Positions 1 to 64,000 of a stretch of DNA of 64,000 nucleotides are shown here, one piece after another. Source of the stretch: Balamuthia mandrillaris (Eukaryota). Positions within the stretch are counted from its first letter, which is position 1; every line of letters starts with the position of its first letter. The position numbers and the translations under genes were made by a program. The notes beneath the pieces were generated by a model. That model made no database searches and was not told the DNA's origin. It was given only the letters and a program-made list of their open reading frames with translations. The stretch lies in the NCBI GenBank assembly GCA_031835245.2, contig JAVKOQ020000046.1, positions 1 to 64,000 of the forward strand, written 5' to 3'.

Positions 1-253
1 AAAAATACCCTGTGTCCTTTCCCTTGTTCGTGGACAAGATGGACAACAAAGCCAACCACATTTTTGCTGCCTGGCCTGAACGCCTTTACGTTGTTCACAA
101 AGGCGTTGTTGCGTTCAAAGGTCTCCTCTCATTCTCTTTCACTTTTTTTGAACTTCTACTGAGACAGGGCTCAACATAAAAACAGGTGGTCCAGGCCCCT
201 TCGGCTACGACATGGAGGCGTTGCGTAGCTGGCTTTCTGAAAATGTGAATTAG
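1..253 (+). CDS. Iodothyronine deiodinase-like protein, 3' end only (5' truncated by window edge)
   Basis: Manual translation from nt 3: KYPVSFPLFVDKMDNKANHIFAAWPERLYVVHKGVVAFK-G, intron 121-185 (GT..AG), then GGPGPFGYDMEALRSWLSENVN* (TAG 251-253). VDxMDN..AWPERLY..KGGPGPFGY is the deiodinase C-terminal signature. Absent from the ORF track. Confidence 0.9.
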
Positions 254-283
254 TGGCCTCGGAGAACACTGCACAAGCGTAGG

Positions 284-368
284 TTGTGGCTGCTGGCCAT
301 GAAGCTTCAGTCTTAAAGCGACCTCTTGTGTCGCCAGACTGCAGGCTGACAGATACAGTGACTTACAA
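284..368 (+). promoter_or_regulatory. Eukaryotic type II SECIS element in the deiodinase 3' UTR
   Basis: ATGAA (299-303); helix GCTTCAGTCT (304-313) pairs with AGACTG-C-AGGC (336-346); unpaired AAA (315-317); apical mini-stem GCGAC/GTCGC (318-322/330-334); TGAC core partner (347-350). Lies 46 nt after the stop of a selenoprotein-family gene. Confidence 0.85.
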
Positions 369-424
369 TCAAAGCATACTGCTTTTGTTTTTCCAGAAGA
401 CATTATTCATAATTTACAATTACC

Positions 425-461
<37 letters not shown>

Positions 462-647
462 GAACCTTATGAAAGTGTTGCACCTCTTTGAGGAGACTAA
501 GGCGGAAGAACATGAATGGTACTGTTACAAATTAATAATTTTGACAAGGAAGAAGCCAAAAATAAGTCACATTACAAAAGAGGACGGAAAGGAGTAAGGG
601 AGTAAAAAGCAGTAACTCGCTTATCTCAGAGCATTAGTGCCCATGGT

Positions 648-2605
648 TATGGCTGTGAAGAGGAACCAGGGAAAAAGGCATCCACTCTCACTCGTCCTTT
701 GGCTTTCCACCGACCAAACGCCTCTGGGTTCATACCGGGGTGCCACTCTCCTCTGTCAAGAGAAACGATGTTGACTTCCTACAAGAGAGAGAGAGAGAGA
801 GAAGAAAGAATGTTAACATAGATAAAGGGAGGGAAGAGAGTTCAAAAAAGAAGAACAAAACCCATTGTTCAGGCTCTCGATATTGGAAACTTGGTTCTTT
901 TTTCCTCTTGGGTGTTTTCTTGACAATGCTACCTGTGCCATCTTCGTCGTCAAACGAGGAATAGTCTTCATCACTGGCGGTAGTTGTATCTTCGCTTTCG
1001 CTGCTCTCACTACTATCGGTATTGGAACTGCTTTCGCCGTTGACGATGATAGTGGGCGTCTCATCCTCTTCATCACTTACTTCTTGTAAAGTCTTTCCCT
1101 CCCTTCGTTCTTCCGTTTGATTCACAGCTCTCTGATGGCGTAGTCGTTGTAGGGGATCACTTCCACTGTTGTGTGCGGCTCTGCTCAATGCCTTCTTGGT
1201 GGATCTTGAGCGAACAGTAATGAAATCGTTGCTTGAAGCTGAGACAGAGTGATCACCCTTGCTCTTTCGGCCCCTGGTTAACACTTTGAGCTTGCCACTG
1301 CTGCTTATTTTCTTGTGTAACTTTTTCTTCTTTTTCTTTTCTCCTTTTCTTTCACCGCCAGTATTTGCATCCTTGTTTGCTGGTTGTTCATCCTTGCGAT
1401 AAAATAACTGTCTTACCTTGTCGCATTCCTCTTCAGTAACCTTCAAGACTTCGGATCGTGCCTTTGAACGTTCTTTCTCTGTCTTGTTGTTCTCTTGTTG
1501 TTCTTCTCTTCTTCTTCTTCCTCTTCCTCTTCCCTTGGCTCATCATTTTCATTAGCAAACTCTTGCCAATTGGTGGAGGCAAAGTATTTTCTCCACAGCG
1601 TAAAAGCTCCTGGAGGTTCGTCGTAATCCTCTCCCTCTTCCTCCGAGTCTTCGTCTTTGCCACCTTTGCTCTCTTCCTCTTTCTTTTCTCGTCCATCATC
1701 ATTGTCAGAGGAGATTTTTTCGGCAGCCTTTGCTTGAAGCTGTTTTTGTTGTTGTCTTCGTTTCTCAGTGTTGATGGGTTTTTGCATTTCTTTGCTCTCC
1801 TTCTCCAACCACTCTTTCCGTTGTTTTCGTTCAAAGTCCAACGTTTGGGCTTGCTTTTGTTGCTGCAATGCTTGCCGCTGCCGGAAAAAACGAGAATCCT
1901 TTCTGAACCGCCGTATCAATTCCGCTCTATCAGCTGGGGCTTCTTCGTTTCCTCCACCACTTTCTTTTTTCTCTGAAAAATACTTTTTCAACAAACTGAT
2001 CGCTCCTTCCTCGTCGCTTTCACAGTCGCTTTCCGCTTCCGAGTCGCTGGGATGAAGTTCTTCCAACTTGGAAAGTACAAGCGAGAAATCCGTGCTGCTG
2101 ACTTTAACCAACTCCCGAGCAGTGCCACTGCCCTCCGCTTGTTTGGCGGACCCATCTTTGCTCTCAGAGCCTTCTTGGTAGACTGGAGTCGTCGTTTCAT
2201 GCTTTCCAGAATCCAATTCCCGAAAGAGTGAATCTTTGTCGATATTTACAGGCATCGAACGGGAGCGCTGTGCCAAACCATCCTCCTCCTTCTGATCTGT
2301 TGGCCGAATGAACACTAGTTCTTCTCGCTCTGCTTCTTCCTCTTTTTCTACTTCTTTTTCTGCTCCTTCATTGCCTTTCTCTTCTTCTCTTTTGAGGGCA
2401 GATTCGTGTTTGTCTGCTTCATAAGGAAGCTCATCATGAGGAGCACTGTTTCTCATCTCGCGGTGTTTTGTTGCACTACTTTTCTCTTCATGCTTCTTGC
2501 CTGTCTTTTTCTGGTGTGTATTATCAAAGCAATGAAATATGACAAATGTTAGGGTTAGGAACATGTCTCTCTACTGCCTGCCCGCTTTGCTTTTCTTACT
2601 CACTT

Positions 2606-2638
<33 letters not shown>

Positions 2639-3194
2639 CTCTCTTGACTCTTCTGTTCTAGCGGGTTTGGCAACAAACCTGTCGTTCTTTTTGTGGGCGT
2701 TTTTCAGTACCAGAGAGAGTGGGGGTTTGGGCGCGAGGCTTCAAAAGGCTGGAGCCTTGATCGCATGCTTGCTTGTTTTGAGGTTGTCGATGATGCTCCT
2801 CTGTGTGCAACAAATCCATTTCAGCTCCACGGCTATGACTGCGTTTCCTGCGAAGGCCACCAGCTGCCGAGGAGGAACCGTTGCTGTCAAAGTGCTTCCT
2901 GCCGCCAGCGGTACGACTGCTACTGCTTCGTTTTAATCGCAACTCAACCCCTTTTTTGTTCAGCTTGAATAAGCCCGTGCCTTCATGTTTGGAAGATTTT
3001 TTCTTGTGGTCAGGTGTTCCTGGGGTACTTCCTCGTCGTTGCTTGCGTATTTGAAAATGGCTGCCACTCTTTTTCTTCTCGCGTTTCTTCGCCTCCTCTT
3101 CCTTTTTTTCCTCTTGTTCGTTTTCCTCCACCTTCGCAGCAGCCGCCACCACCGCCGCCGCCACGGGCGATACCTCCTTTGGAAGCTTGGACAT
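648..3194 (-). CDS. Hypothetical charged, low-complexity protein (multi-exon; apparent 1-nt frameshift near 1507)
   Basis: Consecutive minus-strand ORFs 2658-3194, 1443-2564 and 730-1446 have matching K/E/S-rich composition. The last intron (~780-861) gives ...EPEQW|EVNIVSLDRGEWHPGMNPEAFGRWKAKGRVRVDAFFPGSSSQP*. No recognisable domain. Confidence 0.55.
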
Positions 3195-3412
3195 GGCGAG
3201 AAGAAGGCCACCGAGTTTGACGACCTCTTCTTCTCCCCAAAAAACAAATTACCTGATACAAAGATTTGTCCGCAGTAACAACGCAATGACGTCACCACCT
3301 CCACGTGTGTCGTTTTTTTTTCTTGTGTTCTGTTGAGTGGGCAGCGAAAAAAAAATAAGACTTGTTTTTGTTTAAAAAAAACACACAGGGGACTAAAAGA
3401 GTGGATCGGAGA

Positions 3413-4248
3413 CTACAGCTTATCTGTAGCAGCTGTACTCTCGTCACCAGAGCTAGAACTGGAAGGGCTAGAAGAAGAAGAAGTGTGGGTGCTGGAAGAG
3501 TTGCCCTCGGTGGGTTTGCTACCCTGTGCGTTCTTCTTCTGCTTAGAGCGCAGGAATGGCATCGTTACGTTGAGAGAGATGGGACTCAGTCCAACGTTTG
3601 AAGAAAGGGTATCCGTAGCGGTCAGCAAAATGATACCAACGAAGAAATACGTCAAGCTTCGGTATAGCGTGTCATTCATCAAGTAGATCTTCAGTGGGAA
3701 GCAAGGGTGTTAGCATGGACTGCATTCGCTCAGGTAAAAAGAAAAGAAGAAAAGAGAAGAGAAGAACATACGTCGAAAATATTGTAAACTCCTTTCCACA
3801 TAATAACTGAGCCCAACAAAGCGAGAAAGCTTCGAACGTAGAGCAGGATTTTCTTCTTCCAGACACGCGTCCAAGCGACACGTATTCTGCCGTCGCTTTC
3901 CACTTTCACGTATTGGAAGGGGATTAAGGGAACGGTAACTCCGGCGTGTTGCGTAAAGCTCTTGGTGGCGATCAGTACAAGAGCTCCCACCACCACGCAC
4001 CCAAGCTCGCTCCAAAGGTTTTGGGGGAGAAGATACACGTCAAGCAAGTTCCAGCAACCAACCCAAAAGATGACTCCTCCCAGGGTAGCGGCCAGTGCCT
4101 TGAGAAGCAGGATTACGTCATAGAGCAAACGCTTCCCGCCATCCCGGTGGCAGGAGTAGCAACAGTCGTGCCAGGTGTACCAACGGTCCTCTTCTCCAAA
4201 TATATCTTCTTCATCGCTTTCGTTGCCAACCTCTGCCGCTGACGGCAT
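3413..4248 (-). CDS. Multi-pass membrane protein, Fuseless-like repeat
   Basis: Two exons (intron 3689-3771) give an internally duplicated TM unit: GGVIFWVGCWNLLDVYLL / GSVIMWKGVYNIFD|IYLM. This resembles the WxGxWxLxD motif of the Fuseless family, recalled from memory. Confidence 0.55.
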
Positions 4249-4904
4249 AGTGCTGCTGTAAATTGCAGCAACTAGCTAGGGTTTCAAACTGGTACAGTAT
4301 GTCAAAATGAAGGCAAGAACGAAAAGCAGAAGAGGAAAAAGGTCCAATCCTTTCCTCCTCCTTGAGAGAACAAGAAACTTGGAGGTTAGTGAAACGCCAA
4401 CCCCAAAAAATACTTTGATTTAAAATAAAGGGGTGGAAAACAATACTGTTAAAAGTTCTTGAAGATGTGGTCGGCCCCTTGCGAAGATCAAGCTGATCGG
4501 GCGTGCTTTTTTTTTCCCCTTCTCCCCTTGCTGGTCCCTGCTCTGCTGCTGCTTTGTCTTTTCTCCTCTGCTGCCGCGTTTCTGCTTTCTCCAAGTGCCA
4601 CAAAAAAAAAAGTTTGAGGGGGCAGGAAAAATAAGGGACCGTTTGTGTCGACCTTTATAGCCACCTTACGCACTAATTGTTCGTTTTTGCGGAAACTTCG
4701 GAGCGAACACCTTAAATTCCAAATTTAGACATGTTGCTCCGGATTGGAAATTTCCAAAGCATCGACGGAGTTTGATTGGTGGGTTTGATGAATGAAAAAC
4801 TATGATTAAAAATATTGGAAGCGAAGATAGAGAGGAAATAGTTTCGTTTTCTTTGCTATCCTTGAAAACAGTTTAAGGAAACCCTGTTAAAAAGCAAAAG
4901 CGCC

Positions 4905-6577
4905 ATGTCCAGCTTAAAGCAGAGCGGCAAGGACCAGCTCCTGGAGTGGTGCAAGAGGCGCACAAGTCCGTATGGCGTTGAGATAGAACGGCTTAAAATA
5001 ACTCCTGGAGACACGTACGACTGCTTCGACCTTCTTTGCTTCGGGCGATTGTGCTTTTACGCGATCGGGCTAACCTTTTCTTGCAACAGGTGGCAAAATG
5101 GTATGGCTTTTTGTGCCTTGGTTCACTCACTGAGCCCTTCTTCCTTTGACTTCACTTCCTTATCACGGGTTAGCTCCTTTATTTTGTTTTTTTGTTTTGA
5201 AACTCCCTCTTATTTTTTTGCTGATCGCCGCTTTTCAAGTCTAACCCGAAGAGCAACCTGGACTTGGCTTTCAAGATCGCAGAGGAAGTGTTAGACATAC
5301 CACCCATGTTGGAATCCGGAGACGTGCTTGCCAAAGAGGCCTACGCCATTCCGGACGAACGATGTCTGGTAACTTATTTGATCCAGTTCAAGCAAAAATA
5401 TGGCGGTAGCGCTGCTCCTCCTGCGCCCACCATCAAAGTGATTACGTCTCCGTCGCCACCAACAGCGTCGCCGACAGCGGCAAAGTCACTTTCTTCCAGC
5501 TACACCCCTGAAGAACGGAGACAAAAGAAGGCGGAAATGGAGGCGAAGCGTAAAGATTTTCTGCGGGAGTGCGAACTGCGGCGTTCCCAGAAAAAACTTG
5601 GAGGTTCCTCCCTTGGAATGTCCACGGCCAAGCAAAAAGAGAAGGAAGCGGAGGCAGAAAGACTCAAAAAAGAAGAGCAACAGCGCAAGGAAGCAGAAGC
5701 AGCGAGAAAAAGAAAGGAAGAGGAAGAGGAGCGAAGAAAGAAGCAATTGCTGGAGGAGCAAGAACGACAAAGAGAAGAAGAGAGACGAAGGCAGGCAGCA
5801 GACGCAGAAGCAGAAAAACAGAGAAAGGCAGCAGAAGCGGAAGCAGAGAAAAAAAGAAAGGAAGAGGAAGAGGAGCGAAGAAAGAAGCAGCTGTTAGAAG
5901 AGGAGCAGCAACGACAAAGAGAAGAGGAGAGACGAAGGCAAGCAGCAGAACAACATAGAAAAGCTGCAGAAGCTGAAGCAGAGAGAAAACGAAAAGAAGA
6001 GGCAGAGGCAGAGGCACGAAGAAAGAAAGAGGAGGAAGAGAGGGAAAGAAGAAAGCAGCTCGAAGAAGAGCAGAAAAAAAGAGCAAAGGAAGCAGAAGAG
6101 CAGAAAGCTCGACAGGAGGCGGGCACAATCCATGCCCGTCTCTTGACTCCTGTCGCCACATCTCCAACAAGACCTGGCACCCCTATTCCTTCATTCCCTT
6201 CTCCGTCCACCACCACCACTTCTCCGAACCGCACCGGTGTGGCACGCAGCTTACCAACACCTCCGACAACGAACGGTGGTGGCAACATCACCAACACTCG
6301 TCCTCCAATGTCTTCTTCCTCTGGACTTCAAACTCGCGGAAGAGGAGGAGCTCCACCCCCGCGAGGCAGAGGAGGAGGGGGCAGAGCAGCTGCCTTTGCT
6401 GGTCATGGTGGTGGTGGACGAGGAAGGGGGACTGCTGGGCTTTCTGCCTCTTATGCGACGAGGCCATTGCCCCAAGCCGCAGCCAATCGTAACGGGGAGA
6501 ACGGGGCTGCTCCGCTTGAAGGCATTCCTCGAGCTCAAGGATGGAAGGTATTCACTCAAAACGATTCCGCCCAATAG
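4905..6577 (+). CDS. Calponin-homology (CH) domain protein (MICAL/EHBP1/smoothelin type) with ER/K coiled-coil and RGG/Pro-rich tail
   Basis: LLEWCKRRTSPYGVEI..WQNGMAFCALVH..LAFKIAEEVLDIPPML..PDERCLVTYL is a CH domain across exons, followed by a long EEERRK helix. Confidence 0.8.
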
Positions 6578-6687
6578 TGAGCAGGAAGAAGGAAAGGCAA
6601 ACCAGTTTGAAGAGAGAAGAAAAAAAAAGAAGGTAGAAGTTCCATAACTTTTATGTAGATGGATAGGAGGGGAGGATTTGCCTTCTT

Positions 6688-7516
6688 TTACATGATGCCA
6701 AACATTTTCTTCAGTTTCTGGATCAATTTTATAAGTTCCTTGTTTTGGAGCTCTGCACGGAAGTATTCCTTCATCACATCGATTGACTCTCTCGTAATCT
6801 TCAATCAAACAGATTAGCAAACGAAAGATAAAGGAAGCGAAAGAAGAGGAGAGAGAGAGAGAGAGAGAGGAGAGAGGGGAGAAAGCGAGAGAGACAGAGA
6901 GACAGAGAAATGAACGGATACATACTTGACTGTATAGCAAGTCAGTGTGATCAAGGTGTCTGCCATAAAGGATCTGCGGTGCTCCCTCAATTTTAATAGC
7001 AACAGTCATATCAACGACTGCCTGTTCCACATCCTTGTGATTGTCTTGCAGGGAGGTCACTTTACCAATGAAGCGTGTCTATCATACAATGAAGGTGAGG
7101 CTCTTTCTTAATCACAAAGCAAAACGGTACGTACAATCTTTTTCTTGGGATCATCCTCGTTGACCCGCTGGATACAAAGAGGGGTACCAATTTTGAGGAC
7201 GCCTTCCTTAACGCGCACACCAATCACGATGGGATATTTCTGATGGAAAATACAGTCCGGCATGATTTCCAACACGCAAGGGAATACCACCTTAGCCATG
7301 GCTTCCCGTTTCTCTTCCTCCTTGATCTGTTCCAGGTAGGCAGTGAACTGATCAAACAAATGGTAAATGATTTCAGCTGTGAATATCCTCACGCCCACTC
7401 GCTCTGCCTCCTCTCTTGCATCTCTGTTCACTGGCACATCAAACGCCAAAATTGTTCCATATCTAAACCACATAAAAATAAGGGGATAAGCGTAAGAAAG
7501 GGAGAAGATGGTAATG

Positions 7517-7552
<36 letters not shown>

Positions 7553-10492
7553 CTCTTTGCGTTTTCCTTTCTCCAAGTTGACAGAAGCGCGAATGACATC
7601 GGCACGATGGACAGGTCCGATGTTGATGACAGAAACAGGTATTTTGCTCGATTCCAAAAAGGTGAGCAAGGCTTCCAAAGAGCCCAGAGTAGATGCTTGT
7701 ACGCAAACGCCCACCTTTTTCACCTTCTTTAACATATCGGTAAGGTCACCTTGAACTCTTTCCTTCAGCTCTTCAATGTCGTCATCGGGTCCTACAACCA
7801 GAAGAGAACTTCCGGCGACAGCTCGTTCCAAGCCTGGGGCGGAGATTTTGACTCCTTGCGCAGCTTGAAGCTCTTTATGATGAATATAAGGGGTCTGCAA
7901 AAGTTATTTGGTTAATGGAGCAACAACAAGAGCAAGAAGAGGATTAGGGTTACCTTGACTCGGATTTCTTTCAGAGGGTGAGGTGTCAAAAGGGCTCGAA
8001 TGTTGGTCACGATGGGTCCGTCCAAGCCACATACAACAATCTTATCACCTTCATGGAGAGTTCCGTTCACCAAAATAACGTCAATGGTCATGCCCAATCC
8101 TGTTACCATCTTCACCTGCAGAGGAAAATGGTGAGGAGAAGTCAAAGTAATAAAAATCAAACAAAAAGCAAAACATGAGAGAGAGAGAGAGAGAACGTAC
8201 TTCCAGTACGGTGGCTTGGAAAGTAGACAAGACAGCAATCTTCCTTGACAACTTCTTTTGCGTCAATTGGATGAGAAGAGCAAGCAAGTCAGGAATGCCT
8301 TCACCAGTGATAGCAGAAGTAGGAACCAAGGAAACGTTTCTTCCGAAGTCCTTGTTCTGGAAGTAGAGGCACGCGTTCAAGCCTTGTTCTGCGAAGTTGG
8401 TAATCGTGCGACGAACCAACGAATCGAACTGTTGTTTGGTGTCTCTGCTCTGTTTGGCGTAAGTCTCTTCAAAAGGAGCATCAGGTGTGGGTTTCCATCC
8501 AAAGATGACGTCCATCTGTTAGCAGCATGATATTTGTTAGATTCACGAACCTTGGTTCGTTTGGAGGGAGACAAAAAGAATAACAAAAAGAAACAGAAAA
8601 AAGAACGAAAATTATCAATGCAGCAATGAGCAGAAGCAAACCTTGTTGAGAGCAACAATGAAAGGAGTCTTCTTCATCTTCAAGAGCTGGATAGACTCGA
8701 GAGTCTGCTGCTCCAAGCCGTGCATCAAGTCCACGACAAGAATGGCTATGTCGCACAAGGAGGAACCACGAGAACGAAGGTTCGTGAAGGACTCGTGTCC
8801 TGGCGTATCGATAATCAGCAGGCCAGGCACTTTGATCTTGAACTTGAACTTTTCGGTCAATTTGTGAGTCTTCTCCTCCAACGTTTCGAGAGGGAAGTAG
8901 GTTGCACCAATCTGTTGTGTGATACCACCTGCTTCTCCTCCCTGAACGTTTGTTCGCCGGATCTTGTCCAGAAGCTTCGTTTTGCCTGTGTCGACGTGGC
9001 CGAGAATACAGCAAATGGGGGATCGCATATCGGAGGATTTTACATTGGCGAGCTCTTTCTCCAACTGTTCTGCTTCTTTTTCTTGCTCCTCTGCTTGCTT
9101 CTGCTCTTGACGCGCCTGCTCTTCTTGTTTTGCTTTCTCAGCTGCCTCTTTATCTTTCTCTTCTGCTTCCTCCTCTTCTTCTCCAGTTGCAGCCTTGAAT
9201 TCAGCTGCCACATCCTTCGCCTCCCAATCAAGATCTTCTTCTTTTTGTTGATCTTGTGGTTGCTCCTCCACTTTTTCTGCCGTTTCTGCCAGCTCTGGTG
9301 GTTTGACGACTTGCTCCTCTGCCTCAGGAGCAGGAGATCCAGGTGCAACGTTGTTGGTATTCTTTTTCTTTCGCGCATACATCTGGCTTTGCTTCTTTTT
9401 CTTCGGCACGTTCTCTGGTGAGGCCGGGCGTTCTCCGGCGAGGCCGGGAGGGGCTTGCACGTTCATGCCTAGACGAGCAAGAGCTTGCTCTCGCTTCTTC
9501 TGCTTTTCCAAAACAGCAGCTTGTGCCTGTCTCTCTTTCTTCTTGATCTTGGCGAGTCGTCGCTTTTCCTGCAACTCTTCCAACTCTTTTTGCCGCCTTT
9601 CTTCCTCCAGTCGAAGCCTTTCTTCCTCCTCTCTAGCTCGTTGTTCTGCCTCCTGCCTCAGACGCTCCTCCTCTTCCTTCATCTTCAAGATCTTTTGGGC
9701 CATGGCCTTGGAAATACCTTTCCTGGGCACCGCTTTTTCGGCTTCCTTGGCAGCAGGCTTCTTCTTTTTCTTCTTGTTCTTTTTCTTGGCAGCTGCGCCG
9801 CCTTCCGCTTGTTGCGCTTCATCTTCTCCGTCCTCCGTTGCAGCTGTTTCGGCGGCAGGAACAGCGGCATCGGGTGTTGCAGTTGCTTCCTGCTTGCTCT
9901 CCGCTTCTTGTTTTTCCCCTGCTGGCTCCACTGCTGCAGGAGCAGGCGACTCAGTCTCCTCTTCGTCCTCCTGCCCAGCACCTCCTTTCTTCTTGTTTTG
10001 TTTCCTCCTATTTTTTTTCTTGGCGGCAGCTCCTCCACCAAGCGCTGTGCCTCCACCTCCACCAAGGGCCGTTCCTCCTCCACCACCGCCGAGAGCAGTA
10101 CCACTGGCTCCTCCACCAAGCGCTGTCCCGCCTCTGCCTCCACCAAGGGCAGTGCCACCGCCGCTGCCACCAAGAGCAGTGCCATTTTCACCATCAGCAC
10201 CGTCAGCAGAAGACTCTTGTTTTTTCCCTCCTCCTCCTCCGCCGCCGCCGCCTGCTTGTTTCCTTTGTTGAGCCTTCTGCTTGGCTTGCTCTTTCTGCTG
10301 CTGCTTCTTGAGCTTTTCTTTTTGCTTCTTTGACAGAATTTTCACGCCGCCACCGCCTTCTTCGGTGCCATCTTCCTGAGACTGCTTGTTCTGCTGATTC
10401 TTCTTCTTGTTCTTTCTTTCTCTTTCCATCTGCTCGAATTCATCCTCCAATTCCGAGGCAGGAACTTCCGCGTGCTCCGCGTCCATTGCCAT
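6688..10492 (-). CDS. EIF5B: Eukaryotic translation initiation factor 5B (multi-exon)
   Basis: [91 protein letters not shown]. Last exon [14 protein letters not shown]...KKMFGIM* (stop 6688-6690). Confidence 0.97.
10030..10185 (-). repeat. Coding minisatellite: six ~27-nt units encoding GTALGG(G) in the eIF5B N-terminal region
   Basis: Translation [52 protein letters not shown]. Confidence 0.85.
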
Positions 10493-11134
10493 TTGTGTTG
10501 TCTATCCGATCCTCACGAAACCGCAAGCACTGGCTCATATAAATATAAATTCTGGCTGGGGTTGAGTGTGAGTGCCTTGCTCTCCTTTCAACAAAACAAA
10601 GAAAACTAACAAAAAAAATAAATAAAAGCAGCTCTCAGTTTAACCTCGAGAAGAAAAACGGAAAAAGCTTATTCCCCAAAGCTTTCTTTTCTCTCTTTTC
10701 CCAAATGTTTCCTCTTTTTTTTGCTTTTGCTTTCTACACTCTCTTCTACGCCTCAAAGCAAACAAACCGTCAGTGAAGAAAGCGCAAAGTCGGGAAGAAA
10801 GAAGTAGCGCTGCTGTGCGGAAGAAAAGAGAGCTAAGGAGAGGAGAAAAAAACACACAGTTTTTTTCCTACTTTTTTCGTTGCTGCATTCACCATGAAGC
10901 CAACACATGTTTGTGAGATCCCGACCCTCGAGCAACTCATGATCTAGATGATCTCCATTTAATTTTTTTCTTTTCGAAAGTCGAGCAGAGCAACCCTCGA
11001 CTCGATGTAATAAAGGGAAATAGCAGCCAAATAAAAAAAATAAAATAAAAACCGTGAGAAGACATAAAGAGGAAGCGGAGGAGCCGGAAAGGACTGTTAT
11101 CGGTGCTGCAAAGACGGAAAACCGTGCTTCGGAG

Positions 11135-13707
11135 ATGAGCGCCGGGAGAGCCATGTCGGAGGAGGAGGCCTTGCTGCAGGAGGAAGCGGCCCTGTTGGAG
11201 GAGGAAAGAAGGCTGCAGGAGGAGCTAGCCAGCGGGGAGGCAGAGCTGGACGAAGCGGAGCTGGAATGGCAAAGGCAGCAGCAACAACGCTTCGGCCAAC
11301 AACAGTACGACGGCGGGGATGACGCCGAGGAAGAGCTGGACGAAGCGGAACTCGCCTTCCTGGCGCAGCAGAAGAAGTTGGAGGCTGAGAACACACTGCA
11401 GGGCTTCATCGAAAATCTAGAAAAAATTTGGGAGATTGACTTCAGTCAGCTCAAGTTTCTCGAACAGATCGCTGTTGGTACGTTTCTTTATCTTCCCTTT
11501 TCTCTCTCTCTCTCTCTCTCTCTTTCTGACATAACGGAAATGAACAGGTGCCTTTGGGACCATTCGAAGAGGCCAGTATTTGGGTTTGGAGGTAGCCATC
11601 AAAACGGTGTTTCCGGAGGACGATGACGATCTCGCTCTCATGTACTTGGACAGAGAGATAAACGTGCTTAAAGCCATCCGGCACCCTAACGTTGTACAGT
11701 TTATTGGCGTAAGTTTTTCTTTGTTTTTTTTTTGGTCTTTTCATTTCTCTCTGCAAGGTCGCTCATTTCTTTCTCTCCTTTCCATACGTTATGGCTCTAT
11801 CTTATGATAGATTTCTGACGATAGTTCTAACAATCTTATTCACATTGTAACTGAAGTAAGTTCGTCTCTCTCTCTCTCTCTCTCTCCCTTCATTTCGCAC
11901 TTCTCTTTTTCTTGTTTCTCTCTCTTGCTATCTTCTCTAATCTACTCATTTTTACAACCTAAAAAGTACATGAAAAATGGAGATTTAAGAAAGAAACTAA
12001 AGGATCCAGAAGTAAAGCTAAGTTGGAAACAAAAAACCCAAATTGCATACGAGCTGGCCACGGCTTTGGCCTATCTTCATTCCAAGAACATCATCCATCG
12101 CGATTTGAAGAGCAAAAACATTCTGGTTTGTATTTTTCCTCTGCCACTTTCATGACCACAGAATAGTGAAGATGATGACATCTCTCGCTATCGCAATAAG
12201 GTGGACAAAGACTTAAAGGTCAAGCTCTGCGATTTTGGTTTTGCTAGGACAGCCGAATACGCTCGCCGTCCCATGACCCTTTGTGGTTTGTTTCAACTTT
12301 CTGTTTGTTGGTTTCATTGACCTATTTATTACTTATCCTAACCTCAATCTCATCACTATTTGTTTTTTCTTTTTTTTTTTTAAAAAAAAAGGAACGGAAG
12401 ACTGGATGGCGCCAGAGATCATAATGGGAGAGGCTTACAGTTTGAAAGCCGATGTATTTTCATACGGAATAGTTTTGATTGAAATCATCACTCGCAAGAA
12501 GATATCGAAAGAGTTGCAACGAGGACCAGAAGAAGCGTTTAGCCTCAACGAAGAAAAATTTTTGAGCCTCTGCCCTCCCGACTGTCCATCAGATCTGAGC
12601 CAGGCTGTATTGGAGTGTTGCATGCCAGATCCGGACAAGCGACCAACGTTTGAGGCGTTGGTCGAACATTTTGAGATTGTGTTGCAGGAACTGGATGAGC
12701 AGGAGAAGAAGGAGAGGGAAGAAAAAGAGGCTATGAAGAAGGAGAGAACCAGCGCGTTGGAGAAGTTCAGACAGCAAGCTGCATTGTTGCGACAGGGCGT
12801 CATTGAGAAGGTACCACGTTGAATTGTTCTTTTTTTGGTTTCATTTCAGCTCTTAACGCATTCTCTCATTTCTGTTTTGGTTTGCAGGGCACTATTCGGG
12901 CAAGACAAGGTTTGGCTCAACAAGCCCACGAACGCAACAAAAATCCAATCGTCATCACGGCACCTGCCGTCCTCAAAGAGAAAAAATCCAGGCTTGTCCG
13001 AACCACCGCCAACAATCGTGTCAGCACCATTCACAACCTCATCGGACAACAAATATCCAACACCCTCCCTCTTAATGGCCCTGCTCCTACCACAGTGTCT
13101 TTACCTGCCAGCCGAAGCAGACGAGCTCGCACTGGACCTGCTCCTGTCATGGGTATTTTCCCTCTTCTGCTTCCTGCTTCTCTGTAACTTGCTCACCAAA
13201 GCTTCGCCGTTGCGTTCGCTTCATCAATGTTATGTAGTACCAATACCTGGTCAACAAGCAGATCAAAGCCAAGTCCGAGCATTCCCGCCGGTTGGTGTCT
13301 TCAAGATGCCGGCTACTTCCTACAAACCAGCTGTGGCAGCACCTCCCCCTGTTGGCGTGTTCAAGATGCCAGCCACCACCTACCAACCGGCCTTGATGCC
13401 AACGGGCGACAAAAGCCGAGGCAAGAGCCGAATCGTGCGGCCTGCTCTTGTTCCAGGTGCTCCTGGTGGCACTACCAAACCTGTCTACCCGGCTGCCTCT
13501 GCTCGCAATCCTTCTCCTCTTCCTTCCGGTGCCACTCCCACCTTTCTTGCTGCAAGTGCGGCAGCGCCCACTCCCAGTGGTGGTGAGGCGTTGCCTCGAC
13601 CCTATGCGGCGAGTGCCAAGGCGCCTTCTCCGAACAGCAGCAAAAAGAACTTCAACTCGCCGAGAGCACATATCCCCCTACCGACCCCTCCTGTTCGTAA
13701 AGACTGA
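11135..13707 (+). CDS. TKL-group protein kinase (LIMK/TESK-like) with acidic N-terminus and Pro-rich tail
   Basis: WEIDFSQLKFLEQIAVG, VAIK, HPNVVQFIG, IIHRDLKSKNIL, VKLCDFGFAR, GTEDWMAPEII, ADVFSYGIVLIEIIT, CPPDCP..PDKRPTF spread over exons. Confidence 0.92.
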
Positions 13708-13784
13708 CTTGTTAATTTTTTTTTTCCGATTCTCTTTTCCTTCCTCGTTTCTTTGGGGTTTTCTTGTTATAATAATAATAATAA

Positions 13785-14555
13785 TCACAACATCAAAGAT
13801 GCACCTTCTTTCTCTTCCTCTTTTGCAGTTTGTACATAGGCAGCTGTTAGCGACATAGCTTGCTTTTCTGCTTCTTCGTTTTCTTTTATCTCGGGACCAA
13901 TGGAACCTTGTTTGGTGGAGGTGGTTGCTATTTTACCTCTTCCTCGCCCTCTGCCTCGCCCAGTTCCTCGACCTCTATTCTTACTTCCTCCTCTGGTTGT
14001 AGCCGGCACCTGGTTGTTCCTTCCTCGCCCTGCTTTTCCTTTTCCTCTTCCGCCAAAGCTAAGAGAGTCAGGTATTCTACAATTTATCTTTCGCCTGCTA
14101 TGTGACTGATCATCGCAGCAACTTTCTTCCATGGCAGCTTCGTTCGTTGGAGCCTCCGTTGGTGTCACCTTTGATTCTGTTTCGGGTCTGGTTTTTCTGG
14201 TCGGCTGTACATCCATCTTGGCCAACAACTCAGAAGCTTCATCCATCATTTGCCCAGTTCTTCATGTTTTCAAAGGAGAAAAGAGATGAGGTTAATCGAA
14301 AACAATAAAATAAGCAGGGAACGTGCGTACTGTTTGTTCCTTTGTTTCCGTTTAATGATTGCTTGTCTTCTTCGTTCCTTGTCTGCCTTTGTTTCTTTGC
14401 CTCTCCGCTGTCTTCTCCGATGGAAGCGGCGAGAACGCGAGGGTGGTGGATGAAAGTAAAAAGTGGAGGGGTAGTGATGCAGATCTACCAGATGTCGCTT
14501 CCGATCGCTGTCCCGCCAAAAGCTGTGTCCACATCCCTCCACTAAGCATTCATAC

Positions 14556-14598
<43 letters not shown>

Positions 14599-14932
14599 GA
14601 AGCAGGGAGCGCACGATGAGAACGAGGTAGACAAGACGAGAAACGGGGGGGAGAACCATCTTTTTGCTGCGTGCGAGAAGAACAAACATAGAATCATGTG
14701 ACTCTAAAACATGTAGCTCAAGTAGACGAGCCATCGGAAAGACCCGGCTACACACAGTGCACGTGTGTTTGTGCACGCTATTATAGTGCGCCTCAAAAGC
14801 AGCCACCCCTCGAAGTTTTTGTTTGCAGCCTGGCATGGGACACTTTATTGGTCGTTCGCTGGTTGTACAAGAATATGAGAAGAGAACGAAAGCACAGAGC
14901 AGAGTGGAGAGAATTGAGTGAAGATAAGGCGA

Positions 14933-14972
<40 letters not shown>

Positions 14973-15254
14973 AAAGAACCCTTCGTTCTCTGCAGCGTCA
15001 TCGCTGGGAAGGTCCAAAGCGCACTGTTTTGCTACGAGCTCTCTTGCGAGGTCCCCTTCTTCCCAAAAAGGGTGTCCCAGAGGGTACCTCCGTTTCACTC
15101 TCAGCCCAGTGGTCCCTTCCGTCGCTGCCACTGTCACCACCCGCACCACTCCTTCGCTTTCACCGGTGGCCTGTTTCTTCTTTGCCGTCGCCGAACCACC
15201 ACCACCACCACGAAGGTCCCCTAACAAAAAGGGTGGTCCCTGCTGCTCCTCCAT
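13785..15254 (-). CDS. C2H2 zinc-finger protein, ZNF511-like
   Basis: CPMPGC..FEAHYNSVH, CTVCSRVFP..LLELHVLESHDSMF, YECLVEGCGHSF..RKRHLVDLHHYP; RG-rich tail. Confidence 0.8.
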
Positions 15255-15455
15255 GTTCTCTCCTCTCCTTGCTCCTGGCAGTGGCTTCCCTTGTCAAGAC
15301 AAGAGAGAGGACGTGAGAGCATTATTTTTGCAGACAGTCAACCAAGGAGAAGCTTTTGGGCTCAATTACTTGACGATTGCAGCACGAGAGGAGGATTTTA
15401 CCTGAGAATTATTCTCTTGTTGCGAAGAGAGAGAGAGGGAGAGAGACTAACGAGA

Positions 15456-16070
15456 ATGGAAGCACCGTCGAGAATAACGCGAGACTACGCAGCTCCATCC
15501 AGCCACGAGCATTACCAGCCTGACCTACAACAGACCTACCACGACCCCGAGGTAGTCCAAGCGGTAGTAGGCATCGTCTTGGAGGAGCTCGAACCGCGTC
15601 TCCTCTCCGTTGGAAGCAGCAGCTCGGACAAGCCGGAGCGCGAGACAGAGTCCACAGCCATCGCCCTCAGCCTGCTCTCCCAGTTCGTGACGGACTGGCT
15701 GAGCGACATCCCCTCCTGGAGCTTCCCTGAACCCGACGAACTCAGCGAGCTGATCGCCAACTACCTGGAAAGGGTGGCCAAAGCGGCGGATGGACCCGCC
15801 AAAGCCAAGGTCCTGCAAGAGGAGCTGCTCAAACGTCGCGTGGTGCGGCTCTCCACGCGCAGCTACGAGGTGGAACAGCTCCTCTCCAACAGTGCCGTCG
15901 GAGAGGAGGAGGGCCACCTGTTGAGCAAGCAGTGCGGGGACTATGCCGCCCAGCTGCACCAAGAGATCTTGGAATTGGGAGAACCCTACAGAAAGGAGCT
16001 TTTGGCGGAGCTGAAGCAGGTCACCACTCTGCATGTTTTGGTGTATGGTCTCTCCAACTTTAGTCTTTAA
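15456..16070 (+). CDS. Hypothetical protein
   Basis: GC-rich, coding-like ORF from ATG 15456 (MEAPSRITRDY...), alpha-helical composition, no recognised domain. Confidence 0.6.
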   Translation: MEAPSRITRDYAAPSSHEHYQPDLQQTYHDPEVVQAVVGIVLEELEPRLLSVGSSSSDKPERETESTAIALSLLSQFVTDWLSDIPSWSFPEPDELSELIANYLERVAKAADGPAKAKVLQEELLKRRVVRLSTRSYEVEQLLSNSAVGEEEGHLLSKQCGDYAAQLHQEILELGEPYRKELLAELKQVTTLHVLVYGLSNFSL

Positions 16071-16184
16071 AAACGGGGAAGCAAAAGGGTGTCTTAGTCC
16101 TTTTCTATCCTTTCTGTTTATGTTGTGCTTCATTGTAACTTGTGTGTTTGTTGATAAAATGAATGTTTGTGATATATTTTTTTT

Positions 16185-16374
16185 TTACTTATCTTTGCTT
16201 TTGAGAGGAGGAATGCTCAGGCAGTTGATCCCAAGATACTTGCACATGTCTGCTATCACGGACAAGCTGTAGTGAGTGCAGCACAACACGCTCACCGCCA
16301 CGAACACCCACATCGCTGCCTCCTCTGTTACTAAACCTCCACTGCATTCCAGAGTAAACAATGAGAAAGTGGAG

Positions 16375-16417
<43 letters not shown>

Positions 16418-17072
16418 AGAGTAGGATACGCACGAAGGTGAAAAAGCAGCATAGAGGGCATGGGCGGTTACTATGACCAGAGGCAGCAGAGGTCGTTGAA
16501 GTACATGAAATGGCATCTTGCACAAATGACCCAATATCAGCCGGTTCTGTTCGATTAAGCAAATATAAACGTCGGGAAATGAGAGATAGAGAGGGAGGGA
16601 GGGAGGGAGTGAGGGAGGGAAAGAAAAACGTACTGTCATTTCAGCAAAGCCCATGGACACGCCAACCTGCAAGATATGAGGGTACTTCTCCCAAAGAGGC
16701 CAAGACACATACCACCACGTCGTAACAAGCACTACATACACCACAAACGGCAACAGTTGAAGCATAGCCGGTAACACTGCCTGCTTTTGGGCTCTGCGGT
16801 GCTCCACTACAGACTTGATACTAATGGAGAAAACGTCAGCAATGAAGACGAAGAAAAGAAGAAGCAAAGAAAGCAGAAGTAGAGAAAAAGAACGAGGAAT
16901 GCACTTGAAAATTAAAGTAACAGCAAGCGGAAGAAACAATGCCCAGCTGGTAAGGTCTCGCATCTCTGTGTCAGGCCATGTAGCTACCAGCGCGGAATGC
17001 CTAAGAGATAATACGTCTTTGTAACTACTTGTCCAAAAGCTGGGTCCTGTATCACTCTCGTTAATATTTTCT

Positions 17073-17105
<33 letters not shown>

Positions 17106-18159
17106 GACCGTACCAACAAAAGCAGTCCAGAAATAAGCAAGCATCATTAGCTTTAAGCCTTCTGTAGGTCCGTTAATTACTCCCAAGTATAACGTTCCGG
17201 TATGATACCTGGTAAACAACACATTCAGTTTAGCACTGTAGCTTAAATTCTAGAAGAGGAACCGAAACGTGGTAGAAACATACTGCTCCCAAGTGGAGAA
17301 CCAAAAGGTAGCACTGGAGGATAACAGAGTGAGCATGGACATGTAGCCTGGTCCGAATTGAAGTATACAAGCCGCAACGGCAGCATGGAGCTTTTAAGTC
17401 ACGTTCAAAGATCGACGAACGATAAAGTTAATAACATTACAAACAGCGAAACAACAGGGCGAATGAATCATGAAAGAAACAAGAAAGACCAAAAGAATGC
17501 AATGAAAAGAGAAATAGCGTACCGGAACAGAAAGACAGTCACAACCGTGATCAAAGAGTTCGCCAAGCGGAGAAGAGCTTCCGGTTCGTCGTGCTTGCCT
17601 CCCATCCAAGTTATCCAAAAGAGAGTACCATTCTTCGAAATGCGGTCACCAACGTGAGTAACACACAAACACACTAAACACAATACACTGACACAAACAT
17701 AAACAAACAACGTGATAAATAATACCGACACAAAGGCCAGCGAGAACGTAGAGCCAGAGGGGAGCAGGCCCTTCAAAGGCTGGCACGTAGTAGAAGCACA
17801 ACACCCAACTCAAAAACAGACCAAATAACCTGCACAGTTGCGATTGGTAAAACCACTCGATGGTTTCACCACCAAGCAAAAAAAAAAAGTGCGATTCAAC
17901 AAAACAAAAAGAGGAGGCGGACCCAATGAGCGTGATCAAGTTTGGAGCTATGCGAATGGGAACAAAACGGATGCAGTAGTTCCAATAGGGTTGCAGGACA
18001 TACTTGCTGAAAGGGCTGTTGCCAAAGGCAAAGAGGAGGAAAAATAAGAATAGAAACAGCTTTGATGGGCTAGGGAAAAAGAATTTACCTTGCATCGAGT
18101 ACGCTGTACTTGTAGTATTTCAAGTTCTCCAAGTCCTTCTGCTCCAAATAGTACCCCAT
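16185..18159 (-). CDS. Choline/ethanolamine phosphotransferase (CDP-alcohol phosphatidyltransferase)
   Basis: [42 protein letters not shown], and CDP-alcohol motif [26 protein letters not shown]; last exon ends [17 protein letters not shown]. Confidence 0.93.
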
Positions 18160-18325
18160 TCCTTTGCAACTCCTCACCTTGGGGTCCAGCAGCCAACAAG
18201 CGCAACACTACTTTTTTCTTGCGAAAGAATGTTGAGCACGCAAGGCATTCCAAACTTGTGTTTCGCCTGTTAGTACGGTGATATTTTTCTTGCAATGGCA
18301 GACATTTCTGTCATTTTCATGTGAG

Positions 18326-18407
18326 GACATCGTGACCGAGTGGTTAAGGTGATTGACTAGAAATCAATTGGGCTCCGCCCGCGCAGGTTCGAATCCTGCC
18401 GATGTCG
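18326..18407 (+). tRNA. tRNA-Ser (anticodon AGA)
   Basis: Acceptor stem GACATCG/CGATGTC + discriminator G; D-arm ACCGAGTGGTTAAGGT; anticodon arm ATTGA-CTAGAAA-TCAAT; long variable arm; T-arm GCAGG-TTCGAAT-CCTGC; T-run terminator downstream. 82 nt. Confidence 0.96.
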
Positions 18408-18693
18408 ATATATTTTTGTTTTTGCTTAAAATGGAAATGTTTAATCATTGGTTTAATTCATTTTTAAATTCGTGTAATGCTGCCTTCAATTCACAATTTT
18501 TTGTTTGTTGTTGTGTGCCGAGAAAGAAAGGAGAGTAAAAGGTGGTGTGTGCCTTTGTCTCTTGTTTTGCTGGCAAACCCTGCCTTTTATTTTTCCGGCA
18601 CAACACCAACAACACTTGGTGAAAGAACAAAAGACCTGGTTTTTTCCGTCTCGTCTGCTCTTAAACTATCAGCAGAGCCTTTAGCATTAAAAA

Positions 18694-19043
18694 ATGAGTG
18701 AATCGGAGAATAACGCCACTGCGGAGGCCAACAACAACAGTAGCGCCGAGAAATCGGCAGCAATAGCAGCGGAGAAGAGCGGCTTCCCTGCTGCCTCTAA
18801 AACCGACTCAAAGAAACGATCCAAAGAAGAAGCGTTCGAGTTTTTGGCAAAGCAGATCATGATCAACAAAAATCAAGGTTTGGCCTATACTCTCTTTTTG
18901 CTTGCCTTAAAAAACAATACCCTCTAAAATCAAGTATGTTTCCCTTGCATGCAGATAACATGAATGCGTTCCTGTTATGTTTTACAAATTACGCGACAAG
19001 TAATATTGACTTGTGCGATATTTGGTTGGCTGAGTACGTAACT

Positions 19044-19095
<52 letters not shown>

Positions 19096-22000
19096 CTTCT
19101 TTTTTCTCCTTTGTTTGAAGCAAATATGATTACAATCATTATTAGCTCTATCTGACTTCATTCATGATAGAAATACTGTAAAGAATGAATTATGTTTCTG
19201 TTCTCTCTCTCTCTCTCTCTCTCTTGCACGCGTTGTTGTCCTGAACGTCTTCGCTCTTCTGCTCCACTCTTCTTCGCCTTTCTTCTTCCTCTCCTTTCCT
19301 CTCTCCTTCCTTTCCTTTCCAATTTTCTCTCTTCTTTTAACTGGCTGGTGTAAACAGGTATAAAAAGATATGCCAAAAATGTGAACAAATAGAGAAAAAA
19401 GCCAAAGAGTCTGGCAAACCGTCCAAGGACAGGACTTCCTCCACCTCCATTGAGCTCATCTTCCGCGAACGGTTCGTATCTCCATAATTTTTTTAACTCT
19501 AAACACTACCTGAACCTAAACAAACAACACAGAATGTTGGAGTTTTTGAGGTTATGGGTAACGCACCACCCAACGGACCTCAACCCCAAGCAGCACGGCC
19601 TCCTTCAAAAGGGCATCAAGAAGGGGAGCGGTGCGGCCGTCGAGGACGAGTTCAAAGTGCTCTTCCAGATGGCTAAAAGCAAGAACACGCTCTACTCCTC
19701 ACACAGCGAGTCCGAAGGCCTCTCCCTCTCCAAGTTGATGGTGAGAGCTTCCAACTTGAACATGTCGGCTCCGAACTTGGGTTTGTTTTCCAGAAAGAGC
19801 AGCAAGGGAGGAAGTCTGGGAGGAGGAATCGGAGGAAGCGCAGTAGGAAGCAAAGTTAGCGCAAAGAAGGAGGCAAAGATGCAAGCCAATGCAGCCAAGA
19901 AGAAAGGAGAAAAGGACTTTCTTTCGTTCTCGGAGGAGATGATAGCGGTCGAGTTGACCATGTTCGAGTTTGAGATTTTCAACCTGATAAAGATGAGAGA
20001 GTTTGTGAACTCTGGATGGCAGAAAAGCGGAGCGGAGAAGGAACGGCTAGCCCCCAACATCTCCAAGATGATCACTCGCTTCAACGAGGTCGGCTTTTGG
20101 GTGTCGAGCCAGATACTTACCAAAAGAAAGATCAACGAGCAGGTCAACCTGGTGAAGAAGTTTGTGAAGATTGGGCTGCATTGCAGGCAGTTGGGGAATT
20201 TTAATACCATTATGCAGATACTTTCTGGTCTGACTCATAGCGCTGTTGCTCGGTTAAAGGTTTGTTTCTCTCTTGTTCTTGTTCTTGTTCTTGTTCTTGT
20301 TCTTGTTCTTGTTCTTGTTCTTGTTCTTGTTCTTGTTCTTGTTCTTGTTCTTGTTCTTTTTCTTGTTCTTTTTCTTGTTCTTTTTCTTTTTTTCTTCTTC
20401 TTCTTCTCTTCTTCATGTGTTCTTGCTCTTTTCTTCGTTTTAAGTTCCAACTGTACTTATTTTAAATCAAAAAGACAATGTGGCGAAGTATTCCAAAGAG
20501 TACAGTTCGGGAGCTCGAAGAGTTAAAGAAACTGATGAATCCAGAACAAAACTTCCGATCGTACCGATTAGAGTTACAAGCGAGAGAAGAGAGCGAGGAG
20601 CCGACGTTACCTTATCTCGGTTTATTGCTTCGACATTTGATCTACTTGGAGGAGAACGATCGTTACCTCAAAGATGGCGCCATTAACTTTGGCCTCATGA
20701 AAGCCATTTGGGAACAGGTAAAGAAAGTACGAATACTTCAAAGCCGTCCCTATTTGCTTCCAAGGTATCCTTTGTTGCAGCCTTTTGTTCTTTGTTCATT
20801 TTTTCTTATCTTATTTTCTTAACTTTTTCTAGAAATGCGATCGTTCAAAACTATGTTACGTCGTTGAAGTATCTAGAGGATGAAGACTTGATGTATGCGC
20901 TTTCCATTGCCTGCGAACCGAGCACACGTACTGGCGTCCGTACCGAGTACAATTCCCGTGCTCCAAACGTTTCGCAACGACCGACCTCTCTTTCTCCGAC
21001 AACAACGATACCATCATCAGCCACTATGAGACCGGGAGAGACGAAAGAAACGGATTCAGCGGACGGTAAAAAGAAACAACGCCCTAAAAGCGGTTTGCCT
21101 GCTGGTTTTAATGCCATTGGTTTGTGCTTCTCCCGTTTTCTTATTCATTTTAAACTTCTCATCATGGCCTCACAATGAATTCTTGTAACATTCTCGATCG
21201 CAACAAACAGAGAGCGACAGCAGCGACAGTGAACGTCACACGCTTAGCGAACATATTCCTCGCAAAAGCTCAGCTGCGCTCTCTCCTACCTCCTCCTCCG
21301 TCGCTTTAGACTTGGCTCTTGCTGCCGACTGTTCTCCTAGTCGACTTTATTCCAGCGAAGGGATGCCTTCTCTTCCTCCAAGAAGAAAGCCTCCTCCCAT
21401 TCCAACAAACCGAAACAACAATGGAAAACGTGCTCCTTCTCCTTCTTCGCCGAAAGAAGAAAAAGAACAAGAAGTAGATGACGATGACGATAAAACAGCT
21501 TCTGGTCTTCTCTCGGAAGACGATGACTTCTCTTCCAGAACTGCTTCTCCTTCTTCTTCTTTCAGCCTGCTCCCAGGACAGCGAGATGCAGAGTTTGACG
21601 AGGAAAGTGAGAGTTCAGCACCATCCTCACCCTGGGTGCTTCGTAACTTCTCAGCAGCGTCCAGTAATGCAGCTGACATGAGTGACGATGACGAGACCAA
21701 ACGAACTATTCATCAGAGCATCGAGATGTTCAACTCTGAATGGCACAGCGAAGAAAGCACGACCGGGAAAGAGAATGGAAGCGGTACTGGAGAGGAATGG
21801 GAGGAAGAGGAAGAGGTGGAAGAAGAAGAGAAGAAGCAAAGAGTGATGATGATGAAGAGTCCATTAGGATTGATGGGCAACATCAACAGAAAGCTTAAAT
21901 ACAACAGACAAAAGGGGAAAGAGAGAGAAAGGGAGAAAGAGCCAGAAAAAGACGGAAAAGACAAGGCAGCGGAAGCAGAAGAAGATGCAGAAGCAGCAGC

Positions 22001-22205
22001 AGAAGAAGCGGACGAAGAGAAGTACTTTGGAAGACAGCTTCAACGGACTCAGACAGAACTGTTCTTTGGAAGGTTGGCTGCTGGCAGCGCCAAAATGATG
22101 GAAGGGTCGACCGTCGAGGAGCAGAGGAAAGAGGATGAAGCTGCCGCAGCAACGACCGATAGCAACGACAAAGATGAGAAAGAAGGAACGACAACGAATG
22201 AATGA
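18694..22205 (+). CDS. Ras guanine nucleotide exchange factor (REM + CDC25 domain)
   Basis: REM: MNAFLLCFTNYAT, MLEFLRLWVTHHPTD. CDC25: IAVELTMFEFEIF, APNISKMITRFNEVGFWV, LGNFNTIMQILSGL, NFRSYR..PTLPYLGLLLRHLIYLEE..INFG, LMYALSIACEP. Confidence 0.92.
20272..20357 (+). repeat. Intronic (GTTCTT)n microsatellite
   Basis: About 14 perfect hexamer units inside a RasGEF intron. Confidence 0.95.
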
Positions 22206-22925
22206 ATGCAAAAAAATGGCAAGCTTTGCATGTCTCCTTTGGTTTAATATTTCTCATCAATGTATAATAAACAAAAAAAAAACCTCTAAACAAAAAAGCA
22301 AACACAAAAAACTAACAGAAAGAAAATAAACCATAGTGCTATTATGATATAGCAAGGACGTGTCCTTCAACCAAGCGCACAATCTTCTTTCATTTAGCAC
22401 ACCCTTTTTCTGCGCAAAAAAAAACAACGCGACGGGAAAAAGCGTAGCAGAGTTTTTTTGTAGTATTAACGTGTATTGTTTTTTTGGGGGGGAGGGAGAG
22501 AGAGAAGAAAGAGAAGGGAATCGGTTTTCGCCGCGGCGATTCGATTTTGTTGGCGATTGCGTAGCGGTGGTTGTTGTAGTAGCGAGCTCAGGAAACTTTG
22601 GTAGGAGCAGGTGGAAGCAGGAACAAGAAGTACAAGAAGATCAACCATCTTTTTTTGTTTTTTCCAGCAGATTTTTTTTTTCTGGCAATCAAAGACGACG
22701 TGGTAGTAGAGGAAGAAGAGAGAAGGTTGTTGCTTTACGTTAAAGATATTTTTTTTTGTATTGTTTTCCTTCTCTTTTTCTTTAAGCTCTAACAAAAGCG
22801 TTTTTGCTTTTCTTAAAAAAAAAAACAGGAATCAAACTGTACTCTGGATTTCCATTCGATTTCTTTTGCGTTTTCATCATTTTTTTTTTAAAAAAAAGAT
22901 TGATTGAAATCGAAAAGAATCGAAG

Positions 22926-25900
22926 ATGCAAAAGAACAAAACGGATGAGCTAGAACCCGATGGACCGCGCTTATACCAACAACCACAACCACTACAAAAC
23001 GGCGAAAAGAAGACTCACACCACAAAGAGCAGGACCAAACACAAGGTCCGATACCGCAGCTTCTCCTGCATCACCTCTACTGATCAGGCTGCGATGGCCG
23101 CTGAGGCCCAAGCCCAAAAAGCAGAGGAGGAGCAACGGGCTCATCAACAACCAAACAACAGCAACACTGATGAGACGATGGGGACTATGCCTCCTGCCTC
23201 TGTGATTTATTTCCCCACGTCGAAGAACGCAGAGGAGAACAGAGAGCAGCCGCAACAACCATCACCAGAACAAACACAGCTTTCCACTTCTGTCCCTGCA
23301 GGAGACTCGATGAGGAAACTTGACGAGCAGCAAGTGCCCTCTTCTGCGTTCCTGTCTGCTGCTGGCCCTCTGTCTTCTGGACATTCTTCTACTCCAACGT
23401 TAACAGCAATGAAGAATGGGCAAGAAAAAGCAAAAGCTCCCAAGCGACGACTGAAGCGCAGTCTTTCAACTTCTAATGCTCTTTCTTCTTTGTTGGAGAC
23501 GCGAGAAAAGGGGGATGATTTCTCCTACTCCTCCTCTGTTTTATCGCCAAATGCGAACCGGAAACCTTCGTTTGTATCTACTTATGCTCAGGTACTCATC
23601 TCGCTCTCTTCTCTCTTCGTTCCTCTTATGCAACACTTGTTATTAATGATGGTTTTGCCCAAGTAGCACCGGCCCACTCCACAGGCTTCGTTAGCAGATA
23701 TAGCACAAGATCGCTATTACAAAGTAGGAGAGAAGGTACCTTTTGACGAAGACAGAGAGCATGAGTTCAAGCAGCTGCACCAAGTGGACAAACCCGTAAA
23801 ACGAATCGCCGAGTATGCGGGCAAGTACATCAACGCTTTCCTTAACACCAACGGAGGAGTGTGTTACTTTGGTATCGATGACGATGGTGTGGTCCATGGT
23901 GTACACCTTCCTAGAGCATCCAGGTATACCGTCCACTTTGTTTTTTTTTTGGTCTTGTTTGTTTCATGTTTCGTTTGTTGCCTTATGCTTTTCATTGTTT
24001 ATGTAATCCCCCTCCTTTTGGGGTTCGGCATTGTCATTTTAACACAACAAAACAGGGACGCAGTACGGTTACACGTAGATGGAATTGTGGAGGCCTTTTG
24101 GCCCGCTGTAGATGCAAGGACTTGCGCCATCGTATTCGTGCCATTGGCTCCACCAGCCAACCCCGATTTTTATGTGATGGAACTGCACGTCAGCAAAGGT
24201 ACTGCGCCTGTTTATTTGATGAGCAGGAGCCGTCCGACGGCCTACATTCGTCGTGCAGGAAGTATTTATCAGATGAGCATGGAAATGATATTGCAAAGAA
24301 TGAACTTCACCATGAATGCTTCTGGCTCATTTTTTCAACCTATTCAAGGCACTCTTCTCTCTCTCTCTCTCTCTCTCTCTCCCTCCCTCCCTCTACTTTT
24401 TGTAGTTAACTGGTTGTATAGATAAGTTAACTTACAAGTTGGAAGCTGCACCACGAGATTTCGTTGGCCGGAAAGGTGAGCTGGAAGAAATTATTGCCAC
24501 GGTGGAACAATCCGAGGAACATGTTAAAGTCGTGTGCCTCTATGGACAAGGCGGCGTGGGTACGTTCTTTGCTCTGCAATCTTTGCGTTTCTTTCTTTAG
24601 GTGTGCAGTCAAGAATTAATGAATTTGTTCTCTTCGCTCCATTCCGTTTTGTTTTTTCTGAGCACAGGAAAGACAACGCTCAGTCGCCGCTTAGCGGCAA
24701 GCATGGCAAGCAGCTATCCTGACGGCCAGTTCTGCATCAAGCTGAACGGCTCCACCTCCAAACCAACGGAACCCTATGACGCAATGGTCTACACCATTCG
24801 TGCTTTCAACCCTTCCATCGACATGCCCTCCAGCGCCACCGAAGTGGAGGGCTACTACCTCTCTTGCTTCAACCAAAAGCGAATGATCCTGTTGTTGGAT
24901 GATGCTTCTACCATCACCCAAATCACCTCTTTGATCCCTCGTTCCACTTGTCTCGTTATCATCACCTCTCGCAGAAACTTAGGACTTGAGTCTGGAGGCG
25001 AAGTAAATGCAGTTTGCGTCAAGAAATTGGGTAGGCTCTCCAAAGAAGAAGCCAAGTTGATGCTGCTTCAAATGGAAGCCACCCAACCTCCAAAGATCAA
25101 TTATCCTCATATGCTTGCTGCTTCTCCCAATCATCAACTCCAACCGGCCCTCACTTCTTCATTTCCTGAGCCACCTCTCTCTCCGCCTTCATCGCCAAGA
25201 CTTGGTTCTTCAGAAGCCTTCTCAGACGGACCTTCTTCAACCTCTGCTGTCTCTTCTCCTCCTGGATCTTCATCCACTTCAATTCCTTCCACCAACCCTT
25301 CAACGTCCCAAGCAACACATGCGGAACCTCGGTTAACCGAAGAACAAGCCGAACGGTTAGCAGAGTTATGCGGTTACCTTCCTTTGGCATTGCGAGTTGT
25401 TGGTGGCACTCTCGCCAAACAAAAGAACTTGAAAGCGGCAACCCTCATTGAGCGACTGTCAAAAAATGAAGCAGAGATATTGCGGCTCGAAGCCAACACA
25501 GTCGAGATGTGCATTAGTGCTTCCTACGATTTGTTACCTCCTAAATTGCAGCGACTATTCCTTTCATTGTCTCTCTTTCCTGGTACTTTTGATGGTAAAT
25601 ACCTTCACGGTCTTATGCTTTATCCTATTCCATTCCTAACACAACTAACTAACGTAACCCAAACCAAAACTCAGAAATGGCAGTTGCACATGTCTGTGGG
25701 GCAGACGAAAGCGTGATAGTGGAAGGTCTAAGCGAGCTACTCACCAGTAGCTTATTAGAATTCAATCCGGTGGCTTGGAGATACCATCTCCACGATACGG
25801 TGCGAGTCTTCGCCTCCATCACAGCAATCAAGCACGATGAGGAGTATAGACAGAAACAAAAAGCAAAACTCGCAGAACGACAACGCTCCGACGTTGTTGC

Positions 25901-28900
25901 AGATGAAAACAAACTTTCGTTGTTGTATTTGTGGAAGAATCGTTTCGTGGAATACTTTTACAACCTGTTGGAGAAAGTGAACACGTTATGCAAGAAAGGT
26001 GGAGATGACCTACTTTCCGGCTTCAAGTTATTCGATTCAAACAGCCACAACATCAAAGAGGCGATGCGGCTCTGCGTGATGGAACTGCACAAATATGACC
26101 TGTTTTGTGGCTTTGCTAGGCTTGGAAAGTACATCTTCCGCACGAGACTGAATCCATATTCCTTCTCCGAACTCTATCAAAGCTTGTTGGGAGCAGTGGG
26201 AGAACGTTCAGCAAAGAAAGGAGGAGATGACGAAGAAGAAGAAGAAGAGCTACAAGGTTTGAGAGCACAACGGAAAAAGTTATCAGGAGGATTATCCGAC
26301 ACGGACCGCGTGTTGATTCTCAACGAATTGGGATTTGCATATTCTGCACAGGGCAAGTACGATGTCGCCGAAAAGTGTTATGCAGAGTCTCTTCGCATCG
26401 CAGAAGAACACGTTGAGGATGGAGATAAGCAGGAAAAGGTTAGTAACGACACCGCGGCAACGAGAAGCATTGGGTTGAAGACATCTTTGGATATGGGCAC
26501 CACCAACCTTTCCATGTGGAAAGGAGCAGTCTCTTCTGCCTTGAACCATCTCGGCAAACTCTACTGCGATCAATGCAAGTACTCTTTAGCTGAACGACAC
26601 TTGAAGAGAGCTCTCAGTATCCGAGAAAACCTCTACAGCCATCTGAAGGCACAAATGGAATCCATCAACATCCATAGCAACGATAAGCAGCAATCCAAAG
26701 AGGAAGAGGAAGAAGAGAACGAATATTTAGAAGTATGTTTGGAGAAGATCGGAGAGAGCTTAATGTCGTTGGGAGCGGCATACACCCAACTCGGAAAATA
26801 CGATGAAGCAGAACAGCTCTTCAAACGTGCTCTTACGATCTACAAACCTGATTATCAATTTACCGAGAACCCTTCTTCTTTATCTTCTTCCTCGTCATTT
26901 CCATCATCAACTGGAGGCGGAAGTAACACTCGTCGTCCATTGTCTCGAAGTGGATGGCGCCGAAGAGAAGGTTTTCGTGAAGTCAATAAGATACTGCGAA
27001 GACATGTTCATGTTCGCCGGAAAGGCAGCGACACCGAAGAAGACTCCAGCTCTGACGATGACGATGATACCAACAAGCGAAACACCACTCAGCAGCAGTC
27101 TTCTTCTCCTTGTTCCTCTGGCCGACACAAAGTAAGAAAACATCGACGTCCAGCCATCGATTATGGATTACAAGTAGCCAATTGTTTGGACCATTTGGGC
27201 AGATTGCTCAGTACCAAAAGCAAATATGCCGAAGCAAAAGCTCTTCACACGGATAGTCTTTTGCTAAAGAAGCGATTGTTGGGACACACTCACCTAGAAG
27301 TTGCCCGCACCAGACAATGTCTGGCCAAAGTGTTGGGCATGGAGGGAAAGTATGCGGAGGCTATAGCAGAGTATCAGAGCTCGATGGAGATAAGGAAGGT
27401 CTGTTTGAGCCCCGAGCATCCGCTTGTAGCCAACAGTCTTAGGCATATCGCTTTCCTCCACTTCTATACGGGTGACTATGACGTGGCTGAAGTAAGCCCT
27501 TCTTTCTTCCAGTTCTTTCAGCTCTTCCTGTTCTTCATTCCCCCCCTCCCTCCTCCTTTTTGCTTCTTTTAAACTCAACTTTGTGTATTTTAGTCGATGT
27601 ATTTAGAAGCGTTGGACATGTTGAAGGAAGTGTTGGGAACAAAACACTTGGAAGTAGCCATCGTTCTCAATGATCTTGGCCTTATCTACAACCATCAAGC
27701 ACGCTACGACGAAAGTGAGCCATTGTTCCTTCGTTCACTACACATTCGTAAAAAACTGTTGGGAGAGCAACATCCTTACGTTGCTGTTGTTCTTAACAAT
27801 ATTGGCAACTTGTACGTCCGTGTGCTTTATCTCCGCTTTTTTCCTTCGTTTCTTCGCTTTATGTTTTTGTTCTCGTTATTTCTGCTCTTGGTCCTAATTT
27901 GCTGACATAAACAAGATATCGAAAACAACGGAAGTATGAAGAGGCGGAGAAAAACTTTGCATTGGCGCTGAAGATACGCGAAAACTGTTTCGGAGAGGAA
28001 CATCCGGAAGTAGCACGCACATTGCACAACATCGCTACTTCCTACTCTGCCCAAAAACAGTACGCCAAAGCCAAAGACCTCTTTGAACGATCCCTCCATA
28101 TCCGAACCAAGGGTATTGTTAATGCTTTCTTGTGTTGTGTGATTCTTTGGTGTTATTTTCATTTTTGTTTTTGCTGTAATTCTAACACTGTTACTCTTGT
28201 TACTTAAATTTTAGTATTGGGACCAGACCATCCCGAAGTGGCAAGCGTATGCAATGGACTTGGCACTCTCCATGAATGTCAAAAGGACTGTGCGGAGGCA
28301 CTGCGTTACTATCGCCTCGCTCTAGATCTCAACCGCAAGTCATTTGGGGCGTACCATCCTTCCATCGGGCTCAATCTTTATAAGATGGGCAACTGTCTGA
28401 GAATGATGAAACAATACGCTGAAGCAGAACCCCTCTTGAAGGAAGCTCTCATTCATACCAAAAAGTGTTTCGGAGGCAACGAATCATCATCCTCGTCTTC
28501 TTCGTCATCTTCTTCCTTGAATCAACGGGATTGTTATTCGTTCAGAACATTACAAAGCATGCAATCGTTGCAAAAGTTTTACAGAGAATGGGCGGAATAC
28601 TGCGTCAACAAGCTTCAATCAAGACACAAAACGGAGAAAGAAGAAGAATCGGAGGAAAGAGAGCACGATCAACAGCAACAACACAAATCAAGAGAAGAAA
28701 GGAAGCAATTAAAGAAACTGCGGAAAGCAAAAGAGATCGAAGAGGAGCAGCTACAACGAAAAGCTGAAGAGAACTTTAAGAACTGCGCTTTCATCCTGAA
28801 AGAAATGGGCAAAGAGGATGAGGCTAACGAAGTGTTGAAACGAATGGAATGCATGAGAGAGCATCAAGAAAAACACAAAAGACGAAAAATCGAAAAGATC

Positions 28901-29185
28901 AAGCGAGAAAGAGAAATGTGGTTAGCGAAAGAACGAAAAGAGCAAACTGCTGCAGCTTCTGCTTCTTCCTCTTCGAAAGGGCTGGCGACGAAAGAAGTGG
29001 TAAAGAAGGAAAACAACAAGAAGCAGATCCAGCAGCAAACCAAAAAACAAAAAGCGCAACCAACGAAAACGAAGGTGGAAGAAGGACACAGTGACTCTTT
29101 CCGGTTTTTCCTGTTGCTCGTTTTCTGTTCGTTGATGGGCGTGTTATTATCGTTGCTCTACTCCCAGGTGTATGGCGCTTCTTGA
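22926..29185 (+). CDS. Schlafen/AlbA_2 - NB-ARC (STAND) - TPR - TM protein (NLR-like), 9 exons
   Basis: Introns reconstructed in frame: 23592-23666, 23924-24055, 24349-24421 (GC-AG), 24560-24667, 25595-25674, 27492-27593, 27812-27915, ~28112-28214. AlbA_2: FDEDREHEFK..YINAFLNTNGGVCYFGIDDDGVVHGV. NB-ARC: DFVGRKGEL, Walker A GQGGV|GKTT, Walker B ILLLDDA, IITSRR, LCGYLPLAL, SYDLL, YHLHD. TPRs with HP(E/L/Y)VA motifs. Hydrophobic C-terminus FFLLLVFCSLMGVLLSLLY. Confidence 0.9.
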
Positions 29186-29226
29186 TCCCTCCATCTTCCT
29201 TGCCTTGATCCCTCCATCTTCCTTGC
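29181..29226 (+). repeat. 23-bp perfect tandem duplication spanning the NLR-like gene stop codon
   Basis: CTTGATCCCTCCATCTTCCTTGC at 29181-29203 and 29204-29226. Confidence 0.9.
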
Positions 29227-29689
29227 TCGTTTGAACCATACTTGTGCTATAAAGTCTTTCGTTTCTGTTCTTGTAAATACTAATATCAGTAAGGGAAAAG
29301 GCAAAAAAAAAAATGAAATAACAAAAATATATATATATAACCTAACGACTCGCTCCGAGGCAACAGTGCCGGCCCCAAAACAGTATCTACAGGCAACCCT
29401 CTCGAAGACATTATCCCATCAAGTAGATAACCTTTTCACCGGCGAGTGTTCCTCACCGTCGGTCACTGAGTGTTGCATTTTTTCAGTACACAAAGCAGCA
29501 ACGAACCTTCGAGAAGGCGTCTTTTGGGACATTTTTCCCGCCAAAACAACCCTTCATTTCCCAAGTCTGCGAGGGCAAAGCGGTGGGGTGAGTGAAGGGA
29601 ATGGATGCTCATTGCGAAGAAACATGACGCATTTTCTGCACCCCTTTTTTTTATTTATTTAAATACCTCCACAATAACCATTGGATTCA

Positions 29690-30481
29690 TCACGCTATGC
29701 GAAAGGTAAGGTTAATTCGAGGCTGAGTGCCCTTGGTCTCTTTGGGCACACTGTGCTTCCAGTACCGCTGTGTCTTGCCCTCCATCAAGATGATTCTTCC
29801 TGGAGTCAACACGTACTCCAGGGAGGCCTTCTTCTCTGTGTACTGCTTCATTAAGAACCGCCGTGTCGCTACCAGGGACAAGGAGGCTATCTTGTTCTTG
29901 CCCTCCGGGATCCCCTCCTTGTCCGCATGAAAGCCGATGTAGTCCCTTCCGTCTCTATACAGGGTGATAAGCACGCAGTTAAAGCGACACCCTCCGCAGA
30001 GCGCCCCTAACTCATCCCTCAGCTTCGCCACCGTGGGCGACCATGGCAATGCGGGTTGCCGCTGGCAGAGGGTGGTGGTCAGCTCTGGGTCGGACATCCA
30101 GGAATACATGCGAGGCGTATTGATGGACTTGCCAAAGATCTTGAACTGTCCCTGGATAAAGTTGGGCAGCTCGAGGAGCTCTTGGAAGAGCTCCGAGGCC
30201 TCGGAGAGGCTGAGGTAGCCAGGGCAGAAGCTTACAAAGCACCCCTCACTTATTTCTTTGCGTTGAATGTTTGCTTTTCTGTTGGTAGATGTTCGTGCTG
30301 GTTCTTCTTTTGTTTCTTCCACTTCTTCTGGAACTATTTCTTTGCCTTTGTGCCGTTTGGTGGACGCGCCCGCTACCTCCTCTTTGTTCTTGTGCTTTTT
30401 CTGCTCTGAGGCATGTTCTTCGTCGCACTTCCGTTTGGTGGGAGAGCAAGAGACAAAGGCTGTTATTTGGGTTTGCTTCAT
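29690..30481 (-). CDS. AlkB-family 2OG-Fe(II) dioxygenase (ALKBH2/3-like), intronless
   Basis: FNCVLITLYRDGRDYIGFHADKE (HxD), IASLSL, WKHSVPK (H), RINLTFR (RxxxxxR). Likely start MKQTQITAF at 30481. Confidence 0.9.
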   Translation of the reverse strand: MKQTQITAFVSCSPTKRKCDEEHASEQKKHKNKEEVAGASTKRHKGKEIVPEEVEETKEEPARTSTNRKANIQRKEISEGCFVSFCPGYLSLSEASELFQELLELPNFIQGQFKIFGKSINTPRMYSWMSDPELTTTLCQRQPALPWSPTVAKLRDELGALCGGCRFNCVLITLYRDGRDYIGFHADKEGIPEGKNKIASLSLVATRRFLMKQYTEKKASLEYVLTPGRIILMEGKTQRYWKHSVPKETKGTQPRINLTFRIA

Positions 30482-30855
30482 CCCTAACTGAAGCCGCAGT
30501 TGTTCACGAAGGAACGCACCAGGCAGTAATGATTCCTGCGAATAAACTTTTGGTACCTTGATTCCAGGGAATATATATATAAGAATTTCTAAGAAAGGTT
30601 TCGCCAAAATATTTACCGAAAAGCTGTGTCGACGTCATCTTGTCTTTTTTGGAGCAATGTTGACGTCTTTCCTTCACCATTACTCCTCAAAGGCTGCACG
30701 AAGGCTGCAGAGCAAAAAGTATTCCGTTCTTTTTCTTTTGTTGTTGGAGAGAAGAAAGAAAGCTGCAAGGCCTGCGGAACTCGCGATCTCTCGGTTGTCG
30801 GGACGGGAAGCTGCTGATCGTTTCGCAAACCACCACAGCAAGGCCTAAAAACACA

Positions 30856-31157
30856 ATGTTTTACATTTGTGGAAGTAAGTCTCACGTTCATGTTGCTGGT
30901 TGATGTCGATGAATGAATCGCTTTTTTTTTTTTTCTCCTTCTAAAAATGACCTCAACAAAAGATTGCCAAGGAGAGACCGACATCCCGCCAAAGGGTGTC
31001 ATCCGTTGCAGGCACTGCGGTTACCGGATCATGTACAAGAAACGGACTAAGCGAGGTAAGTTTCTTCGCTCCAGTTTGTGTTTCTGTTTTGTGTGTGTAA
31101 CATCTCCTGAACTTTTCATTGCTACTTTTCACAGTGGTTCAGTTCGAGGCAAGATGA
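30856..31157 (+). CDS. RPB12: RNA polymerase I/II/III shared subunit RPB12 (RPABC4), 3 exons
   Basis: [44 protein letters not shown]. Confidence 0.95.
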
Positions 31158-31350
31158 ACATATGCCTTCGTACTCCCCGAGAGAGAGCATCCCTAAGAAT
31201 AACGAGTTCCCACACATGTGCCGAAGAAAACTGTTTCCCTGCTTCCCTTTTAAATCCCTTATTTGTTTTTGTTTTTTTAATCCACAAAGAGAGTAAATGA
31301 CCTTTGCTCTATTCTCTTTTTTTTTATCTCTTCGTGAGGTTGCTCTTGCT

Positions 31351-32778
31351 TTATTCATGAGGAAGAGTAGCCACAACAAGCCAAAACAACACTCCCCTCC
31401 ACAAGCACCCCTCATCGATATCGAACATGGGAGCATGATGCGGAGGATACCTACGCTCTTCTCCTTCTCCTTCTTCTTCTTTTGCCACTTCTTCCTTCTT
31501 CTGACCTTTTCCTTCTCGAGGCTGTGGACCAGCTCCAAGGAACCAAAAAGAGCCAGGCCGCTTCCGCAAATACCAAGCAAAGTCCTCTCCACCCATCAAG
31601 AATGGCGAACGTTCCTCCACACTCTCTCCTGCCTTCTTCAAGCCTTGCATGACCTCCCTCACGTGTTTCTCATCATTCCACAGCATGGGATGTCCCAAGA
31701 TCCTCTCTATCTCCACTGCAACACGTTCCGTAGATGACGTTGAAGTGCAAAAGGTGTCAACCACCTTTCGGACCTCTTCCTCCAACCGGTCAAAGAACTG
31801 CAGCCTCTCTTTCTCGGGGAGCAACGTTCTGACGCCATACCAAAGCTCAGCGGTGGAGGGCATGATGTTGCTCCCTTGTCCTGCCCTGAGAATGGTTGGC
31901 TCCAGAGAGCAAGGCTCGTTGGGACCCAACCTCCTCGCCACGAAGCTGTCCAGGCTGGATTGTATGGCGTGGGCTACCCGCAGAGCGTTTACTCCTTGAT
32001 GAGGTTTGGCGGCGTGCCCTCCGCTGCTGCGAATGACTAGCTTGAGGCGGTCGCTGTTGGCCATGCACGCCCCTTTCTGGCTGAAGAACACACCACTTTG
32101 CTCCGTGGAGACTACATGCAGCCCGCACACGCTGTCTATCACTTCTCCTTGTGGTTCGTCACTAGCAGCAGCACCGCAAACGCCTTCTTCTACGAGGGTT
32201 TGTCCACCGGATTTGGGCTGAGGCGCACTGCCTGGGTTCTCTTCTGCTCTTTGGAAGACAAAGCGAAAGTCGTGATGCTGAAAGAACCACTCAGCGGGGC
32301 AGGAGGAGCCCTCTCCTTCTGCCTCGCGAACTATAAGAGAGAAAGCGGCGAGGAGCATGGCTGCATGGGCATCGTGCCCGCAGGCGTGCATCACTCCCGC
32401 TCGTTGCGAGACAGTTTCCCTGCCATCGTCCTCTGTTTCTTGGATGGGCAATGCGTCCACGTCAGCACGCAGCAGGACCCTCCTCCTTCTGTTTGCAGAG
32501 CCTGTGTCTGTGTCTGTCTGTTGGTGGCGGTACTGTCGGTGAGTGACGTCGACGACGAGGCCACCACGCCAGTGGGTCTGAACGTCCACGAGAAGGTCCT
32601 GGCGTTTGCCCAGGCAGAGCCTGTCGATCTGGTGGTGGAGGTAGGCCAGGGTTTGGTCCTCCTCCCAGCGCAGCTCCGGGTTGCGGTGGATGTGCCTGCG
32701 AACTTCTATGGCGTAGCCTTCAACGGAGCGCGCAGCTGCACGCAACCTTGAAATAAAGACGAGCTCTGTGGCTTGCAT
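31351..32778 (-). CDS. Peptidase M20D amidohydrolase (hippurate/IAA-amino acid hydrolase-like), intronless
   Basis: RRHIHRNPEL, LLRADVDALPI, MHACGHDAH, FQRAEE, GGHAAKPH, GEDFAWY, HHAPMFDIDE. Confidence 0.92.
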   Translation of the reverse strand: MQATELVFISRLRAAARSVEGYAIEVRRHIHRNPELRWEEDQTLAYLHHQIDRLCLGKRQDLLVDVQTHWRGGLVVDVTHRQYRHQQTDTDTGSANRRRRVLLRADVDALPIQETEDDGRETVSQRAGVMHACGHDAHAAMLLAAFSLIVREAEGEGSSCPAEWFFQHHDFRFVFQRAEENPGSAPQPKSGGQTLVEEGVCGAAASDEPQGEVIDSVCGLHVVSTEQSGVFFSQKGACMANSDRLKLVIRSSGGHAAKPHQGVNALRVAHAIQSSLDSFVARRLGPNEPCSLEPTILRAGQGSNIMPSTAELWYGVRTLLPEKERLQFFDRLEEEVRKVVDTFCTSTSSTERVAVEIERILGHPMLWNDEKHVREVMQGLKKAGESVEERSPFLMGGEDFAWYLRKRPGSFWFLGAGPQPREGKGQKKEEVAKEEEGEGEERRYPPHHAPMFDIDEGCLWRGVLFWLVVATLPHE

Positions 32779-33189
32779 GCCTCCTGTTTGCTTCCTTCGC
32801 TTTCTTTTAGCTTCGTTTTTGTGTAATGCTGCACCGCCTGCGCCAATGATTTTTCAGACGAAGTGGTTGTTGAGCCAATGCTATTTCTTAAAGAGTGGTC
32901 TAAATAAGGAGAACAAAATATTTATAAACGCGAAACGACATTTCCTAGTTGCGTGGTTTTTTTTTCCCTCTAATAAGTGGGGTTTTGGCGGAGAACAAGA
33001 GGGGCAGCTTGGCCAAAGGTACTCTGCAAATCAGAAAAGGGACACTCTCGGACCGTCTGCGAATCTTCCACCTAATCCCAAAAAAATTGGGGACCGAGAG
33101 GAAAGGACAAGCACCGGCAGAGCGGAGGCGGCAAACCCAGTCGTGTCACTGTATTCTATCAAACCGTCGTGTCCGGCAGAGAAAGAAAA

Positions 33190-34854
33190 ATGGATGCCGA
33201 AAGGAAAGAAAAGGAGGATCGAAAGGTCATGGAGACCTACAGGATCATAAACCGGCTCCGAGAATCAGAGCCGCTGTTCAAAGAACTCATGAAAGCTCTC
33301 AAAACCTATGAAATCCTGGTCAACCAAACCACTGGAGCCAGCCAGACGTTGCTTGACTCTATGGTACAGTCATATCTACCTCTCTGTTCCCCCTGTTCCT
33401 TTACGTAGTTGTTTGGTTTTCATATTTTTTTTTTAACTTTTTACCACCGCAGCTTAAAATATCAGAACAAAGGGGAGGGGACTTGGGAGATGGCCTACGA
33501 AGGTTAGCCGATTGTCAGTACAGGATCGAGGAAGCAAGGATGAACGGCCTGAAAGCCTTTGTGGACCAGCTGGGAGCCAACTACGAGAAGATAATGGAGG
33601 CCGACCGACAAACGCTGGCCAACGTGGAAAGAAACTACAAGAACCAAAGGAGCAACTCTCTGAAGAGCATAAAGAAGGCAGAAAACCGAACAAAGAAAGC
33701 GGAAAAGAAAAAGCTAAAGGACCCGCGTAAGTGGGAGGACAGCCTTTCGGCGCTTGAAAGCCTGGTCGAAAAGCACGCCGAGTTTCTTGCTGACTCGCTG
33801 AACCAAGTAGCCACCATAGACCGAAAAAAGTATGCCCTCCTCTCCCCTACGTCCTCCCCCTTGTGGCGTTCCATTGACGGAGAACGTGAAAACAACGAGC
33901 AGATACTGTACTTTCATCAAACACTGGAATGCGGTGGTGGATGCTGAGGCAAGAGGGTTTGAACAAGCGGTTAGCTTGTGGGGCAAGCACAAGGAACACA
34001 TGCTGGAGCTGCAAAAGGCGGAGACGCCCACCGACACCGAAGAAATAATCGCCGCGTCCCGTCCCAGAGCGACCCTCTCCCAACTGAAGGCCGCCAGGGA
34101 GACAGGAAACTTCCCCGATGCCTTCTACTGCGGAGACGAGGAGACCACCAGCGAGACAACATCCGATCCCACCAGTTCTCCTCGTTCCGCATACAACGCT
34201 CCATCCCCCGCGAACGCTTCCTTCATCGTGCCTTCCCTCCCTTCCTCCCTCTACAACAACACCAACGCGGACGCACCTCCGATCCCTTTGCCTCGAGATA
34301 CTGCCCCGGTGGAGGTCCCTCCCACCGTCTACAACACCTACCGACCTGCCAACAATCCTTACGGCGGCGGGGGAGCAGGAGATGGTGGTCCACCACCCCC
34401 TCTTCCCCGAGAGAGCCCTCTTCCACAGAGCAGCCCTATGCTTGGTTTCTCGGAGGGCGTTGCTCAGGCTACGTCCACCCACTTTGGAAGCAACGAGGCC
34501 CCCTTGGCAGCGAGCATGGGCATGGGATACGCTACGGCAAGACCAAGCCCTCGACCCCCTCCATCGAGGCCCATGGACTTGATGCACGGGGCAGCCACTA
34601 TGCATGCCTCAAAGGCCGTGCCACCTCCTTCCGGTGGTAGCATTTCTTTCAAGGCGGTAGCGCCATACAAGGCCAGGGTCAAGCGAAAGTACGTTGCACA
34701 AAGCCCACAAGAGCTCACCTTGCAGGTAGGGGAGATATTTGATGTGTACGAGGAGCTCGATAGCAATTGGGGCAGAGCCACTGTGAACGGTGTGACCGGC
34801 CTCTTCCCTCTCTGTTTCATCGAGAAAATGATACGCGCTGGTAGCGCTTCCTAA
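33190..34854 (+). CDS. IMD/I-BAR + SH3 protein (IRSp53/IBARa-like)
   Basis: Helical N-terminus (ETYRIINRL..PLFKELMKALKTYE..LGDGLRRLADCQYRIE), Pro-rich linker, C-terminal SH3 (ARVKRKYVAQSPQELTLQVGE..WGRATVNGVTGLFPLCFIE). Confidence 0.75.
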
Positions 34855-35201
34855 ATGCTACCAGTTGTGATATTCATTCCCTTTGTCTTGTTTTCTCCTT
34901 TCTTCCTTGTCTCTGTTTCGTGTGTGCAGCCCATTTTTTTTTCTTTCTTTAATTATACGCTAGTGCGAGCCCGTGTGTGCGTGTGCTGAGAGAAAAAACC
35001 CAAACAAAAAAGACGCCCTTGGAGAGAGAGAGAGAGAGAGAGAGGGGGGGGTATCGAAAAAACAAACAAGCCAATTCTATTTCCTCTAACCTTACGTCCA
35101 CACTGCAGGTGCAGTTGGAGAACAGAAGTTAAAAAAATGTACAGGCCCATCTCTCAGCATCACATCATCAAGAAGAGAGAGAAAAAGGTGAGTAGGGTTG
35201 T

Positions 35202-36006
35202 TTAGTTGGTGCAGTCCCGAGCCCAGTGACCACTTTGGCCACACTTGTAGCACGTGTCATTGCCACCGCCACCACCACCAAAACCGCCGCCGCCACCGCC
35301 GTAGCGCCTTCCACCACCATAACCGCCGCCGCCATAGCCACCGCCGCCATATCCTCCGCCGCCGCCGCCGCCGCCGCCAGAGCCTCCTTCAGGGCACTCA
35401 CGGGCAAAGTGACCGGGCTTTCCGCACTGAGTATACAAAAAAAAAAACAATTGGTAAGCGGTCCTCTACCAGTGTGGGAACAAAGAGAAAATAAGTACGT
35501 GATAGCAGTCACCGCCACGTCCTCCGCGGCCTCCGCCGTAGCCGCCGCCGCCACCACCACCAGTGCTGCCCTCAGGGCACTCACGGGCAAAGTGACCAGA
35601 CTTGCCGCAGTTGTAGCAGGTGCCACCACCGCCGCCGCCAAATCCGCGACCGCCGTAGCCACCGCCGCCACCGCCGCCAGTGCTGCCCTCAGGGCACTCA
35701 CGGGCAAAGTGACCGGGCTTGCCGCAGTTGTAGCAAGTGCTGCCACCGCCTCCTCCTGATTATTCGGGAAGAGGGAGTGAGCAAGCCATTTTTTTAAAAA
35801 CAAAAACAAAAAAGTAGTGGTGAAAAAATCTCTCTCCAATATTTTTGGTGCAAAAGGGGCAAAATGATTTTGGGGCTTGAGAACAGAGACACACACCTGT
35901 TTCAGTGCACCACCAGTTTTAAAGTGAACTCACTCTCCCTCTCTCACAAAATCGCTCTCTCCCTCTCGCCTTCAGATTTTAAAATACCTTCGTTCCTGAA
36001 AGACAT
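35202..36006 (-). CDS. Gly-rich CCHC zinc-knuckle protein (CNBP/GIS2-like)
   Basis: [30 protein letters not shown]...; four CX2CX4HX4C knuckles separated by RGG/GGY linkers, ending [16 protein letters not shown]. Confidence 0.88.
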
Positions 36007-36305
36007 GATGATTAGGATCTGCTGTTGTGTGTGTGTGTGTGTGTGTGTGTTTTAGCTAGTCGAAAAAACTGAGCGGTTTTTTTCTGACGCGAAAAAAAAA
36101 GAAAAACGGAGAAAGAAAAAAGAAAAGTGAGAAAGAAAACCAGAATGTCGACAGAATAACTATTTTCAGCAACCAATCATCAATCTTAAATTATGACACC
36201 AGCCAATCACAGTTCTGGGGAAATTTTCGAGACGACATGGAAGAAATGGGCTGTCGGCAATAATTAAGGTTGACCAGAAGGTAATTCCACGCCAGAGTGG
36301 AAAAG

Positions 36306-37035
36306 ATGGACACAACATTGGACGTGCTGGCCGGAGGGGTCTTGCTGGCTTCGCTATGGGCGGCAGGGGAGGTCTTCTCCTTGTTTCGGTCACGCCTGGT
36401 GGGACAGATCCTGGTCGGCATTCTGTTGGGGCCTGGCTTGTTGGACTATGCACCCCACCCGGAGGCCTTCACCCTTATAGGCCTGCTGGGCCTGCTGCTG
36501 ATGGTGGCTGGGGCGGGGTTGCACCTGGACCTGGGTCCGTTGAAAGATGTGGGCTGGCGGGCCGTGGCGGCGGCCCTCACGGGAACCATCCTTCCTGCCT
36601 TCTGTGGCCTGGGCTTCTGCCTTGCTCTCGGCTACGGAGTTGTTGAAGGGTTGGTGGCTGATTACTTTCCTGTTTTTTCCCTTCCTTCTTTCGTTGTTGT
36701 TCTCTTTTTTCTCATCTTTTCTTACCATACGAACAAAGCTTGGCAGTAGGCATTGCACTCTCTTCCTCCTCAATGGGCATGGCCATCAGCTTGTTACAGC
36801 AGGCCAACGAAGTGGAAACCCCTTTGGGCTCTCTTATCTTTGCTGCCTCCATGCTTGATGACATTTTCGTACGTACCCTTTTGTTTTTGTTTCCAACTCT
36901 TTTTTTTTTCTCCACTTAACTTTGGTTATATCGAAAGTCACTCGTTCTTCTGTCCGTTCTATTGCAGCTTGACGACGTTAGCGCGTTGGTGGGTCTCCTT
37001 CTCTCACCAAACACCCAAGCAAAAAGAATCACTAA

Positions 37036-37078
<43 letters not shown>

Positions 37079-38641
37079 AACAGGAAGTGATAGACTACTT
37101 TGAGCTGATCGGAGTACCAATAGCTTCTTCCATTTTTCTGTTTCTGTTGGGTGGTGTTGCTTGTTGGCTCCTTCCTTTGCTTTGGCGGTGGGTGTGGCGG
37201 CCTTGCCTCCCTGAATCATCCAGAAGAAGACCACAACCCGCCCAAGAAGTTTCGGAAGGGGAAGCAGTGGTAGGAGAAAGAGGAGGAGTGAGAGCAACCA
37301 AGACAAACGAAACAGGGAGACAAAAAGTAGCAACCGAAGGCGAAGAGTGTTCAGAACGAGAACATAACAAGCATGAACAAGCTGAACACCAGGAATGGCA
37401 GGATTCGATGGAAGAACAAGAACAAGAAGAAGAGAATGAACATGCATGTAAGAGTGAAACACGAAACGATTCGATGGCAGAAGAAGAGAAAGATGAAAGA
37501 GAAGAGGAAGAAGGAGAAGAAGAAGAAGAAGAAGAAGAAGAAGAATCAGAAGAAGAAAAAATAATAGAGGAACAAGAAAAGGAGGAAAAAAACGACAAAC
37601 CAAACACATTGCATTCCCGCACCAACCGAAAGAAGTACAAAAAGAAGTACACACATAACAACGAGGAAGCAAAAGTTGTTTCCGACGAAGAAGCTTCAGA
37701 TAAATATACAGACACAAAACGTAAGACGAGGACCCAACGACTGCAACGTAGGCTCTCCAAAGAACAAAGAACAGCACTGCTAGCTTGCGTGTTGTTGTCA
37801 GGATGGGGCTTAGCCGTCGTGGCCGGACTCATTCGAACAACCAACCTGTTGGGAGCCTTTGTAGCAGGGTTTGGCTTCAGTCGAGTTGCAGGAGCGAAAA
37901 ACGTGTGGGATCGGAGAATACCTCCATTGGAGTATTGGCTTTCTGGGTAAGCCTCCGTTCTTTTCTTTCTGTCTCCTTTATTTTTCGTTTTTTGTTTATT
38001 GTTTGGTGGTGTCCTCCAAGGCTTTTACCTCTTTCTAAAAGAAAAAAAAAAAATCAACAGCATCTTCTTCGTGTCGATTGGATTCGTGGTTCCAGTTGGC
38101 GATCTGTTTGACGCGGAAGCTGTTGGATGGGGTTTCCTCTACGCCCTCATTTCTGCGTTTTCCAAAATAGGCGCTGGTTCTCTTCTTCTCTCCCTTCTCC
38201 TCCTCCTTCTTCTCTCATCGTTGGGCTAAAGCAATCTACTGTGGTATGGTTTGAAAAGGTATCTGGGCCAAACCTTTCTCAGATTCACCGATATTAGGCT
38301 TTGCATTGGTTTGCTATATTATCCATCTCTTTCTTTGTATCATGAAAGACCGAGTTAACATTTTAAAAAAAACAAAGGTGGGACGAGGCGAGTTAGGTTT
38401 CTTGATGGCAATAGAGGCGTTGGATAAAGGGATAATGGGACAGCTAACCTTTTCAGTGGCCATTTGGGCGCTGCTGCTCAATACGTTCATTGCTCCGTTC
38501 TTCTTTGCCTTCTTTTTAAGCCGGAAAAAGAAGAGAGAAGAACGCAAGAAGCGAAGAACCGAGCAGAGAAAAGAGGAAGAAGTGGAACTGAGAGTGATTC
38601 CCTCCTCTTCCCCTTCAGAGGATGAGAGCAACAACGAGTAA
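36306..38641 (+). CDS. Cation/H+ antiporter, CPA2 family, with large acidic insertion
   Basis: LVGQILVGILLGPGLL, AGLHLD, AASMLDD, LLGAFVAG, IFFVSIGF, VGRGELGFLMA. Confidence 0.88.
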
Positions 38642-38981
38642 GAAGAAGAAACGCAAAGAACAAAAAAAAAAAGCATTGAAGGTAGGACTGTTTTTTTGTC
38701 CATCAAGCGAGCATTCATGGCATTGCAACATTTTATTACTTCTTTTTCGAGCCAGCTAAGTGCTTTGGCTGTTGTCCTCCTCGTCCTCTTCCTTTCCTTT
38801 TACCACTAATACAAGAACTGTAATACTAACAGTTCTTGTGTCCCAAACCTTTCTACGATGCTCCGTCCGATATTAAGGCTTTGGTTCGACTCTTGATCCC
38901 TGTGAAAGAAAGTTGAAAAAAAGAATGGGAAGAAGTGAGTTAGGTTTTTTTAAAATGGCAACAAAGGCTTGGGAGACAGAG

Positions 38982-39770
38982 CTAATTGTTCTTCTGATCC
39001 TCTGAAGAACCAACAGGGGTTGTGTCATCATCCTCTCCCTTTCCTGTTTCTTCTCCTCCTTCGCCTTCATCTTCTAATTCTTGCCGAGACCGAAAGAACG
39101 GACTGTTGAAGACAACGTCCAACACTCGCTTCTGCCCAAGCAAGATCTTTTCCATCTCAACGAGCAGTTCCTCTGAGTCCATTCGTTTGTCTTTTGCTGC
39201 TGCTTCTCCTTCTCCTTCACTCTTCTGCTTGTTTTTCTCTCGCTCGATCAGTTCCATCAGCTTCCCTCGTTCCATCTCGATGGTGCTGCGCAGCAACTCC
39301 GCGACCGCCATTCTGTCCTTCTCGAGCGCTGCCTCTGCTCGAAAGATCCTCTCATCGGCTTGCGCGCGCAGCTTGCGTAGGTTCAAATCGGTGGCTTGGG
39401 CCACTTTGTCGTTGATCAACGTTTGAAACCGACTTTTATCCACGATCATGTGACCTGAGTTTGAAAGCACTGGTTAAGAAAGAAAGGGAAGGGAAGGGGA
39501 AGAGAAAGCAGAAAGTGAACCTTCTTTGGGGAATGTGGCGAGCGCTGCATTGTTGTTGTTTTTGTGGTGGAGCAAATCTTCAGGAGAGTTGATGGGAAGC
39601 AACAGCGTGTACTTGCGCCGCAGCTCCTCCGGGGCGCAACCTTCCAGCTCGCTTTGCTTGACTTGACCCACCCGGAACACTTCGAACAGGTCCATGGTCG
39701 ACTCTATGTTGGAGGAGGAGGAGGAAGACGAAGAGGGCTTCACCGTGTCGCTGCTGCGGTCTTCCATCAT
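38982..39770 (-). CDS. Hypothetical coiled-coil protein
   Basis: ORFs 39474-39770 and 38982-39470 are separated by a short pyrimidine-rich intron-like segment; 3' end uncertain. Confidence 0.5.
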
Positions 39771-40464
39771 AATTTAAAGTTCGAACGTGGTCAGAAGGTC
39801 GTGTCGTCCTGATAAATTCGAACAGGAGGAACATGCCGGAAGGGAAGCTCCGTGCTTCCAAAGGAGAAAGAAGTAGACGAGGGGCTGACCTCAGAAGATG
39901 AGGACAAAAGAGCGGCCGCTAGAAGAACGGTGGCCGAGTTGCCCTTCGAGGAAGTAGCGGACGAGGTCAGCCGATTCCCCTTCAACAGCATAGCGGAAAA
40001 GACTATGAGGACAAACGACGCAAGTTTGTTTTGTAGTGTTTACTTGCTTGGCCCAATAATGTTGACCAGAGCCGTGCTTGCCCCTCGTCCTGTGACCACT
40101 GAAGCCGCTTTGGAAGGAATCAGTCAAGCGGTGATGTGTATTCTCTCAACCTTTTGACTTTCAACAACATGGCATGAATTTACATTGATTGCAGTGCGAA
40201 GGAGGCCACACACCAGCAGTAAGGAAGCCTGCCCGCAAACTCCGACCGGTCACATCCGATGATTTGTCCTGCCCGCCAGCTATCCAATGCCGGCATTACA
40301 CGCAGCCACATATGGTAACCCCAAACAATAATTCCAAGAAAAATTTCACGTATTAAATTATACTTAATTAATTTTTCAATGGGCCAAAAACGAAATTTCA
40401 ATACCTTACGGTAATATTCGTCGACGAGTCGACAAAATCATAAGAGGGGATACACACAACAACG

Positions 40465-41865
40465 ATGAACGATGAGCTGAAGAAGGCGCAGCTCTCTTTT
40501 CTTCAGCGGTACCAAGGCCTGCCCACAAGCGTCCGCAACAGAGGCGCGGATGCTTCCAATGAAGGCGGCGGCGCAGCAGAAGGAACAGCCCCCAAAAGAG
40601 CCATTTTCATCACCTCGCGAGCCGCAAAGAAACGGGCGAGAGCCAACTTCAAGAACAACCTCGTGCCTATCAATGGAGCCGCCGCGGCGGTCGCCAAGAA
40701 GGAGGAAGAGCCTGAGGTGGAGAGCCTCCGCATCAGACACTCCACGCTGCGTACGGCCGCCAACCAAAAGACCACCAGCAGCATGCTCTTTGATGTGATT
40801 ACTTTCCTGAAGGATGCGGACAGGGCCGTCACGGAGGAGGAGATTGCTGCCAATACTGGCTTGCAGATCTCTGCCTATCCTGACCTTTTGAACAGCCTCA
40901 AAAACAATCCCAAGGTTTGTGTTTCCCTTTCTGCCTTTTTTTTAAAAAAAATATTCTTCTTTCTCTAGGACTCTTGTTATCTTCTCTTTTCTCTTGTTCT
41001 CTCTTTTCAGTTCTATCTGTTCGCTTTTTGCTTCTTGTGTATCTCTTATACTCATGCGTAGCACATTATAGGTGGGTGTGGTGGACAAATGGTTTTCGTA
41101 CAAACCCACGTATGATGTGACCAACAAGGAAGAGCTGTTGGACCTTATCATGAAGACGCCAGATGGCATCGACAGTGCCGAACTCAAAGACTCATACAAA
41201 AATGTCATGAAAGACACCAAGGTATCACTCTACCTTCTCCATTCTTCTTGCTCCTCTTCTTCTCTTCTCCTTTCTCCTTTCTTCTGCTTCTTCTCTCCTT
41301 CTTATCTCCTCCTTCTCCTTCTCCTTCTCCTTCCCTCTCCCTTTCTGGTCGTTTCTTTGTCCTCTTCTCTGTTTGTTTCTTCATTGAAAGAAGAATTGAT
41401 GGCAATGCATAGGAACTACAAGAGGAAGGCAAAATACTGGTTGTATATAACAGCGAAGCAAAGACCAACATATTGTATCCAAACGAGCCGCACCTCCGCT
41501 TCGAGGTATTTCCCGAGTTCAAAGAGATGTGGAAGGAAGTTAAAGTGCCAGACCAGGTTGACCTCGAACGGTCTCTCAATGAAGCTGGTCTCTCTTCTTT
41601 TTCTTCTTTCTTTCTCCATTATCTTTGTGCTGATGAAGCTGTATTCATAGGCTTGAAGCTGCTGCCCGAGGATGATGAGCTGAAGAGCGAAAAGTACAAA
41701 CAACCCAAGGAAAAGAAGAAACGGAAGAAGCGAAAGGTGAAGATCACCAACACCCACGTTGTAGAAATAGACCTCAGCAGGGACTTCACCCCCAGCGAAC
41801 TGGCCAGCGGGGCTGCTGACCTTCGCCACCAAAACGGCGCTGAGAAAACGGAGCCAAAGACTTGA
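40465..41865 (+). CDS. GTF2E2: Transcription initiation factor IIE subunit beta
   Basis: LLNSLKNNPKV, FSYKPTYDVTNKEELLDLI, ELKDSY, LQEEGKI, EFKEMWKEVKVP, KKRKVKITNTHV. Confidence 0.88.
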
Positions 41866-42116
41866 CCAAAAAAGCAGAGAAGAGAAAGAAGAGGAGGAGA
41901 CAAGAAAGAAAGAAAAGCTCTTCTTTGAGCAGCTTTGTACAGCACCCAAACACCTTTGTTTTTTTATTCGAGGGGCTTGTGTTGAAGAAGCTCAAAAAAA
42001 AAAGTAGAGGAAAAACGAGCAAGAACTGCCCCCTTTTTGTGGGGGTGAGTTCAACCATACCCTACTTTCAGCAGAAAACCACCAGAAAGTAGCACCCACA
42101 AGAGATGGCGCTGCTG

Positions 42117-42165
<49 letters not shown>

Positions 42166-42273
42166 TGCTGCTACTCCTTTCGTACTACGTACGGTGTGGG
42201 TACTGAACAAAGAGAGACAACACAGAAAAAGGTGGTGGTGTGGGCTTGGGCTTGGTGGGTGTTAGAGGAGGAG

Positions 42274-42822
42274 ATGAGCGACAAACAGAGTGGCAGCGCT
42301 GTCGAGCAAGGTTCTATCTATGTGCGGATAGAGGAGGCGGACTGGCCTGCGCTTGCAGAGTGGCTGCAGGCCAACCTGCCTCAAAAGACCTTCCTGGTGG
42401 GAGAGCAGCCAATAACAACAACGAACGCCTGTGGGGCGTGCGCATGCAAAACCCAAAAGGGAGAGCAAGATCGGCTCGTTGGTTCCTCTTGTTGTGGCAG
42501 TTGTTACTGCTGCTGCAGCACAATGGGGCGGTGCAGAGAGCAGTGCCTCATCCCTTTTTCTTTCCAAGAAGGAAACCAACTGTTGGCAGAGTGCCAGCAG
42601 TTGTTCAAGAACGGAGAAGAGGAGAGCACTCCGGTCGGGATAAGAGAAGAGCAAGAGGAGGAGGAGGAGAACGGAGGGGAATGGGTGATAGTAGAAGAGA
42701 GAGGCCTCATTCATCAGGACACGTACCAACCAGCCAAGAGGAAACGTTCGGGAGGCAAAGGCTTTTTTGCTCGTTGGCCTTCCTTTCATGTGGCGCGGCG
42801 GCTTGGAGGTTTGCACACTCAC

Positions 42823-42871
<49 letters not shown>

Positions 42872-43276
42872 TCTTCCCTTCACGGTGGAACACGTGACCC
42901 TAACTGCTTTGATGTAGCGGTGATGGAGGCGTCTGGCACGGCCTTCTATTGGGGCTGCATGGGAGGAGTACTGTTCGCCATGGAGGACATCTGCTTCAAC
43001 TGGTCCATCAGCGCCGGCTACCTCTTCCTTGTGGGCTCCTCCCTGCCGAGGTGGTGGCTGCTCTCCTCGGCTGCCTGCCACGTCCTGGCCTGCGCCGTTG
43101 CCTGTGGCAGCACCTTGGCCGCTCCTGTGGTGATCGTGGGCAGTGCTGGTGTCTTTGTGGCGGCTTCTGTCTACCACTCTTTTGTGGCTGCTGGGCGGGG
43201 CCTCTCCCTGCTCACCACCGCCTCTTGTGGAAACCTATCCTCCTCCACCTCCTCCCTATCTTCCTCTGCGCTGTAA
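42274..43276 (+). CDS. Hypothetical protein with Cys-rich segment and hydrophobic C-terminal helices
   Basis: ORF from ATG 42274, a (CT)n intron at ~42810-42917, then a hydrophobic ORF to 43276. Confidence 0.5.
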
Positions 43277-43578
43277 GAAAACTTTCTTCTTGTACAATTT
43301 GATCTCAGTAATTCAAATAACCAATCAAAATTCAAAACATGCCTAGGAAATTACCATTTAAAGGGTGTCGACGTAAATATTTTACCCATTTAAGGTTCTG
43401 GTTCAACAAAATCGATCGAAAAAAAGGGTAATGAAAATATAGAAGAAAAAGGGCAGCAAACGTGGTGGAAGTTCATGCGCACACGGTGGGGACGGCGTTC
43501 CGTGAACAACAGACCCATATTTTGTTTGCATCTGCTGGCAGATGGTGCAGAAGAATCGTGTTCGTGGAGCAGCGAAAT

Positions 43579-44518
43579 ATGAAAAGAGGAGAAGAATCGG
43601 AAACCGCCCGGCTGATCGCCAAGGATTACGTTGGCGATGAGGAGGAAGAGGAAGAACAAGAGCTGCGGGAGGAAGATCTGATCCCTTCTTCTGTGGCCGT
43701 CCAGGAGGTAGAGGAGGTACTACCTCCGAAGCGGACACCGCTGCCCCTAACGAAGCTGTTTGTTATCATGACGGTGCGCTTCTGCGAAGCCGTATCCACG
43801 ATGCAAATATTTCCCTACGTCGCCTTCATGGTCAAAGACTTTTTTAACTATGGCGACGATCAAAACAACCTCATCGGCTACAAGTACCCTTTTCCTCTTT
43901 CTTGCGTCTTCTCAACTCTCTCTTCTCTCTCTTTCTCTGCTTCTGTTCTTGCTCTCCTCTTCCTCCTCCTCTCTCTCTCTCTCTCCTCTCTCTCCCTCTC
44001 TCTTTTATTCGTACTCGTCAAGGGCAGGTTACTTGGCGTCCTGTTTCACTCTGGGCCAGTTTTTGTCGGGGTACGTCTTCTGCTGGTACCGCTGTTCACC
44101 CTTTTCAGTGGCTCACTTTCTTCCTTTCTATAGTTCTTTCTTTCTATAGTTTTTTGTGGGGTTGGCTGGCCGACAAATGGGGACGAAGGCCTGTGCTTCT
44201 CCTCGGGACGGCTGGTACTTTGGCCGCCATTCTGCTCTTTGGCACCAGTACCAATTTCTACTGGGCGCTCTCCATGAGAACACTTCATGGTATTCTTAAT
44301 GGGTTCGATCACCAAACCTCATTGGTTCTTGTTCTCCTCCTGCTTCTTCTTATTTCGCTTCCTTGGATTACAGGAATATAGGCGTTACCAAAACGTACTT
44401 GGCAGAGATAACGGATTCTAGCAATCGTGCCACTGCCTTCTCTGTGATTGGGCTAACAGCTGGTCTGGCTCGAGTAGGTTGGTTGCTCTATTTTCTCAGT
44501 TTTGCTAGATATGGTTCT

Positions 44519-44574
<56 letters not shown>

Positions 44575-45939
44575 GTGGGACCGATAATAGGTGGCTATCT
44601 GGCCCAACCAGCCAAGAAGTATCCTTCATTGTTTCCGAAAGATAGCTTCTTCGACCACTATCCCTACTTGATGCCTTGCCTCGTTGGTGCAAGCGTAACT
44701 CTTGTTGGATTGATAGCTGGATACTTCTTCTTGACTGAAACCCTTCAAAAGTCTCCGAAGAAAGAAGCAGACATAGAGATGAAGCCTATAAGAAAGCAAT
44801 ACAGAGTAAGAGGAAGAAGATAATAATGACGTTGAACAACAGGAGCAAAACTTGGAGGACGATGAAGCAGAACACTTGTCACTGGTTGGAAAGCGGAGTA
44901 AAGGCAATGCTTCACTAGAGGATGACAACCACTCAACGCAGGCAACTTCCTTAGTTGCCACTTTGTCACATCGCAAGGTTGCCATCCCTTGTTTGATGTA
45001 TTTCTTTGCAGCTCTTATTTTTATAAGCTTTGCCGGTACGCGCTTTTTTTACTCTTTTGCGTAGTTCTTCTCTTGTCTTGGTCTTGTCGTTCTTGTTCTT
45101 CTTCCTCTTCCTCTTTCATTACAGTTTTACAGTATCCTGCAACATCATTTCTTTTCTTTCTTCATTCAATCAGAACTGTTTTCCATCTGGAGCGTACAAC
45201 AAGTCGAAGACGGTGGTCTGGCCTTCACTTCGCAGAACATCGGCACCACGGCGTCCATCTCCGGACTAATGATGGCCTTCTTCCAACTGGTCCGCTACCC
45301 TCGCCTGGCCAATCGTTTTGGACCGCTCTTCATGTTTCGCGCTTCGATGATTTGCGTCATTCCCATCGTTCTCTTCTTTCCCAATCTCAACCTGTTAGCC
45401 AGACATATCCCTGATGCTCGCTGGTTGCTATGGATGGTGCTCGTTTCTTCGGTGAGCGTGCGGTACATGTCAAGCGTTAGCTGCTTCATCTCTATTTCAA
45501 TCATGATTTCAAACTCTGCTCCAAATGCTAAACTCGGTTTATTCTCTCTCTCTCTCTCTCTCTCTCCCTCTCCTTCCTCTCTCCTCTCTCTCTCTCTCTC
45601 TCCTCCTCTCTCTCTCTCCTCCTCCTCCTCTCATCCACATATTTTCACATTTAACACCAACATACAGGGGCTGTGAATGGATTGGGTCAATCGCTGGCAT
45701 CATTGGGAAGGACAGTCGGTCCAACGGTGGCTGGCATCACGTTTTCTTGGTCTCTTAGCAATGGGATAGGTTTCCCCTTTGACTTTCGTTTCGCTTACTT
45801 TGTGTTGGCGTTCCTCTGTCTTTTTGGTGTTCTCATCAGGTTCGTCCGTCCCTTTTATTCGAAGAGATTAACACTTATTCTTTGTTATGTTTCCGGTTTA
45901 AAGTTTGGTTTTGCCATCAACCATAAATGTTTCTTTTGA
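43579..45939 (+). CDS. MFS transporter (ZIFL/DHA1-like); 3' end approximate
   Basis: RTPLP..KLFVI, IFPYVAFMVKDF, WGWLADKWGRRPVLLLG (MFS motif A), GNIGVTKTYLAEITDSSNRA, GPIIGGYLAQPA, NGLGQSLASLGRTVGP. Confidence 0.9.
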
Positions 45940-46106
45940 CGAAGCACAAAAAGAGGAAGTTGCAGAAGAGAAGAAGAGAAGGAAGAACGTACATTCTTGA
46001 TGAACTTTGCCCAAAGTGCCAGGGAGATACAAGCAAGTTTAACAACATGCAAACTTGTATTTGTACTTATGATTTAAAAAAACAAGATAGAGAAACAACG
46101 TTTTCA

Positions 46107-47634
46107 TTACTGCTCTCCTTCTTCTGGTTGTTGTTCAGAGGAGGAAGGAGAAGGCTTGAGGAGGATTTCTCTTTCATAGAGCTCATCTTTGGACTTGCGG
46201 TTGACGAGGTTCTTTTCCAATTCTTGTGACTTGTGCTCTTTCTCCAAAGCTACGCTGGCGGCTACGATGGAAGGAGAGACGTCAGTATCTTTGATAACAT
46301 TCTTCTGCACCAGCTCGTCTTTTTCTGGTCTGTTTTCGATCTTCTTCTTCAAGCTCAGAGAAACCTGTTCTTTTTCTGTTCCAAGAATAGGAGTCAGAAA
46401 AGAAAGGAAGAGAAGGAAAAGCAAAGACAGAGCAAGAACAAACCTAAAGCAACTTTGGCTTGAAGGATGGAAGAGGAGACGTCAGAAGCAGGCATCACAT
46501 TTCTTTGGATGAGCTCCTCCTTCTCCGGTCTGCTCTCCAAGTGCATTTCCAACTGTTGAGCCAACTGCTCTTTTTTCAACGACTCTTGAGCCGCTTGCAA
46601 ACTTGGTGCGATATTTGTGCCTGAGAAAGTAAACCAATCAAGTAAGTATGTATAGAGGAAAGAAGGAAAGACATCAAAAGAGAAACGAGGAAGAGGAAAA
46701 GAAAAAGAAAAAGAGAACGAAAAAAGAGAGAGACAGTCTTTCTCTATTTATTTACCAGATTTAATAACGTTGTGCTCAATCAGTTCATCAATAGTGGGAC
46801 GTCTTTCGATCTTTCTTTCGAGTTCTTGTGAGAGCTGCTCCTTCTCGAGGGCTGCTTTGGCGGCTTGCAAGTTGGGCGCAACGCTGTCGTCCTTCATAAT
46901 GTTCTTTTGCACTAACGAATCTTTCTCCGCTCTGTGCGCCAATTTCTTTGCCAAAGCTGTACGCAATGAAAGTCATTAAACGAGTTGGAAAGACAACAAA
47001 AAAATAAATGAATAGAAAAGAAAAGAAAAAGAAAAAATTATAACAAAAAACGAAAGAAAGAAGGAGAAAACTAGAGCATAATAACTTACAGTCTTTAACG
47101 CTGCTTCCTTGATCGTTTGATTCCTGGTCATCAGCGTCTTCTTCCTCCTCCTCTGCCTCTGCCTCCGCCTCCTCCTCCTCATCGTCATCATCGTCATCGC
47201 TGTCACCATCAGCTTCTGCCTCATCATCATCAGAAGAAGAAGAGGAATAACGAGCTCCACGACGACGATACTTCTTCTCATCATCAGAGTCCGAAAGCTC
47301 CACTTTTTCGTCCTCCTCGCCATCCTCTTCGGGAGTAAAGGGAGTGCCTGGCTCAGGGAAGTAGGCTGGCATCAGGAACTCGTAGCAACGCTTCTCCTTT
47401 TCCAAAAACACGCAGAAGATGATGCGATCAAACTTGGTCCTGTTGTCGCCTTCTTGCAACCATTTTCGCACCGTCTATTCGTTTGTTTAGTTTCGTCAAT
47501 ATCAGAATTAAAAGTCAAGAGAAAAGAGAGCAAAGGAAAAGAAGGAAGACCTTAAGAGCAATGCGAGAAGCAGCGTAAAGAGGATAACCATAAATGCCTG
47601 TTGAAATGCCACAAAACGCCTTTATTTCATCCAC

Positions 47635-47673
<39 letters not shown>

Positions 47674-49000
47674 GAGAGAGAGAGAGAGAGAGAGAGAGAT
47701 GTTAACATAAAAGCGAACACAACAAAAAAAGAAGAGAGAAAGGCCTACAATGCTCCTGAGGTTGTTTTCAACAGCAACGTCAAGACACCTTCTGTAACAA
47801 GAACGCAACTTGGTGGGGTACTCGCCGACCGGCCCAACCGTGTGCAATATAAACTTGGCGGGCAACCTGTATCCTCTCGAGATCTTACAGTCGCCGGTCT
47901 TGCAGCCTTTATGTTCGTAGCAGTTGTTGATCAGACAGTGATAAAGAATAGAAGAAGACAGAATGAAGAAAGACAAAAAGGAACAATGAAAGGAAGAAAC
48001 GACAAGAAAGAAAACGAACAAACGAACGACAAGAGAAGAAAGAGGAAGACGAAGAAAACAAACCATTCAATTGAAGACACTCCTCATAGAGATCATCTCC
48101 AGCAGCCCTATGAATAGCCCCATCGATGCCTCCTCCTCCCAGCAAGGACCTGTTGGCCGCGTTGACCACTCCATCAATCTCCAGCGTGGTGATGTCGCCC
48201 CTCCACAGGGAGACTATGCGGTTGAGCTCCGCGTCGCCCTCAAACAGGGCCTGGTCCGCCGGGTGCTTCTTCTCCTCCTCCTCGGCCTCCTCGTCCGAGT
48301 CTTTTCTTCTCCACCTTCCTCCTCCACCGCCCCATCCTCCAAACCCGCCCCAACCTCCTCCTCCTCCTCCTCCCCATCCTCCTCGATTGAAAGCTTGATT
48401 CCTTCCACCTTTGTTGGCAATGTTTTCGTCCCCGTCAGAGCTGTCGGAAGAATCGGATGAGGAGGAATCCAGGGAGAGGTCCTCCACGGGAGGAGGGAGC
48501 TCCTCGCCGCGCTCCTTGGCCTCCTGCTCCAGCCTCTGGCGCTCCTCCAGGAGGGCCGCTTTCCTCTGCCGTCTCTCCTCCCGGGCCTTGGCACGAAGCT
48601 CCGCCTTTTCCCTCTGACGCTGCTCCTTGGCGAGCCTCTCCTGCTCCTCCTTCTCCCTCTTGAGGCGCTCCTTCTCCTCCTTCTCCCGGCGCTCCCGCTC
48701 TTTCCTCTCCTTGAGGGCCCCCTGCTGCTCCTCCCAGGTGGTGAGGTCCTCCAGGCCGGCAAAGCGGTCGCGGCAGCGGTAGCGCTTGCGGCGCTCCTCC
48801 AGGGAGAGGGCCTCCTCCCTGCGCCACATCTCCTCCCTCGTGAATTGCGGCTCCCTTCTCCTCCAGCTCCATCCGCCGCCGCCGCCACCTCCTTTACCGC
48901 CGCCGCCGCCACCGCTCACCCCCCAGCCACCACCAAAGCCGCCGCCACCACCACCACCGCTCACCCCCCAACCACCACCAAAGCCGCCACCGCCGAACAT
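46107..49000 (-). CDS. MacroD-type macrodomain (ADP-ribosylhydrolase) fused to five C-terminal RPEL repeats
   Basis: Macro: [69 protein letters not shown]. Phase-1 intron 46957-47089 joins ..[14 protein letters not shown] in frame. Further introns 46621-46755 and 46376-46443 keep frame through five RPEL-like units. Confidence 0.88.
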
Positions 49001-49467
49001 TTATGGAATATGTTGAGTTCTTCTTTCTTTTGTGTGCTCTTCTTCGGCTAAAGAGAGAAGAAGCAGAAGAGGGAGAAGCCGGAAGGGAAGCAGAAGAAGA
49101 AGAAGAAGAAATGGAAGAACTGAAAAGAATTTTTTTTGTCTGAGCTTATATGCTTTCACGGAAGTAATTTAGCGAGATAAACAAGGGAGGGAAAGCGTTG
49201 TCCTTGGCAGAACGGAGCATAAAGGAGTGAAACAATGTGGACAGTTTTCCTCGCAGACCAGAACGGGGACGCGGAATAAGGACCCACGTATGACGTCACC
49301 GAGGGAGGACCAGCAGTTGTGCAGCTTATGACCACCTTTTTATCATTCCAAACATTCTTCACATACCGAAAAAGAATGAAATTTTGCACGAGGAGCCTTT
49401 GCATCAGACTTGGAAAAAAATTAAACGCCACAGAAGCTAGCTGCCAGCCGAGGGAAGCCCTGCAAGG

Positions 49468-52400
49468 ATGGATGCCTCAAGGAGTACTCGTCGTCCGTTG
49501 TTCCCGAATGCCACTCATCCCGACTCTGAAGAAGAGGTGAGTGCTCTCTCTCTCTTCTTTCCATCACTAAATTTTAACTTGATGTGGCCGTATCAGCAAA
49601 TACGGCCGCTGTTTCCTATTGCGAAAGATTCCTCCTCCTCCTCCTCCTACTCCTCCTCTTCTTCTTCTTCAGGCGCTGTAAACAGTTTTACTCCACTATT
49701 TCCCATCTTTCCTTCCACTTCTTTTTCTTCTTCTTCTGCCTCTTCAACCTTTTCTGCTGCTTCATCGCTGGCCCTCGTTTCAGGCTCCTCCTCCTACGTC
49801 GCTCCTGGTGGAGAGCAAGAGTCCCATGACTCTTCCCCCTCCGATGAGGAAAGGAAAGGAAGGCAGCTTGTGGCGGTGAAGCCCTCTTCCGAGAAGAGAC
49901 CCAGAGCTGCTGACTTTTTTCGCTCGGTTGTGTCGCTGCTCAGCAGCAGTGACAGCGAAGAGAGGGAAGAAGAGGAAGAGGAGGAAGAGCAGCGCAGAAA
50001 GCACAAACGAAAGACACGAACGAAAGAAGAGGAAGAGGAGAAGAGACAGAAGAAGAGAAAGAGAGACGACAAGAAAGGGACGACACGAAGAAAGAAGGAC
50101 AAAGAAAGAAAGAGAAAGAAGAAGCACAAGAAGGAGAGGGAACGGGCGAAGGAAAAGAGGAAGAGCAGAAAGAAGGTTGGAAAAGAAGAAGAAGGCAAGA
50201 GGGAGCTTACCGCTGCAGAGAGGGAGAAGGAATTGCGTTTGGAAAGACAGCTCGCTAAAGAGGATATCCGCAGAGCCTCCATGCGATGGCTTGATCCGTC
50301 TAAGTACCTTTTTTGTTTCTCTCTCTCTTTCTCTCTCGTTCTTCGTTCTCTCCTTGTTTTTTTTTGTTCTCTATTTTGTCTATTCTCTTTTAACAGTCGT
50401 TTGTTTGGTGTGAAAACAAATAGAGAATATGACAACGTGGAAGAACTCTTTGAGTACAACTTCAAAGGAGACCGAAACAACCTTGTCTTTGGCTACTTAT
50501 ATACACAGGACATTCCTCGCTACCATCGCAGACAACGGTTCTGCCTTGGGCTTCCCTCCAACGAACGACTCTCCGTGTCAAAGCATTTTGGCTATCTCAT
50601 CATCAACTTGGAAAATTCCACCACTCACAGCGCTCGATACTGCAATCCCAAGTTCGCAGTTGGGATGCCAACTTCCTCTTCTTATTCTTCTTCTGTTAAA
50701 GGAAAGAAAACAACAAAGAAGGACAAACAAGAAGGAGAAGCGGAGCAAGACCAACAAGCAGAAGAAAGCGAAAGGAATGGCTTTATTTCGTTGGCGGGAT
50801 ATTCGAGTGATGAGGAAGATGGTCAGTTTGAAAGTGATGCAGAGGAAGAGGAAGAAGAAACAGTGGATGAATATTTACGGAGAAGGACCAGAGAATATAA
50901 TGAGCAAACGCGAGAGCATCCTAAAGACATCAAACTGTGGTTGCAATATATTGCCTTTCAGGATGAGTATCAAGCTTTAAGCTCTCGAGGTTTGTTTCCT
51001 TTGCTGTTTATTCTTTTTCGTTCTTCTTTATGAAGTTTGTTGACTGTTCTCTTTGTTTCAAGGAGGAGCAAGTGCAAAGCTTGTGCTGGACAAGAAGCTG
51101 GCCATTTACGAGAAAGCGCTTGCAGCCAATTCAAATTCATTCGTTTTGCTTTCAGGTTACTTGCTAACTTCTGCCAAAGTCTTAGAGTACGTTTTTCTTC
51201 TTGTTCTTCTTCTTGTTCTTGTTCTTCTTCTTGTTCTTGTTCTTCTTCTTCTTCTTCTTCTTCTTCTTCTTCTTCTTCTTCTTCTTCTCACTTCTCGCTG
51301 TGTATTAAAAGTGGTGAGCGGACATTACGTCTTTGGGAACAAACTCTAAACGAGCATCCCGCAGACGTGAAACTATGGAAACTCTATATATCATTCCGTA
51401 TATCCAGTTTCTCCACATTCACCGTTTCAGAGATTCGCGAAACGTTCATTTCAGCAATTCAAACATTGAACGAACAACGTTTAGTCCTCATGATGTTACC
51501 AACGAGCGAGCAGAACTTAAAACAAGATGAAAGAAGAAGAACTGAGAGGAAGCGAGAAAAAGAGTTACGACGAATGGAACAAGCCATGCTGGAAGTCTTT
51601 GTGCAAGCTTGTTACTTCGAGAAACGAGCAGGATACTCCGAGAAAGCGATCGCCATGTTTCAAGCTTTGTTGGAGTTCAACTGTTTTGCTCCTGATGCGT
51701 CTTTATTGCTACCAGGAGCAAACGAAGCAATAACAGCTGCGACGGCAGAAGAAAGAAGAAAGAAGAAAGCCACACAAACAGCAAAGCAGATGAAAAGAAT
51801 GCACCAAGCAAAGTTAAAGTTCTTTGAAGCGTTTTGGGAGTCAGAGACGTCCCGTTTGGGAGAAAGCGATGCAAAAGGATGGCAAGCTTGGATAGAAGCG
51901 ACTATGCAAAGCTCAAAGACTGCAACAGAAACAACAACAAAAACGTCTATCAATGAAGCAAAGGAAGAAGAAAAGAGGAATGAAGAAGACGAAGCCGGAG
52001 GGAGCGCGTTTAGCAAATGGGCAAAAGAGGAAGATCGACTCGATTCTATATGTATTTTACCTCAAACGTCGAAGAACACACCAACACATCTTCTGACAGA
52101 TCCAGAAAGAGTTGTGCTCTTCGAAGATATCAAGCACTTCTTATTTAGCTTTGCTTTCTTGGAAGATGGCGAGCGGCTACTGTTGTTCCATTTTTTGCGA
52201 TTTATAGGGCTTTATCACGTTTCTCTCGACTTTGCCTCTACTTCCACGTCATTTCATACATCAACAAACAAAGAAAGCACGGAAAGAGAAGAAGATGACC
52301 AAGGAGAGGAAGACATTGCGTTTGCTTCGAGCGAGGCTAGACTAGACGTTACGGACCGTTTAGAAGACTTAAGTTCGCTATTTCAGATGTTGTCTGACCC

Positions 52401-53983
52401 TGTTGCGCATAGCTCAAAGAAGTCGACAAAGCCAATGAACGAAACAAACGAAGAACAAGAAGATATACTGAGGATGATACCCACTGATTTGGCCACGTGG
52501 ACCATTTTCGCTCACCAACGCTTTCGGCCTCTTATCAATGACGATGTCAAAGTATTTGTCAGGTATCTTGTTTTCTTTGTTTTTCCTTCTGTCATGATTT
52601 GCTTCACTTCCATATTGATGTTTTCCTTTCTATAGCAACGTACTATCACAAACAAGATCCGCCCTTTTTGCGGCCGATGACGACTTGGCGTTAGCTCACA
52701 TCCGTCTCATTGCCTCTCCCACCTACAATAACGCTTCTCAACAACAGCATTTAGAAGGTTTACGCAAAGGTTGTGCCATGGCAAAGTCTCTGCTCAGCGC
52801 TCAGCGCACTAATCTCGTTCTCTACCACGAGTACGCTCTTATGGAAAACGCGACTGGAAATGTTGCGCAAGCTCGCAAGGTTTATTCGATGGCCCTTACA
52901 ATGTTGAAAAGCTTATCAGAGGAGGCGCGTCGTCATACGTTCCTTTTGTTGCGCGGTTTTGCAGAGATGGAGTTTTATCGAATGGAAGGAGGAGAAGGAG
53001 AAGGAGACGAGGAGCAGAAGAGGGAACAACGACGGTTGGAGAACGAAAGACGAGCGTTGCATATTCTTTCTTCGTTAAACTCCGGAGAAACATTTGATGA
53101 TTTAAGCATCGTATCCTCCGCCCAGGGCTTGTTGAAGGAGGTTCCTCCCACAAAATTGTTGAAAGCCAGAAAGGTTTTTTTCCTCGCTCTGTTTTCTGTT
53201 TGTTGTCCTTTTTTCTGTTATCTTTCCCTACACTTTGTCTACTCCGATAAATGACATCTCTCTCTCTCTCTCTCATATTTCGAAAGGTTTTCAAGCAAGC
53301 GTTGCAAGCAGAGTTCGACAACCTACGTCCGAAGGATCATTTACTCGACGGGTCGATGCCACAGAGACTCAAACATATAGGTATTGCTTACGCCATCTTT
53401 GAGTACCTGGCCTCTGGCTTGGAGGATGCCTGCAACGTCTTTGAAACAGTACTGGATGGATTGGAACGAGGTCCCTCGTCGACTGCTCCTCCTTTGTTGA
53501 ATGTTAACACCGACTTGGAGTATTTCTGGATAGCGTATGCTTTTTGCCTTGTTTTATTTCTTTTCCCTCCTCAAACAAAACTGACTGACTCGGTTACAGT
53601 TACATAAGAATGATGTACAGACACGCTTCCTATCACAGCAATGTTCCGCCGGGAAGACTTCGCCAACTCGTCGAACAAAGAGCCCTCAAAACTTTTCCTT
53701 CTAGCCCAGTTCTACTCTCTCTCTTCATCAAAGGCGAGGCAAGAAGCAAGATAGAGAACCGCATTCGAAGACACTTTGACGCCGCTTTGGAAAGATACTC
53801 TCGTGAACCGTTGTTATGGTTGTTTGCGGTTCGTTCAGAAGTGATGCGACTCGGTTCTGCTCATCGCATCCGGTCATTGTTTGAACGGGCTGTATCTTCC
53901 GTTGAGTTTGAAAGGTTTGTTTTGTTTATTTTGCTGCTCTCTCTCTCTCACGCTTACCTTTGTCTTTCTCTCGCTCACGCTTA

Positions 53984-54018
<35 letters not shown>

Positions 54019-54344
54019 CCGCTATCAATACATATAGCTGCGCGGATTGTGCCTTGCTTTGGCGGTATTATATCCAGTTTGAGCTTCGCGAAGGCGAGAA
54101 GGAAGCCGCACAACGGGTCTACTTTCGGGCAATCCATCAAACGCCGTTCTCTAAAGCTCTTTGGTTGGATGCTCTACGCAACGACCTAGCTTTTCCTTCG
54201 GCTACTTCTTCCTCTTCTTCATTTGCACAAACTGCGATGGCTGCTGCCGAAGAAGAACAGACTAAGTTGGTGGAGCTCATCTTAGAAAAAGAGATTCGGC
54301 TTCGCAATGATGCCCTTCCTTTATCTACCAGTGCCAATGACTAA
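49468..54344 (+). CDS. NRDE2: NRDE2 homolog (HAT-repeat nuclear RNA processing factor)
   Basis: GDRNNLVFGYLYTQDIPRY, RTREYNEQTREHPKDIKLWLQYIAFQD, AGYSEKAIAMFQALLEFNCFAP, FWESETSRLGE, DPERVVLFEDI, RVYFRAIHQTPFSKALWLD, EKEIRLR. Confidence 0.9.
51190..51290 (+). repeat. Intronic (TTC)n/(TTGTTC)n microsatellite
   Basis: Simple repeat inside an NRDE2 intron. Confidence 0.9.
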
Positions 54345-54578
54345 TTACACATCTATCCTCCTCCTCCACTGGAAGAAAACAAAGTTTACCGCTTCAGCGC
54401 TTCTTTACCGCTGCACCACTTCCTTTGTTTTTTCGTCTTCTTTCCTCTTCCTCTCGTTCCATTGCTTCTTCAGCCAACCGACCACAACCCGCTTCGTTAA
54501 CGAAACTAGGATCTATCCAATGCCCTATAAAGGTAAGCTTAACGCCTTTTCGTTCACCAGCAGAAGAAAGCAACAAAG

Positions 54579-56327
54579 ATGAAATGGTTGGGCGACCTGC
54601 TGCTCCTCCTAATAATGTTGATGGTTATGGAAGCTGTGGCAGAGACGCAACTCTGCCAAGAGCTATGCGATTCACTGCTCAAAGAGGGTGACGATCAGTG
54701 CCTAAGCTTAACCAACTGCAAGAAAAATGGTTGCTTCAGCAAGCAACAGATGTGCAGCGTGTTGGATAAAAAACTAATTAAAAACTTGGAGTCATGCGCG
54801 AAGAAGAACGACCGTAAGTACTTCCTTCTAGTTCTTCGTGGATCCGCTTTGCTGTGGCGTGTTAACGTGGCAACTGCGCATCATCTGCGTTGCAGCCAGC
54901 CATTCGTCATGCAAACAGCTAGCCACGTGTTATGTTGGATGCAACGACAAAGTAACCAAGTTAGAGGAGCTCTGTGACTGCATTCTCTCGCGACAGCTCA
55001 TGCAAGGACTTGAAACATGTTACTCTGTTCGTTCCAGTGTGTCCTTCATCTTCTGTGTTTTTGTTTTGTTCTCAGAGTAAGGCTAACAAGCAAACACCTA
55101 CCACCGAAGCGTTTACACAACTGTGCAACACGTGTGGGAACGGCGTTCTTGACGACAACGAGTACTGCGATTTATCGGCACCCATCAGCAGCACAGGAAT
55201 GCACGTGAAATGTAGATCGGATTGTAGCATCTGTGGGGATGGGATTGTGGACAAGAGTCACGGAGAAGAATGTGACCCACCTGGAGAGAAGTGCAGCTCT
55301 GGGTGTACAAAGTTAAGAGGAGATGACGACGATGGAGGGGAGGAAAAGGAGGATGACGATGACAAAAAAGACAGAGGTACATGTAAGAAAGGCGAGGTGA
55401 TGTGCCCGAACTATCAATGCGTGAGAGGTAAAGGTTCCTGCCCACGCTGCAAAGAGGACCGCAATAGTTACGCATGTTGGGACGGCTCCTGTTTGCGATC
55501 AGCGAACCTCACGTCGTGCACCAGCAAGCCGCCTGCTCTTGACGTGCGCCCTACGGAAACAAAGGCAGTGGTTCGACGCGACGAAAGGAAGATCATCGAT
55601 TTAACTGGAAAGAAACAGAAGAAGGAAAGCGCGGACGAGATAGAAGAGCTTTCGATAGGTCGGGTGAACGTTCCTCCTGGAGCGTTTGTTATGGAGGAAG
55701 TCGTGCTGCAAGTGCGGGCAGTAGCGGAAGAAGATGCGAAGCAGTTTGTAGCAAGCAGCTCAGGAGGGGCAACAAGATTGGTCTCAACGATCATTGCGCT
55801 GGTGTTGACAGATGCAAATGACGTGCTGGTGGATGCTGCAACCTTTGCCCAGCCAGTTACTATCGAACTCATTGCGACGTTACCTGATGAGGCGGTAAAT
55901 ATTTTCCTTCTCTCATCCTTTTTTTTCTGTTGTTAACGTTCTTTCCTCTTGTTAGACAATAGAGAACGTTTGTCTAGCTTTCAACAGAGAGAATGAGGAC
56001 CGATGGGTCTGTCTCGAAGACACCCAGGTCATTTCCGAAGATCCTCTCACCCTGAGCGCCAACACAACTCATTTCACCAATTTTGCAGCGTTGCTGCACT
56101 CGGATAACTCGGGTAGCTCTCAACGCTCAGGCTCCTCTGGGAACGACAGACTCATCATCATCGTTTCCGTCGTTGCCGCGGTCGTGGCTGCTGTTGTTGT
56201 GATTGTTGGCATCGGTGGAGGTACCTTCATCAGAAGACGGATGCAACAAGCGGAACTGAAGAGAGAACTTAGTACGAGCGTTGTTCATTTTGGGGAACAT
56301 GATGCAAGAGATGACAGGCATCTTTGA
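54579..56327 (+). CDS. Type I membrane protein: signal peptide, Cys-rich repeats, GPS/GAIN-like motif, single TM
   Basis: MKWLGDLLLLLIMLMVMEAVA signal. CGNGVLDDNEYCD / CGDGIVDKSHGEECD Cys repeats. After intron 55895-55955: CLAFNRENEDRWVCLED..TTHFTNFAALL, then TM LIIIVSVVAAVVAAVVVIVGIGGG-RRR. Confidence 0.8.
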
Positions 56328-56416
56328 GAGAAGTTGTTCTTTTTGTGTGGTTTGTTGTTGTTATAGCGTTGCTTTTATTTATCAGTCTTTGTTTTCATAA
56401 GAAGAATAGGGATCAG

Positions 56417-59058
56417 TCAATCCAATGAATATTCGAGTGCAACACTGTACTTCTCTTTCTCTTTTTCTCCAATGTCTTCTTCGCTCGCTTTGTTTTCTTC
56501 GTTGTTTGCTCCCTCGTTTTCTTTCTCTTTCTCTGCTTCTTCTGCTGCTTCTTCTAATTTGTTCGTTACCAGTTGTTGTTGTTGACCTTTTCGTCTCCGC
56601 CAGTCATAAGCGAACGGCGATTGTCCAAAGTTAACTGTGAGCTTAACTCCACCCGTATGTAAGCCTATCACCGGATAGAAACCGGAGGAAGAGGAGTCGT
56701 CGGAAGGATGAACTCCCTCGAAAGCAAAGCCGATGAAGCCTCCATTCTTTGTGTAATATAGTTTGCCAGTTGTCATGTTCCATCCACAACTGCACAAGAG
56801 AGAAGATAAATGAAAAAAATGAAAGGAACGAAAAAACAAACGTTAACCACACCAAAAGAAAGCCTCAGAAGAACACTAAAACAAAAGGCAGAAAAAAAAG
56901 TACCCTATGACGTCGCCTTTGCCATAGAGTGGCCCAAAAGGATGACCGAAGCCTCCTGTTTCATGCGAAAACTTTTTGCCATCGTCTGCATTAAAGAAAG
57001 GCAAGTCATTGGTTGCATTGTTGGACAACAAACGACAGGAAGGAAAGACAAGTCATACCACTGTGATAGCCGAAGCTCCCGCCATCCCATCCAGGCATTC
57101 CTAATCCAGAATGATTTACAGGACAGAGCCCCAAACCTATTGCACTGTTGTATCCAACAACAGATAGAAACGTAAGAAACAAAGTTCCGAAGAAAGAAGC
57201 AGACAGTCAGTAACAATAGCCAAGATAACAATGAACATAAAGAAGAAGAGAGGAGGTGGAAGAGACCAATCCTTGGGAGCACTGTCCACCGTTATTTCGA
57301 AATAATAGAACAAAGCTAGTTCTTCAGCATGTTGTAGTATACAGCTGCGAAGAGCAGGAATCGGCACATCACTGCGAATCATCAACGCACGCTCCTTCCT
57401 CGAGTTCTTTGCAAAAAAGCCACCACCACTTATTTTTGTTAATGTTACAATCAAAGAACAACGAGTATAAGCAAGAAGAATGAAAGATTTGAAGAAAAGA
57501 AGACAAACTATTGAAATGTGAAGCTTAAGTCACTATTGTAGAGTTGAAACTCAGGACAGTTGTGCGGTTTAGCGAGGCGAGAAGGAAGGATTAAAGGTAG
57601 AGAGCCTAATGGAGCGTGTGGCAACAACGGACGCAATGTTGCTCTGATATAGGAGAGAGAGAGAGAGATGAGAAATTAAAAAGTGAATAGCAGCGGAGAG
57701 GGATTGGTATGTACAAATGTGCTATAAGTTCTCTGTACTCCATTAACTCCTGATTACAATGGTAAGATGAAGCAAACGGAAGGAGAGAACGGGAGAAGCA
57801 AGGAAAAAAAAAAGAATGCAAAAAACAAAAGATCGAGAGAAAAAGCACCGTTTGTACGGCATGTATTTTTTCCATGAGCATGAGGTTTTCCTTGTTTCTT
57901 CGCTCCACTTTTGCAATGCTCAGCCGACAGTGTTCTTTCGTGTTTTCTTTCATATGCTCATCCAGGTCGCCTCTTAATATCTTTTGTAAAATATGAGAAT
58001 AAAGGAAGATAAAAACTAAAACTAAAACTAATAGAAGCACGTGCATTCAACTTGCATCCTAAAGGAAAATAAGGACAAGGTACTTCCACTGCAGGACAGG
58101 TTTGTTGGGAGTGTTGTTCCATTTGACCTCGTTGTAATGATGTGTTGCATTTCTCACATTCGATCATAACCGCCTGACATTCGCTTTCTACATGTTCCTA
58201 TGTTGTGTTGTTAAAAGAAAAAAAGCAAGCAAGCAAGAGATACAAGGAAACAAAATGCCTAACACACAACAAGAAGAGAACAAGAACAAAAAGAAAAAGA
58301 AAGAGCAAAAGAAAAACAAAAAGAAATAAAAGACGTACTTGAAGAGACCGAAAAGGTACATTGAGAGAGCAATGAGCACAAGGAGAGGGACGAGCTGGAC
58401 AGCTCTCAGCTACGTGCTGAGCCAGTTCTTTGCGCAGCATTGTCTCGCATTCTTCTGGCAGCAAACTGCAGCTCACTTCCTCCCATTCACACGCCTTCAA
58501 ATGGTCTTTCAAACACCCTTTGTTTATCACTGTTGTTAGTCCCACAGAAATAGAACAAAAAAGAAAAAAAGAAAAAAAATATAAAAAGAAAAAGAAAAAA
58601 AGAAAAGAAAAGAAAGAAAAAAAGAAAAGAGAGAAAAAAGAACGAAAGAAAGAAAAGAATAAAAGAAAAAAGAAAAAAAAGGAACGAAAGAAAGAAAAAA
58701 AGATAGAAAAAAAAAAGAAATGGTTGACGTCAACAATATAGGCACGAAGAGAAGGAAAGAAAAGGAACGAGAGAAGAGAAAGAAAGGAACCTCGTGTAAG
58801 AAGGGTAGCGGTGCAGCCTTGTTCCTTGTGAGGACAGTCGATGGGGAGGTTATCGATGATGCGTTGAATGGGACGGTTGGCACGCAGCTGCTCGGCTCGC
58901 AGCGGCTGTCTGCAGGCAGGACAGCTGGACATGCCATCCTCCCCTCTTTGAAGCCACTGCTCCACGCAGCTACGGCAGTACAACCGGGAGCAACAGGGAG
59001 TCTCCACGACCTCCTCAAAGATATCCGAACAAATCTCACACTCCAATTCGTCCTCCAT
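56417..59058 (-). CDS. RING + TRAF-type zinc fingers + coiled coil + SPRY protein (putative E3 ligase)
   Basis: CEICSDIFEEVVETPCCSRLYCRSC..CPACR (RING); CPHKEQGC, HLKAC, HVAESCPARPSPCAHC, HSQQTCPAVEVPCPYFPLGC (TRAF zinc fingers); YYFEITV, GMPGWD..SFGYH, DGKKF, GDVIG|CGWN..YYTKNG, FYPVIGL..NFGQSPFAYD (RanBPM-type SPRY). Confidence 0.85.
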
Positions 59059-59405
59059 TCAGTTTAAGTCTTTTTTTTTTGTTTTGTTGTCTGCTTCTAT
59101 TTTTCCATGTCGTCACGATAAATTATTCATGTCGACATGATCAATTTAACAAATCCTTCGGTTCGAATCCACCCATCGACGACTCTTTGTTATCCACCAA
59201 CGATCCTCGCAATGAGGCAGAACAAGCATGCCACAAGCAAGAAGTCCGTGATGCAAACGGTAACGGTGTACTCAGAGCAACCTCCCTAGGGAAGAACGCG
59301 CTTTGAAGTCAAGAATCCCAGTTTCTCTGTTCCTGAAAAGAGTTCGCCTCAATAAATATGAATGAATTAAATTTTTGTTGTTGTTGAAGGGAGAGAACAG
59401 TGCGA

Positions 59406-59584
59406 ATGCAGACCGTAAAGCTGGTCGTGCTGGGCGATAAGGCCTCCCACAAGTCATCTGTCACCGTGCAGTACACGCATGCCGTTACACCCAAAGAATA
59501 TGATCCCACCAGTATGTTCATCTTGTTTTTAGCATTCTTTCGTTCTTGCTTGTAACCACTTTTTCTTTTCATTGTTCATACTTA

Positions 59585-59636
<52 letters not shown>

Positions 59637-60107
59637 CGCTTTGCAGTAGAAGACAGTTACTGGAAGGAAGTAATAGTAGAGGGCATTCCCTTTCGGGTCG
59701 AACTCTTAGACACTGCAGGGACGGAAAACAACATCGCCATGAGGGACCTTTACATGAAGAATGCAGACGGCATTCTGCTGCTCTACTCCATCACCTCCAG
59801 GGCGACCTTCGAGGCTCTCCCAGAGTACGTTGAGCAGACATTGAGGGTGAAGGACGTGGATGAGGTCCCTACGGTTGTGGCTGGGAATTGCTGCGAGCAG
59901 GAGGACAAGAGAGCGGTTACGAAGGAAGAAGGGCAGAAGCTGGCCGCCCAATGGAACGCCGGGTTCTTTGAAATATCGAGCAGGACCAACAAGGAGAGCG
60001 TGGATGAGGTCTTTGCTGAGCTGTTGCGTCGTGTAGCCACGAGCAAGCAGGCGGCACTCCACAAGCAAGGCGGCAAAGAAGGAGCAAAGAGGTGCATCGT
60101 GTGTTGA
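59406..60107 (+). CDS. Rap/Ras-like small GTPase with degenerate G1/G4/G5 motifs
   Basis: MQTVKLVVLGDKASHKSSVTVQY..YDPT|IEDSY..LDTAGTE..AMRDLYMKNADG..GNCCEQ..FFEISSR..KRCIVC*; intron 59512-59646. Confidence 0.88.
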
Positions 60108-60305
60108 TAAAGAATTGTTTGGCATTTCATAAAGACCTTCTCGTTGAGAGAGAGAGAAAGAGAAAGAGAGAGCCAGCAAGACAAGAGAGATGGACCGTGG
60201 GAGCTATCGTGCTGGAGCATTACTGGGAGCAACAACCAAGACAAAAGAATTAAAAAGTTTGCTGAAGAAGAAAGGAATCAGCAAGGAGAAGAGAGCCAAC
60301 AACGA

Positions 60306-60470
60306 ATGCAGCAGGTTAAGTTGGTTGTGCTGGGGCAAAAGGACGCTCACAAGGATACTGTCACCCTTCACTACATATGTGGCCCTTCCCTCACATGCTA
60401 TGACCCACAAGTTGGTTTATCCTGTTGGTCTTTCAGCATGCGATGCTTTACTGTCAACTCACGCTCCGTC

Positions 60471-60514
<44 letters not shown>

Positions 60515-60835
60515 CAGCAATAGGCAGTTATTGGAAGGACGTGATGGTAGAGGGCGTGCCCGTTCGAGTCGAGATCGTTGACACAACAGCAATAGAAGAA
60601 TTCTCAGCCATGAGGGACCTTTACATCAAAAATGCAGACTGGCTGGTTCTTCGTAACCGCTCGTAGCAGTTGCCAGGAAGAAGGGCAGAAGCTGGCCGCC
60701 CAGTGGAAGGCTGCCTTCTTCGAGGTATCATGCGAGAACGTGGATGAGGCCTTTGCTGAGCTGTTGCGTCGTGTGGCCACGAGCAAGCAGGCGAAACGCC
60801 GCAAGCGCGGAGAAAAGCGGTGCCTGATGTGCTGA
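60306..60835 (+). pseudogene. Degenerate tandem copy of the Rap-like gene
   Basis: Same layout starting 900 nt downstream. About 50 codons between KNAD and EEGQKLAAQW are replaced by 37 nt containing an in-frame TAG and a frameshift. Confidence 0.7.
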
Positions 60836-61127
60836 CTGTAACGCTTCCTCCAGGTTTTGCCACATCAGGGGTCAGGGAGCTGCTCTCTCCCCGTGCTCCC
60901 TCCCCGAAAAACGTGCCACGTTTTATCGAGAGACTATATAGTTACCGGTATGAATCTGGAGACGAAAACGTTGTTGCAATATAGCTCTCAGTGCTGATGC
61001 CCCAGATTCACTTCTCCAAAGATCAATACCGGTAACTCTATAGTCTCTCTTCCTAGGAAACCAAAGAAAAATAATTATATAAAAACAGAGAAGAAAGCAA
61101 AAGACCGTTACACACCAACGCACTGCC

Positions 61128-62702
61128 ATGGCTTTGACGGAGGTCTCTCTCCCTCTCTTTCCTTGCGTTATCGTTGTTTCTTTTTTAAAACAAAAGGTTT
61201 TACTCACCGGTGGAGAAAACCGAACAGAGCAAAGCGTTATGGCCGGAGGAAGTGGTCAGCAAGACGTGGGACGTGTCCGTTCTGGAGAGCGAGCTGGTGG
61301 AGCTTTCCACGCTGCTGGCCCTCCTGTCCCACAAAACGGTGCCGCAGCTGCGGGCCTTGTACGGCACCACCGACTGGAAGACCAAGTACCCGGCCTTCAA
61401 GCTGGGTCGCAACAAAAGAGAGCTGGTTCGTTTGTTTTTTTTTTCTTTCCTTCCTTCTTTCCTCGTTTCTTTGAACACTCTCATAAGAACCGTTCTAGTT
61501 GACTCTCTTGTTGTTGTTGTTTTAAACGATATAGTTGGATAACGTGAAAGAATGTTACCTAAGCCATACCGCTGAAGTCCTTAGCCTCCTCAAACCGAAA
61601 CCAAAGCTCGTCGGGTTGTTCGAGTTGGTTCATTCCCTCGCTCTTTGCTTTGTTGCGTTTGGTTTTGTTTCGTTGACGAATAACTTGTTCTCTCAACCAC
61701 AATAAGTGCTCTGAAAAACAGATCAGAGCTGGCCAACCGAGCTTCCACCGTCACCATCACCAGAAAGAATGGAGACACTCATGCCATTCTTGTTCAGAGA
61801 GTCATTGCTCTTATTTCCTCACCTGAAACGCCCACCTCCACCTCTTCTTCTTCTTCCTCCTCCTCCTCAGCAGCAGGTGCTGCCACTGGCTTGGAAGAAT
61901 GCAAGAAGGAGGAGGAGAAGCAACCAAAAAGCGGAAAGAGAAAACGAAAGGATGAGGGAGAAGAACAGCAAGCGGTCAAGGAAGAAAACCAAAAGAAGAA
62001 GAGAGATAACAACAAGAAGGAAAAGAAGGACGTCAAGAAACAGAAACCGGAAAAGAAGGCCACCACGAACAAAAAGGAAGAACGGGAGATGGCGCCGAAG
62101 AAACAGGAAGAGAAGAAAAAGGAAGGAGAAGGAAAAGAGAAGGAAAAGGAGAAAGAGAAGGAAAAAGAACAGGAAAAGGGAGCCGAAGCCTTAACAGCTG
62201 CCACAAACAATATCAATCCTGCCATGTCTCTGCCGACCGAAACCTCCAACACCATTGCTCCTTCCACTCCCTCAACTGCTGTTCTTGCTGATATACATTC
62301 TCCCGCAGAACTCCCTAGCAACATTCAGTTTCGTCGTCAAGCACCGGCTGCTCTCGCTCGGGAGAGCGAACAAAGAGAGTACGTTTGTTTTCTGAAAGTG
62401 TTTCTGTTCTGTTAAAAGCTGTTCATCTCCGTATGTTACTCATCCTTTTGACGTTTCCTTTCAGAGGTGGCCTCTTGGTTCATCAGCAAAGAGTCTCAGC
62501 ACTCATCCAAAAAAACAAAAGGATTCAACAAGAGGCGGTGAGCGCCCAATGCGCAAACGATATCCGCAGCCTTATGGAAACCCTGGAGGCAGAGTTTCTG
62601 GAACCTTGGACAGCGCGACGAGTGTTCATTGAACCTGCTGACCTGGCTCTTGTGTTAGAGAGGTACTTGCAAGCTGCCCGAATGTACAATAATTCAAAAT
62701 AA
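61128..62702 (+). CDS. Hypothetical protein with K/E-rich central region (multi-exon)
   Basis: MALTE|SKALWPEEVVSKTWDVSVLESEL.. joined via GT-AG introns to ORFs 61891-62415 and 62385-62702. Confidence 0.55.
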
Positions 62703-62736
62703 CAGTCATCTATGAGCTTTAACCATTCTTGTTTGT

Positions 62737-63830
62737 TCATTGGTTTCGTTGCTGAAGATGTTGTTTTGGTGTGTCCTCTCTACGAACCCATTCTGTCCAG
62801 GAGCCGTCATAAACAGACACATTCTCTTCCTTGCCTAACAAATAGAGCGCCAGCGCTTCGACACACGCGGTTACACCTTTTATTGCAACAAGAAGGATTA
62901 ACAAAGAGTGAGTGAAAAAAAAAAGATAACAAGAAAAGCATCTCGTACCACTTCCGCAGCTGCAAACGATATCTTTGCTCAAGTCTATTCCTCTCTTTTC
63001 AAATTCAACTTTCAGCTCGGAAGAATCTTTCAAATAGAGGATGGTCCCTCCTTCAGAAGTTGCTGTTAAAGACAGAAAAAAAGTGAGTCAACTTTGTTGA
63101 TTGGTAATACATTCAGGGTGACTGACTTGAGGGAGTGAAAAGAGCCAACATCGGAAGGGAAACACTGCCTGGGATAGACCCGCTAGGTACATTACGATAG
63201 GCTGGCTGTTGTAATTTTAGTTTTAGTTTTAGTTTTTTTTGAAGGAATGCTCCCTCAGATATTGGAGGAACTGAAGAAGAAGAAGAAGAAGAAGAAGAAG
63301 AAGAAGAAGAAGAAGAAGAAGAAGAAGAAGAAGAAGAAGAAGAACAAGAATAAGAAGAAGAAGAACAAGAAGAAGAAGAAGAAGAAAGAAGAACAAGAAG
63401 AAGAACAAGAAGAAGAACCAGAAGAAGAAGCAGAAGAAGGGAAACCGTACTTCATCTCCTCTTCCGTAGAATCTTTCTTCTTCTCTGGCATCCAGCACTT
63501 GGACGTCGTCTTTGTTCGTCAACAAGGTTAGCATCTGCTCAGCACTACGCACCAACTCAGGACGAAAGGTTGCTTTGTATTTGCCCTATTTTTTCATCAA
63601 CAGAACGTGATGAGTTGAACAACAGAGGTAAAAAAGAAAACAAAAAACTTTCAAGCACAACGGCAAAGCATTACTGAGTTGGAAGCAGAAGAGGAACGAG
63701 CGGGAACGGAAGTAATGTTCTTCGGCCAGTTCTGGAAGCCTCCCTCCAGGATGGACACCTTCTCGTGGCCAAAGATGTAAAAATTCCACCAAACCCTAGC
63801 CGATGCCACCAAGCCTACACCACCATAACA
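62737..63830 (-). CDS. 3-mercaptopyruvate/thiosulfate sulfurtransferase (rhodanese), 5' part outside window
   Basis: ASARVWWNFYIFGHEKVSILEGG, QVLDAR..RFYG, active-site loop CSCGS|GVTAC, VSVYDGSWTEW. Confidence 0.92.
63273..63439 (+). repeat. Intronic (GAA)n microsatellite
   Basis: More than 20 perfect GAA units plus a degenerate tail within a rhodanese intron. Confidence 0.95.
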
Positions 63831-64000
63831 CGGTCGCGGTTTAACGCAAGTGTGAAGAAAGAAGGACGGGAGAACAGGAGCAGGAGAGAAGGGAGAGGAA
63901 AAAAAGAGCAGCCAGGAAGAGATGATAGAAGAGAGCAGTGAGAAAGAGAGAAGAGAAAACGAGAGAACGAGAACAAAAGAAGAAAAGAATGAAGCGTATA

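What the first reader, a model, noticed from the sequence alone, without database searches (positions are those of the whole stretch)
22926..29185. Eukaryotic NLR-like receptor with a Schlafen/AlbA_2 nuclease effector (AlbA_2-NB-ARC-TPR-TM): candidate amoebal antiviral/cell-death system
Seen in sequence: nine exons splice in frame into one protein of roughly 1,800 aa. Its order is a disordered N-terminus, a Schlafen AlbA_2 domain (~23710-24300), a complete NB-ARC module (~24450-25820), a TPR array (~26300-28470), a charged helix and a terminal TM. The ORF track splits it into at least six pieces and the Walker A motif is interrupted by an intron, so it is easy to miss. Established: effector-STAND-TPR is the layout of bacterial Avs antiphage receptors and fungal NLRs. 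AlbA_2 domains are the tRNA/rRNA endonucleases of mammalian Schlafens and of SAMD9/9L, which are themselves AlbA_2-STAND-TPR proteins. Inference: this is a pattern-recognition receptor whose TPRs sense a pathogen (giant virus or intracellular bacterium), oligomerise through the STAND domain and switch on an RNase that halts translation. I know of no characterised protist protein with this architecture.
Basis: partly seen in the sequence, partly recalled or inferred. Interest (0 to 1): 0.92.

Follow-up and report, generated by a model that had tools for sequence, protein, structure and literature searches.

The report
Ancient protist Schlafen-STAND receptor family
An expressed gene of the amoeba Balamuthia joins a Schlafen-type domain predicted to cut RNA, an NLR-type ATP switch, TPR repeats and a predicted membrane anchor; it belongs to an apparently undescribed family shared by distant single-celled eukaryotes that likely halts protein synthesis on sensing infection or damage.

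Summary
Nine exons splice to 1,827 aa, identical to an NCBI Balamuthia mandrillaris protein. All eight junctions are seen in RNA reads, including the GC-AG intron joining the AlbA_2 and NB-ARC exons. The Schlafen catalytic set (E250, E255, K257, Y276, D294) and all STAND motifs are intact. It is not a SAMD9 or Avs9 member: there is no SIR2 or OB domain, and the ATPase is AfsR/Apaf-1-like. It is one member of a family of 40 AlbA_2-STAND proteins found here, named in Amoebozoa, Apusozoa, Ichthyosporea and Metamonada; ten paper searches found no description of it. Six eukaryotic members, including Thecamonas, share the TPR array and a C-terminal hydrophobic helix; 31 others lack both and usually have altered Walker B and MHD motifs. 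Unlike fungal NLRs, the TPR groove residues are conserved repeat by repeat, and strain variants in the core are mostly silent, so the ligand is probably conserved. Best reading: a membrane-tethered, ligand-gated RNase that shuts down translation. An infection trigger is likeliest (about 0.5); a conserved damage or dormancy signal is the main rival. Nuclease activity, oligomerisation and trigger are untested.

The parts
22926..29185 (+). Nine-exon gene, 1,827 aa (exons 22926-23591, 23667-23923, 24056-24348, 24422-24559, 24668-25594, 25675-27491, 27594-27811, 27916-28112, 28215-29185)
22926..23699 (+). Low-complexity N-terminus, aa 1-233; poorly conserved, absent in P0008/P0009
   Evidence: 10 non-synonymous of 17 listed strain variants
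23706..24308 (+). Schlafen AlbA_2 domain, aa 236-392; E250 (23748), E255 (23763), K257 (23769), Y276 (23826), D294 (23880)
   Evidence: Pfam; alignment of orthologue P0003 to SLFN11; orthologue model Z 14.4 to SAMD9 7ksp
24349..24421 (+). GC-AG intron with a CT repeat that joins the AlbA_2 and NB-ARC exons
24439..25065 (+). STAND nucleotide-binding domain, aa 412-584; Walker A 447-454 split by intron 4, Walker B 525-530, sensor Arg 553
25078..25329 (+). Ser/Pro-rich insert, aa 589-672, absent from the four orthologues aligned
   Evidence: pLDDT under 50
25330..26198 (+). HD1 (GxP motif at 687), winged helix (MHD-like LHD 799-801) and helical arm, aa 673-935
26301..26846 (+). N-terminal TPRs with acidic and Ser-rich loops, aa 970-1151
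27174..28477 (+). TPR core of eight 42-aa repeats, aa 1261-1592, with invariant helix-A residues in repeats 3-6
28559..29086 (+). Charged stretch, aa 1620-1795 (47% D/E/K/R), predicted helical stalk
29105..29161 (+). C-terminal hydrophobic helix, aa 1802-1820, predicted tail anchor; present in 6 of 6 TPR-bearing eukaryotic members

Best explanation
The gene encodes a spliced, transcribed AlbA_2-STAND-TPR protein with a predicted tail anchor that likely works as a ligand-gated RNase: a conserved infection-linked protein would bind the TPR groove, the STAND module would switch nucleotide state and oligomerise, and the clustered Schlafen domains would cut tRNA (or rRNA) to halt translation. Shown: gene, expression, domain order, intact motifs, deep conservation. 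Inferred from characterised relatives: nuclease activity, autoinhibition, oligomerisation. Least certain: that the ligand comes from an invader (a conserved viral or bacterial core protein, as for bacterial Avs receptors). The anchor would hold the sensor on the cytosolic face of an organelle.
For: Ex4ExK motif intact; PMC13056530 passages give it as essential for tRNA cleavage and phage defence. Y276 and D294 align with SLFN11 (the SLFN11 residue roles are recalled). Across 40 family proteins E255 is kept in 34 of 34 that cover it, E250 in 33 of 34 and K257 in 33 of 34. The orthologue P0003 AlbA_2 model (pLDDT over 90) matches SAMD9 (Z 14.4, rmsd 3.3, 163 aligned) and SLFN11/12/5 (Z 13.1-13.6); unrelated folds score 5.8 or less. 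Walker A, Walker B, GxP and LHD are canonical; the fold matches plant NLRs and Apaf-1. Listed strain variants: 26 synonymous and 3 non-synonymous in AlbA_2+STAND, 7 and 10 in the N-terminus, Fisher p 0.0014. Avs9 kills cells through its AlbA_2 site (PMC12680541 passages). Avs TPR sensors detect core phage proteins (PMC13581612 passages), a precedent for a conserved foreign ligand. The C-terminal part varies across the family (TPR, LRR in Blattamonas, none), as in immune receptors.
Against: There are no activity data. Internal TPR identity is low (mean 31%, max 45%) and groove residues are fixed between Amoebozoa and Apusozoa, with no sign of arms-race diversification; a self ligand fits equally well. 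No paralogue lies in the window, and neighbours are housekeeping genes. The closest solved STAND is AfsR, a non-defence regulator (E 1.7e-43). 31 relatives have no TPR hit, so the core can work without this sensor. The gene is transcribed in all three raw RNA runs laid (200, 191 and 17 reads), and their culture conditions are not given, so nothing links expression to infection.
Confidence: 0.5

Rival explanations
1. Same switch, self trigger. The TPR groove binds a conserved host protein exposed by organelle damage or starvation, and the RNase drives cell death or dormancy such as encystment, as Apaf-1 responds to cytochrome c (recalled).
For: Invariant groove residues R1350, H1351, F1354, F1357, Y1358, N1392, D1393, N1434, N1435, N1438, R1441, R1473, T1474, H1476, N1477 in 6 of 6 proteins. 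Conserved tail helix in 6 of 6. Apaf-1-type STAND. Housekeeping neighbourhood. A conserved STAND with an enzymatic effector also exists in Dictyostelium (TEP1; passages).
Against: The AlbA_2 nucleases characterised in the papers read are antiviral. Family members occur in anaerobic metamonads and archamoebae, so a mitochondrial death signal cannot be the trigger for the whole family.
Confidence: 0.25
2. A non-lethal RNA-processing or quality-control nuclease with a narrow substrate, regulated by ATP and a constitutive partner at a membrane.
For: Deep conservation, strong purifying selection, transcription in all three raw RNA runs. One Paratrimastix gene model joins the module to GCN2, a tRNA-sensing kinase, though this may be a merged model.
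Against: No hit named from animals, fungi or plants appeared among the members looked up (not all members were named). A full STAND switch is seldom used for constitutive processing (general knowledge).
Confidence: 0.15
3. The AlbA_2 domain only binds nucleic acid, and the protein is a signalling scaffold or regulator like AfsR.
For: AfsR is the nearest solved STAND. Two members (P0068, P0072) have lost catalytic residues.
Against: The catalytic residues are near-invariant elsewhere, including in this protein.
Confidence: 0.08
4. A gene-model artefact joining neighbouring genes.
For: The AlbA_2-to-NB-ARC junction uses a rare GC donor, and no single read spans the mRNA.
Against: The junction is read in three RNA runs, and the same order occurs in orthologues such as Thecamonas P0010.
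Confidence: 0.02

Closest known systems
SAMD9/SAMD9L (animals) and bacterial Avs9 (PMC5445408, PMC12680541, PMC13600222)
   Same: N-terminal AlbA_2 nuclease with acidic catalytic residues, then a STAND NTPase and TPRs. The SAMD9 nuclease domain is the top structural match (Z 14.4, tied with SLFN11).
   Different: No SIR2-like domain (20-residue linker), no OB fold, no SAM. The family profile matches SAMD9 only in the AlbA_2 part (E 9e-6), while the STAND matches AfsR (E 1.7e-43) and Apaf-1. It has a C-terminal hydrophobic helix. PMC5445408 describes SAMD9 from animals and bacteria; the passages searched do not mention protists.
Bacterial Avs STAND-TPR receptors (Avs3 8dgc; families in PMC13581612)
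   Same: Effector-STAND-TPR layout with an enzymatic effector; a conserved sensor that would suit a conserved ligand.
   Different: No PADLOC Avs model matched; eukaryotic, intron-rich and tail-anchored; trigger unknown.
AfsR/SARP-type AP-ATPases and related bacterial STAND-TPR proteins (PDB 8k60)
   Same: Closest STAND by sequence. The eukaryotic family nests among bacterial-type TPR-STANDs with AfsR outside.
   Different: The effector is a Schlafen nuclease domain, not a DNA-binding SARP domain.
Vertebrate Schlafens (SLFN11/12/13/14) and prokaryotic pSlfn (PMC13056530)
   Same: Ex4ExK active-site motif and fold.
   Different: Single AlbA_2 lobe with no helicase, fused to a STAND switch.
NB-ARC-TPR proteins of fungi, Ectocarpus and Acanthamoeba (PMC4053784 passage)
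   Same: NB-ARC plus 42-aa TPRs; already proposed as pattern-recognition receptors in an amoeba.
   Different: No AlbA_2 effector is mentioned there. The repeats here are not internally homogenised (high internal identity in fungal NLRs is recalled).

Membership tests
Schlafen AlbA_2 RNase domain | Profile match above the curated cut-off | tested here: met
   PF04326 43.8 bits against 25.3
Schlafen AlbA_2 RNase domain | Ex4(E/D)xK catalytic motif plus downstream Asp | tested here: met
   E250, E255, K257, D294
Schlafen AlbA_2 RNase domain | Fold | tested here: met
   On orthologue P0003, not on this protein: Z 14.4, rmsd 3.3, 163 aligned to 7ksp. The Balamuthia model was of low confidence in this part.
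Schlafen AlbA_2 RNase domain | tRNA/rRNA cleavage | not testable with these tools
   needs an assay
STAND, AP-ATPase/NB-ARC class (NLR-like) | Walker A, Walker B, sensor Arg, GxP, MHD-like motif; NBD-HD1-WHD fold | tested here: met
STAND, AP-ATPase/NB-ARC class (NLR-like) | Tripartite effector-NOD-repeat architecture in one polypeptide | tested here: met
STAND, AP-ATPase/NB-ARC class (NLR-like) | Ligand-induced oligomerisation and immune function | not testable with these tools
   no complex prediction was obtained; needs experiment
SAMD9/Avs9 | AlbA_2 effector and TPR array | tested here: met
SAMD9/Avs9 | SIR2-like domain between AlbA_2 and the NTPase | tested here: not met
   only 20 residues between the domains; definition from PMC5445408 passages
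SAMD9/Avs9 | C-terminal OB fold | tested here: not met
   No OB family among the Pfam rows for the last exon. The region is 47% charged and ends in a hydrophobic helix. It was not folded.
SAMD9/Avs9 | NTPase of the SAMD9 clade | tested here: not met
   The profile hits SAMD9 chains only at the AlbA_2 positions; the STAND part hits AfsR, plant NLRs and Apaf-1. SAMD9 itself was not in the trees.
Bacterial Avs systems | Match to an Avs model | tested here: inconclusive
   PADLOC 2.0 gave only a generic TPR model and a weak TRIP13; the library predates newer Avs families
Fungal-type diversifying NB-ARC-TPR NLRs | High internal repeat identity (criterion recalled) | tested here: not met
   mean 31%, max 45%; repeats match orthologues position by position
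Fungal-type diversifying NB-ARC-TPR NLRs | Paralogue expansion with effector swaps in the genome | not testable with these tools
   no whole genome held; none in the 64-kb window

The most novel reading that the evidence does not exclude
This is a surviving branch of an NLR lineage older than the split of amoebae from animals and fungi, and possibly near the root of eukaryotes. It was taken whole from a bacterial AlbA_2-STAND-TPR defence gene, independently of SAMD9 and Avs9. The tail-anchored TPR form guards an organelle membrane against a conserved giant-virus or bacterial protein, and the TPR-less paralogues with altered Walker B and MHD motifs act as its helper or executor RNases, a sensor-helper pair in single-celled eukaryotes.
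Probability: 0.2. Interest if true: 0.92.

Novelty: new variant of a known kind. Interest (0 to 1): 0.74.

Why it matters
How amoebae and other protists detect intracellular invaders is largely open. This gives a concrete, expressed, motif-intact candidate with a predicted biochemical output (tRNA cleavage) and orthologues in harmless species, so the question can be tested directly. It also suggests a third assembly of a Schlafen nuclease on a STAND switch besides SAMD9 and Avs9, and that such genes were present in early eukaryotes. The family is hidden in databases under names such as 'SARP family transcriptional regulator' or 'TPR protein'.

Tried and rejected
No whole genome was held, so paralogue counts and effector swaps could not be measured. 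NCBI lists two accessions with this exact protein, either haplotigs or a duplicate; unresolved. Viral contigs: 91 pattern matches to P0003, none a relative; the A3 alignment gave no usable pattern. GTDB scan with P0066: 1 of 54 candidates, STAND-TPR part only. Plasmids: 301 records matched P0066, none over 80% of it, and the 15 listed all start after its AlbA_2 domain. So no named genome or gene neighbourhood was found for the bacterial-type AlbA_2-STAND-TPR proteins. The ESM Atlas gave only generic NB-ARC-TPR and AlbA_2 clusters. The 699-residue AlphaFold model was weak (pLDDT 61.5, pTM 0.37, 6 sequences) and says nothing about domain packing. AU tests neither reject nor show a clade of eukaryotes plus P0066/P0095 (p 0.198) or of the TPR-TM forms in the STAND tree (p 0.299). 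Alternative intron-7 donors 27820 and 27822 break the frame. Apparent joints at 26249-26698 and 22732-28496 have 18-22-base sides and non-GT..AG ends in low-complexity sequence and were rejected as noise. PMC7685563 (Burroughs and Aravind 2020) is not held and could mention such fusions. The difference in read numbers between X19 (17) and X17/X18 (200, 191) could not be interpreted.
Full report
1. The gene is real. Eight introns give one frame of 1,827 aa from 22926 to 29185. A homology search returned an NCBI protein of Balamuthia mandrillaris identical at all 1,827 positions, annotated only as 'NB-ARC domain-containing protein'; two accessions carry it. RNA reads show joints for 7 of 8 introns. 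The third intron has a GC donor and a masked CT repeat. Reads laid on 24400-25700 end at 24420 with loose letters that are the end of exon 3 (X17 3 reads, X18 5, X11 contig), while DNA run X1 covers 24404-25700 unspliced. Depth is low (200, 191 and 17 reads from the 3-5% of each raw run read), and no single molecule spans the mRNA.

2. Anatomy. Pfam gives AlbA_2 (43.8 bits, cut-off 25.3), NB-ARC (53.1, cut-off 23.5) and ten TPR_12 stretches. The nuclease motif E250-x4-E255-x-K257 is the Ex4ExK motif that PMC13056530 calls essential for tRNA cleavage (passages). Y276 and D294 line up with SLFN11 in the alignment of orthologue P0003 (their roles in SLFN11 are recalled). A model of P0003 from 36 sequences has pLDDT above 90 over most of the domain. 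It matches SAMD9 7ksp at Z 14.4 and SLFN11/12/5 at 13.1-13.6, with unrelated folds at 5.8 or less (Foldseek agrees). The STAND has Walker A at 447, Walker B at 525, the sensor Arg at 553, GxP at 687 and LHD at 799. Its closest solved sequence is AfsR (E 1.7e-43), then plant NLRs and Apaf-1; SAMD9 chains match only the AlbA_2 positions. A weak model of residues 234-932 (pLDDT 61.5) matches NLR and Apaf-1 folds. The protein ends in a charged stretch and a hydrophobic helix seven residues from the C-terminus.

3. The protein has conserved orthologues. The same order, including the terminal hydrophobic helix, occurs in Thecamonas trahens (Apusozoa) and in unnamed proteins P0008, P0009, P0050 and the split pair P0003/P0012 (taken as one gene because both lie on a 17,753-bp ENA contig). 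Identity to Thecamonas is 50% in AlbA_2, 29% in the NBD and 40% in the TPR core. The tail helix scores KD 1.46-2.79 in 6 of 6 TPR-bearing eukaryotic proteins, against at most 1.31 in 31 others. Three metagenome loci (L002-L004) hold intron-bearing close relatives, and L003 also has the STAND exons.

4. It belongs to a wider family. A profile of AlbA_2+STAND from six sequences, run over 1.84 billion representatives (best 150 of 10,838 at 1e-30 seen), and a second search gave 40 proteins with both domains after six near-duplicates were dropped. Five of the 40 seeded the profiles. Of those looked up (29 proteins, plus names), named members are Balamuthia, Cavostelium, Pelomyxa (two), Mastigamoeba, Mastigella, Arcella, Stereomyxa, Thecamonas, Creolimax, Paratrimastix, Monocercomonoides and Blattamonas; an Acanthamoeba model holds the STAND part only. 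These span three amoebozoan phyla, Apusozoa, Ichthyosporea and Metamonada (for seven of the species; the rest recalled). The list is a lower bound and shows no absences. Thirty-one members have no hit to the family's own TPR profile (Pfam agrees for those scanned). Most of these read E-N at Walker B and lack the MHD His; Walker A Lys is kept in all 40, and E255 in 34 of 34 that cover it.

5. Trees. In the STAND tree all 32 rows of the eukaryotic family form one clade (100/99) nested among bacterial-type TPR-STANDs, with AfsR outside (LG+G4; only two of the nearby outgroup rows are named, both Anaerolineae). In the AlbA_2 tree the TPR-TM forms group together with P0002, P0075 and P0077 (98/97). 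The nearest other AlbA_2 domains are bacterial cold-shock fusions (cluster members named KSB1 and Calditrichota) and two unnamed AlbA_2-NB-ARC proteins, P0066 (with TPRs) and P0095, that look bacterial (100/99). In a concatenated mixture-model tree rooted on P0066/P0095 the TPR forms branch first and the TPR-less forms nest inside at weak support (83, 89). AU tests leave both a whole-gene bacterial origin (p 0.198) and TPR-TM monophyly (p 0.299) open. Inference: TPR and TPR-less types are old paralogues, since each spans Amoebozoa and Obazoa, and the TPR form is probably ancestral. Transfer between eukaryotes was not excluded.

6. The sensor is conserved. The eight 42-aa core repeats share 31% identity with each other, but 36-56% with the same-position repeat of five orthologues against 26-28% off position. 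Sixty columns are invariant in all six proteins, including non-consensus helix-A residues such as R1350, H1351, F1354, F1357 and Y1358; that these face the groove is inferred from general TPR structure. Listed strain variants are 26 synonymous and 3 non-synonymous in AlbA_2+STAND, against 7 and 10 in the N-terminus (p 0.0014). This rests on 60 positions: 40 of 113 rows shown and 23 of 25 (two intronic rows left out). The TPR core had only one listed variant, so selection there was not measured. Neighbouring genes are housekeeping (44 ORFs scanned).

7. Mechanism. By analogy with STAND receptors (established), the protein rests autoinhibited, a ligand binds the TPRs, nucleotide exchange drives oligomerisation, and clustered AlbA_2 domains cut tRNA. 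Every step is inferred. SAMD9 is autoinhibited and activated through dimers (abstract of PMC13600222). Avs9 kills through its AlbA_2 site (PMC12680541 passages and section 7). The fixed groove means a conserved ligand: either an invader's core protein, as for Avs families (PMC13581612 passages), or a host damage or dormancy signal. I put these at 0.5 and 0.25.

8. Novelty. Ten full-text searches (listings and abstract starts seen) found no description of a protist AlbA_2-NB-ARC protein. PMC4053784 notes one NB-ARC-TPR gene in Acanthamoeba as a candidate receptor, with no effector named (passages). PMC12680541 has no occurrence of amoeb-, Thecamonas or protist in its text, and none of six taxon or accession terms in four supplements. 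PMC13581612 has no Schlafen or AlbA in its text and none of six terms in seven supplements. PMC5445408 passages define SAMD9 as AlbA-SIR2-STAND-TPR-OB. PMC13142454 and 10.64898/2026.09.21.753143 (passages) do not mention Schlafen. Fifteen of the 26 supplements of PMC13056530 were not searched, PMC7685563 is not held, and subscription papers are outside the library. Verdict: it works like SAMD9/Avs9 and NLRs, is a member of neither SAMD9 nor Avs9, and is a new variant of a known kind with unusual depth and spread. Interest 0.74.

Noticed in passing
P0061 (Paratrimastix pyriformis KAJ4455189.1), residues 1692-2308: The AlbA_2-STAND module follows a full GCN2 (RWD, kinase, HisRS-like) in one gene model: either a merged model or a fusion of an uncharged-tRNA sensor with a predicted tRNase.
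   Followed up: no
P0078 (Blattamonas), P0202 (Stereomyxa), P0069 (Monocercomonoides), P0062 (Pelomyxa): Other C-terminal regions on the same core: LRRs in Blattamonas, a PF17035 hit in Stereomyxa, and 760-800 unassigned residues in Monocercomonoides and Pelomyxa.
   Followed up: partly
P0004-P0007, P0036-P0049: Bacterial cold-shock-domain + AlbA_2 proteins with a helical tail (KSB1, Calditrichota) whose AlbA_2 is 55-60% identical to exon 2 of this gene; possibly an undescribed RNA-gated Schlafen nuclease.
   Followed up: partly
P0066, P0095: Unnamed, bacterial-looking AlbA_2-NB-ARC(-TPR) proteins with an AfsR-type STAND, distinct from Avs9; no genome holding them was found.
   Followed up: partly
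window 24349-24421: GC-AG intron with a weak donor and a CT repeat. DNA run X1 has other letters just before 24404, so the intron may differ between strains.
   Followed up: partly
window 29690-30634 (-), 47909-49000 (-), 49441-54344 (+), 58198-59058 (-): Neighbours include an AlkB-like dioxygenase directly downstream, a macro-domain gene, NRDE-2 and a RING/TRAF zinc-finger gene; others hit eIF5B/IF-2, a kinase, RasGEF, an M20 peptidase, I-BAR/SH3, TFIIE-beta and Ras.
   Followed up: no
window 22926-29185, RNA runs X17/X18: Many sites show two alleles within one run, consistent with divergent haplotypes or two gene copies.
   Followed up: no

What the first reader, a model, noticed from the sequence alone, without database searches (positions are those of the whole stretch)
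46107..49000. Macrodomain ADP-ribosylhydrolase fused to five RPEL (G-actin-binding) repeats
Seen: a MacroD-type domain with intact NAAN..GGGGIDG and ISTGIYGYP motifs, an acidic linker, then an in-frame phase-1 splice into five repeats. These are [80 protein letters not shown] and [20 protein letters not shown], with 44 aa between repeats 1 and 2. Established: RPEL motifs bind G-actin and control MRTF, Phactr and ArhGAP12; MacroD proteins remove mono-ADP-ribose; several bacterial toxins ADP-ribosylate actin. Inference: either an actin-sensing de-ADP-ribosylase or an actin-repair enzyme countering toxins of ingested bacteria. Caveat: most actin toxins modify Arg177, whereas MacroD enzymes prefer Asp/Glu linkages. 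I do not know this fusion from the literature.
Basis: partly seen in the sequence, partly recalled or inferred. Interest (0 to 1): 0.75.

Follow-up and report, generated by a model that had tools for sequence, protein, structure and literature searches.

The report
MacroD enzyme fused to actin-sensor repeats
A gene of an amoeba-like eukaryote is predicted to join an enzyme domain of the kind that strips ADP-ribose tags from proteins to five repeats of the kind that bind unpolymerised actin; a transcript of another amoeba has the same combination, I found no paper describing it, and it would likely tie this enzyme to the cell's free-actin pool.

Summary
On the minus strand, 49000..46107, seven GT-AG exons give a 731-residue protein. 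It has a Gly/Trp-rich and charged N-terminus, a MacroD1/2-type macrodomain (Pfam PF01661) and an 84-residue acidic linker (net charge -34). Five RPEL repeats (PF02755) follow, spaced 44-45 residues apart. The repeat array aligns without gaps to RPEL2-spacer-RPEL3 of mouse MRTF-A/MAL in its solved actin complexes.

No RNA data could be laid on the window. However, a complete 759-residue ORF from a Gocevia fonbrunei (Amoebozoa, Discosea) transcriptome has the same order: macrodomain, acidic linker, five RPELs. So the fusion is very likely one protein and is conserved. The closest macro ortholog, a Luapeleamoeba hula transcript isoform, lacks RPELs.

The architecture is rare:
- 0 of the 150 best RPEL relatives carry a macrodomain.
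- 0 of the 120 best short-query macro relatives carry RPEL.
- 1 of 74 long macro relatives carries RPEL.
- Four paper searches found no description.

This scan had not noted the fusion before. It had noted RPEL-exocyst and macro-gelsolin fusions in other genomes.

Function is inferred. The most likely reading is a mono-ADP-ribosylhydrolase gated or positioned by G-actin, as in other RPEL proteins. Repair of Arg177-modified actin is chemically disfavoured.

The parts
46107..49000 (-). Whole coding region of the Macro-RPEL gene: 7 exons, 731 codons, ATG at 49000-48998, TAA at 46109-46107
   Evidence: Gene model built and translated. An in-frame TAA lies directly upstream of the ATG. It aligns collinearly with the transcript-derived orthologs P0151 and P0275.
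48860..49000 (-). Gly/Trp-rich N-terminus (residues 1-47, 32 Gly), partly a 45-bp tandem duplication; absent from orthologs; may not be translated if Met58 is the start
   Evidence: TRF finds 48897-48988, period 45, 2 copies, 91% matches. The alignment shows it is absent from orthologs.
48725..48841 (-). Conserved N-terminal extension motif of MacroD1/2-type proteins ([24 protein letters not shown]), followed by an E/R/K-rich stretch
   Evidence: Aligned with Luapeleamoeba P0151, Gocevia P0275 and a protein named ADP-ribose glycohydrolase MACROD2 by its source (P0174).
48302..48394 (-). Second Gly/Trp-rich insertion ([24 protein letters not shown]), specific to this genome
   Evidence: Absent from P0151 and P0275 in the alignment.
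47343..48250 (-). MacroD-type macrodomain (residues 251-432), split over exons 1-4 by introns 48063-47907, 47748-47620 and 47550-47475
   Evidence: Pfam PF01661. Best solved relatives are human MacroD2 4iqy (E 5e-18) and MacroD1 2x47 for exon 1, and the chains 5fsu and 5fsz (deposited as 'MACRODOMAIN') for exon 2. It is 79% identical over 182 residues to P0151 and 69% over 180 to P0275. The three exon junctions align without gaps to those transcripts.
48101..48157 (-). Catalytic-loop region [19 protein letters not shown], with the Asn, the Gly-rich loop and the Asp/His pair
   Evidence: Identical to human MacroD2 at these columns in the printed alignment. Roles of Asn92, Asp102/His and the loop Gly are from passages of PMC7050489. 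The residue-number mapping is my inference.
47581..47610 (-). Second conserved macro motif [10 protein letters not shown] (exon 3)
   Evidence: Conserved in all aligned MacroD relatives except P0152, which has a gap there.
47091..47342 (-). Acidic, Ser-rich linker (residues 433-516; 21 E, 21 D, net charge -34); poorly conserved in sequence but acidic in both orthologs
46957..47089 (-). Intron 4, the junction on which the fusion depends: 133 nt, GTAAGT...CAG, phase 1, 76% pyrimidine and 26% G+C on the coding strand, like the other five introns
   Evidence: If retained, the frame runs on for about 100 residues of mostly hydrophobic, Phe-rich sequence with no family match, to a stop at 46788.
46895..46954 (-). 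RPEL1 ([20 protein letters not shown]); Pro replaced by Ala, Glu by Ser; starts one codon after the intron-4 acceptor
   Evidence: One of 2 Pfam stretches in exon 5. Aligns to RPEL2 of MAL and to RPEL1 of Gocevia P0275, LEKKLIDRPDKKDLVDKNIM.
46763..46822 (-). RPEL2 ([20 protein letters not shown]), canonical
   Evidence: Best Pfam stretch of exon 5. Aligns to RPEL3 of MAL.
46493..46552 (-). RPEL3 ([20 protein letters not shown]), canonical
   Evidence: Pfam E 2e-7. Collinear with P0275.
46293..46352 (-). RPEL4 ([20 protein letters not shown]), canonical; matches MAL RPEL2 at L118, K121, I122, R125 and P126
   Evidence: Pfam E 1.9e-9. Alignment to 2yjf/2yje/3tpm/3tpq. Contact residues are from passages of PMC2583105.
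46161..46220 (-). RPEL5 ([20 protein letters not shown]); Pro replaced by Lys; not scored separately by Pfam
   Evidence: Aligned to RPEL3 of MAL within a 66-residue gap-free alignment.

Best explanation
The gene at 49000..46107 (minus strand) is predicted to encode one 731-residue protein. In it a MacroD1/2-type macrodomain, likely an active mono-ADP-ribosylhydrolase, is followed by an acidic linker and an MRTF-like array of five RPEL repeats. The array is predicted to bind G-actin and would make the enzyme's availability or location depend on the free-actin pool.

Shown:
- the domains, their order and the open spliced frame;
- the conservation of catalytic-loop residues and of the RPEL actin-contact positions;
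- the same architecture in a Gocevia fonbrunei transcript.

Inferred:
- that intron 4 is spliced as modelled in this organism;
- that the macrodomain hydrolyses ester-linked (Asp/Glu) mono-ADP-ribose or O-acetyl-ADP-ribose;
- that each RPEL binds one actin monomer in the cleft between actin subdomains 1 and 3;
- that actin loading holds back or relocates the enzyme when G-actin is high and releases it when actin polymerises. This copies the logic of MRTF and Phactr.
For: (1) Domains. Pfam Macro and RPEL are above cut-off in the exon ORFs. The macro exons are closest to human MacroD2/MacroD1 and to the chains 5fsu and 5fsz, deposited as 'MACRODOMAIN'. The Asn, Gly-rich loop, Asp and His columns are identical to MacroD2 (roles from PMC7050489 passages).

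(2) One frame. Seven exons with six GT-AG introns give 731 codons. All six introns share one signature, 66-81% pyrimidine and 26-40% G+C, against 43-64% G+C in exons.

(3) RPEL1 cannot stand alone. It begins one codon after the intron-4 acceptor. The RPEL frame is closed 16 nt upstream of that acceptor, and its first in-frame ATG lies after the RPEL1 core. So RPEL1 can only be translated by splicing onto an upstream exon. Exon 4 is the adjacent one, has no stop and ends in the matching phase.

(4) No room for a second gene. The gene sits between the divergently transcribed NRDE-2 gene and ORFs of at least 40 aa on the + strand that reach 45939 in the stop-to-stop listing.

(5) Independent support. 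P0275 is a complete 759-residue ORF from a Gocevia fonbrunei Trinity transcript. It has Macro (E 3.3e-35) plus RPEL (E 3.4e-24). It aligns collinearly with the model from the N-terminal motif to the fifth RPEL: 69% identity in the macrodomain and 45% over 198 residues of the array.

(6) The array is MRTF-like. Exons 5 and 7 align without gaps over 62-66 residues to RPEL2-spacer-RPEL3 of MAL in its actin complexes. The invariant Arg, the two helix-1 hydrophobic positions and the helix-2 hydrophobic positions are kept in 5 of 5 repeats. Pro is kept in 3 of 5 (against PMC2583105 passages).

(7) Precedent. In RPEL proteins G-actin occupancy follows actin dynamics and controls the host protein. In Phactr, G-actin competes with PP1 (PMC7599070 passages).
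Against:
- The closest macro ortholog found (Luapeleamoeba hula isoform i10, P0151, 79% identical in the macrodomain) ends after an acidic/Lys-rich tail and has no RPEL. The RPEL tail is therefore not universal in the clade, or it is isoform-specific.
- The linker sequence around the junction is not conserved, so comparison supports domain order, not the exact splice.
- No RPEL protein of an amoebozoan has, to my knowledge, been tested for actin binding (one search found no relevant paper).
- RPEL1 and RPEL5 lack the Pro. A P126A change lowered the affinity of MAL RPEL2 16-fold.
- Nothing in the sequence shows how actin loading would reach the macrodomain across an 84-residue acidic linker.
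- No MRTF-like basic nuclear-import elements are obvious in the array (my reading of the sequence).
Confidence: 0.45

Rival explanations
1. Actin, or a protein riding on G-actin, is the substrate. The RPEL array would act as a substrate-recruiting arm that holds up to five actin monomers next to the hydrolase, which removes ADP-ribose from actin. The modification could be endogenous or made by toxins of ingested bacteria.
For: A tether of about 84 flexible residues between the binding array and the catalytic domain fits a recruit-and-process enzyme. The physiological substrates of MacroD1/2 are described as largely elusive (PMC7050489 passage), so actin is not excluded. Another window of this scan was noted to join a macro-type domain to a gelsolin core (e1-7448028; an unchecked AI note). 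If true, that would be a second macro-actin link.
Against: MacroD-type enzymes cleave ester-linked Asp/Glu-ADP-ribose, O-acetyl-ADP-ribose and phosphate-linked nucleic-acid ends. The classical actin toxins modify Arg177 (recalled), an N-glycosidic link handled by ARH1 (abstract in the listing). No Asp/Glu ADP-ribosylation of actin is known to me. The characterised RPEL proteins I saw passages for, or recall, use actin as a signal and not as a substrate (and recall).
Confidence: 0.22
2. The direction is reversed. The macrodomain acts mainly as a reader that docks on ADP-ribosylated proteins or nucleic-acid ends, and the RPEL array brings or sequesters actin monomers there. Alternatively, the array simply buffers G-actin and the enzyme is a passenger.
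For: Macrodomains can be readers as well as erasers. Among 150 close RPEL relatives, arrays with the same 44-residue period are attached to other modules: cofilin/ADF-H, p25-alpha, FYVE and Kelch. This suggests a portable actin-loading module.
Against: The catalytic-loop residues are intact and the domain is 69-79% identical to plain MacroD orthologs. That argues for a working enzyme and not a mere reader. [quoted passage not shown]
Confidence: 0.1
3. The fusion is a gene-model artefact in this genome. The macro gene and the RPEL exons would be separate transcripts, and the Gocevia contig would be an assembly chimera.
For: No RNA reads could be laid on the window. The Luapeleamoeba ortholog isoform lacks RPEL. 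Trinity assemblies can contain chimeras (general knowledge).
Against: A genome model and a transcriptome ORF from different species give the same order and the same number of repeats in one open frame. RPEL1 has no possible start codon of its own, and exon 4 has no stop. Only 133 nt separate the two parts. A chance chimera would rarely keep a 759-codon frame open across the join.
Confidence: 0.05

Closest known systems
MRTF-A/MAL RPEL domain (mouse; PDB 2yjf, 2yje, 3tpm, 3tpq, 2v52)
   Same: Tandem RPEL motifs with spacers of the same length. Exons 5 and 7 align gap-free over 62-66 residues to RPEL2-spacer-RPEL3 (E 8e-8 to 5e-7). The invariant Arg and the hydrophobic contact positions are kept.
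   Different: Five repeats instead of three. The array is C-terminal and attached to an enzyme, not to a transcription coactivator. No obvious basic nuclear-import elements in the array. Actin binding is untested.
Phactr1-4 (PP1 cofactors) and ArhGAP12-family RhoGAPs: RPEL proteins in which G-actin controls an enzyme activity
   Same: RPEL motifs sit beside or within an enzymatic or enzyme-binding module. In Phactr, G-actin competes with PP1 (PMC7599070 passages). Phactr1's RPEL domain (4b1z) is a weaker PDB hit, E 7e-5 to 8e-4.
   Different: The effector here is a macrodomain. No RVxF-type overlap with an RPEL is seen. The RPELs are separated from the catalytic domain by a long acidic linker. 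That G-actin inhibits ArhGAP12's GAP activity is recalled by me and not seen in a call.
Human MacroD2 / MacroD1 (PDB 4iqy, 2x47, 6y4y)
   Same: Same macrodomain class: conserved Asn, Gly-rich loop, Asp/His and GIYGYP motif, plus an N-terminal helical extension motif. An acidic, probably disordered tail follows the domain.
   Different: MacroD1/2 carry no RPEL repeats: 0 of 120 best relatives of exon 2 and 73 of 74 long relatives of P0151 lack them. The Gly/Trp-rich insertions are specific to this genome.
Gocevia fonbrunei EukProt protein EP01089_P008572 (P0275), uncharacterised
   Same: Same architecture from end to end: N-terminal motif, charged region, macrodomain, acidic linker, five RPEL repeats. 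69% identity in the macrodomain and 45% in the array.
   Different: Longer linker (about 140 residues) and no Gly/Trp-rich segments. It is known only as a transcriptome ORF. I found no paper on it.
Cofilin/ADF-H + six RPEL proteins (P0001; metagenome loci L001-L003)
   Same: Closest RPEL arrays by score (E 6e-31 to exon 7; 43% identity over 198 residues), with the same 44-residue period and a ...VAPSLQAAK.ALEKEQ... spacer.
   Different: The N-terminal module is an actin-depolymerising-factor homology domain, not a macrodomain.

Membership tests
MacroD-type macrodomain (Pfam PF01661; MacroD1/MacroD2 class) | Significant match to the Macro profile | tested here: met
   38.7 bits (exon-1 ORF) and 69.1 bits (exon-2/3 ORF) against a cut-off of 22.
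MacroD-type macrodomain (Pfam PF01661; MacroD1/MacroD2 class) | Closest solved structures belong to the MacroD class and not to the ALC1-like, PARG-like or macroH2A-like classes | tested here: met
   Top PDB hits are MacroD2 4iqy, MacroD1 2x47, 5fsu/5fsz (deposited as 'MACRODOMAIN'), 5cms (deposited as 'O-acetyl-ADP-ribose deacetylase') and 5l9k (deposited as 'MACROD-TYPE MACRODOMAIN').
MacroD-type macrodomain (Pfam PF01661; MacroD1/MacroD2 class) | Catalytic-loop residues: Asn (MacroD2 Asn92), Gly-rich loop, Asp102/His pair, and the Gly of the second loop | tested here: met
   [16 protein letters not shown] is identical to MacroD2 at these columns. [10 protein letters not shown] is present. 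Residue roles are from PMC7050489 passages. The number mapping is inferred.
MacroD-type macrodomain (Pfam PF01661; MacroD1/MacroD2 class) | Hydrolysis of Asp/Glu-linked mono-ADP-ribose or O-acetyl-ADP-ribose | not testable with these tools
   Needs an enzyme assay.
RPEL repeat proteins (Pfam PF02755) | Significant match to the RPEL profile, in several copies | tested here: met
   51.4, 30.9 and 37.3 bits against a cut-off of 23. Four stretches are scored separately. The fifth is aligned to MAL RPEL3.
RPEL repeat proteins (Pfam PF02755) | Core RPxxxEL with the invariant Arg, and hydrophobic positions of helix 1 and helix 2 that contact actin | tested here: met
   Arg 5 of 5. Helix-1 L/(I,L) pair 5 of 5. 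Helix-2 and C-cap hydrophobics 5 of 5. Pro 3 of 5 (Ala in RPEL1, Lys in RPEL5). Glu 4 of 5 (Ser in RPEL1). From, with positions per PMC2583105 passages.
RPEL repeat proteins (Pfam PF02755) | Binding of G-actin, sensitive to mutation of the Arg | not testable with these tools
   No eukaryotic actin sequence was available to the complex predictor. A biochemical assay is needed.
MRTF/myocardin family | RPEL domain joined to basic, SAP, coiled-coil and transactivation regions | tested here: not met
   No Pfam family other than Macro and RPEL scored above its cut-off in the gene's exon ORFs. The RPEL array is C-terminal. It resembles the MRTF RPEL domain but is not an MRTF.
Phactr family | C-terminal RPEL domain overlapping an RVxF-type PP1-binding sequence | tested here: not met
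   The protein ends ...[22 protein letters not shown], with no RVxF-like string after or within RPEL5. The Phactr feature is from PMC7599070 passages.

The most novel reading that the evidence does not exclude
Discosean amoebae carry a conserved enzyme that wires the erasure of mono-ADP-ribosylation directly to the G-actin pool. It would be the first natural link between RPEL actin sensing and ADP-ribosyl signalling. By Rosetta-stone logic it points to actin dynamics, or actin itself, as the long-sought physiological context of MacroD1/2-type hydrolases. It also shows that MRTF-style multi-RPEL sensors are old, portable modules plugged onto different effectors (MacroD, ADF-H, p25-alpha, FYVE, Kelch) outside animals.
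Probability: 0.35. Interest if true: 0.75.

Novelty: new variant of a known kind. Interest (0 to 1): 0.6.

Why it matters
The physiological substrates and roles of MacroD1 and MacroD2 are described as largely elusive (PMC7050489 passage). A natural, conserved fusion of a MacroD-type enzyme to a five-fold G-actin-binding array gives a concrete hypothesis that can be tested at the bench: these hydrolases work with, or are controlled by, the actin monomer pool.

It would also add a fourth kind of effector (an ADP-ribosylhydrolase) to the short list of RPEL-controlled activities: transcription coactivator, PP1 cofactor and RhoGAP. And it shows that MRTF-like RPEL arrays with conserved spacer length exist in Amoebozoa. 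This bears on when actin-sensing signalling arose.

Tried and rejected
- Whole genome. None is held for the window.
- Word-index search with exon 7 among longer proteins. 245 candidates, none at E <= 0.001. This is uninformative, because short repeats cannot reach significance against 5.8 billion sequences.
- HMMER over 1.84 billion representatives with exon 7. 283 hits at E <= 1e-3. Of the best 150, 0 carry a macrodomain by Pfam or by local phmmer. P0275 was not among the 150.
- Exon 2 among longer proteins. 3108 hits, and 0 of the best 120 carry RPEL.
- ESM Atlas with exon 7. 30 of 30 named hits are RPEL-only clusters.
- Metagenome contigs with P0275. 622 pattern matches, none confirmed.
- Metagenome contigs with a 7-sequence RPEL alignment.
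- Metagenome contigs with a 3-sequence alignment. 11 loci, and 0 of 11 have any macro similarity. Three are cofilin-RPEL.
- Earlier scan notes. Nothing at this place, nothing by sequence, and no Macro-RPEL note by words.
- Papers. RPEL + 'macro domain' gave 0, RPEL + 'macrodomain' gave 0, and RPEL + 'ADP-ribosylation' gave 6, none on this by title or abstract start. RPEL + 'Amoebozoa' gave 1, irrelevant. One search was badly framed and gave nothing useful.
- Positional one-to-one orthology of the five repeats between the window and Gocevia. Not resolved by identity counts.
- Not attempted. Structure or complex prediction was not run.
- Considered and rejected. The RPEL exons cannot belong to the downstream neighbour, because those ORFs lie on the opposite strand. 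Retention of intron 4 gives a roughly 100-residue tail without family matches.
Full report
**What is there**

The region 46107-49000 reads as a gene on the minus strand. I defined seven exons: 49000-48064, 47906-47749, 47619-47551, 47474-47090, 46956-46756, 46620-46444 and 46375-46107. All six introns are GT..AG, and the joined frame is open for 731 codons, ending in TAA at 46109-46107. An in-frame TAA sits directly before the ATG at 49000.

The introns are 68-157 nt long, 66-81% pyrimidine on the coding strand and 26-40% G+C. The exons are 43-64% G+C. Intron 4, on which the fusion depends, looks like the five others.

**Domains**

Pfam finds Macro (PF01661) in the exon-1 ORF (E 1.1e-9) and the exon-2/3 ORF (E 4e-19). 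It finds RPEL (PF02755) in the exon-5 ORF (E 7.2e-14, two stretches), the exon-6 ORF (E 2e-7) and the exon-7 ORF (E 1.9e-9). All are above the curated cut-offs.

The protein, in order:
- residues 1-47, Gly/Trp-rich;
- an E/R/K-rich stretch that holds a conserved N-terminal motif (residues 54-92);
- a second Gly/Trp-rich insertion (residues 203-233);
- the macrodomain (about residues 251-432);
- an acidic linker (residues 433-516; 21 E, 21 D, net charge -34);
- five RPEL repeats with their Arg at residues 525, 569, 614, 658 and 702;
- a short Ser/Glu/Pro tail.

The Arg-to-Arg period is 44, 45, 44 and 44.

**The macrodomain is of the MacroD class and looks active**

The exon-1 part is closest to human MacroD2 (4iqy, E 5e-18) and MacroD1 (2x47). 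The exon-2 part is closest to the chains 5fsu and 5fsz, deposited as 'MACRODOMAIN' (E 1e-18 and 6e-18), and then to MacroD1/2. I recall 5fsu and 5fsz as trypanosome proteins, but no call named their organism.

In the printed alignment, the Asn of NAAN, the GGGG loop, and the Asp and His that follow are identical to MacroD2. [10 protein letters not shown] is present. Passages of the review PMC7050489 give the roles of Asn92, the loop Gly and the Asp102/His pair. My mapping of residue numbers onto the alignment is an inference.

The same review states that MacroD-type enzymes cleave the ester link of Asp/Glu-ADP-ribose, O-acetyl-ADP-ribose and phosphate esters at nucleic-acid ends. It also states that the physiological substrates of MacroD1/2 remain largely elusive.

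**The RPEL array is MRTF-like**

Exon 7 (RPEL4-spacer-RPEL5) and exon 5 (RPEL1-spacer-RPEL2) each align without a gap over 62-66 residues to RPEL2-spacer-RPEL3 of MAL/MRTF-A. The chains are 2yjf, 2yje, 3tpm and 3tpq (deposited as MAL or MKL/myocardin-like protein 1), with E 8e-8 to 5e-7. The match to the Phactr1 RPEL domain 4b1z is weaker. That these chains come from actin complexes is my recall; the search listed molecule names only.

Passages of PMC2583105 name the contacts of MAL RPEL2:
- L118, K121 and I122 of helix 1 sit in the actin cleft between subdomains 1 and 3.
- The invariant R125 is critical for binding.
- P126 matters (P126A lowers affinity 16-fold).
- Hydrophobic residues of helix 2 sit on the subdomain-3 ledge.

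Here the Arg and the helix-1 and helix-2 hydrophobic positions are kept in 5 of 5 repeats. Pro is kept in 3 of 5: Ala in RPEL1 and Lys in RPEL5. MAL RPEL1 has Arg at that position and still binds at about 1 µM. RPEL4 matches MAL RPEL2 at all five named positions.

**Is it one protein?**

The case rests on three lines of evidence.

(a) Gene structure.
- Exon 4 has no stop. If intron 4 is retained, the frame continues for about 100 residues without family matches.
- The RPEL frame opens only 16 nt before the acceptor, and its first ATG lies after the RPEL1 core. A well-formed RPEL1 can therefore only be translated by splicing to an upstream exon.
- Exon 4 is adjacent and in the matching phase 1, with a GTAAGT donor.

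(b) Position. The gene is boxed in. The NRDE-2 gene lies divergently upstream (PF08424, E 7.8e-53). On the other side, ORFs of at least 40 aa on the opposite strand reach 45939 in the stop-to-stop listing.

(c) Comparison. The closest relative of the macro exons is P0151, a 367-residue ORF from a Luapeleamoeba hula transcriptome. A search with P0151 for longer proteins gave 74 hits at E <= 1e-10. One of them, P0275, carries both PF02755 and PF01661.

P0275 is a complete 759-residue ORF from a Gocevia fonbrunei Trinity transcript. My own Pfam scan gives Macro at E 3.3e-35 and RPEL at E 3.4e-24. It aligns collinearly with the window's model from the N-terminal MW..LSLEERR.RYRC motif through the macrodomain (69% identity over 180 residues), an acidic linker and five RPEL repeats (45% over 198 residues).

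The alignments to P0151 and P0275 cross the junctions of introns 1, 2, 3 and 6 without a gap, and that of intron 5 with one single-residue gap next to it. This supports those splice sites. Around intron 4 only the RPEL1 side is conserved ([20 protein letters not shown] against LEKKLIDRPDKKDLVDKNIM).

A genome model and a transcript from two species giving the same order and repeat number make a mis-model or an assembly chimera unlikely. I put that rival at about 5%.

**Against universality**

P0151 is the closest macro ortholog (79% over 182 residues). It ends after an acidic and Lys/Thr/Glu-rich tail and has no RPEL. It is labelled isoform i10, so other isoforms may differ. I could not see them.

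**Source organism**

Both orthologs are from Amoebozoa, Discosea. The model, P0151, P0275 and P0276 (Cavostelium) share AFCG(I/V)STG where other relatives have AFPCISTG. Other genes in the window (RasGEF, NB-ARC+TPR, RING+TRAF zinc finger, SH3) fit a eukaryote with rich signalling machinery. I infer a discosean amoeba near the Acanthamoebidae. This is an inference from best hits, not an identification.

**How rare is the architecture?**

- Of the 150 best representatives matching exon 7 (283 at E <= 1e-3 among 1.84 billion), 0 carry a macrodomain.
- Four of the 150 carry another domain: Cofilin/ADF-H (P0001, the best hit), p25-alpha (P0036, Colponema), FYVE (P0101) and Kelch (P0143).
- Eleven had no family at the thresholds used.
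- Of the 120 best relatives of exon 2 (out of 3108), 0 carry RPEL.
- Atlas neighbours are RPEL-only (30 of 30).
- Two metagenome scans found no further case. The first confirmed nothing. In the second, 0 of 11 loci had macro similarity and three are cofilin-RPEL.
- Full-text searches for RPEL with 'macro domain', 'macrodomain', 'ADP-ribosylation' or 'Amoebozoa' returned 0, 0, 6 (none relevant by title or abstract start) and 1 (irrelevant) papers.

I could not query InterPro architectures, so the combination may be listed there without comment.

**Mechanism**

Passages of PMC7599070 state that G-actin binding to RPEL proteins follows actin dynamics, and that in Phactr G-actin competes with PP1. 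That G-actin restrains MRTF nuclear accumulation is also stated in PMC2583105. That it inhibits ArhGAP12's GAP activity is my recollection.

By that precedent I commit to the following reading. The array loads G-actin when monomer is abundant, which holds back or relocates the hydrolase. Actin polymerisation frees it. I give this 0.45.

The alternatives:
- Actin or an actin-bound protein is the substrate (0.22). Linkage chemistry disfavours this for Arg177-modified actin. It is not excluded for an unknown ester-linked modification.
- A reversed logic, in which the macrodomain targets actin monomers to ADP-ribosylated sites (0.10).

None of these is tested.

**Earlier scan notes**

Nothing had been noted at this place or on similar sequence. 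By words, two unchecked AI notes describe an RPEL-exocyst (Sec8-like) fusion and a macro-gelsolin fusion in other genomes. They are leads that such pairings recur, not evidence.

**Verdict**

The fusion is very probably real and is conserved in at least two amoebozoan lineages. It is a new variant of known kinds: a MacroD hydrolase and an RPEL-controlled effector. Its function is inferred only. Interest 0.6.

Noticed in passing
window 48897-48988 and 48302-48394 (minus-strand coding): Two Gly/Trp-rich segments ([15 protein letters not shown] twice; [24 protein letters not shown]). The first is a 45-bp tandem duplication (2 copies, 91% matches). Both are absent from the Gocevia and Luapeleamoeba orthologs. 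They look like recent low-complexity insertions. GW/WG strings recall Argonaute-binding motifs (recalled, untested).
   Followed up: partly
P0001 (JGI metagenome protein) and loci L001-L003: The best RPEL relative is a Cofilin/ADF-H domain followed by six RPEL repeats with the same 44-residue period. Three metagenome contigs encode 56-58% identical proteins. This actin-binding domain plus RPEL-array architecture was not pursued further.
   Followed up: partly
P0036, P0101, P0143: Other RPEL fusions among the 150 closest relatives: p25-alpha/TPPP (Colponema vietnamica), a FYVE zinc finger, and a Kelch propeller.
   Followed up: no
P0279, P0285, P0287, P0290, P0292, P0293, P0298: Several amoebozoan MacroD relatives carry PF02825 together with Macro. 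By the names their sources give, the species include Thecamoeba, Acytostelium, Arcella, Copromyxa and Pelomyxa; the 'Phypoly' transcript label I read as Physarum. I recall PF02825 as the WWE domain. This is another lineage-typical MacroD architecture.
   Followed up: no
P0274 (ENA contig, 657 aa): One ORF holds two nearly identical complete copies of an N-terminal motif plus MacroD domain in tandem.
   Followed up: no
window 49441-52635 (+): An NRDE-2 family gene (PF08424, E 7.8e-53) is transcribed divergently from the Macro-RPEL gene. Only about 450 bp lie between the two likely start codons, so a shared bidirectional promoter is possible.
   Followed up: no
window 24601-29185 (+): NB-ARC followed by many TPR repeats of the NPHP3/TPR_10/TPR_12 type, an NLR-like architecture.
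   Followed up: no
window 47635-47699 and 45543-45618: (AAGA)16 on the + strand inside intron 2 of the gene, and a (TC)40 tract downstream. All six introns are strongly pyrimidine-rich on the coding strand.
   Followed up: partly
row window:46757-46954: The aligner's translation shows M for the first codon TTG of this exon piece. In the spliced protein it is Leu. This is a tool convention and not a feature of the gene.
   Followed up: yes
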